Shown: positions 1-64,000 of the stretch, one piece after another
How the letters are laid out: every line of letters starts with the position of its first letter
How positions within the stretch are numbered: position 1 is the stretch's first letter
NCBI RefSeq assembly: GCF_056746865.1
Contig: NZ_CM163382.1
DNA: 64,000 nucleotides
Reading direction: 5' to 3' (one strand)
Notes under the pieces: model-generated
The model's input: the letters and a program-made list of their open reading frames with translations, nothing else
Database searches by the model: none
Told to the model about the DNA's origin: nothing
Program-made: the position numbers and the translations under genes

Positions 1-902
1 TTGGCTGTGTTTTGACTTTGTTACTGTTGGTTTTGCTTATATTTATGGCAGCAAAAGGACTGCGTTATCAGGCCTTGATGACCAGTCTCAACGGCGTAAG
101 ATTTAGTTTTAATTGCTCTATGAAAGGGTTCTGGTGGGTAACCTTTTTCTTGCCGATTTTAATGGCCATTGGGATGGGGACTGTTTTCTTTATCTCGACA
201 AAGATGCTACATGCCAATAGTTCAAGTAGTGTTATTATATCTGTGGTTCTGATGGCAATAGTTGGTATTGTTTCCATTGGTATTTTTAATGGTACTTTAT
301 ATAGCCTGGTAATGAGTTTTCTCTGGAGCAATACCAGTTTCGGTATACATCGTTTCAAGGTGAAATTAGATACTACGTATTGTATAAAATATGCCATTCT
401 CGCATTTTTAGCTTTATTACCTTTTCTCGCTGTTGCTGGTTATATTATCTTCGATCAAATATTAAATGCGTATGATAGTTCTGTGTATGCAAATGATGAT
501 ATTGAGAATTTACAGCAATTTATGGAAATGCAACGTAAAATGATAATCGCGCAGTTAATCTATTATTTTGGGATTGCTGTTAGCACCAGTTATTTAACGG
601 TGTCGTTGCGAAATCATTTTATGAGCAACCTGTCACTGAATGATGGGCGTATTCGTTTTCGCTCAACTTTAACGTACCACGGTATGCTTTATCGCATGTG
701 TGCGTTGGTGGTGATATCCGGGATTACGGGCGGTCTGGCTTATCCACTGCTGAAAATATGGATGATTGACTGGCAGGCAAAAAATACGTATTTGCTGGGC
801 GATTTGGATGACCTTCCTTTAATCAATAAAGAAGAACAACCAGATAAAGGCTTCTTAGCCAGGATTTCACGGGGAATTATGCCTTCTTTACCATTTCTGT
901 AA
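1..902 (+). CDS. yjgN: Inner membrane protein, C-terminal part (gene starts upstream of window); multi-TM hydrophobic protein
   Basis: ORF open to window start; hydrophobic TM-rich translation; position upstream of valS matches recalled E. coli gene order. Confidence 0.6.
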   Translation, partial: GCVLTLLLLVLLIFMAAKGLRYQALMTSLNGVRFSFNCSMKGFWWVTFFLPILMAIGMGTVFFISTKMLHANSSSSVIISVVLMAIVGIVSIGIFNGTLYSLVMSFLWSNTSFGIHRFKVKLDTTYCIKYAILAFLALLPFLAVAGYIIFDQILNAYDSSVYANDDIENLQQFMEMQRKMIIAQLIYYFGIAVSTSYLTVSLRNHFMSNLSLNDGRIRFRSTLTYHGMLYRMCALVVISGITGGLAYPLLKIWMIDWQAKNTYLLGDLDDLPLINKEEQPDKGFLARISRGIMPSLPFL

Positions 903-903
903 G

Positions 904-942
904 AGATAAAAAAGGCCGGAGCATGCTCCGGCCTTCGTTTTC
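904..942. terminator. Bidirectional intrinsic terminator between yjgN and valS
   Basis: Perfect 20-bp palindrome GGCCGGAGCATGCTCCGGCC flanked by A-run upstream and T-run downstream. Confidence 0.6.
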
Positions 943-957
943 ATTACTGTGTTTTGA

Positions 958-3813
958 TTACAGCGCGGCGATAACAGCCTGCTGTTCAATCAGCTTCGCT
1001 TTCGCTTCTGCATAGCCTTCCAGCTTTTCACGCTCTTTCGCGATGACCGCTTCCGGTGCGCGGGCGACAAAGCCTTCATTCGCCAGCTTGTTCTCGATAC
1101 GGCTGATTTCGCCTTCGATCTTCGCCACTTCTTTCGCCAGACGCGCCAGCTCATCTTCTTTGTTGATGAGGCCAGCCATCGGGATCAGCAGCTCTGCGCC
1201 GTCGATGATCTTAGTAACGGAAACCGGACCTTTGTCATCGGCAGGCAGCACGGTGATGCTTTCCAGACGCGCCAGCGTTTGCAGGAAGCCACGGTTTTCA
1301 TTTACGCGACGTTCTGCATCCGCGCTGCAACCACGCAGTAGCAGCTCCAGCGGTTTGCCCGGCGCGATGTTCATTTCTGCACGGATGTTACGTACCGCAA
1401 CGATCGCCTGCTTCAGCCACTCTGTGTCGGCCAGTGCGGCTTCATCAACCTGAGATGCATCGTACTGCGGGAACGGCTGCAGCATGATGGTGTCGGCAGT
1501 GATACCGCAAAGTACTTTCACACGCTGCCAGATGGTTTCGGTGATGAACGGAATGATCGGATGCGCGAGGCGCAGCAGACCTTCCAGCACGGTCACCAGC
1601 GTATGGCGAGTACCGCGCAGTTCGGCTTCGGTGCCACCGTTCATTACCGGCTTAGTCAGTTCCAGATACCAGTCACAGAACTGGTTCCAGGTGAACTCAT
1701 ACAGAATGCCTGCGGCGATATCGAAGCGGAAGCTGTCCAGCGCTTCGCGGTACGCTTTGATGGTCTGGTTGAACTCCGCCAGAATCCAGCGATCCGCCAG
1801 CGACAGCGTCATTTCGCCGCCGTTGAAGCCGCAATCCTGACCTTCTGTGTTCATCAGCACAAAGCGGCTGGCGTTCCACAGCTTGTTACAGAAGTTACGG
1901 TAACCTTCCAGGCGTTTCATATCCCAGTTGATATCGCGACCGGTAGAAGCCAGCGCCGCCAGGGTGAAGCGCAGCGCGTCAGTACCGTGCGGTTCAATAC
2001 CGTTCGGGAACTGCTTCTCGGTGCGCTTACGGATTTTGTCCGCCAGCTGTGGCTGCATCATATTGCCGGTGCGTTTTTCCAGCAGTTCTGGCAGCGAAAT
2101 ACCGTCAACCATATCCAGTGGGTCAATAACGTTACCCTTGGATTTGGACATCTTCTGGCCTTCGTCGTCACGAATCAGGCCGGTCATGTAAACAGTGTGG
2201 AACGGCACCTGCGGTTTGCCATTTTCATCTTTGATGAAGTGCATGGTCATCATGATCATGCGGGCAATCCAGAAGAAGATGATGTCGAAACCAGATACCA
2301 TCACGCTGGTTGGGTGGAACTGACGCAGGGCGTCGGTATTTTCCGGCCAGCCAAGGGTAGAGAAGGTCCACAGCGCAGAAGAGAACCAGGTGTCGAGAAC
2401 GTCTTCGTCCTGACGCAGGGCAACGTCGGCACCGAGGTTATTTTCTTTACGCACTTCGTCTTCGTTGCGGCCAACATAAACGTTACCCGCTTCGTCGTAC
2501 CATGCCGGGATTCGGTGACCCCACCACAGCTGACGAGAGATACACCAGTCCTGAATATCGCGCATCCAGGAGAAGTACATGTTTTCGTACTGCTTCGGTA
2601 CGAACTGAATGTCGCCATTCTCAACCGCTTCAACTGCCGGTTTCGCCAGGACATCGGCACGCACGTACCACTGGTCGGTCAGCATCGGTTCGATAACTAC
2701 GCCGCCACGGTCGCCGTAAGGAACGGTCAGGTCGTGCGGTTTAATTTCTTCCAGCAGGCCGAGTGCGTCAACCGCAGCAACGACTGCTTTACGTGCAGCA
2801 AAACGCTCGAGTTTCTGGAACTCTGCCGGGATTTCGCTGGAATAAACGTCAGATTCGTTACCTTTGGTATCGAACACCTGGGCGCTTTCACGGATATCGC
2901 CGTCAAAGGTCAGGATGTTGATCATCGGCAGCGCGTGACGTTTACCCACTTCATAGTCGTTAAAGTCGTGCGCCGGAGTGATTTTCACGCAGCCGGTGCC
3001 TTTTTCCATGTCGGCGTGTTCGTCGCCAACGATCGGAATACGACGGTTAACCAGCGGCAGAATGACATATTTGCCAATCAGATCTTTGTAACGCGGATCT
3101 TCCGGGTTAACGGCTACGCCAGTATCGCCCAGCAGGGTTTCCGGACGGGTAGTCGCAACCACCAGATAATCTTTACCGTCTGCGGTTTTCGCGCCGTCAG
3201 CCAGCGGATAGCGGATGTGCCACATCGAACCTTTTGATTCGCGGTTTTCCACTTCCAGGTCAGAGATAGCGGTGCGCAGTTTCGGGTCCCAGTTTACCAG
3301 GCGTTTGCCACGGTAAATCAGGTCTTCTTTATACAGACGAACGAAAACTTCTTTCACCGCATTGGACAGGCCTTCGTCCATGGTGAAGCGTTCACGCTCC
3401 CAGTCGACGGAGTTGCCGAGACGGCGCATCTGACGGGTAATGGTGCCGCCGGACTCCGCTTTCCATTCCCAGATTTTGTCGATGAAAGCTTCGCGGCCGT
3501 AGTCGTGACGGGTTTTACCTTCTTCTGCGGCAATCTTGCGCTCAACGACCATCTGGGTAGCGATCCCGGCGTGGTCAGTACCGACCTGCCACAGGGTGTT
3601 TTTGCCCTGCATGCGCTGATAGCGGATCATGGTATCCATGATGGTTTGCTGGAAGGCGTGACCCATATGCAAACTGCCGGTGACGTTCGGCGGCGGGATC
3701 ATGATGCAGAAACTTTCCTGGCTTTCATCGCCATTAGGCTTAAAGTAGCCCTGCTTTTCCCAGTGCTCGTAAAGCGGCTGTTCGATATCTTGTGGGTTAT
3801 ATGTCTTTTCCAT
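958..3813 (-). CDS. valS: Valyl-tRNA synthetase
   Basis: 951-aa ORF with class I aaRS HIGH-type motif ([12 protein letters not shown]) and KMSKS motif. Confidence 0.97.
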
Positions 3814-4256
3814 TATTTCCAGGTTGCCGTATTCAGGTTGAAACCAGCCACGCGGTAGGCTTTATAGCGTTCGCGCGCCAGTTGTTTCAGAGAATCTTCA
3901 TAAGGAACGAAGTCTACCACTTCTGTGAAAGCGGTGGCAAAATCTGCAAAGCTTGTTCGCAGACTAATCAATATATCGCGCGGGCTGCTGCTGCGTTTTT
4001 GCGGCCAGGCGATCTCCACCGGCGCACCGCCGCGCGGTCCTTCTCCCGCTAAATTATGCGGAACAAAGCTTTCTGCCGGACGCGCCCACAGGGCTTCATC
4101 CAGCCGGTAAGCCTGCTTTTCATCTTCACAGGCGATGAGCACGCGCTTACCGCTGCGCCAACGTTCTGCGGCAATTTCACACACCAGTTGCTCAACGGCG
4201 CTTAAGCCATCGACGGTGGTGTCATTGTCCAGAAGGTAGAACGTCGCGTTTTTCAT
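3813..4256 (-). CDS. holC: DNA polymerase III chi subunit
   Basis: 147-aa [15 protein letters not shown]...; stop overlaps valS start (ATGA), conserved holC-valS arrangement. Confidence 0.93.
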
Positions 4257-4308
4257 AAATGGGGCTTCTTGTGGTGGATTTAAATACGCATCAGGTATAC
4301 ACCGCAGC

Positions 4309-4510
<202 letters not shown>

Positions 4511-4511
4511 A

Positions 4512-6026
<1,515 letters not shown>

Positions 6027-6289
6027 CTACGCTCCTGAATCTTAAAGACAACGGCGGTGGCTACAGATAGAATTGCAAGCTTTCGTAACTCATGTCCGCT
6101 GTTGCGATGACTTCGTGTTAATCTTAACGTTATTACGGCATTGGCACGTCAGAACAAAATCTGAGAGGTGAATCCGTTGAGTATAATTATCTTAGCGACG
6201 ATTTCGACGACTCAAGAGAATAAATGACGTTTAAGCCATGAAACAAGCTAAAATCCTGCAAAAGACGAGTTTTTACGGGCGTATTTAAA

Positions 6290-7390
6290 GTGATAATCAT
6301 AAGATATCTGGTGCGGGAGACGCTCAAAAGCCAGCTGGCGATACTCTTCATCTTGCTTTTGATCTTCTTCTGTCAAAAGTTAGTGAGGATCCTCGGCGCA
6401 GCGGTTGACGGCGATATTCCGGCGAATCTGGTGCTCTCCCTTCTCGGGTTGGGCGTGCCGGAAATGGCGCAGCTTATCCTGCCATTAAGCCTGTTCCTCG
6501 GGCTGCTGATGACGCTGGGCAAACTGTATACCGAAAGTGAAATTACGGTAATGCATGCCTGCGGCCTGAGCAAAGCGGTTCTGGTGAAAGCGGCAATGAT
6601 CCTTGCGGTATTCACGGCAATCGTAGCGGCGGTTAACGTGATGTGGGCGGGACCGTGGTCATCGCGTCATCAGGATGAAGTGTTAGCAGAAGCGAAAGCG
6701 AACCCTGGCATGGCGGCGCTGGCGCAAGGGCAATTCCAGCAAGCGACTAATGGCAGCTCGGTGCTGTTCATCGAAAGCGTTGACGGCAGCGATTTCAAAG
6801 ATGTGTTCCTCGCGCAAATTCGACCAAAAGGTAATGCACGTCCTTCTGTGGTGGTGGCCGATTCCGGACATTTAACCCAGCTGCGCGACGGCTCCCAGGT
6901 CGTCACTCTCAACCAGGGAACGCGCTTCGAAGGCACTGCATTGTTACGTGATTTCCGCATTACGGACTTCCAGGATTATCAGGCGATCATTGGTCACCAG
7001 GCGGTGGCGCTCGACCCGAACGATACCGACCAGATGGACATGCGCACATTGTGGAACACTGACACCGATCGTGCTCGCGCAGAACTGAACTGGCGTATCA
7101 CGTTGGTATTCACCGTGTTTATGATGGCACTTATGGTCGTACCGCTGAGCGTGGTTAACCCACGTCAGGGACGCGTACTGTCGATGCTGCCAGCCATGCT
7201 GCTGTATCTACTTTTCTTCCTGATCCAGACCTCCCTGAAATCGAACGGCGGTAAAGGTAAGCTGGACCCGACGCTGTGGATGTGGACCGTTAACCTGATT
7301 TATCTGGCTTTAGCGATTGTTCTCAACCTTTGGGACACCGTGCCGGTCCGCCGCCTGCGCGCCAGTTTTTCGCGTAAAGGAGCGGTGTGA
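6290..7390 (+). CDS. lptF: LPS export ABC transporter permease LptF
   Basis: 366-aa membrane protein, GTG start, 1-bp overlap with downstream lptG. Confidence 0.9.
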   Translation: MIIIRYLVRETLKSQLAILFILLLIFFCQKLVRILGAAVDGDIPANLVLSLLGLGVPEMAQLILPLSLFLGLLMTLGKLYTESEITVMHACGLSKAVLVKAAMILAVFTAIVAAVNVMWAGPWSSRHQDEVLAEAKANPGMAALAQGQFQQATNGSSVLFIESVDGSDFKDVFLAQIRPKGNARPSVVVADSGHLTQLRDGSQVVTLNQGTRFEGTALLRDFRITDFQDYQAIIGHQAVALDPNDTDQMDMRTLWNTDTDRARAELNWRITLVFTVFMMALMVVPLSVVNPRQGRVLSMLPAMLLYLLFFLIQTSLKSNGGKGKLDPTLWMWTVNLIYLALAIVLNLWDTVPVRRLRASFSRKGAV

Positions 7391-8472
7391 TGCAACCTTT
7401 TGGCGTACTTGACCGCTATATCGGTAAAACTATTTTCACCACCATCATGATGACACTGTTCATGCTGGTGTCGCTGTCGGGCATTATCAAGTTTGTCGAT
7501 CAGCTGAAAAAAGCCGGGCAGGGGAGTTACGACGCGTTAGGCGCAGGAATGTATACCTTGCTGAGCGTGCCGAAAGATGTGCAGATCTTCTTCCCGATGG
7601 CGGCTCTGCTTGGGGCGTTGCTTGGTCTTGGGATGCTGGCGCAGCGCAGCGAACTGGTGGTGATGCAGGCTTCTGGTTTTACCCGTATGCAGGTGGCGCT
7701 GTCGGTGATGAAAACCGCCATTCCGCTGGTCTTGCTGACGATGGCGATTGGCGAATGGGTCGCGCCGCAGGGCGAGCAGATGGCGCGTAACTACCGTGCG
7801 CAGGCGATGTACGGCGGCTCGTTGCTCTCTACCCAGCAAGGCTTATGGGCGAAAGATGGCAACAACTTCGTCTACATTGAGCGGGTTAAAGGTGACGAAG
7901 AGTTAGGTGGCATCAGCATTTATGCCTTTAACGAGAATCGTCGTCTGCAATCCGTACGCTATGCCGCTACTGCGAAGTTTGACCCGGAACATAAAGTCTG
8001 GCGTCTGTCGCAGGTTGATGAATCTGATCTGACCAATCCGAAACAGATTACCGGTTCGCAGACGGTGAGCGGCACCTGGAAAACCAACCTCACGCCGGAC
8101 AAACTGGGCGTGGTGGCGCTGGACCCGGATGCACTCTCTATCAGCGGTTTGCACAACTATGTGAAGTATCTGAAGTCGAGCGGTCAGGATGCCGGACGTT
8201 ATCAGCTCAACATGTGGAGCAAAATCTTCCAGCCGCTATCTGTGGCGGTGATGATGCTGATGGCGCTGTCGTTCATCTTTGGCCCACTGCGTAGCGTACC
8301 GATGGGCGTGCGTGTGGTCACCGGTATCAGTTTCGGTTTTGTCTTCTACGTACTGGACCAGATCTTCGGCCCGCTGACGTTGGTTTATGGCATCCCGCCG
8401 ATCATCGGCGCACTGTTGCCAAGCGCCAGCTTCTTCTTAATCAGCCTGTGGCTGTTAATGAGAAAATCGTAA
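7390..8472 (+). CDS. lptG: LPS export ABC transporter permease LptG
   Basis: 360-aa membrane protein MQPFGVLDRYIGK...; ATG overlaps lptF stop (TGATG). Confidence 0.9.
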   Translation: MQPFGVLDRYIGKTIFTTIMMTLFMLVSLSGIIKFVDQLKKAGQGSYDALGAGMYTLLSVPKDVQIFFPMAALLGALLGLGMLAQRSELVVMQASGFTRMQVALSVMKTAIPLVLLTMAIGEWVAPQGEQMARNYRAQAMYGGSLLSTQQGLWAKDGNNFVYIERVKGDEELGGISIYAFNENRRLQSVRYAATAKFDPEHKVWRLSQVDESDLTNPKQITGSQTVSGTWKTNLTPDKLGVVALDPDALSISGLHNYVKYLKSSGQDAGRYQLNMWSKIFQPLSVAVMMLMALSFIFGPLRSVPMGVRVVTGISFGFVFYVLDQIFGPLTLVYGIPPIIGALLPSASFFLISLWLLMRKS

Positions 8473-8487
8473 CCGAATGAACGAATA

Positions 8488-8514
8488 AAGGGAGCGAAAG
8501 CTCCCTTTATTATT
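8488..8514 (+). terminator. Intrinsic terminator after lptG
   Basis: Hairpin AAAGGGAGC-GAA-GCTCCCTTT followed by T-rich tract. Confidence 0.6.
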
Positions 8515-8583
8515 GTTAGCAAAGTGTGCTTCGTTCATTCCTGAAAAATAATTAAAATTCAATATATTGCAGTGGGGTGGGCA

Positions 8584-8612
8584 TGATAAGACGCGCCAGC
8601 GTCGCATCAGGC
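8584..8612. repeat. Single REP element
   Basis: TGATAAGACGCGCCAGCGTCGCATCAGGC matches REP palindrome family seen at 4.3 kb. Confidence 0.6.
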
Positions 8613-8632
8613 AAAGACAAATCTCGCCTGAC

Positions 8633-10135
8633 TTACCTTCTTCTCCCCCCCAGCAAACTCCCCAACATCCCGCGTACAATCTGATTCGTCACTTGGCGAG
8701 CGGCGCTTTTGGCCATTGTTTGCACCACACCATCTTTCTTCCCGCCGCGTGGTCCGGTAGTGCCGAACAAAATATCCTTCAATCCACCAAGAATGCCGTC
8801 ATCCACCGCTACCTCTTTCCCTTTCGCGGGAGGATTATTTTGCTGCTCGGTACTGGCCTGAAAGCCTTTTTGCAACATCTCATAGGCGGATTCCCGGTCC
8901 ACCTCATCCTCATATTTGCCATACACCGGAGAGTGATTAATCAAGCCATTACGCTCATCTTCCGTCACCGGCCCCATCCGCGAACAAGGCGCGATCACCA
9001 TCGCACGCTCCACCACAGAAGGGCTTCCTTTCGCATCCAGAAAAGAGATCAACGCCTCGCCGGTGCCCAGTTCCTGAATCGCCTTTTCGGTATCAAACGC
9101 CGGATTGGCCCGCATGGTTTGCGCCGCTGCCTTCACTGCTTTCTGATCTTTTGGCGTAAAAGCCCGCAAAGCATGTTGAACGCGATTACCGAGCTGCCCG
9201 AGCACATTATCCGGAATATCAGACGGGTTTTGCGAAACGAACCAGACGCCCACGCCTTTTGAGCGAATAAGCCTTATCACCTGCTCAATCTTATCCAGCA
9301 GTACCTGCGGGGCATCGTTAAACAGCAGATGTGCCTCGTCGAAGAAAAACACCAGTTTTGGTTTCTCCAGATCGCCCGCTTCCGGCAATTGTTCATACAA
9401 CTCTGAAAGCATCCACAGCAGGCTGGCGGCGTACAGTTTCGGCATCTGATAAAGTTTCTCGGCGCTGAGGATATTGATAACGCCTTTACCGTTGGCATCG
9501 GTGCGCATCCAGTCTTTGATATCCAGCATCGGCTCACCAAAGAAGTGTGCTGCGCCTTGCTGTTCCAGCGACAACAGCCCGCGCTGGATGGCACCAACCG
9601 ATGCGCTACTGATATTACCGTACTGATTCTGGAAGGATTTGGCGTTATCGCCGATGTACTGGGTAATTGCCCGCAGATCTTTAAAGTCGAGCAGTAACAG
9701 CCCCTGATCGTCAGCAATGCGGAAGATGATATTCAGCACGCCAGATTGCACATCGTTGAGATTCAACAGTCGTGCCAGCAACAGCGGCCCCAGATCCGAA
9801 ACCGTCGCCCGCACCGGATGGCCTTTCTCGCCAAAGATATCCCACACCACCACCGGATTGGCATGCGGTTGCCAGTCATTGACGCCGATATTTTTAAGCC
9901 TTGCGAGCAGTTTTTCCGACACCGTTCCTGCCTGCGCGACGCCGGTCAGATCGCCTTTCACATCAGCCATAAACACCGGCACGCCGATTTCCGACAATGA
10001 CTCCGCCAGTTTTTGCAGCGTAACGGTTTTACCCGTCCCCGTTGCGCCGGTAATCAGCCCATGACGGTTAGCCATTCCCGGCAGTAAAAACAGTTCTGTG
10101 TCCGGCGTGCGGGCAATTAACAGGGGTTCACTCAT
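8633..10135 (-). CDS. yjgR: DUF853-type P-loop NTPase
   Basis: 500-aa ORF with Walker A GATGTGKT. Confidence 0.85.
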
Positions 10136-10212
10136 GAGATATCCTCCAGTTTCCTGCCTGGAGTATAGGCAACGTCCGGCAAAGAGAATACGTGTAATGA
10201 AGAGAAAATAAC

Positions 10213-11211
10213 CTAAAGCGTGTTGCCGTGATAAATCTGATACCCGAGGTCAACAGTGTTGTGGTTGTGATCGTTATTTTTAATTTTGCTCAGCAACATT
10301 TGGGCGGCCATCCGACCAATATCAAAACGGGGAGTAATTACGCTGGCGAGGCTTGGGATCATTTGCCTGCCAATCTCCAGCCCATGAAAACCCGCAATGG
10401 AAATTTGTTCTGGCACGGCGAGGTTTCGCTCGCGGCACAGCAGAAGCGCACCCATCGCAATATCGTCATTGGTGCAAAATACACCGTCTAAATCCGGGTT
10501 TGCGCTAAGGGCATCACGCATTAACTGCATTCCTAAATGAATGGATGAGATGGCGCGTGGATTCATGCGTAATGGGGAAAGATTATGCAGCATCATCGCA
10601 TCGCAATACCCCTGATAACGCTGTTCATCGCGGGTGTCATCTTTGGAACCGAGATACAGAATTTTGTGCCTGACTCGCTTCTCCAGCATGGTACACACCA
10701 TGTCAAAAGCGGCCTGCCGATTATCAAAACCGACCTCCATATCCAGCCGTTCTCCCTGTACATCCATCAATTCCACGACCGGAATGGTGGCTGAACGCAG
10801 AAATTTCACCGTCCTGATGGTGTGATATTTTTCCGAAAGTATAATCCCGTCAATGTTATAAGAGAGCAGGTTAATCACCGACTCTTCTTCGGAATCGCGA
10901 TCGTAATTGTAATTAGCAATAAGGGTCTGATAATTATGCTCAGAGGTGACGGATTCTATTCCCGCGAGAATGTCAGCGAAGAGTTGATTTTGAAATGACG
11001 GAATCAAGATACCGAGGGTATAACTTTGTGCATTCAACAACATGCCGGGAGCGCGATTAGGGATATAATTGATCTCTTCCATAATTTTGGCGATGCGCTC
11101 GCCTGTTTCCTTTGCCACCTTTTTCGGCGAGCGGATATAACGACTCACGGTCATTTTTGTTACGCCAGCCAGCGTAGCGATATCCTGTAAAGAAATTCTG
11201 TGATTGCGCAT
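10213..11211 (-). CDS. idnR: LacI-family transcriptional regulator of idonate catabolism
   Basis: N-terminal HTH ([21 protein letters not shown]) plus periplasmic-binding-fold body; start taken at MRNHRISLQ (ORF track start 11241 is an upstream in-frame codon). Confidence 0.88.
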
Positions 11212-11277
11212 AACTTCTCCCAACGTCGGGGGAATCTTCAATCTTCCCCCGAAACTACATCACAATATTTTATTCTT

Positions 11278-12597
11278 TCAGTGCAATACGGCGTTAATGG
11301 CTAACACGCCCAGCAAACCCATAATAGAAATAAGGGTTTCCATCACCGTCCAGGTACGCAACGTTTCACCAACCGTCAGATTAAAATACCCTTTAAATAG
11401 CCAGAAGCCAGGGTCGTTTACGTGTGACGCGATCACGCTGCCCGCACCGGTTGCCAGTACCATTAAAGCGGGATCGGCATGGGTAACGTTGATAATCGGC
11501 AACACCACACCCGCGGTGGTAATGGCCGCGACGGTGGCAGAGCCCAGAGCGATACGCAACAGCGCCGCAACAGTCCAGCACATCAATAACGGCGAAAGTG
11601 TAGTTCCGGTCATTAAGTGTGAAATATAGTGCCCGACACCGCTATCTACTAATACCTGCTTAAACGCGCCGCCGCCAGCGATAATAAACACAATCATCGC
11701 GATAGCGCCTATAGAATCCCCAATGATATCCATGATTTGCTCGATGGTGCGTCCATTACGTCGGCCCAGTGTGAAAATCGCAATAACAATGGCAATAAAC
11801 AGCGCAACGGCAGGGTTACCGACAAATTCAAAGAAGAGGCGCACGGTGTTAGTTTTCGGTAACGTAATTTCACAAACGGCGGCGATAGCCATCAGGATGA
11901 CCGGGATCACGGCAGCGAAAATACTGTTCCAGAAGGAGGGCATCTCCTCTTCGCTAAACAGATGAGGATTAAATAAGCCTTCCGGTGGTGCTTTCTCAAA
12001 GCGAGTTAGCAGTTTAGAAAACAGCGGTCCTGCGACAATAACTGTCGGAATGGTAATGATAAATCCATACAGTAAAGTCGTTCCGAGATTAGCCTCAAAG
12101 ATAGTCGCGATGGCAGTAGGCCCTGGATGTGGCGGCAGAAAACAGTGGGTTACAGAGAGCGCTGCTACCATTGGTACGCCAACATACAACAGGGGTAATC
12201 CTGATGATGCTACGATGGTAAATACCAACGGCAACAGCAGGACAAAACCCACTTCAAAAAACATGGCGAGGCCCACAACCAGACCGGTGATCACTAGCGC
12301 CCATTGCACGCGTTTTTTACCAAAAGTAGCAATCAGCGTAGTGGCGATACGTTGTGCCGCACCCGTATCAGAAATCAGCTTGCCTAACATGGCCCCGAAA
12401 CCGAGGATCATTGCCAGCCCGCCGAGCGTGCTGCCGATACCATTTTGTATAGAGTGCAGGACGGCCTGTGCATCCATCCCTTCGGCAAATCCGACGACGG
12501 CAGCTACCAGAACGAGGGCAATAAAGCCGTTAACTTTAAAGCCGATCATCAGGATAAGAAGCAGCGCGACGCCTGCCGCAATAATGATTAATGGCAT
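11278..12597 (-). CDS. idnT: GntP-family gluconate/idonate:H+ symporter
   Basis: 439-aa polytopic membrane protein MPLIIIAAGVALLL... Confidence 0.9.
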   Translation of the reverse strand: MPLIIIAAGVALLLILMIGFKVNGFIALVLVAAVVGFAEGMDAQAVLHSIQNGIGSTLGGLAMILGFGAMLGKLISDTGAAQRIATTLIATFGKKRVQWALVITGLVVGLAMFFEVGFVLLLPLVFTIVASSGLPLLYVGVPMVAALSVTHCFLPPHPGPTAIATIFEANLGTTLLYGFIITIPTVIVAGPLFSKLLTRFEKAPPEGLFNPHLFSEEEMPSFWNSIFAAVIPVILMAIAAVCEITLPKTNTVRLFFEFVGNPAVALFIAIVIAIFTLGRRNGRTIEQIMDIIGDSIGAIAMIVFIIAGGGAFKQVLVDSGVGHYISHLMTGTTLSPLLMCWTVAALLRIALGSATVAAITTAGVVLPIINVTHADPALMVLATGAGSVIASHVNDPGFWLFKGYFNLTVGETLRTWTVMETLISIMGLLGVLAINAVLH

Positions 12598-12658
12598 AGT
12601 CTTTATCTCTTATTAGTGCCAGAAAAGCAGCGCTTTCGCGCTGCACGTAGGGGGGCTG

Positions 12659-13423
12659 TTAAACAGCCACTAACATGCCGCCATCAACAAACAACAGGTG
12701 GCCGTTTACGAAATCAGAGGCTTTTGAAGAAAGGAACACCGCAGCACCAATCAGTTCCTGCGGATCTCCCCAGCGTGCGGCGGGGGTCCGTTTGCACAAC
12801 CAGGCGGTGAAGGCTTCGTCCTCAACCAGTGCTTTAGTCATTTCTGTTTTGAAATAGCCCGGCGCAATACCGTTGACCTGAATATTGTGGCGCGCCAGCT
12901 CGACGCACATGCCGCGGGTGAGCATTTTTACCGCCCCTTTCGATGCGGCATAAGGGGTGATGGTGTCACGTCCCAGTTCGCTTTGCATCGAGCAAATATT
13001 AATAACTTTACCTGCCTTGCGTTCAACCATGTGACGAGTTACCGCTTGCGATACCAGGAACACGGCGGTCTGGTTTACTGCGATCACATCATTCCACTCT
13101 TGTTCAGGGAACTCAGTAAAAGGATGACGGCGCTGGATACCGGCGTTATTCACCAGCACATCAATGGGGCCGATGTCCTTTTCGATATGTTCAACGGCGG
13201 CATCAATTTCATGTTTATGAGTAACATTAAAAGGTGCGGCAACGGCCTGAATACCCTCCTGGTGGAGTTTTTCTACAGCAAGTTCTGCGCGTTCGGCAGT
13301 AATATCATTAATAATTATTTGTGCGCCATATTTACCCAGGCCGGTTGCCAGTAAAAAGCCAATGCCCTGTGCTGAACCGGTAATCAAGATATTTTTTCCT
13401 GCCAGTGAAAATAGATCGTTCAT
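12659..13423 (-). CDS. idnO: 5-keto-D-gluconate 5-reductase (SDR family)
   Basis: 254-aa ORF with SDR glycine motif ILITGSAQGIG and catalytic YAASK. Confidence 0.9.
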   Translation of the reverse strand: MNDLFSLAGKNILITGSAQGIGFLLATGLGKYGAQIIINDITAERAELAVEKLHQEGIQAVAAPFNVTHKHEIDAAVEHIEKDIGPIDVLVNNAGIQRRHPFTEFPEQEWNDVIAVNQTAVFLVSQAVTRHMVERKAGKVINICSMQSELGRDTITPYAASKGAVKMLTRGMCVELARHNIQVNGIAPGYFKTEMTKALVEDEAFTAWLCKRTPAARWGDPQELIGAAVFLSSKASDFVNGHLLFVDGGMLVAV

Positions 13424-13446
13424 TGTATTATTCCTTTATTTATCTC

Positions 13447-14478
13447 TTAGAAAACAAGCTGGACTTTTGCTGCCTGGGTTTTATCACCGGCGAAACGTAG
13501 CGCCTCTTCCAGGTCAGTGAAGGGATATTCAGCACTCAGTAAAGGCAGTGGATTGATAACGCCATTCGCCAGCCATGACACTGCGGTATTAAATTCGCTG
13601 GTAAAACGGAAAGAGCCTCTGAGTGAAATCTCCTTACCAATCAACGTCATCATTGGGAATTCTGCCATCGCGCCTCCCATACCTACCTGCACCATTACGC
13701 CGCGTGCACGAGTGACCTCCAGACAGGTATTCACTGATGAAGGATGACCGGACACTTCAAAGCTGACATCGAAATAGCCTTTTTCCGCTTTCCAGTGATC
13801 CATGTCGTCGTTTTGTGGGTTTACGAGCACATCCGCCCCCATCTCTTTGCCCAGCGAAAGGGAACGGGGACTCACATCAGCACAGACAATTTCCGCGGCC
13901 CCCAGTGTTTTCACTGCACTGACAATCAGGCAGCCAATGGGTCCAACACCGGAAATAAATACTCGCTTGCCCTGTAACTCGCCGGCCTGATGTGCGGCAT
14001 GAATCGCGACGGCTAAAGGTTCGGCAAAAGCCATAACCTTTTCGTCAGCTTTGGCCGGATAAGGGACACATTGCGACGTTTCGACCATTTTATAACGGGT
14101 AAAACCACCATCAACATGAGGGAAATACATGGCACTGCCAAAAAAACGCATATCTGTACACTGATTCTCGTTATGTTCAATGCAGTATTTGCAGTGACCG
14201 CACGGTTTAGACGGATTAATGGCTACCGTTTGCCCTTCATGTAATTCTGATGAGTCGCTATGAATAACTTTACCGATAACTTCATGACCTAACACCATCG
14301 GTGCCTTTATCATGAAATTACCTACTTTTCCTTCCTGATAATAATGTAAATCGGAACCGCAAATTCCACCTCGGGTTATTTGTACTAATGTTCCATTATT
14401 ATTCCAATCTATCGTCTGCTCGGTAACGGCAACAGTTTTCTTGCCCGCAACAACGCAGGACTGTGTTTTCACTTGCAT
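13447..14478 (-). CDS. idnD: L-idonate 5-dehydrogenase (Zn-dependent MDR family)
   Basis: 343-aa ORF with GHE zinc-ADH motif and Cys-rich structural zinc site (CGHCKYCIEHNENQC). Confidence 0.9.
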   Translation of the reverse strand: MQVKTQSCVVAGKKTVAVTEQTIDWNNNGTLVQITRGGICGSDLHYYQEGKVGNFMIKAPMVLGHEVIGKVIHSDSSELHEGQTVAINPSKPCGHCKYCIEHNENQCTDMRFFGSAMYFPHVDGGFTRYKMVETSQCVPYPAKADEKVMAFAEPLAVAIHAAHQAGELQGKRVFISGVGPIGCLIVSAVKTLGAAEIVCADVSPRSLSLGKEMGADVLVNPQNDDMDHWKAEKGYFDVSFEVSGHPSSVNTCLEVTRARGVMVQVGMGGAMAEFPMMTLIGKEISLRGSFRFTSEFNTAVSWLANGVINPLPLLSAEYPFTDLEEALRFAGDKTQAAKVQLVF

Positions 14479-14577
14479 AAATTCCTCACTGGTCAGGTAG
14501 ACACCTCGGAAGCATTTAAGCGGTTTTAACTGTCATTATTTGTGATGAAGATCACGTCAGAAAATTGTTACATTACT

Positions 14578-14593
14578 ATGTTACGCATAACGT
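14578..14593. promoter_or_regulatory. Putative GntR/IdnR-type operator in divergent idnD/idnK control region
   Basis: Near-palindrome ATGTTACGCATAACGT resembling GntR operator half-sites ATGTTAC...GTAACAT. Confidence 0.4.
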
Positions 14594-14694
14594 GATGTGC
14601 CTTGTAATTCTTATCAGTAGAAATAAAAAAACGTGAAATTATTATGCCGCCAGGCGTAGTATCGCAGCAGGTAAGATGATTCAGGAGATTTTAA

Positions 14695-15258
14695 ATGGCG
14701 GGTGAAAGCTTTATTTTGATGGGCGTTTCAGGGAGTGGTAAAACATTAATTGGTAGCAAGGTTGCCGCGTTATTATCTGCTAAATTTATTGATGGTGACG
14801 ATCTTCATCCAGCCAAAAATATAGATAAAATGTCGCAGGGTATTCCATTATCTGATGAAGATCGACTTCCCTGGCTGGAACGCTTAAATGATGCTTCATA
14901 CAGTCTTTATAAAAAGAATGAAACAGGATTTATTGTCTGTTCATCATTAAAAAAACAGTATCGTGATATTTTACGCAAGGGTAGCCCCCATGTTCATTTC
15001 CTCTGGTTAGATGGCGACTATGAAACTATTCTCGCGCGAATGCAGCGTCGGGCTGGGCATTTTATGCCGGTAGCGTTACTAAAAAGTCAGTTTGAGGCAC
15101 TGGAGCGTCCACAAGCAGATGAACAGGATATTGTGCGCATTGATATCAACCATGATATTGCCAATGTCACCGAACAATGTCGGCAGGCTGTGCTGGCGAT
15201 ACGACAAAACAGAATATGTGCGAAAGAGGGCAGCGCCTCAGATCAGCGCTGCGAATGA
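14695..15258 (+). CDS. idnK: Gluconokinase (thermosensitive, idonate pathway)
   Basis: 187-aa ORF with P-loop GVSGSGKT. Confidence 0.9.
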   Translation: MAGESFILMGVSGSGKTLIGSKVAALLSAKFIDGDDLHPAKNIDKMSQGIPLSDEDRLPWLERLNDASYSLYKKNETGFIVCSSLKKQYRDILRKGSPHVHFLWLDGDYETILARMQRRAGHFMPVALLKSQFEALERPQADEQDIVRIDINHDIANVTEQCRQAVLAIRQNRICAKEGSASDQRCE

Positions 15259-15261
15259 TTT

Positions 15262-16281
15262 TCAAAAATCGGCTTTCAACACCACGCGGTAACGCGCCTT
15301 ACCGTCGCGCACATGCTGGATGGCGTCGTTAATTTTCGACATCGGGAACAGTTCGGTGGTCGGCGCAACCTTGCTGCGGGCGGCAAAACGCATCAGCTTA
15401 CGCAGCTCATAAGGCGTGCCGGTAGCAGAACCAGAGACGCTGCGATCGCCCGCAATTAACGTAAAGGCCGGAACAGACAGCGGCGTGAGAACCGCACCGA
15501 CCGTATGGAAATTACCGCCATAGGTCAGCGCCTCAAAATAGGGCTGCCAGTCGAGGCTGACGTTGACGGTGTTGATAATGAGATCAAACTGCCCCGCCAG
15601 TGCTTTCAGTGCCTGCGGATCGCGGCTATTCACCACTTTATCGGCACCCATCGCCAGCACTTCCTGCTCTTTCGCCGGATTAGAACTAAAGGCTGTCACC
15701 TCGCATCCCATTGCGTGCAGAAGTTTTATAGCGATATGCCCCAGCCCGCCAATACCAATTACCCCAACGCGGCTGGTAGCAGTGATATGGTGCATCAACA
15801 GTGGTTTAAAGACCGTGATACCGCCGCACAACAGCGGCCCGGCGGACTCGATATCAATATTTTCTGGCAGTGGAATCACCCATTGCCAGTCCGCACGCAA
15901 CTTCTCGGCAAAGCCACCGCGATTCATAATCGTCGGCACCGCACCTTGCTCGCAGTTGATCTGATTACCGCTAATACAGGCGTCGCAGTGACCACAGCTA
16001 CGCGCCGTCCAGCCAATCCCGACACGCTGACCGACCTGCAAACCTTTATCCTGCGCGGCGCTCCCGAGTGCCACCACGCGCCCAATCACCTCATGCCCGG
16101 CAACCAGCGGATATTGTGAAAATCCCCATTCGTTATCGATCATCGACAGATCGGAATGGCAGATCCCGCAGTAATCCACCTGCACTTCAACATCTTGTGG
16201 CCTCAGCTCACCGGGATCGTACTCATAAACTTCCAGTTCGCCGCCCGCTTCTTTTGCGGCATAGCTTTTTATCATCGACAT
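15262..16281 (-). CDS. ahr: NADPH-dependent aldehyde reductase (Zn-ADH family)
   Basis: 339-aa product from MSMIKSYAA; zinc-ADH motifs GHEVIG and CGICHSD; ORF track start 16323 is upstream in-frame. Confidence 0.85.
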
Positions 16282-16420
16282 TTTTTGGTCCTTCTCTGGT
16301 GTTGTTTGGGAAGTGTAGAGCATGGCAGGGCGGGGTGCCTGGAGTGTGACAAAGGTTACACATCGCTGTATGCAATGCTGAAAATTTCAGCACTTAGCGA
16401 GGTGCGAGCAAGCTGGCGCT

Positions 16421-16448
16421 TGCATGGTGGCGTGCGACAGGTATAATC
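16421..16448 (+). promoter_or_regulatory. leuX promoter (sigma70 -35 TTGCAT, -10 TATAAT)
   Basis: TTGCAT at 16421-16426 and TATAAT at 16443-16448, 16-bp spacer, about 28 bp upstream of tRNA 5' end. Confidence 0.55.
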
Positions 16449-16476
16449 CACAACGTTTTCCGCATACCTCTTCAGT

Positions 16477-16561
16477 GCCGAAGTGGCGAAATCGGTAGAC
16501 GCAGTTGATTCAAAATCAACCGTAGAAATACGTGCCGGTTCGAGTCCGGCCTTCGGCACCA
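16477..16561 (+). tRNA. leuX: tRNA-Leu (anticodon CAA), 85 nt with encoded CCA
   Basis: GCCGAAGTGGCGAAATCGGTAGACGC...CGGTTCGAGTCCGGCCTTCGGCACCA; anticodon loop TTCAAAA; long variable arm typical of tRNA-Leu. Confidence 0.95.
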
Positions 16562-16573
16562 AAAGTATGTAAA

Positions 16574-16598
16574 TAGACCTCAACTGAGGTCTTTTTTT
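16574..16598 (+). terminator. Intrinsic terminator of leuX
   Basis: Hairpin GACCTCA-ac-TGAGGTC followed by T7. Confidence 0.75.
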
Positions 16599-16821
16599 AT
16601 GCCTGAAATCCAGTGTTTATCTATCTTTCCCGCTATATTAACTCTCTCAAGGTCAACCGATATCAACGTACATCTACCAACATATGTTGGTACAGATGAT
16701 GGTATTTCCGGTTCGATAATGCTTGTACCAACAGGGAGGGAATACGATGGCATTAACAGATATCAAAGTCAGAGCAGCCAAGCCAACGGATAAGCAATAT
16801 TAGCTGACTGATGGTGGCGGT

Positions 16822-18012
16822 ATGCATCTGCTTGTCCATCCAAATGGTTCTAAGTACTGGCGTTTGCAGTACCGTTATGAGGGAAAGCAAAAAATGCTGG
16901 CACTTGGGGTTTATCCTGAAATCACACTAGCGGATGCCAGAGTACGTCGTGACGAGGCGCGTAAGCTGCTTGCGAATGGCGTCGATCCGGGAGACAAAAA
17001 GAAAAATGATAAGGTTGAACAGAGTAAAGCACGAACCTTTAAAGAAGTCGCGATTGAGTGGCATGGCACCAATAAAAAGTGGTCTGAAGATCACGCCCAT
17101 CGTGTGCTAAAAAGTCTTGAAGATAATCTTTTTGCAGCGCTTGGTGAACGTAATATCGCTGAGTTAAAAACTCGAGATTTATTAGCACCTATTAAGGCCG
17201 TAGAAATGTCTGGACGTCTTGAAGTGGCCGCTCGTCTTCAGCAGCGCACTACAGCCATCATGCGCTATGCAGTGCAAAGTGGGTTAATTGATTATAACCC
17301 GGCACAAGAGATGGCTGGGGCGGTTGCTTCCTGTAATCGACAACATCGTCCCGCGCTTGAATTAAAGCGCATCCCTGAGTTGCTTACAAAAATAGATAGC
17401 TATACTGGTAGGCCGCTAACCCGATGGGCGATAGAACTCACTTTGCTGATCTTTATTCGGTCCAGTGAGCTGCGTTTTGCTCGTTGGTCAGAGATCGATT
17501 TCGAAGCGTCTATATGGACTATCCCACCGGAGCGGGAGCCTATTCCTGGAGTGAAACATTCCCATAGAGGCTCAAAAATGCGTACAACGCATCTAGTGCC
17601 TCTTTCAACGCAAGCTCTTGCAATTTTAAAGCAGATAAAACAGTTTTATGGGGCCCATGACTTGATATTTATTGGTGATCACGATTCGCACAAACCCATG
17701 AGTGAGAATACGGTAAATAGTGCGTTACGGGTCATGGGGTATGATACAAAAGTAGAGGTTTGTGGTCATGGCTTTCGAACAATGGCCTGTAGTTCATTGG
17801 TCGAATCAGGTCTGTGGTCTCGTGATGCTGTTGAACGTCAGATGAGCCACATGGCGCGAAATTCAGTGAGGGCCGCGTATATCCATAAAGCAGAGCATCT
17901 GGAAGAACGGCGATTGATGCTACAGTGGTGGGCCGATTTTCTGGATGTAAACAGAGAAAGGTTTATCAGTCCATTTGAATATGCAAAGATTAATAATCCA
18001 TTAAAACAGTAA
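16822..18012 (+). CDS. intB: P4-type tyrosine integrase; annotated ORF lacks the conserved N-terminus, which lies in-frame upstream (16747-16800) behind a TAG
   Basis: 396-aa ORF with integrase C-terminal motifs (HGFRTMACSSLVE...VERQMSH...AAYIHKAE); immediately 3' of a tRNA gene. Confidence 0.85.
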   Translation: MHLLVHPNGSKYWRLQYRYEGKQKMLALGVYPEITLADARVRRDEARKLLANGVDPGDKKKNDKVEQSKARTFKEVAIEWHGTNKKWSEDHAHRVLKSLEDNLFAALGERNIAELKTRDLLAPIKAVEMSGRLEVAARLQQRTTAIMRYAVQSGLIDYNPAQEMAGAVASCNRQHRPALELKRIPELLTKIDSYTGRPLTRWAIELTLLIFIRSSELRFARWSEIDFEASIWTIPPEREPIPGVKHSHRGSKMRTTHLVPLSTQALAILKQIKQFYGAHDLIFIGDHDSHKPMSENTVNSALRVMGYDTKVEVCGHGFRTMACSSLVESGLWSRDAVERQMSHMARNSVRAAYIHKAEHLEERRLMLQWWADFLDVNRERFISPFEYAKINNPLKQ

Positions 18013-18016
18013 TCAT

Positions 18017-18034
18017 CCCGGGCAAATGCCCGGG
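18017..18034 (+). terminator. Hairpin after intB
   Basis: CCCGGGCAAATGCCCGGG palindrome 5 bp after stop. Confidence 0.45.
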
Positions 18035-18412
18035 AATTATTCTAGGATTATTTTCTTTGTTAAAAAAGACAAACGGTATTAACTGATGTATTTACTATTT
18101 ACCGCTCCCTGCAGGGGGGATTATCAGAATCCGCGGTTATTCATTATTTATATACATTCAATAAAAAAGTAACCTCATAAAAAATCCTGTACTCACAGGG
18201 TGATGCGGGATAACTGACGTAAGGAGTGCTGCAGGGATTTGATGGTCCCTTGTGCTGATATGAATACGGATATTTTATACAGAATACTTTTCAGTACAAG
18301 CGACTGTATTACAGTCTGCCATATATGATTACCTGTGATCAGGAAGAATAAGTGGCTGAGGTTTCAAACTGTCTGCCGGTATATTCCTCTCTCCCTTAAA
18401 AACCATAACAGG

Positions 18413-19500
18413 TTAGTTATCTTCGTCTGTCAGCGGATTGAATGGCGGTATATTTTCAGTACAAATACCGGTCATCCACTGAAAAATACCTGCGAAATGA
18501 CGGGCACTGATTTTTCTACTGACGGGCTGATGAGACGTTATGTCACTGGCGGTAATAATCAGTGGCACACTGTAGCCTCCCTGCACATGACCATAATGAT
18601 GAACAGGATTGGCACTGTCGCTGACCGACAGCCCAAGGCCAGAAAAGTAAAGCATGGCGAAATGACGTGAGTACCGGCGAAGGATACCATCAAGCTGGCC
18701 AAGAAAGTTATCCAGTTTACTGATGCTGGCGAGGTAACAGGCAATTTTTCGGGGATACTGCTCCAGGTAATTATTCGGCTAGGAGTTAAGGCTGTCACAC
18801 GGATTTGGATGAGAACCCATCATGTGCAGGAAAATTATCTTCGGAGAGGATGTATCCGCCAGCGCACGTTCTGTTTCCTGTAACAACAGTTTGTCATCTG
18901 TTTTACGGGAAGCGAAGCTGCCTTTCTTGAGGAAAGTGGCATGCTCCGCATCAGAAGCAATAACAGAGATGCGTGTGTCATGCTCCCCCAGTTTTCCTTG
19001 ATTGGATATCCACCATGTGCTGTATCCTGCTTTTGCTGCCAGCGCCACCACATTGTTGCCGGAATCAGGGTTCTGCTCATAGTCATAAATCAGTGTCCGG
19101 CTCAGGGAAGACACTGTACTGGAGGCTGTCGAGGTATAATCGTCAATAAATAAACCGGGTGCCGTATTCAGCCACGGTGTGGTTGGTACGGGATAGTCAT
19201 ACACTGACATATAATCCCTGCGCACACTCTCACCAGTGACAATAACAATCGTATCATATAACGGTGCTCCCGGCTGGATTTTCCAGTTGTCAGCCCCGTG
19301 CTACTCAGTTGTTCATAACGCTGCATTTCACGTAATGTGTCAGTTGTCCCCACAACTGTTCCTTTAACCATCCGCAATGGCCAACGGTTTACAGAGCATA
19401 ATACGAATAGCCGTAGAGCCAGCCAGTTACGGTGGTCGCGATGGTGTGTCCGCCAGAAAATCACCACGAATACCAGAATCGCGGCACTGACCAGAAAATG
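18413..19500 (-). pseudogene. yjgX: Decayed phosphoethanolamine-transferase/sulfatase-family gene (yjgX-like), split into several frames
   Basis: Minus-strand ORFs 18413-18655, 18779-19225 and 19168-19635 carry consecutive pieces of a sulfatase-like domain (e.g. KIIFLHMMGSHPNPCD) in different frames. Confidence 0.55.
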
Positions 19501-19995
19501 ATAAACAGGAAACACGGGGCGGTTCACTTTGCTTTCTCCTGTAGTGTTTTCTGTAGGTTCTGAACCGGTTCTAGCGGGGTTGTGAGGCTGATGGCAATCG
19601 CCGGGCTCTTCCTGCATGTTACACTGGTACTGCAAGAGGGGGCCTTCGCTCCTCTGACATTACTCAGTATTTTCACTACTACACCCCATCTGCCATCCAT
19701 AACAACCGATTCACCCCCTCGCGAGGCGTTGTTGCCCGTCACCCGGACAGACACCGTTATGGACTTCTCTTGTTGCACGATCGATCAATTGTTATGCATG
19801 CTGACACCACAACCCCGGTGGGTATGACCGATGCCTTTCTCACTCTCTTCCCGGTCATCGTCGGCCTTCCCCGTTATTGTGGCGTGTCAGCACCCTCGAC
19901 GGCATTTCGATGGCTGCTCAGTGTTCACTCACGTTACGGCCCGCATAACCCGTTGACTTCCTGAAGAAGTCGTTTCAGGGAGAGATTCAGCCCTT

Positions 19996-20325
19996 TTGTT
20001 ACCTCCTGGACCGCTTCTTGTCCTTCCAGTCGGAGCGAGAGTTAGCCGGGGCGGACTTTCACCGACGGAAAGATCGTGCATTTCAAGGCACACACAACAA
20101 TATCTGCGAGCGTGCTATCCGTCCGGTCGTTATGGGACGAAAGGCCTGGTTGTTCGCTGGTTCACTGGTGGCCGGGAACCGCGCGGCACAGATAATGAGC
20201 CTTCTGGGAACCGCAGTCTGGAGCCACATGCTTGGCTGACGGACGTCCTGACGCGTCTGCCGGAGTGGCCGGAGGAGAGGTTGGCTGAGTTACTGCCTCT
20301 TGAGGGCTTTACCTTCTTCGGGTAA
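19996..20325 (+). pseudogene. IS66-family transposase C-terminal remnant (frameshifted); coincides with a 109-aa yjgZ-like ORF
   Basis: Two overlapping frames encode ...ERAIRPVVMGRKAWLFAGS... and ...AWLTDVLTRLPEWPEERLAELLP..., both similar to the C-terminus of the IS66 TnpC at 45.7 kb. Confidence 0.6.
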
Positions 20326-20814
20326 GTGATACCTGCCGTCAGGTGTTTGTGCACCGGGCCATAACCTGCAGTTGGGAATTGAACGCCTGACAACAGGAAA
20401 TGAGCTAGAGCAGTAAACACGCGGGCTGACAATGGGTCAGAATATGAGTTAGCCCGGCGTTATTCCTGGGGTCAGTACTTCAGATCTAGCCTCCGGTACC
20501 AGACTAGCTAGCCCCTACGCAACCAAATAAATCAACCATCGTCAGAGTGCAATCGTTCATATACACTGTCGGTGATGCGCTAAAAAATGCGTTAATGTTG
20601 AGTTCCTCGAACCCTTACCAATTAAGGGACATAGCCAGATACGCAACTGGCTGATGCAAGCAGTCTAATGTCTTTAGATCCGCTGGCCTGCGGGCATGAC
20701 AATGTCAAACAGTCAAAGATTGTGGCGTTGACGGTCAGTCTTGGGGACAAAAAAGCTCAGTATTCTCGTTGGCAACCAGATAATTTAACAGTTGATGCTG
20801 AAACGAAATAGGCA

Positions 20815-20826
20815 TCTTGGTTCTGT
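20815..20826. repeat. Target-site duplication (left copy) of IS4: ATCTTGGTTCTG
   Basis: Identical 12-mer found again at 22252-22263. Confidence 0.85.
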
Positions 20827-22251
20827 AATGCCAGTCAGTTAAGCAACTGACTGGCTCTTTTTCGGGGCTGTGGGGTATTTCCAGGGCCTCTCCTTTACCA
20901 CTCTCGGGAAGGCCCTTTCCCTTCTTGTCGGTAATTTCACAAGTTGTCCCATACTTGCAAGATCGCGCATCAGCTCCGGTATACGTCCCGGTGAAGCGCC
21001 CTGCAATGTCATCAGCATTCTCATCACCATTCCGCATGATTCTGAGAAACTCAGTTGATTCGGCCAGTAACCTTTCAGATGTTCCGCCATTTTAATCATC
21101 TGATATCTCACCAGATTATAAGCCAGTAAGACACCCCACAGCTCTTGCTCCACAAGCTCCGGCTTTTTACTTCTCAGCGTCAGCCTGCTCCGTTGCATCG
21201 TCTGTTTTATCTCCCTGTATCCCAGTTCGATTTCCCAGCGATGACTGTACAGATCCCCCATTTCTCCTCCGGGGAAGCGCATGGCGTCCGTCATCGACGT
21301 CAGCAGATGGCAGACTTTTCCTTTGCGCGTCACGGTCAGCAGGCGGGCAGTCACTTCATTTCCCAGTCCCGGCCACTTTTTTCGTGCCTGCGGGCTGGTT
21401 TTCAGCTTCACCAGATGATCGCCTTTACCCAGTTTTCTGATCTCTTCATATTGCGCTCCCTTTCTGAGAGGTATCATCCAGTGGCGGTGTTCTCCCGCCA
21501 GGCTCCAGGCATTTAACAGTCCCAGTGAGTAATAACCTTTATCCATTAACGTCAGAGTGTTATCGCCGGTTTGTTCTATAAGTTGCTCAGCAAGCTCATT
21601 TTCGCTGTTCTTCATCGTGCCGAAGGCTGCAGCCGTCAGCAGATGGCTGGTCAGTTCCATCTGGCAGACCATTTTGACCTGCGGGTAGAGCGCCGGGTTC
21701 CCGGCATGTGTCTGGCGGGGGAAGGCTGCATCGTTCTCTGGTGTATCCGGTGTGCGCCAGAACACACCATCGATGGCCAGCAGGGTCAGGCCGCACCAGT
21801 GCGGATGCGGCGTGGCGTTATGCCAGAGCTGCGCTGTTTTCGTGAACACGCGGCGGACAGCCTCACTTCCCAGGCGCTGGCGGGCCTGAATAACGGCACT
21901 GGGGGCAACGAAGGGGCGATTGCCCGGCAGCATGATGTCCAGGCGATTCACAATCTGGTGAAGAGGTTCTTTACGCTCAAGCGCCATGCCAACAATACAC
22001 CAGACCATCATTTCGAGGGGAAGACGGCGCTTGCGTAGCGTTACAGTACCTGATTCGGCAAGGCAACGAGAGATGAGTTCGGGGTCGAGGTAATCCCCCA
22101 GAGAAGTCAGTGGGTTACGCAGAGAATCGTAACGGGATACCAGATCAAGAGCCTGTCCAATGTGCATAAAAAAATCCGGAAACAAGTGAGCGTTTCCGGA
22201 TTCTTACACAGCCACTGGATCGGTCAACTGATCCTTAACTGATCGGCATTA
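20827..22251 (-). mobile_element. IS4 insertion sequence (about 1.43 kb)
   Basis: Terminal inverted repeats TAATGCCAGTCAGTTAAG / TAATGCCGATCAGTTAAG; single transposase ORF; 12-bp direct repeats flank it. Confidence 0.9.
20839..22167 (-). CDS. insG: IS4 transposase
   Basis: 442-aa product from [16 protein letters not shown]... (DDE transposase); ORF track start 22185 is 6 codons upstream. Confidence 0.85.
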
Positions 22252-22263
22252 ATCTTGGTTCTG
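22252..22263. repeat. Target-site duplication (right copy) of IS4: ATCTTGGTTCTG
   Basis: Identical to 20815-20826. Confidence 0.85.
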
Positions 22264-22793
22264 GTGTTTGTAACAAACTATCAGCTACAAAAATATGCTC
22301 AATTTGTGACATCAGTAACAAAACGCGTTTTGTTATGTGGATTGCTTGTTTTTTGATCTGGTATAACAGGTATAAAGGTATACAGAAAAGCAAAGAAATA
22401 CTGCAAAGGAAAACAGCTATAACGTAAGCTAAAGTAATAACCTCTCAGTCTTTCCTCATTTGACGAAGGGAGTTTTATTCAACCTGAACGGACTACGAAA
22501 ATGAGCACAATGAATAAGTCAATTTTTGAAGCAGGGTTGAACTGTGCCAGTGGTGGAATATCTGGCGAACATTGTTTTTTGTTGGTGACCCAAAACTGTA
22601 GGTGGGTATCAGTTTTATCTTTCATAGAGTGAAATATGTTAAGAAGAAATGGAGGAAAAGATTGTACTGATTAGGTATTGATAACAATCAATAGTACTGG
22701 CGTATTTGAAGACAATATAATTATTTCTGGATATTGTTGAGGCTCCCTAATATTTACTTTAAGGGCTATATTAGAATAACACAGGAAACAAAT

Positions 22794-24011
22794 ATGGCAA
22801 CAGCATGGTATAAACAAGTTAATCCACCACAACGGAAAGCTCTTTTTTCCGCATGGCTTGGATATGTATTTGATGGCTTTGATTTTATGATGATATTTTA
22901 CATTCTTCATATTATAAAAGCAGATCTTGGCATTACGGATATTCAGGCTACTTTAATAGGGACAGTGGCCTTCATAGCCAGACCTATTGGAGGTGGTTTT
23001 TTTGGTGCCATGGCTGATAAATATGGTCGTAAGCCAATGATGATGTGGGCAATTTTCATTTACTCAGTCGGAACAGGCCTTAGCGGTATTGCTACAAACT
23101 TATATATGCTCGCAGTTTGCCGTTTTATTGTTGGCTTAGGGATGTCTGGTGAATATGCATGTGCTTCAACTTATGCGGTAGAAAGTTGGCCTAAAAATCT
23201 TCAATCTAAAGCTAGTGCTTTTTTGGTAAGTGGTTTTTCTGTTGGAAATATTATTGCGGCACAAATAATCCCTCAGTTTGCTGAAGTATATGGATGGAGA
23301 AACTCTTTTTTTATAGGCCTGTTACCAGTTTTACTAGTTCTTTGGATCAGAAAAAGTGCTCCAGAAAGTCAGGAGTGGATTGAAGATAAATATAAGGATA
23401 AATCAACATTTTTGTCTGTCTTCAGAAAACCACATCTTTCAATCTCTATGATCGTTTTCCTCGTCTGTTTTTGTCTATTTGGTGCAAACTGGCCGATAAA
23501 CGGACTACTTCCTTCCTACCTGGCAGATAATGGAGTTAATACAGTGGTCATTTCAACTCTGATGACAATAGCAGGTTTAGGAACACTGACAGGTACAATA
23601 TTTTTTGGTTTTGTTGGTGATAAGATTGGTGTAAAAAAAGCCTTTGTAGTCGGTCTAATAACTTCATTTATTTTCCTTTGTCCTCTTTTTTTTATTTCTG
23701 TGAAAAACTCTTCTCTTATAGGATTATGTCTCTTTGGATTAATGTTTACAAATTTAGGTATTGCAGGGTTGGTTCCAAAATTTATATATGATTACTTTCC
23801 AACAAAATTAAGAGGATTAGGGACCGGTCTTATTTATAACTTAGGGGCAACTGGAGGAATGGCCGCACCTGTATTAGCTACATACATTTCAGGATATTAT
23901 GGCTTAGGTGTTTCATTATTCATTGTTACGGTTGCATTCTCTGCCTTATTAATTTTGTTAGTTGGTTTTGATATTCCAGGTAAAATTTATAAACTATCCG
24001 TGGCTAAATGA
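22794..24011 (+). CDS. yjhB: MFS transporter (sialic acid/NanT-like subfamily)
   Basis: 405-aa 12-TM protein from MATAWYKQVNPPQRKALF...; AT-rich codon usage. Confidence 0.8.
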   Translation: MATAWYKQVNPPQRKALFSAWLGYVFDGFDFMMIFYILHIIKADLGITDIQATLIGTVAFIARPIGGGFFGAMADKYGRKPMMMWAIFIYSVGTGLSGIATNLYMLAVCRFIVGLGMSGEYACASTYAVESWPKNLQSKASAFLVSGFSVGNIIAAQIIPQFAEVYGWRNSFFIGLLPVLLVLWIRKSAPESQEWIEDKYKDKSTFLSVFRKPHLSISMIVFLVCFCLFGANWPINGLLPSYLADNGVNTVVISTLMTIAGLGTLTGTIFFGFVGDKIGVKKAFVVGLITSFIFLCPLFFISVKNSSLIGLCLFGLMFTNLGIAGLVPKFIYDYFPTKLRGLGTGLIYNLGATGGMAAPVLATYISGYYGLGVSLFIVTVAFSALLILLVGFDIPGKIYKLSVAK

Positions 24012-24022
24012 TTGGAGGCTTT

Positions 24023-36508: not shown

Positions 36509-37407
36509 TTCACAACGGTAAGCGGCTGATGGTGGAAGATTTTTACCGTGTCAGCGGCAATACGCTCTGCAGCAAAAATACCGCGCATCCGCGCCCAGGT
36601 GTTACTGTCGACCGAAGCAACCTGCTGCTTCTGCGCGGCGGTTAACATCTGCCAGAGCGGATCTTGTTGCCAGCGTTTAACAATGCTCTCTTCGCGATAG
36701 TGGGCAACCAGCAGCCAGGCAGGATTGACCGCCAGCAGTTGCTCCAGGCCGATGGACGGCATGGACGCACCCGCCATCGCAGCGGGAACGTTCAGCCCCA
36801 GAGAGGCCAGCACGCTGCCGGTCCAGGTCTCCTGAGTATGCAGGTTGAATTGCTGTTCGCGTGATGTGCCAAAGGCCACGCGTGTCCCTTTGGGAAGCTG
36901 GCTGGCCCACTGCGCCATCCTCTCTTTATGTTGTTCCAGACGTGCCTGCATCTCTCGCTTTTTACCCACCATTTCGCCGATGATAGCCGCAGATTGCAAA
37001 TTTTCAGCGTAGGTTTCGTTGCGGGACTTAAGCAGCAGTACCGGCGCGATTTGCTGCAAGGCGATGTAAACCCCCGCATGGCGACTGCTGTCGGCAATGA
37101 TCAGGTCTGGTTTCAGAGCGGCAATGGCTTCCAGGCTCGGCTGCGCGCGCGTTCCGACGGACTGCCACGGTTTCAGGTGCGCACGCACTTCGGGCAGGAT
37201 GCGTTTTGCATCGTTATCGTCGGCAATACCGATCGGGATGACGTCCACGGCGGCCAGCGCATCGGCGAACGAGAGTTCCAGCACCACAATCCGTTGTGGC
37301 GTTTTTTCGAGTGTAAACGTGCCGTGTTCGTCCTGAACCGTGGCGGCAAAGGCGTGGCTGATCACCAGCAGCAGGCCTGCAAAAAGAAAACGGATAAATG
37401 CCAACAT
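36505..37407 (-). CDS. fecB: Ferric citrate periplasmic binding protein
   Basis: 300-aa product from MLAFIRFLFAGLLLVISHAFA (signal peptide); start 37413 also possible. Confidence 0.9.
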   Translation of the reverse strand: MLAFIRFLFAGLLLVISHAFAATVQDEHGTFTLEKTPQRIVVLELSFADALAAVDVIPIGIADDNDAKRILPEVRAHLKPWQSVGTRAQPSLEAIAALKPDLIIADSSRHAGVYIALQQIAPVLLLKSRNETYAENLQSAAIIGEMVGKKREMQARLEQHKERMAQWASQLPKGTRVAFGTSREQQFNLHTQETWTGSVLASLGLNVPAAMAGASMPSIGLEQLLAVNPAWLLVAHYREESIVKRWQQDPLWQMLTAAQKQQVASVDSNTWARMRGIFAAERIAADTVKIFHHQPLTVVK

Positions 37408-37451
37408 AATCACATTCCAGCTAAAAGCCCGGCAAGCCGGGCGTTAACACA

Positions 37452-40812
<3,361 letters not shown>

Positions 40813-40816
<4 letters not shown>

Positions 40817-41334
40817 AACCCATACTCCAGACGGAACAGCAGGCAGTGCTCGACGGCTTTCGCCACGTATTTTTTCACGGAGCTGATGGAAACACCGAGT
40901 TTGTGCGCAATCTCGCTGTATGTCAGACCATCCAGTTGCGAAAGCAGAAACGCTTCACGTGTTTTGCCGTTTAGCCCGTCCAGCATGCTGTCGAGGAGTT
41001 GTAGGGTCTCGAGTTGGCTTTCGCGTTCCTCAGGTGAAGGCGCTCCCCCCTCCGGCATAAGCGCCAGCATCTCCAGATACGCTTTTTCCAGCGCGTTTCG
41101 GCGAAACAGGTCCACCATCACGCGTTTGGCGATAGTGCAGAGGAAGGAGCGAGGATCGCGGATCGTCGAGAGCGTTTCGCTGACCATTACCCGCAAAAAA
41201 GTGTCCTGGGCAATGTCATCTGCATCAAAAGCAGACTGGAGTTTGCGCGTCAGCCAGCTTTTCAACCAGCCGTGATGTGTGCCATAAAGCGACTCGAACG
41301 TTAAGGAAGCTGTGGTAGTGGCGCGGTCAGACAT
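40813..41334 (-). CDS. fecI: ECF sigma factor FecI
   Basis: 173-aa sigma-70 region 2/4 protein (…[10 protein letters not shown]…, C-terminal HTH …[22 protein letters not shown]…). Confidence 0.95.
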
Positions 41335-41369
41335 GCGGAGTGCATCAAAAGTTAATTATCACGTAGTCA

Positions 41370-41400
41370 TATTAATATGAGAATGGTTATCATTACAATT
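41370..41400. promoter_or_regulatory. Putative Fur box in fecI promoter
   Basis: On minus strand TGTAATGATAACCATTCTC resembles Fur consensus GATAATGATAATCATTATC (about 14/19). Confidence 0.5.
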
Positions 41401-41625
41401 GGAAATAAAATTGTTTCCAATAGACATTTTTAACATGTTGTTTTTCTAAGTGTTATAAGGTAGGTATAAAATGGGATGGAGCCTCTGCTTCTGGCATGTG
41501 TCGGTCAGAATGACTCATGATGTGGTCTGCTATTATTGACATCCTCACTGCCCTAAAGGATGGGGATTTCGGTAATGCTGCCAACTTACTGATTTAGTGT
41601 ATGATGGTGATTTTAAGGTGCTTGC

Positions 41626-41901
41626 GTGGCTTCCATTTCCATCAGATGTCCTTCCTGCTCCGCTACTGAAGGCGTGGTGCGTAACGGCAAAAGCACTGCC
41701 GGACATCAGCGCTATCTCTGCTCTCCTTGCCGTAAAACATGGCAACTACAGTTCACTTACACCGCCTCTCAGCCCGGTAAGCACCAGAAAATCATTGATA
41801 TGGCCATGAATGGCGTCGGATGTCGCGCCAGTGCACGCATTATGGGCGTTGGCCTCAACACGGTTTTACGTCACTTAAAAAACTCAGGCCGCAGTCGGTA
41901 A
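41626..41901 (+). CDS. insA: IS1 InsA (zinc-finger/HTH repressor)
   Basis: 91-aa [26 protein letters not shown]... Confidence 0.85.
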
Positions 41902-42323
41902 CCTCGCGCATACAACCGGGCAGTGATGTGATTGTCTGCGCTGAAATGGACGAACAGTGGGGCTACGTCGGTGCTAAATCACGTCAGCGCTGGCTGTTTT
42001 ACGCGTATGACAGGATACGGAGGACGGTTGTGGCGCACGTCTTCGGTGAACGCACTCTGGCCACACTGGAGCGTCTTCTGAGCCTGCTGTCGGCCTTTGA
42101 GGTCGTGGTATAGATGACGGATGGCTGGCCGCTGTATGAATCACGCCTGAAGGGAAAGCTGCACGTTATCAGCAAGCGTTACACTCAGCGCATTGAGCGA
42201 CATAATCTGAATCTGAGACAACATCTGGCAAGGCTGGGACGGAAGTTACTGTCGTTCTCAAAATCGGTGGAGTTGCATGACAAGGTCATCGGGCATTATC
42301 TGAACATAAAACACTATCAGTAA
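41820..42323 (+). pseudogene. insB: IS1 InsB frame interrupted by an in-frame TAG (42111-42113)
   Basis: Track splits InsB into 41820-42113 and 42114-42323; ...[20 protein letters not shown]... where canonical InsB has ...VVIWMTDGW. Confidence 0.75.
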
Positions 42324-42406
42324 GTTGGAGTCATTACCTCCTCCCGAACTCAAAGCTATCATACAGATAATTACTGGTTAACCCTATATAGGGCATTTTA
42401 AAGTGT

Positions 42407-42800
42407 TGTGATCTTACCCAGCAATAGTGGACACGCGGCTAAGTGAGTAAACTCTCAGTCAGAGGTGACTCACAAGACAAAACAGTTTCAACCAGTAAAA
42501 AAACGTAAACACCATTCGCATGAATTTCGTAGTTAAGATCTGAAGCTTGCAGAATGCATCGGTGTTACTGCCGGAGTCCGTGAACTTAGTCTGCATGAAT
42601 CACCACAGCTTTACATCTGTCGCAGTAAACAGCAAAATCAGCAAACTTACTTAATTATATCGAGTGCGATTACAATCGCTGGCGATGGTACAGTTGGTGT
42701 GGCGGTCTCAGTCCGGAACAATTTGAAAATCAGAATCTCACTTAAAACGGCATCCATTTTACAAAAGATGGCCGTCTGTGTATTTGTAATGAATACCTTC
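42407..42800 (+). pseudogene. Degenerate IS3 left end and orfA remnant
   Basis: TGATCTTACCCAGCAATAGTGGACACGCGGCTAAGTGAGTAAACTCTCAGTCAGAGGTGACTCAC matches IS3 terminus; start codon position reads AAG and frame has stops. Confidence 0.6.
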
Positions 42801-43084
42801 TACATGTTTAGAGTGCATAATCCACGACAAGGCGATATCCTAAAAATTAGCTAGCAGGCAACTTTGATGGCATAGATAATGTTTTTAGTAAAAAAGAGTT
42901 GACTGAATATAATACAGCCTCTTCCTACATAAGAAGGAATGTGCTCACAAAAAAAAACCATTAGTCTGCTTCCTGTTCTTACAATAATCAGTATTATGTA
43001 TTTTATTTATATAGCAAAATATGCTTGTTACACCTGTCATAATTAGGCATGGTAAAATTATTGACTGAACCCTGGGGGAGAAAG

Positions 43085-43342
43085 ATGCACAGTGATTATT
43101 ATAATATGATTTTTGGTGAAAAATTGGCCAATATTTTATATGAAGCTAACTCTCAATTTTTTTACGAGAGAAATGTCATAGAAGAGGCAGTCAACGCTTT
43201 ATTCTGTGAGCGTGAAATAATAAACAACAAGAACATAATAAAGAAGCTGATGTTCTTTTTGTCAGATGTTAATCACACCAAGAAAGATGTTGTTCAGAGC
43301 GCACTTAATATTATCATTGACATTACATCAGGTGATATTTGA
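43085..43342 (+). CDS. Small hypothetical protein (85 aa) in AT-rich DNA
   Basis: ATG 8 nt after GGGGGAGAAAG RBS; N/I/K-rich product; no recognisable domain. Confidence 0.35.
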   Translation: MHSDYYNMIFGEKLANILYEANSQFFYERNVIEEAVNALFCEREIINNKNIIKKLMFFLSDVNHTKKDVVQSALNIIIDITSGDI

Positions 43343-43499
43343 GATTTTACATAAAAGATAATCTCTCAAGGAGTCTTATCTGAAAACGAAATATATAGTC
43401 CCTCTCGTTTTGTAATATCGATTGGCTTTGTTGAATCGGTTACGTACCCCGGAGCCGGTCATATTTTCAGGTAATACACACGCTTTCAGACATTTCGGC

Positions 43500-43800
43500 T
43501 TTCGTCATTTTTGTATCATGGGCATAGCTTCTGCTACCTGACCATCATAATCACGCAGCTTCAGTGAAGCAGTGACCACCTGTTTAACCCGGTGTATCGT
43601 TATGATCTTATCCAGCAATTGAACCGCCCCGGGTTTCCTGGAGAGTGTTTTATCTGTGAACTCAGGCTGCCAGATCATCGTTTCCGATGGAAGCATAATA
43701 AGCTTTTTCTGCTTCTGCCGGTGGGATATGGCCCTGCCTTTCCAGCAATCGTCGATTGTTATACCAGTCCACCCACGTGAGTGTGGTCAGCTCATCATAC
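43500..43800 (-). pseudogene. 3' fragment of an IS3-family orfB transposase
   Basis: Minus-strand translation ...ELTTLTWVDWYNNRRLLERQGHIPPAEAEKAYYASIGNDDLAA-stop (stop at 43663). Confidence 0.5.
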
Positions 43801-44074
43801 TGACACGTGCATTACCCCTACCGCGATAATGCAACCGTACAATATAGGGCGTTTCCTAAACGCAGCCCTCATCACTCCAATCCAACAAGACACAGCATTT
43901 TTGATCACGAAGAAAGACAAATAATTTCCGTAAATGTTTCCGTTATTACAAATAACAACAGTGTTTTACATTTCTTTGGCCTCAGGCCCGCGCATGTTGC
44001 CATTCGATGTCATTTTCCTGACTCGTTTCTTCTTTATGGTGTAGTGTGATCTTCACTTTATGGATGCTAACAAT

Positions 44075-45433
44075 ATGAAAAGAAAAATTATTCCCGTGCT
44101 AATCGGTTGTACGCTCTCTTTCTCTGCCCTGGCGGCACAACCTACGGCTGAGCGCTATGTCGTCAGTTTTCCAGAAGGCACGCACGTGAACTACGCCGGC
44201 GCATTTGCCAGTGCATTCCCGAACGGCCTTCCGGTTGGGATAGGTTCTGGCCTGCTGTTCACCGGTAAACAGGGCGATGCCCTGACATTCGCAACCATTA
44301 CCGATCGCGGTCCGAACGCGGATTCACCGAAAGAGGGGAAAAACGAAACTAAAATTTTCGTTACGCCAGATTTCGCGCCGCTGCTGATGACGATTCGTGT
44401 ACAAAACGGCAAAGCGGAGGCCATCGATCCCCGTCCTCTGCATGACGATAAAGGCGCGATCAACGGTCTGCCGCTGGCAAGCGACGTGATTGGCTCCACC
44501 AATGAAGTGGCCTTCAGCGACACGTTACATAGACTGAAGGGGGATAATCGCGGGCTGGATACGGAAGGGATCACTCCGGATGGTAAAGGAGGTTACTGGC
44601 TGTGCGATGAGTATGGCCCGTTCCTGATTAACATCGACAGTAAAGGGAAAATCCTGGCAATCCACGGTCCGCAGGCGGCGGAAGGGGAAAAAGCGATTGC
44701 GGGCGGTTTGCCAAATATCCTCAAATGGCGTCAGGCGAACCGCGGCTTTGAAGGCCTCACCCGTATGCCGGACGGGCGTATTATTGTCGCCGTGCAAAGT
44801 ACGCTGGATATCGACGCTAAGAGCAAGAAAAAGGCGCTGTTTACGCGTCTGGTGAGCTTCGATCCGGCAAGCGGAAAAACCGCGATGTACGGTTATCCTA
44901 TCGACAGCGCGGCCTACAGCAAAAACAGCGACGCTAAAATCGGAGACATCGTGGCGCTCGATAACCAGCACATCCTGCTGATCGAACAGGGAAGAGATAA
45001 AAACAACAGAATGCGTAACCTGATTTACGAGGTCGATCTCAATAAGGCGAGCGACCTGTCAGGCTTCGACAAGCCGGGTGAGTATCCGGAGTTTGATGAT
45101 GAGAAAACCCTGTCACAGCGCGGCATTACCCTTGCGCAGAAAACGCAGGTTGTTGATCTGCGCTCCTTGGGCTGGCAGCAGGAGAAGGCTGAAGGGTTGG
45201 CGCTGATCGACAGCAAAACGCTGGCGGTGGCGAACGATAACGACTTTGGCGTGAAGGTGGCGATGCAACATCCGGTCGAGGGCAAGACATTCAAGGATTA
45301 TCGGGTGAACGCGGAAGGAAAGCTGACGCTTGACGACAAGCAGGTTGAAACGACCCTCAGAGTGAAGCCACTGGAGAAACCGGAGTCTGACAGTGAACTG
45401 TGGATTGTGACGCTGCCGGAAGCGTTGAAATAA
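44075..45433 (+). CDS. Secreted protein, phytase-like / esterase-like beta-propeller family (tentative)
   Basis: Signal peptide MKRKIIPVLIGCTLSFSALAAQP; 452-aa product; family call from overall pattern only. Confidence 0.45.
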   Translation: MKRKIIPVLIGCTLSFSALAAQPTAERYVVSFPEGTHVNYAGAFASAFPNGLPVGIGSGLLFTGKQGDALTFATITDRGPNADSPKEGKNETKIFVTPDFAPLLMTIRVQNGKAEAIDPRPLHDDKGAINGLPLASDVIGSTNEVAFSDTLHRLKGDNRGLDTEGITPDGKGGYWLCDEYGPFLINIDSKGKILAIHGPQAAEGEKAIAGGLPNILKWRQANRGFEGLTRMPDGRIIVAVQSTLDIDAKSKKKALFTRLVSFDPASGKTAMYGYPIDSAAYSKNSDAKIGDIVALDNQHILLIEQGRDKNNRMRNLIYEVDLNKASDLSGFDKPGEYPEFDDEKTLSQRGITLAQKTQVVDLRSLGWQQEKAEGLALIDSKTLAVANDNDFGVKVAMQHPVEGKTFKDYRVNAEGKLTLDDKQVETTLRVKPLEKPESDSELWIVTLPEALK

Positions 45434-45671
45434 GTTTATAAGGTACGGACAGCAGTATCGCTTAGTTTTTCAAATTCATGTATGTGAACAATATTGGGGT
45501 TCCGGCGTAGACCCCCAATGAAAGCGTCACCACGTGAAAACATGCCTGCACGGTTTACACGTCATCCCATGGTGGCAGCCGGTTAACTTTCCTGCGCCAC
45601 CAGTGGAAAAAGGCCATAAGCAGTCCGAACAAAAGTAAGCGTACAGCGAGGGCCGTATTGACGGGGATGTG

Positions 45672-47057
45672 TTATTCAGCTGGCAGTGCTATGCGCCACG
45701 GAAGCAGTTCGCTGACCCGGTTGACCGGCCAGTCTGCTATGACGCCAAGCACATGGCGAAGGTAGCTTTCTGGATCCACGTCATTCAGTTTGCACGTCCC
45801 GATCAGGCTGTACAGTAGCGCTCCCCGCTCACCACCATGGCCAGAGCCGAAGAACAGGGTCTTCATCTTTTCACGCAACCAGCTTTCCAGGGATTTCAAC
45901 AGCGGTTTCGTTTTTCGCTGACGTTCAGCAAGCCGCTGCTCTGCCGGCATTCCCCTTATATCCGCCTCTATGGCGTACAACTGACCGATCTGCTCTAGGG
46001 CTTCTTCCGTCAGTGCTGACGGGATGCGGACGTGCACATCGTGGATCTTTCGGCGGGCATGAGCCCAGCAGGCAGCTTCCGTTATCCCACCATTGCGATA
46101 CAGCTCGTTGAACCCGGCGTACGCATCCGCTTGCAGCACACCGCTGAAGCAAGCAAGATGAGTCTGCGGATGGATGCCTTTTCTGTCCGGGCTGTAAGCG
46201 AACCACACTGCAGGTGCCAACGCTGACCCGGCATTGCGGTCATCACGAACATACGCCCACAACCGCCCGGTCTTCGTCTTCTTATTACCCGGCAGCAGTA
46301 CCTGGACCGGGGTATCATCGGCATGGAGTTTGCCGTCAGTCATGACATAGCCATGAAGCGCCTCTTCCAGCGGAGACAGCAGCCGGCAGCATGCATCCAC
46401 CCAGCCCGACAGCAGTGAACGGCTCAGCTCCACACCTTGCCGGCCGTATATTTCTGACTGGCAATACAGCGGGGTGTGCTCTGCATACTTCGAGGTCAGC
46501 ACGCGGGCCAGCAGCCCCGGTCCGGCGATACCCCGCTCGATGGGCCGCGAAGGTGCAGGTGCCTGCACGATGGCATCGCACTGAGTACAGGCATGTTTTT
46601 CCCGTACCGTCCGGATAACCCGGAAGGCGCTACGCATCAACTCCAGCTGTTCGGCGGTATCCTCGCCCAGATAGCTCAGTGAACCGCCGCAGTTCGGGCA
46701 GCACGGCGCCGCAGGCAACAGTCGCTTTTCGTCACGGGGTAGTGATTCAGGGAACGGCTTACGGGTGCGGGTCTGACGCAACGGACGCTGTACTGCCGGG
46801 TCATACACCCTACCAGTCAGCGTATCGCTCTCTTTCTGAAGCCGGTTCAGATCGGCTTCCATTTGTGCGATACGGCGGGAGACTTTTTCGGAACGACTGC
46901 CGAAGTTCATCCGGCGGAGTTTATCCAGCTGCGCCTGCAGATGGTCTATTTCGCGCTCCCGGTTGCTCAGCTTTTCCTGCAGGGCGTGGATCAGCGCTTC
47001 CTGTTCGGCCAGGCGCTGTTTTAGCAGGAAGATGTCGTCAGAAGAGATGTCGTTCAT
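45672..47057 (-). CDS. IS66-family transposase TnpC (orf3)
   Basis: 461-aa ORF; N-terminal leucine zipper, zinc motif CPNCGG...CTQCD, C-terminal ...[19 protein letters not shown]... Confidence 0.85.
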
Positions 47058-47106
47058 AAGCCCGTATTTTACCGGGCTTATTCTGTGACAACCAGGATAA
47101 AGAGAT

Positions 47107-47454
47107 TTACAGCATGGTCAGGGAGGTCAGCAGCCGCTTGGGCTGTCGCCAGTCGATACCTTCCAGCAGCATCGCCAGCTGCGCCTGCGTAAGGAACACT
47201 TTGCCATCACGGGCTGACGGCCAGGCGAAGCGCCCACGCTCCAGCCGTTTGGTCAGGAGGCACAGTCCGTCACCGGTGGACCACAGCAGTTTAACCTGAC
47301 TGCCGCTGCGGCCCCGGAAAATGAAAACATGGCCGGACATGGGATCGTCTTTCAGCGCCGTTTGTACTTTCGCAGCCAGGCCGTTGAAGCCATTTCTCAT
47401 ATCGGTGATACCGGCAACCAGCCAAATTTTGGTCCCGGAAGGTAACGGGATCAT
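47107..47454 (-). CDS. IS66-family TnpB (orf2)
   Basis: 115-aa [30 protein letters not shown]...; 4-bp overlap with orf1. Confidence 0.85.
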
Positions 47455-47852
47455 CGCTTCAGTTCCTGTATCAGCAGAGTCAGGAGCTTTTCGCTGACAT
47501 TGCCATTGAAGCGGAGCGTCCCGTGCCGGAACGTTACCTCACAGCTGATACTGAGGGTTTCCGGGTCCTCTGCGAGCGATTCTGGCTGTTCGGCAGCTGC
47601 ATCGAGAGTCACAGGAAGTAGCTGGGGGCTCTCTGAAGAAGGTAATAGCAGCTTTCCCTCGCGCCATTGTTGTCGCCATTTGAACAACAGATTGGCGTTA
47701 ATGCCATTTTCAAGAGCAAGTTTTGAGATGGATATCCCGGGTTCACAGGAGGCAGCAACGAGCAGCTGTTTAAATTCGGGAGGATAATTAGGGCAGCCTT
47801 TTCGCCTGCCGGGAGTCACATTTTTCTGCATATCTGACACTTTGGTTCCCAC
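47451..47852 (-). CDS. IS66-family TnpA (orf1, HTH)
   Basis: 133-aa ORF ...YPPEFKQLLVAASCEPGISISKLALENGINANLLFKWRQQ... Confidence 0.8.
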   Translation of the reverse strand: MGTKVSDMQKNVTPGRRKGCPNYPPEFKQLLVAASCEPGISISKLALENGINANLLFKWRQQWREGKLLLPSSESPQLLPVTLDAAAEQPESLAEDPETLSISCEVTFRHGTLRFNGNVSEKLLTLLIQELKR

Positions 47853-48185
47853 TACTTATTTGGTGGACACCACTTTGTCTAATTCGTCAGATTCTGACCA
47901 GACGGTTCAGGCTGTACGCTTACCACTATTTTATCCCTGTTGAATTTGGTTAAGCCGGTGCAGACGCGCCGGGAAACGCACACCTGAACCGGTACAATAA
48001 AATACAATACAACCCCCTGTTACTGGAGATACGAATGGAATGACGAGGCAGCCTGTCAGTCACAGGGGGCTGTTGGCATAAAATCAATGGAAAGGCCACC
48101 AACACCGGAATTAAGCTCCACAGTCCCCGCACTGGCAATCCATTCCCGGGAAAGGCATCACCGCAAACTGCTCCGGAGGCAACCA

Positions 48186-48620
48186 TTACAGCCTCTGTAA
48201 CGGATTATCAGCCCTGGCATCTTCCGACGGCACCTCCTGCCGCCCCCACGCCCTGCTGTATACCCCGGTACCGCAGCGTGGGCAGCACTTTTCCCCCTCA
48301 TAATCTTCGTCACACATCACACAAAACCACTTTCTCACCTTCACCGTATAATCCGGAACCGTCATGCCCTGCAGATGCAAACGACGGGCCTCTTTCTCTG
48401 CCGGGTCAAGCCAGGTACATCGCAGCAGGATTTTTTCAGCGACAGTCATCTGGTCATGTTCAAACCACGGTGGTTGTCCGTCATTGCCCCGCTGAAGTGT
48501 TAACGGGCATCCACAGGACACACAGCACAAAACGTCCTGTCGGTTGTGCTTCGCAGCTTCTTTCGCCGTAACAAAATGGCCTTTGCTGTCATTCGCCATA
48601 TAACAGTTCAGAATTCGCAT
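48186..48620 (-). CDS. Hypothetical zinc-ribbon protein (paralog B, about 144 aa from MRILNCYMAND)
   Basis: Cys clusters CCVSCGC and CVMCDEDYEGEKCCPRCGTG; shared PWFEH motif with upstream paralog. Confidence 0.5.
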   Translation of the reverse strand: MRILNCYMANDSKGHFVTAKEAAKHNRQDVLCCVSCGCPLTLQRGNDGQPPWFEHDQMTVAEKILLRCTWLDPAEKEARRLHLQGMTVPDYTVKVRKWFCVMCDEDYEGEKCCPRCGTGVYSRAWGRQEVPSEDARADNPLQRL

Positions 48621-49015
48621 ATTTCCTCCTGAGTTGTCCGGGGAATACTGAATCCTCCGGTCTGGCAGTGTGTGCAGTACTGCTCCCCATAATAATCGTG
48701 GTGACATTGTCTGCAGTGCCAGCTGGCTTTACGCACCACGGGTAAGGCATCCGGTACGAATTGCTGCAGACGTTTAATCAACTGTATTTCTCTGCGCTCC
48801 GGCCTGACATAAGGGCACTGTTGACCGTGCTCTGTCAGCCTGTCGTCAGTGTGTTCAAACCAGGGAAGTTCAGTGTCGTATTGCGGATGGTATCTGAGTG
48901 CACTGCCACACAAGTGGCAGGTGTAGTGAGCATAAGGTGCGGCCTGTGCAGTACGGGCGCCCGTCAGACGTCCGTTGCCATCAAGAGCGATAAAGGATTT
49001 TGCGTACATAGTCAT
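48608..49015 (-). CDS. Hypothetical zinc-ribbon protein (paralog A, 135 aa)
   Basis: CHLCGS...PWFEH...CRQCHHDYYGEQYCTHCQTG; same motif order as paralog B. Confidence 0.5.
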   Translation of the reverse strand: MTMYAKSFIALDGNGRLTGARTAQAAPYAHYTCHLCGSALRYHPQYDTELPWFEHTDDRLTEHGQQCPYVRPERREIQLIKRLQQFVPDALPVVRKASWHCRQCHHDYYGEQYCTHCQTGGFSIPRTTQEEICEF

Positions 49016-49268
49016 ATTCCTTAGCCGCCAGACGACACGCAGGCAACAGCCGTCCCGGTACGGGCAGCGTGGTCAGGGTGTGAATGGCGGTTCAGTTAAA
49101 ATCTGGACTGGAGTTTGGGTAAAGCAGGCTGGTTGCTGTTACAGCACTGTGGTTGTCACACAATGGAACACTGACGTAAAAAACAGTCAGTGGGCGAGTG
49201 GATACATCGTTGCCGCCAGACAACAACCCATACTTTTGGTTTGCCGGATATTGGCGCGCCAGTCGTGC

Positions 49269-49838
49269 TCAACTCCGGCTACAGCCAAAATTGCGCTCAC
49301 CGGTGCAGTGAGCTTTGGTATACTCCTTCGCCAGATAGTCAGCACGTTCCAGCACTTGCTGAAAGCCGGTGTCATCATTACGCGCCAGCCACACCGCCGG
49401 CCAGGCCGGAAAATGCACCAGCGTGGCATGGCACCCGACATCCACTCCCAGGGCACTGCACCACGCCTGTTTAATCATCCCGGCCAGAGACTCCGGAGCG
49501 CGGTAATCACCGGCACGACACCAGGTATCCCGGTTGACCAGCAGCATCAGGTGATAGTGTTTTTTACCTTTGCACTCCCCAAACTCCCGGGCCCAGACGT
49601 AATGCAGGGTTGTGGGATGCACGCGTTTACCTTCCCGATGCTTACGTTTCTGGTAAGCGTCGATTCGGGCTTTCAGGGCATTGATGAAGCGGGATATCAC
49701 AGCTGCGTCCGTTGCTGCCGGTACATCCGGGAAACGCAGGTCAACCCGCAATGCCGTCAGGCGGGGATGAACATTCAGTGCGTGCCGCACCGTCTCACGA
49801 ATACGTTGCTGCCAGAAGGGGTTGTATTTGTAGGTCAT
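49269..49838 (-). CDS. Hypothetical protein, possibly YagK/YfjJ (inovirus Gp2-like) family
   Basis: 189-aa product from MTYKYNPFWQQRIRETV..., GGAG RBS 10 nt upstream; family assignment from memory; alternative start 49874. Confidence 0.45.
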   Translation of the reverse strand: MTYKYNPFWQQRIRETVRHALNVHPRLTALRVDLRFPDVPAATDAAVISRFINALKARIDAYQKRKHREGKRVHPTTLHYVWAREFGECKGKKHYHLMLLVNRDTWCRAGDYRAPESLAGMIKQAWCSALGVDVGCHATLVHFPAWPAVWLARNDDTGFQQVLERADYLAKEYTKAHCTGERNFGCSRS

Positions 49839-50034
49839 GGTTAAATCTCCGTATGGTTCATACGGAATAGCCACGTCGTAAAAAATGCGCAGAGTCCCTG
49901 AAGTGACCTCCGGCAGGACACTGTCTCAGGCACTCTGTGATAACCCGAACGGTCGTCTCCGGACTGACGGTTGAATTTTCAGCGTTGTTTTTTTAATGTA
50001 AAAAACCGGTTACGGGTAAGGCTGTGAGGAGGGA

Positions 50035-50238
50035 GTGATGGTGATACGCAAAAAGAAGTGCAGGGACTGTGGAAACGCGATTACTCATAATACAGTGTGT
50101 TGCCCGTATTGTGGTTCTGTCGACCCCTTCGGCTATTACCGGAATACAGACCGTATCGTTACCATACTGCTGGCACTGATTATTGTGGTCCTGCTGACTA
50201 CTGTCAGCGTCAGTGTGTATATACTGTGTAGCTGGTGA
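50035..50238 (+). CDS. Small zinc-ribbon protein with C-terminal transmembrane helix (67 aa)
   Basis: CRDCGN...CCPYCGS followed by hydrophobic IVTILLALIIVVLLTTVSVSVYIL. Confidence 0.4.
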   Translation: MMVIRKKKCRDCGNAITHNTVCCPYCGSVDPFGYYRNTDRIVTILLALIIVVLLTTVSVSVYILCSW

Positions 50239-50815
50239 GATAACGGTTCATGTATCCCCTGAGCTGACAGTGTACCGGGTATATTAAGCGTAACCGACAG
50301 GTTCTCCTTCATACCATATTAAATTTTTCCAGGTATTGCCGCTGCCTTATTTCGTCCCATACAGGAAAACTCGTCTGGGTTTCTGACAAATACGCGAAAC
50401 TCACAGCCCCTCAATATCAACCACACGCTGTAAGCCGGTAATACCTGAAAATCAGCCTATTACCGCCCGCGCCTCCGTTACCGAACGCTCAGGTGACCAG
50501 ACTGAAGCCCTGCACGCACTCGTAAAGTTTGCGGTCAGTTCCGTCAGTCGGTGGGCAACCGCAGAGTTACGGGCTTCCAGGTCCACAGGAGTGAGTCTAT
50601 AACGCGTGTGAAAAATCATTTTTTCTGGCGTTGACAGAACACATTACAGGCTGCCACTTACCCGGTGTCCCGCAATACAGCCTTAGTGTTCCGTTATCGG
50701 GGATCCGGACGCACCGCAACAACCGGGGAAGTATTTCTGGTTTAGAGCTGTGTCAAGAGGGATTTCTCAGCCCCTCACTCACCGGCTCAGTCTCAGAGCA
50801 GGAGTGGATTTGCCC

Positions 50816-51721
50816 CTATATTTCCAGACACCTGTTATCACTTAACCCATTACTGGCCCGCTGCCGTAGATATTCCCGTGGCGAGCGATAACCCAGTGCA
50901 CTATGCGGATGCCATTCGTTATAATGCTCGAACGCCTCTGCAAGGTTCTTTGCTGCCGTTAACCCGTCTGGTTTAGGCATGATACTGATGTAGTCACGCT
51001 TTATCGTTTTCACGAAGCTCTCTGCTATGCCGTTACTCTCCGGACTCCGCACCGCCGTGTTCTTCGGTTCAAGCCCCAACATCCGGGCAAACTGCCGTGT
51101 TTCATTAGCCCGGTAGCATGAACCATTATCCGTCAGCCACTCTACTGGAGACGCCGGAAGCTCGTTGCCGAAGCGGCGTTCCACCGCTCCCAGCATTACG
51201 TCCTGTACTGTTTCACTGTCGAAGCCGCCCGTAGTGACTGCCCAGTGCAGTGCCTCACGGTCACAGCAGTCCAGCGCGAACGTGACTCGCAGTTTTTCTC
51301 CGTTATCACAGCGGAACTCGAACCCGTCAGAGCACCATCGTTGATTGCTTTCTTTCACGGCCACTTTGCCAGTATGTGCCCGTTTCGATGGCGGTACAGC
51401 GGTTTTTCGCTCAAGCAACAGCGCATTCTGGCGCATGATCCGGTAAACACGTTTGGCATTGATCGCAGGCATACCATCAAGTTCGGCCTGTCTGCGAAGC
51501 AGCGCCCATACCCGACGATAACCATACGTGGGCAGCTCTCCGATAACATGGTGTATACGGAGAAGCACATCCGTATCATCTGAGTGACGGCTGCGGCGAC
51601 CATCTTTCCAGTCATCGGTTCGTCTGAGAATGACGTGCAACTGCGCACGCGACACCCGGAGACAACGGCTGACTAAGCTTACTCCCCATCCCCGGGCAAT
51701 AAGGGCGCGTGCGCTATCCAC
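50816..51721 (-). CDS. insD: IS2 transposase InsD (orfB)
   Basis: 301-aa [33 protein letters not shown]... Confidence 0.9.
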
Positions 51722-52044
51722 TTTTTTGCACGCCCGTATTCAACGGCTTCTTTAAGGAGTTCATTTTCCATCGTTTTTTTGCCGAGCAGGCGCTGGAGTT
51801 CTTTAATCTGCTTCATGGCAGCAGCAAGTTCAGAGGCAGGAACGACCTGCTCTCCTGCGGCCACAGCAGTAAGACTTCCCTCCTGGTATTGCTTGCGCCA
51901 GAGAAATAACTGGCTGGCTGCCACACCGTGTTGCCGGGCAACAAGGGAGACCGTCATTCCCGGTTCAAAACTCTGCTGAACAATAGCGATCTTTTCCTGT
52001 GTAGTACGCCGTCTGCGTTTCTCCGGTCCTAAGACATCAATCAT
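51679..52044 (-). CDS. insC: IS2 InsC (orfA)
   Basis: 121-aa product from [41 protein letters not shown]... Confidence 0.85.
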
Positions 52045-52696
52045 CTGCTCTCCAATGACTAGTCTAAAAACTAGTATTAAGACTATCACTTATTTAAGTG
52101 ATATTGGTTGTCTGGAGATTCAGGGGGCCAGTCTAGGAGCATTAATACGCTCAGTTCATGTCTTATACAGGAATGGGCACAGGGGGAGCTGGCGTGTCAC
52201 TGCTGATTTTACGCATCAGCGTTCATGTATTTGCACTCTGATACAGAATGCTTCACAGCGCTCTGTTACCGGAGAGATTTACTCTCTTAGCTTACTCTGG
52301 CAAATCCTTTACGTTACTCTCTGATGACTTCTTATATTTATAATACCAATCAGACAGCCTTATCCCATCGGTGATATCAGTCTCCTCCTCGCCAGGAACG
52401 GGCTGACTCACTGTAACCACCTCCGAAAACAACTCTGCAATTATCAGAACGCTAGTTTTCCCCTTGTCTCACGAAAGTCCTCCCTCCTTTATCGCGCGTG
52501 CGTGCGGAAGCATCTTTTCGCAACAACCCCCCGGGATTCCGCTACGGCTCTGCCATCGCAATCCCCCCGTTTATCTCCGGACAGCCACATTCCCGATTAT
52601 TTTTTACGTTTCTCCCCGGTTGTTATGCCAGTGAAGGTGGCGCGCTGTTTTCATGACCACACCGGCTGGTTTAACAACATCCGGAGGAACATTCTC

Positions 52697-52870
52697 ATGG
52701 CTACCCCTGTTTCGCTGATGGATGACCAGATGGTCGACATGGCGTTTATCACTCAACTTACCGGCTTAACCGATAAGTGGTTTTACAAACTCATCAAAGA
52801 TGGGGGCTTTCCTGCCCCCATCAAAATGGGGCGCAGCTCCCGCTGGCTGAAAAGTGAAGTGGAAGCCTGG
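52697..52870 (+). CDS. AlpA-family (P4 Vis-like) phage regulatory protein, 3' end interrupted by IS
   Basis: MATPVSLMDDQMVDMAFITQLTGLTDKWFYKLIKDGGFPAPIKMGRSSRWLKSEVEAW; reads into the IS terminus at 52871. Confidence 0.65.
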
Positions 52871-54168
<1,298 letters not shown>

Positions 54169-54243
54169 TGACCGTTATCCGTTCACCCGCAGCAGACGTA
54201 ATCTCCGGCCTGCCGGCGGCATTCTGCTGCCTGTTATATCCCC

Positions 54244-54861
54244 GTGAGGAATATGAAAATGAAACAACAGTATCAGACCCGCTACGAATGGCTCCACGAA
54301 AGCTACCAGAAATGGCTGACCGGCTTCACCCGGCACGCCGTATCCTGGGGCGTGTGTCATCCGAATATCTACTACTTCCATAATCTGACGCCCGGTTGGG
54401 TGTCATTCAATGGTGAAAAACCGGAGATTGCCATCGTACCCCAGAGCCTGCACCGGCTGATTTATGGCCCTGACAAACGGGCCACACCGCCCCTGGATGA
54501 TGATCTGATAGTGAATTTATGCACCAGTGAACATCTGCTGGTTCATCATCCGATGCTGGAAGGCATTCTCCTGTCTGAATGTGAACGTCTGAGGCAGCGT
54601 TCTCTGGCAAATAAACTGATCAGCCTCTTCCGTCAGTTTGGTGGCACGGAGTTGCGCCTCAAACTGGTCTGGCTTTGCTGGCTTGATTTAATGACCGGAA
54701 ACTGCCTTGACGACTGGACGGAGAATCTGAAACGGAAATCAGAAAAAGAGCTGGAGGAATGGATCATCAACCGTCAGAAGCAGAGCGCAGCACTGACGGA
54801 TCTGATGGATCAGTACGTGCTCCTGTCATACCGCACAACGGTTGACGATAAGCGCACCTGA
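54244..54861 (+). CDS. Hypothetical protein (205 aa)
   Basis: Intact ORF downstream of the alpA-like gene; no recognisable motif. Confidence 0.55.
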   Translation: MRNMKMKQQYQTRYEWLHESYQKWLTGFTRHAVSWGVCHPNIYYFHNLTPGWVSFNGEKPEIAIVPQSLHRLIYGPDKRATPPLDDDLIVNLCTSEHLLVHHPMLEGILLSECERLRQRSLANKLISLFRQFGGTELRLKLVWLCWLDLMTGNCLDDWTENLKRKSEKELEEWIINRQKQSAALTDLMDQYVLLSYRTTVDDKRT

Positions 54862-55083
54862 TGCCAGTTGTTTCAGGGAAGCTGGTATCCGGGCAGGGTG
54901 CCAGGGCTGACTGAACGGCCTGTCTGCCTGCCGTTTCGCTCTCCGTGCGTTCTGTCACACGCTGCACCTGAACGCCGGACTGCGGGCACGCAGACAGGAA
55001 AGTCGCAGGCTGGAACTTCTGACCGGCGGGTATCAGTTATATGCCTGTTGATTCATCACCACCACGCAGCTCCTGAGCTTTAG

Positions 55084-55123
55084 TTCATCACCGATATTCA
55101 TACATCTGAATATCGGTGATGAA
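55084..55123. repeat. Perfect inverted repeat, 17-bp arms with 6-bp spacer
   Basis: TTCATCACCGATATTCA tacatc TGAATATCGGTGATGAA in the convergent intergenic region. Confidence 0.9.
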
Positions 55124-55182
55124 ATCCCCATAATAATCAATCATCTAAGTCTGAAGCATAATGGAGAAAAACTGCTCACCGG

Positions 55183-56667
55183 TTACTTCGCTCTCAGCTT
55201 ATTGTAGTGATAACCCGAGGTAAAAATACCAGAGACATCAGACAACTTTAAACTGGCTATCTGGGGAAGCAGAACATACATGGTTTTTCCTTCCGGCACG
55301 ACAGAAAGCCTGAACTGAGATTCAAGAATGTTCAGCAATGCGTTCAGTTTTTTCCTGTTTCTGAACCGGCCCGGGCCACACTGGAGAATATAATTTTTCC
55401 TGACACGGGGCGGGCATTCTCCGCGGCACTCCTCAATGAGCCAGTCGAACAGCTCCTCGGCGTCCTTCTGCTGCAGTTCAGATTCATCAGGTAACGCAAA
55501 TAATTTTTTATATTCATCTGTGTACCACGAACTTATTACGACAGCAGACGTCATGATATCGGCAGAGATTTTCCCTTCACCATAGCTGAAATACTGAAAT
55601 AACGCTGCAATTCTTGCAATGTTTTCTGTTTTTTTTGAAACATGTCCCCGAAACGGGCTTAAGGGTCCGGAAGGGGATAAATCCTGCTCCAGAACATTAT
55701 AGTGCTCAATAAATATTTTTTGCGCTTCAGGCGAAAAATGCAGACAATACCGTTCATCCTCACTGGATTTTTCAATACTGCCTCTGGCCAGTTCCATTAA
55801 TCGTTCATGAAATGCCGTTAATGATCCTCCCGGAATCACAGCTCCGTTAATAAAGCGTTTCCCCTGCGTGGTTGCAGGTTTACTGATAAGACAACGGGCA
55901 AGAAAACCACTGTCCCTGGCAACAGAACCTTTTCGCTCCATATATCGGTCAAAAAGACCGGGTTGCACCATGAGGGATAACGTCATTCTGGCATTTTCAA
56001 TCATCTGTTCGGGTTCATTCTTTCTGTCCACAGACAATACAGAGCCATCCCACATTTTGTTAATAAAAGGCAACTCAGACAGGGTATATCCATCAAATAT
56101 AATACCGGCTTCATCTGACATAATACCAACTGAACGCCATTTACCACAAAGCTGATTCTTAATTGCCGCAGTCGTGGCATCATTAAAAATGAATTTATAC
56201 CTCACAGGTTCTTCCGCACTGTTTTTCTGAAGTACTTCCAGTTGTCTGAGGGTTTCTGACTCATCCGCGCCTTTGCGGAGTTCTTTATTCAGTTTTGACA
56301 ACAATGCTTTTTTCTGAGCCTTTAAAAGCTCTTCCTTGTTTTTCCAGACAGCCAGTTCACTTTTGTATCTGGAATATAACTGCATCTCCTGCTGGTACAG
56401 GGGCTTCATTAATAATTTGTCCACTGCGGTTTTTCGTTCTCCGGACTCGGCAAGCGTCAGGAAAAAAAGAGAGACCGGCCCCCGCAGTGTATTCAGTCTG
56501 CAGACATCAATCAGATTCTGGCAGACAAGTGAAACAGCGCCCAGGGCAGACGCTGCCACAAGCCCAAGGGGAGCCTGCGTAATTTGCTGAGCTTCAATAA
56601 CGGCATCACGAATGAGTGGAGGCAGCGAACTCAGGGGAAACTCATCACAAGGCTGACCGAATGACAT
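55183..56667 (-). CDS. Hypothetical protein (about 494 aa), possibly DUF3987/YfjI-like
   Basis: Long intact ORF; start taken at MSFGQPCDEFPLSSLPPLIRDA; family assignment is recollection only. Confidence 0.45.
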   Translation of the reverse strand: MSFGQPCDEFPLSSLPPLIRDAVIEAQQITQAPLGLVAASALGAVSLVCQNLIDVCRLNTLRGPVSLFFLTLAESGERKTAVDKLLMKPLYQQEMQLYSRYKSELAVWKNKEELLKAQKKALLSKLNKELRKGADESETLRQLEVLQKNSAEEPVRYKFIFNDATTAAIKNQLCGKWRSVGIMSDEAGIIFDGYTLSELPFINKMWDGSVLSVDRKNEPEQMIENARMTLSLMVQPGLFDRYMERKGSVARDSGFLARCLISKPATTQGKRFINGAVIPGGSLTAFHERLMELARGSIEKSSEDERYCLHFSPEAQKIFIEHYNVLEQDLSPSGPLSPFRGHVSKKTENIARIAALFQYFSYGEGKISADIMTSAVVISSWYTDEYKKLFALPDESELQQKDAEELFDWLIEECRGECPPRVRKNYILQCGPGRFRNRKKLNALLNILESQFRLSVVPEGKTMYVLLPQIASLKLSDVSGIFTSGYHYNKLRAK

Positions 56668-57897
56668 AGTAACCTCACTATACACAGATATAAAAGCACT
56701 GCAATTCTGGCTATTAATAGCAAAAATAGCAGTCAAATCAATATGAGGTAAAATTTTTTGTTGATTTAATGGTTAAATAATAACCACAGTGTATTTTGCT
56801 GCTGAAGAAAGACAAAATGAATCTGTGTGTCCCCTCCTTCCCTTCGGAGCACATCCACTATTCAAATTTTACACAACCACGTACGAACAAAAAGCATCAT
56901 CCCGGGTATTGCAGATACCGGTTTCCTGCCGGGAAGAATCATAAACAGAACACCGGGAATAACGCCTTCAGGAATCACCCCCCCTCCTGAAGAAGAATAA
57001 AATAAAGAAGACTACAGTTCCTGCACTGAATGCTGAGTACAATATTTTATGGACAGGATGACATTTTTATAAATAACAAAAACCATTTAATACTGATACA
57101 TCAATAAAATACTTCTTCCCTGCTGACACAGATAAAATGCACCATTTTTTCTTCAAATACTTCTGTATAATCGCCAGCCAATGATGAGAATGGATTAAAA
57201 TAACACTTCTTCGACAAACACAAAAACAGCCTTCATTTTACATCATCATCCAGTTTCAGTTAACCCCGGACGAGCGACAGTGTTTCAGTACAGGAATTAA
57301 AAGCCAGCTTTTGCTCAGTAAAACACACTCAACTAATAATATCTCAGCAGATATTATCCTGACCAGGACACCTCACATTACTGAATTCTCTTCCGACAGT
57401 ATCACTGCACAAATAAAAAAGAACGGGATAAATATTCAGACCGGAAGAATGGTGTCACAAAAGCATTTAATCATTACGCATGACCAGGAAGGGAAACACT
57501 TAACCACATGGTATCAACAGATATCATTACGTGTGCACTCTTATAAAAAACACACAGAAGAAGTAAGATAATTATAAACGTAAATTTAATATCTCCCACT
57601 GACATCTCCCCCACAATACACTAAAAAATACTCACAGCAGTAAACACAGATACACCTGATAATCATACAGCCGATAAATATTTTCCCCTTTACGGAGAAA
57701 TCAGCCTGCTGTTTAACAATAACGGCGTATTTTCATGGAAGGAGATCACCCAGTAACGGATAAGTCCTGATCTCCTTCATGTTAATACGCAACAATCCCA
57801 TCGATTCAAAACAATTTCAGACAGATATTATCTCCGTGAATCCCCCGCCACCTTTCCGGTGCGCGGGGTTTTGTCTTTTTTCACCGGGAATACATGT

Positions 57898-58770
57898 ATG
57901 AATCCGTCTGATGCCATTGAGGCAATTGAAAAACCGCTCTCCTCCCTGCCTTACTCACTTTCCCGTCACATCCTGGAACATCTGCGCAAACTCACCAGTC
58001 ACGAACCCGTGATTGGCATTATGGGTAAAAGCGGGGCCGGTAAATCCTCACTCTGTAATGCACTGTTTCAGGGGGAGGTCACCCCGGTCAGTGATGTTCA
58101 CGCCGGCACCCGGGAAGTGCGGCGCTTCCGTCTGAGTGGCCACGGTCACAGCATGGTTATCACTGACCTGCCCGGGGTGGGCGAGAGCCGGGACAGGGAT
58201 GCAGAGTATGAAGCCCTGTACCGTGACATTCTGCCCGAACTGGACCTGGTGCTGTGGCTGATTAAAGCCGATGACCGCGCCCTGTCTGTGGATGAGTATT
58301 TCTGGCGACACATCCTGCACCGGGGACATCAGCAGGTGCTGTTTGTGGTGACGCAGGCCGACAAAACGGAGCCCTGCCATGAATGGGATATGGCCGGCAT
58401 TCAGCCTTCTCCCGCACAGGCACAGAACATTCGGGAGAAAACGGAGGCGGTATTCCGTCTGTTCCGGCCCGTACATCCGGTTGTTGCCGTATCGGCCCGC
58501 ACCGGCTGGGAACTGGATACGCTGGTCAGTGCGCTAATGACAGCACTTCCCGACCATGCCGCCAGTCCCCTGATGACCCGCCTGCAGGACGAGCTGCGCA
58601 CGGAATCTGTCCGCGCTCAGGCCCGTGAACAGTTTACCGGTGCGGTGGACCGGATATTTGACACGGCGGAGAGCGTCTGTGTTGCCTCTGTTGCCCGTAC
58701 GGTTCTGCGTGCCGTCCGTGACACGGTGGTCTCTGTTGCCCGCGCTGTATGGAACTGGATTTTCTTCTGA
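57898..58770 (+). CDS. YeeP/YfjP/YkfA-family GTPase (50S ribosome-binding GTPase fold)
   Basis: G1 motif GKSGAGKSS, G3-like DLPG; start at MNPSDAIEAIEK. Confidence 0.8.
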   Translation: MNPSDAIEAIEKPLSSLPYSLSRHILEHLRKLTSHEPVIGIMGKSGAGKSSLCNALFQGEVTPVSDVHAGTREVRRFRLSGHGHSMVITDLPGVGESRDRDAEYEALYRDILPELDLVLWLIKADDRALSVDEYFWRHILHRGHQQVLFVVTQADKTEPCHEWDMAGIQPSPAQAQNIREKTEAVFRLFRPVHPVVAVSARTGWELDTLVSALMTALPDHAASPLMTRLQDELRTESVRAQAREQFTGAVDRIFDTAESVCVASVARTVLRAVRDTVVSVARAVWNWIFF

Positions 58771-58884
58771 ACAGTCTGCCAGGGAAATGCCTGATAACAT
58801 TACGTTAACCAACTGAAAACATGACACAAACCCCTCATACTCCTCCTGTTTCTCTTGCGTGACCGCCTTGTCGTTAATAGAATA

Positions 58885-58928
58885 AAACGATCGATAAAAC
58901 AGGTATCGATCGTTGCTATCGATCGTTT
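58885..58928. promoter_or_regulatory. agn43 phase-variation switch: three GATC (Dam) sites in the expected OxyR-binding region
   Basis: GATC at 58889, 58908 and 58921 within AACGATCGATAAAACAGGTATCGATCGTTGCTATCGATCG. Confidence 0.7.
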
Positions 58929-59083
58929 ATAGTGGTTAATGGTCTGCGAAAAGGCAGCTGAATCTCTTCATCATGCAGAACGGAATTGCACACAACGGAC
59001 TGATACTTCTCTGGCGGATGAGAGAGGGGAAGCATTTATGTCCGGGAAAAACCACTTTATCTGAGCATGCTGTTTTGTACCTG

Positions 59084-59116
59084 CCGGTATCCACATTTGT
59101 GGGTACCGGCTTTTTT
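59084..59116 (+). terminator. Terminator-like hairpin plus T6 in the flu leader
   Basis: CCGGTATCCACA-tt-TGTGGGTACCGG then CTTTTTT, ending 26 nt before the flu ATG. Confidence 0.6.
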
Positions 59117-59141
59117 ATTCACCCTCTGTAAGGAAAAGCTG

Positions 59142-62100
59142 ATGAAACGACATCTGAACACCAGCTACAGGCTGGTATGGAATCACATTACGGGCACCCT
59201 GGTGGTGGCCTCCGAACTGGCCCGCTCACGGGGAAAACGCGCTGGTGTGGCGGTTGCGCTGTCTCTTGCTGCTGTCACATCAGTCCCGGCACTGGCTGCT
59301 GACAAGGTTGTACAGGCGGGAGAAACCGTGAACGACGGAACACTGACAAATCATGACAACCAGATTGTCCTCGGTACGGCCAACGGAATGACCATCAGTA
59401 CCGGTCTGGAGTATGGGCCGGATAACGAGGCCAATACCGGCGGACAATGGATACAAAATGGCGGTATCGCCAACAACACTACTGTCACCGGTGGTGGTCT
59501 TCAGAGAGTGAATGCCGGAGGAAGCGTTTCAGACACGGTTATCAGTGCCGGAGGCGGACAGAGCCTTCAGGGGCAGGCAGTGAACACCACTCTGAACGGC
59601 GGTGAGCAGTGGGTACATGAAGGCGGGATTGCAACGGGTACCGTCATTAATGAGAAGGGCTGGCAGGCCATCAAATCCGGCGCAGTGGCAACCGACACGG
59701 TTGTGAATACCGGCGCGGAAGGGGGACCGGATGCGGAAAATGGTGATACCGGGCAGACCGTCTACGGAGATGCCGTACGCACCACCATCAATAAAAATGG
59801 TCGTCAGATTGTGGCTGCTGAAGGAACGGCAAATACCACTGTGGTTTATGCCGGCGGCGACCAGACTGTACATGGTCACGCACTGGATACCACGCTGAAT
59901 GGGGGGTACCAGTATGTGCACAACGGCGGTACGGCGTCTGGCACTGTTGTAAACAGTGACGGCTGGCAGATTGTCAAAAACGGGGGTGTGGCCGGGAATA
60001 CCACCGTTAATCAGAAGGGCAGACTGCAGGTGGACGCCGGTGGTACAGCCACGAATGTCACCCTGAAGCAGGGCGGCGCACTGGTTACCAGTACGGCTGC
60101 AACCGTTACCGGCATAAACCGCCTGGGAGCATTCTCTGTTGTGGAGGGTAAAGCTGATAATGTCGTACTGGAAAATGGCGGACGCCTGGATGTGCTGACC
60201 GGACACACAGCCACTAATACCCGCGTGGATGATGGCGGAACGCTGGATGTCCGCAACGGTGGCACCGCCACCACCGTATCCATGGGAAATGGCGGTGTAC
60301 TGCTGGCCGATTCCGGTGCCGCTGTCAGTGGTACCCGGAGCGACGGAAAGGCATTCAGTATCGGAGGCGGTCAGGCGGATGCCCTGATGCTGGAAAAAGG
60401 CAGTTCATTCACGCTGAACGCCGGTGATACGGCCACGGATACCACGGTAAATGGCGGACTGTTCACCGCCAGGGGCGGCACACTGGCGGGCACCACCACG
60501 CTGAATAACGGCGCCATACTTACCCTTTCCGGGAAGACGGTGAACAACGATACCCTGACCATCCGTGAAGGCGATGCACTCCTGCAGGGAGGCTCTCTCA
60601 CCGGTAACGGCAGCGTGGAAAAATCAGGAAGTGGCACACTCACTGTCAGCAACACCACACTCACCCAGAAAGCCGTCAACCTGAATGAAGGCACGCTGAC
60701 GCTGAACGACAGTACCGTCACCACGGATGTCATTGCTCAGCGCGGTACAGCCCTGAAGCTGACCGGCAGCACTGTGCTGAACGGTGCCATTGACCCCACG
60801 AATGTCACTCTCGCCTCTGGTGCCACCTGGAATATTCCCGATAACGCCACGGTGCAGTCGGTGGTGGATGACCTCAGCCATGCCGGACAGATTCATTTCA
60901 CCTCCACCCGCACAGGGAAGTTCGTACCGGCAACCCTGAAAGTGAAAAACCTGAACGGACAGAATGGCACCATCAGCCTGCGTGTACGCCCGGATATGGC
61001 ACAGAACAATGCTGACAGACTGGTCATTGACGGTGGCAGGGCAACCGGAAAAACCATCCTGAACCTGGTGAACGCCGGCAACAGTGCGTCGGGGCTGGCG
61101 ACCAGCGGTAAGGGTATTCAGGTGGTGGAAGCCATTAACGGTGCCACCACGGAGGAAGGGGCCTTTATCCAGGGGAATAAGCTGCAGGCCGGTGCCTTTA
61201 ACTACTCCCTCAACCGGGACAGTGATGAGAGCTGGTATCTGCGCAGTGAAAATGCTTATCGTGCTGAAGTCCCCCTGTATACATCCATGCTGACACAGGC
61301 AATGGACTATGACCGGATTCTGGCAGGCTCCCGCAGCCATCAGACCGGTGTAAACGGTGAAAATAACAGCGTCCGTCTCAGCATTCAGGGCGGTCATCTC
61401 GGTCACGATAACAACGGCGGTATTGCCCGTGGAGCCACGCCGGAAAGCAGCGGCAGCTATGGCTTCGTCCGTCTGGAGGGTGACCTGCTCAGAACAGAGG
61501 TTGCCGGTATGTCTCTGACGACAGGGGTGTATGGTGCCGCAGGCCATTCTTCCGTTGATGTTAAGGATGATGACGGTTCCCGCGCCGGCACGGTCCGGGA
61601 TGATGCCGGCAGCCTGGGCGGATACCTGAATCTGACACACACGTCCTCCGGCCTGTGGGCTGACATTGTGGCACAGGGAACCCGCCACAGCATGAAAGCG
61701 TCATCGGACAATAACGACTTCCGCGCCCGGGGCTGGGGCTGGCTGGGCTCACTGGAAACCGGTCTGCCCTTCAGTATCACTGACAACCTGATGCTGGAGC
61801 CACAACTGCAGTATACCTGGCAGGGACTTTCCCTGGATGACGGCCAGGATAACGCCGGTTATGTGAAGTTCGGGCATGGCAGTGCACAACATGTGCGTGC
61901 CGGTTTCCGTCTGGGCAGCCACAACGATATGAGCTTTGGTGAAGGCACCTCATCCCGTGACACCCTGCGCGACAGTGCAAAACACCGTGTGCGTGAACTG
62001 CCGGTGAACTGGTGGGTACAGCCTTCTGTTATCCGCACTTTCAGCTCCCGGGGTGACATGAGCATGGGTACAGCCGCAGCCGGCAGTAACATGACGTTCT

Positions 62101-62261
62101 CACCGTCCCGGAATGGCACGTCACTGGACCTGCAGGCCGGACTGGAAGCCCGTGTCCGGGAAAATATCACCCTGGGCGTTCAGGCCGGTTATGCCCACAG
62201 TGTCAGCGGCAGCAGCGCTGAAGGTTATAACGGTCAGGCCACGCTGAATGTGACTTTCTGA
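59142..62261 (+). CDS. flu: Antigen 43 self-associating autotransporter
   Basis: 1039-aa product from [25 protein letters not shown] (extended autotransporter signal), repetitive Gly/Thr/Asn-rich beta-helix passenger, C-terminal beta-barrel ending in F. Confidence 0.9.
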
Positions 62262-62283
62262 TAATCAGGTCACTCTCCTTCAG

Positions 62284-62311
62284 GCCCCGGTCATCATGAC
62301 CGGGGCTTTTT
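62284..62311 (+). terminator. Intrinsic terminator after flu
   Basis: CCCCGGTCAT-c-ATGACCGGGG followed by CTTTTT. Confidence 0.65.
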
Positions 62312-62331
62312 ACTTTCAGGGAGCAACAGAT

Positions 62332-62490
62332 ATGCCGGGTTGTACATCACGTTTATTGCCCGAAGGCCCTTTCTCACGCGAACAGGCTGTTGCCGTCAAA
62401 ACAGCTTACCGCAATGTGTTTACTGAAGATGACCAGGGAACATATTCCCGGCTGGTTATCCGTAATGCTGAAGGTCAGTTGCGCTGGTGA
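62332..62490 (+). CDS. Small hypothetical protein (52 aa)
   Basis: ATG 8 nt after [41 protein letters not shown]...; ORF track start 62296 lies inside the terminator. Confidence 0.4.
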
Positions 62491-62644
62491 TGCTGGAACA
62501 CAGCTTAATACTCAGCTCGCCAGTTAAGGGCTTCTCAGACAATAAACGTCATTCATTTCATCTGTCAGGCCGCGTCTTCTCCGGGAGACGTGGCTTTTTC
62601 ATTTATTACACCAGTAAATCGTAACCACCGATAAGGAGCAAATT

Positions 62645-63463
62645 ATGCGACTAGCCAGTCGTTTTGGTTATGCGAACCAGATACGCCGTGACCGTCCGCT
62701 GACACACGAAGAACTGATGCACTATGTTCCCAGTATTTTCGGTGAAGACCGGCATACTTCCCGCAGTAAACGATATGCGTACATTCCCACCATCACCGTA
62801 CTGGAAAGCCTGCAGCAGGAAGGTTTTCAGCCATTCTTCGCCTGCCAGACCCGCGTGCGCGACCCGGGCCGCCGGGGATACACAAAACACATGCTGCGTC
62901 TGCGGCGGGCCGGAGAGATAAACGGAGAACATGTCCCTGAAATTATTCTGCTCAACTCTCATGACGGTACCTCCAGCTACCAGATGCTGCCGGGTTACTT
63001 CAGATTCGTCTGCCAGAATGGCTGCGTCTGCGGTCAGTCTCTGGGGGAAGTGCGTGTTCCACACCGGGGAAATGTGGTGGAGAAAGTTATCGAAGGGGCT
63101 TACGAAGTGGTGGGGGTTTTTGACCGGATTGAGGAAAAGCGTGATGCCATGCAGTCGCTGGTCCTGCCGCCACCGGCACGCCAGGCGCTGGCACAGGCGG
63201 CACTGACTTACCGTTATGGTGACGAACATCAGCCGGTCACCACCGCTGACATTCTGACACCACGACGCAGGGAGGATTACGGTCAGGACCTGTGGAGCGC
63301 ATATCAGACCATCCAGGAGAATATGCTGAAAGGCGGAATTTCCGGCCGCAGTGCAAAAGGAAAACGTATCCACACCCGTGCCATTCACAACATCGACACC
63401 GATATTAAGCTCAACCGCGCATTGTGGGTAATGGCAGAAACGCTGCTGGAGAGCCTGCGCTGA
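62645..63463 (+). CDS. DUF932-family protein (YfjQ/YafZ-like)
   Basis: 272-aa ORF; typical neighbour of GTPase and antirestriction genes in CP4-type islands; family assignment from memory. Confidence 0.65.
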   Translation: MRLASRFGYANQIRRDRPLTHEELMHYVPSIFGEDRHTSRSKRYAYIPTITVLESLQQEGFQPFFACQTRVRDPGRRGYTKHMLRLRRAGEINGEHVPEIILLNSHDGTSSYQMLPGYFRFVCQNGCVCGQSLGEVRVPHRGNVVEKVIEGAYEVVGVFDRIEEKRDAMQSLVLPPPARQALAQAALTYRYGDEHQPVTTADILTPRRREDYGQDLWSAYQTIQENMLKGGISGRSAKGKRIHTRAIHNIDTDIKLNRALWVMAETLLESLR

Positions 63464-63804
63464 TGCAGCATGTCCCTGAAAGCGTGATTCAGGCACCAGA
63501 ATCACCCGACGCCCCGGAGGCGCTGCCGGGGTGTCGTTCCATTTCTGATGATGACCTGTGCGCCTGGTGTACCCGTCTGCTTTACCGTCCCGGAGAAATC
63601 AGTCTGTGCAGACTGAGTATACAGGCAATGGCATCTGGCCATCCGTCTGTGACCGGAACGGTTACGCGTACGGCTGTCCGGAATTTCAGCCGAATATCAT
63701 TCATCCCTGATATTACCGGGTCATCACGGTCAGTGATGAACGTGATGTTGCCAGCTCCCGACCTTTACTCCCTCTCATTTATTCACATTACAAGGATTTC
63801 ATAC

Positions 63805-64000
63805 ATGAAAACATTGTCTCAGAACACCACCTCTTCGGCCTGTGCACCGGAGACTGACCTGCAACAACTGGTAGCCACTCCCGTCCCTGATGAACGGCGC
63901 ATCAGCTTCTGGCCGCAGCACTTTGGCCTCATTCCACAGTGGGTGACCCTGGAGCCCCGTATCTTCGGCTGGATGGACCGTCTGTGTGAAGACTACTGCG
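63805..64000 (+). CDS. KlcA/ArdB-like antirestriction protein, partial (runs off window end)
   Basis: ...ISFWPQHFGLIPQWVTLEPRIFGWMDRLCEDYC resembles KlcA core motif; AGGA RBS 11 nt upstream; an in-frame upstream ATG at 63463 is also possible. Confidence 0.55.
   Translation, partial: MKTLSQNTTSSACAPETDLQQLVATPVPDERRISFWPQHFGLIPQWVTLEPRIFGWMDRLCEDYC

Follow-up and report, generated by a model that had tools for sequence, protein, structure and literature searches.

Characterised antirestriction proteins of the ArdB/KlcA type are single-domain proteins of 134–157 amino acids (aa); ArdB of PAI II of Escherichia coli CFT073, which was among the proteins tested, has 157 aa, and YafX and YfjX have 152 aa (PMC2836571, Table 1). 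The Pfam family to which they belong, PF03230, includes ORF14/ArdB of the CFT073 island, YfjX and YafX of E. coli K-12, and also the 142-aa KlcA of IncP plasmids. None of the characterised members carries an N-terminal extension of 114 aa. In decaying prophages and islands of the CP4-6, CP4-44, and CP4-57 type, small indels break one gene and merge its reading frame with that of a neighbour, and the same situation is encountered at the end of the window, i.e., the whole 64,000-nt stretch of DNA analysed here. There, an open frame of 114 codons precedes, in frame, the start of an antirestriction gene of the above family. We estimate the probability at roughly 90% that this frame is a by-product of gene decay and not a designed N-terminal extension, its upstream part being a frameshifted pseudogene of a small gene with conserved cysteines. 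The case differs from a typical chimeric pseudogene in that the indels sum to +3 and run into an intact, independently initiated gene, and in that the allele is unusually frequent.

The open frame and the antirestriction gene

The window contains what are very probably three consecutive genes of a CP4-44/CP4-57-like island, i.e., a DUF932 gene, a small Cys4 gene, and ardB/klcA. The features discussed below are the following:

62645–63463, plus strand: DUF932 gene, 272 aa, from the list of open reading frames (ORFs); Pfam PF06067, E = 1.1e-52; annotated as DUF932 domain-containing in an identical genome
63463–63710, plus strand: remnant of a small gene with a Cys domain (81 aa when intact), bounded by its ancestral ATG and TGA (63708–63710); frameshift after codon 52
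63618–63621, plus strand: TATA in place of TA, a 2-bp tandem duplication in the small gene, from DNA alignments
63711–63804, plus strand: spacer between the small gene and the antirestriction gene; holds AAGGA at 63792–63796; translated only on paper
63723, plus strand: 1-bp insertion (A) in the spacer, GGGTCATCACGG versus GGGTCTCACGG, from DNA alignments
63805–64000, plus strand: 5' part of the ArdB/KlcA-type antirestriction gene (157 aa in full), cut by the window end
63463–64000, plus strand: fused ORF, 271 codons in the full locus, of which 52 are native to the small gene, 35 are out of frame, 27 stem from the spacer, and 157 encode ArdB

The stop of the DUF932 gene (TGA, 63461–63463) shares its A with the ATG at 63463–63465 (ctgcgcTGATGcag). 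A previous reading of this DNA, made from the letters and their ORFs only (hereafter the sequence-only reading), had noted this TGATG overlap and a frame that stays open from it through 63805 to the end of the window. Our translation confirmed this: 63463–63999 comprises 179 codons and zero stops, and the peptide that had been quoted from it (...DDDLCAWCTRLLYRPGEISLC...) was indeed found. The Met of the KlcA-like protein, which begins MKTLSQNTT..., is codon 115 of this frame (ATG 63805; 63805 − 63463 = 342 = 114 × 3) and is preceded at a distance of 8 nt by AAGGA (63792–63796). The remaining two frames contain 6 and 5 stops across the same 342 nt. Based on the local base composition, a 114-codon stretch would be open by chance with P ~0.012. 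The stretch is, therefore, open to an extent that exceeds chance and that needs explanation. Two explanations had been offered, i.e., a separate small upstream gene whose stop could not be seen, or a Cys-containing N-terminal extension of the antirestriction protein of ~114 aa, with a leaning to a short antirestriction protein on account of the good ribosome binding site before 63805.

Several lines of evidence agree with this leaning. The PF03230 domain (125.8 bits at a cut-off of 25, E = 7.7e-37) covers residues 176–271 of the fused ORF, i.e., 62–157 of the short form, and the match to PHROG 10132 (139 positions, E = 2.5e-61) covers residues 136–271. RefSeq annotates, in a 100% identical genome, a protein of 157 aa from ATG 63805 (WP_000855064, locus L001, 3506–3979). 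The AAGGA and the ATG of ardB are kept in all aligned alleles. The comparison of lengths with the YfjX/YafX/KlcA homologues, which had been proposed as a check, points in the same direction: of the two forms, only the short one (157 aa, versus 271 aa) fits a single-domain family of 134–157 aa, and lengths of 143–159 aa were found for the orthologues of other genera. The ORF from 63805 shares PF03230 and a length of 157 aa with ORF14/ArdB of CFT073, the protein tested being likened to that of the window by length. The functional antirestriction protein is thus probably the 157-aa form that starts at ATG 63805 with its own AAGGA, since the family models begin inside it, the known lengths are 134–157 aa, and AAGGA and ATG are conserved. 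The 114 residues upstream, which set the window ORF apart from the characterised ArdB/KlcA proteins, represent a frameshifted upstream gene plus a spacer.

A small upstream gene and two indels

The counterpart of the upstream frame is found intact in other E. coli islands. The islands of E. coli AF10 (97.9% identical to the window) and OkiPb01679 (92.5%) have in its place an annotated gene for a “hypothetical protein” of 81 aa (WP_016234192 and WP_000680583), which starts at the same DUF932-overlapping ATG and ends at a TGA matching 63708–63710 of the window. These proteins, encoded in islands with DUF932, ardB, radC, DUF987, and cbeA/cbtA, are identical to the window copy in their first 52 residues, but the latter has a TA duplication and has lost residues 53–81 and the stop. 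Full-length homologues (79–88 aa, 51–64% identity) occur in Enterobacter, Citrobacter, Klebsiella, Yersinia, Serratia, Salmonella, and Mixta. For the small gene dN/dS amounts to 0.09–0.43 (Nei-Gojobori), with synonymous sites that are saturated between genera. The gene order DUF932, small gene, Antirestrict, RadC, and on to CbeA is kept in Yersinia intermedia, Klebsiella, and Serratia marcescens; in the Klebsiella and Serratia loci DUF987 and CbtA were called as well. The orthologues in these three genera, with 84–87 aa, occupy the same place as the window gene, and in all three the start codon begins with the final base of the DUF932 stop (ctgATG). Judged by this conservation, the small gene is a real gene, shared across the Enterobacterales.

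The distance between the starts of the small gene and the antirestriction gene is 392 nt in Yersinia, 271 nt in Klebsiella, and 352 nt in Serratia, and each small gene has its own stop. Modulo 3 these distances give 2, 1, and 1, so the in-frame relation to ArdB is not conserved. In intact E. coli alleles the distance is 339 nt, i.e., both genes lie in one frame, and the spacer of 31 codons is free of stops in the ArdB frame. DNA alignments of the window with the islands that are 92–98% identical to it reveal only two length differences, i.e., the TA duplication and the extra A. The former pushes the frame of the small gene past its TGA (63708–63710); the latter, at 63723, restores the ArdB frame ahead of the TGA at 63734–63736, at which the 90-aa products (...ITGSHGQ) of alleles with only the TA duplication end. 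The net change of +3, the frame shared by the small gene and ArdB, and the open spacer together result in a single uninterrupted ORF of 271 codons. This also accounts for the openness of the 114 codons, since 52 of them are true coding codons, 35 are alternative-frame codons of the same gene, and 27 are spacer codons. That the 62 out-of-frame and spacer codons stay open by chance has P ~0.09.

Past codon 52 the window frame reads IQAMASGHPSV..., and the WPSVCDRNGYAYGCPEF segment with the stop that follows it sits in another frame. A different frame of the window (63558–63710) still encodes the true C-terminal end of the small protein, NGIWPSVCDRNGYAYGCPEFQPNIIHP, and its stop. The frameshift has removed residues 53–81, including W58, P59, Y67, and C71. 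Because the C-terminal half (W-P...D-x-D-G-Y-x-x-x-C) and the gene's own stop are not in frame, the window copy is regarded as a pseudogene of the Cys4 family. Of the two explanations offered previously, that of a separate small upstream gene thus holds in so far as a conserved family of 81–87 aa exists at this place; the stop is, however, not merely out of sight but bypassed through the TA duplication, and the gene is broken here. The extension of ~114 aa is not a feature of the family but the result of two indels that joined the frame of the small gene to that of ArdB. A stop codon between the two starts in homologues, which had been named as the finding that would speak against such a continuous frame, is present in E. 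coli, Yersinia, Klebsiella, and Serratia.

With regard to translation, the change of TA to TATA after codon 52 carries reading past the TGA of the small gene, and the single base inserted into the spacer shifts it once more, ahead of the next stop. Ribosomes terminating on DUF932 may reinitiate at 63463, probably by coupling at the conserved TGATG overlap. Such ribosomes would run into ardB and would yield at most a minor 271-aa chimera that lacks the WP...DGY...Cys71 half; most ArdB would come from its own start at ATG 63805.

It could be supposed that the full small protein is still made, through programmed ribosomal frameshifting or transcriptional slippage at the TATA, giving a product that would span ...CRLS-TGNGIWPSVCDR..., and the out-of-frame part downstream of the TATA is indeed still identical to that of intact alleles. 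A recent mutation accounts equally well for this identity, and the sequence at the site, CUGAGUAUACAGG, holds neither a slippery heptamer nor a homopolymer run: the shift point CTGAGTATACAGG is not of the X XXY YYZ type. The 2-nt insertion would moreover require a −1 or +2 shift, it is absent from most homologues, and intact alleles without the TATA site are both common and ancestral. We regard such a recoding event as very improbable.

The fused allele among E. coli genomes and the decay of the island

Of 5,426 complete E. coli genomes, 4,465 contain the region, as judged by a megablast search with positions 63300–64000; one of them, FDAARGOS_497, matches it with 100% identity. Both indels are common: among complete-genome records, 1521 carry an exact copy of the 62-mer that includes the TA duplication and 1397 an exact copy of the 61-mer that includes the extra A, compared with 788 for the exact intact 60-mer. 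Single-base and dinucleotide indels are typical errors of sequencing or assembly, but the presence of the two words in so many independent complete-genome records, and of the combined 146-mer in ~1,250, leaves a negligible chance that those in the window have this origin; the population counts exclude sequencing error.

The linkage of the two indels was derived from exact-word counts, a spread sample of 60 records, and the best 60 of 4,253 places. At ≥99% identity the 146-nt stretch across both indels was present in 1554 of the 2594 region-bearing records, i.e., in ~29% of complete E. coli genomes. The exact 146-mer with both indels occurs in ~1,250 complete genomes, versus 6 for the exact 145-mer with one indel. 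In the 60 records sampled at even spacing, the best places of full length measured 146 nt, 143 nt (neither indel), and, once, 142 nt, with 145 or 144 nt in none; the 146-nt class of this sample consists of alleles with both indels or of a diverged allele that has another insertion of 3 bp. Alleles with only the TA duplication were encountered in Nissle 1917 and, on three SNP backgrounds, in contigs from metagenomes, and the existence of such intermediates fits with two successive indels. The most economical scenario is that the TA duplication came first and the A insertion next, after which the haplotype spread with a successful island. Its abundance could reflect hitch-hiking with that island.

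The same numbers might be taken as a sign of selection on the fusion itself. The second indel would then have been favoured because it couples the translation of ArdB to that of DUF932, or because a long isoform with half a Cys domain is useful, and the skew between the net +3 haplotype (~1,550 complete genomes) and the exact one-indel intermediate (6) would be explained. The haplotype also occurs in varied strains (O104:H4, S88, ATCC 11775, and pig and chicken isolates), and the TGATG overlap should bring ribosomes to 63463. The ORF is still open, with 268–271 aa, in the three SNP variants of the fused haplotype that were sampled, but this says little because their divergence is so small. Indeed, ~1,250 genomes share the 146-nt haplotype at 100% identity, which is what the recent spread of one allele should produce. 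What would have been selected is, moreover, an extension made of 62 out-of-frame and spacer codons plus half a domain from which the fourth conserved Cys is gone, and a chance of ~0.09 that these 62 codons are open is not small. ArdB retains its own conserved Shine-Dalgarno sequence and start, and in other genera the small gene and ArdB are not in frame with each other. Nor do the sampled natural multidomain relatives of the small domain ever combine it with ArdB: PF03230 was found in 0 of 20 of these, and DUF6876 in 1 of 20. A Cys domain and an antirestriction domain in one polypeptide were thus not encountered in other taxa, i.e., in these 20 relatives and in the three genera with separate frames. 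Selection for the fusion is, consequently, considered improbable, and decay of the small gene is the reading that we retain.

Decay is also evident elsewhere in the island. In FDAARGOS_497 the RefSeq order is Ag43, DUF905 (frameshifted), DUF932, an unannotated gap, the antirestriction gene (157 aa), JAB/RadC, DUF987, a YeeU-family antitoxin, and a truncated cbtA. The DUF905 gene, annotated by RefSeq as a frameshifted pseudogene in this identical genome, is a second decayed gene of the island. In the window this gene, which comes just after Ag43, is broken into two ORFs that overlap (62296–62527), with 62296–62490 matching positions 2–46 of the 70 of PF06006. The cbtA gene of the CbeA/CbtA pair is cut to a 99-nt fragment (L001, 5376–5474, beyond the window end), which is followed by a gap and then mtnK, and the YeeU-family antitoxin gene beside it is intact; the fragment and the intact antitoxin gene together indicate that the right end of the island is truncated. 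The small gene itself has been inactivated in other ways. In a diverged class that forms ~8% (5/60) of the spread sample, a 76-bp deletion between CCCGGAG direct repeats, located at ~640–720 of L020 (NZ_CP041996.1) and L021 (NZ_CP178711.1), has removed the CxxC core and left an ORF of 25 codons. A fusion to transposase sequence, probably through an IS insertion (P0085), and other frameshifts (P0010, P0013) were also observed. Taken with the damage to DUF905 and cbtA, these independent losses of the small gene point to relaxed selection on a decaying element.

Strong terminator-like hairpins with T-runs are located at 62282–62308, after Ag43, and at 62567–62596, after the DUF905 remnant. Nothing in 62200–64000 came near any gathering score in an Rfam scan; sub-threshold matches to sRNAs at 62238–62321 fall on the hairpin after Ag43 and probably just reflect a terminator. 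A scan for promoters and terminators revealed nothing bearing on the spacer. A terminator-like hairpin inside the small gene (63507–63536) was treated as a chance occurrence.

The fused ORF is an ordinary frameshift pseudogene joined into a chimeric ORF. Only its high frequency and the uncharacterised family that it involves are remarkable; the frameshift in itself is of little consequence. It does call for caution in annotation, as gene callers that prefer the longest ORF yield a 271-aa “antirestriction” or “restriction endonuclease” protein. RefSeq has no annotation over the small gene in this allele, and some gene callers called the exact 271-aa product on at least 137 contigs (P0122). Names have also spilled over, as seen in the protein database entries P0122, P0136, P0137, and P0141: the chimera has been deposited once as “restriction endonuclease [Proteus mirabilis]”, and UniRef or NCBI give the name “antirestriction protein” to several of the unrelated small proteins of 81 aa, though these do not possess a PF03230 domain.

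The Cys4 domain family

The compact Cys4 family to which the small gene belongs has no curated entry and is a by-product of this analysis that is perhaps more useful than the fused frame. An exhaustive profile search yielded 313 representatives at 50% clustering, 79 of them at E ≤ 1e-10. Members in the window and in the loci compared are:

Window, 63463–63710
L002, 1664–1909
L004–L007
L015, 4941–5177
L016, 5007–5243

Common to the family is a core of ~50 aa, S-I-S-D-D-D-L-C-x-x-C-x-x-L-x-Y-x-P-G-E-x-S-x-C ... W-P ... D-x-D-G-Y-x-x-x-C. The N-terminal motif of this core, the positions of which are invariant or nearly so in the family alignments, is present in the window as codons 26–49 (SISDDDLCAWCTRLLYRPGEISLC). 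The four conserved cysteines (C33, C36, C49, and C71 in E. coli numbering) suggest a putative metal (zinc) site.

Profile scans of the 81-aa protein gave zero matches in Pfam, NCBIfam, PHROGs, and PADLOC, and a sequence profile search of the PDB gave only matches at chance level (E ≥ 0.066). AF2 with a diverse alignment of 80 sequences produced a confident model (pLDDT 87.7, pTM 0.74) with short strands and one short helix; a shallow alignment of enterobacteria only resulted in an unusable one (pLDDT 50.5). No structural neighbour of the confident model was found in the PDB or in BFVD (predicted viral protein structures).

A tblastn search with the small protein gave no match in phage records. 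Homologues were detected on 1,170 plasmids, of which 1,128 are conjugative. On IncL/M pOXA-48-like plasmids and on a related IncFII-typed plasmid the homologue lies in the leading region, between an Hha-like gene and DUF1380, with an antirestriction gene downstream and mobA near; ssb is also annotated on the IncL/M plasmid. These ORFs of 78 aa (MTTLHI...RSISDDDLCASC...) contain the same Cys domain with 46.7–55.8% identity (tblastn), and, like the small gene of the window, they precede an antirestriction gene, here at a distance of a few genes and near ssb and mobA. Unlike the window copy, they are plasmid-borne and intact and are not preceded by DUF932. Leading regions are rich in anti-defence and establishment genes (PMC11541004). 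Given this enrichment and the location of the homologues, the family is a reasonable candidate for plasmid establishment, and the small domain may have a role in establishment or anti-defence, which is a reasonable guess.

On the pOXA-48-like IncL/M plasmid of locus L015 (NZ_CP068898.1) RefSeq annotates a 71-aa ORF with an ATG start (4975–5190, WP_004206914.1) in a frame without the family motif. The conserved family member is the overlapping 78-aa ORF with a GTG start at 4941–5177, and the equivalent GTG ORF is annotated on the plasmid of L016. The wrong frame is probably annotated on many pOXA-48-type plasmids.
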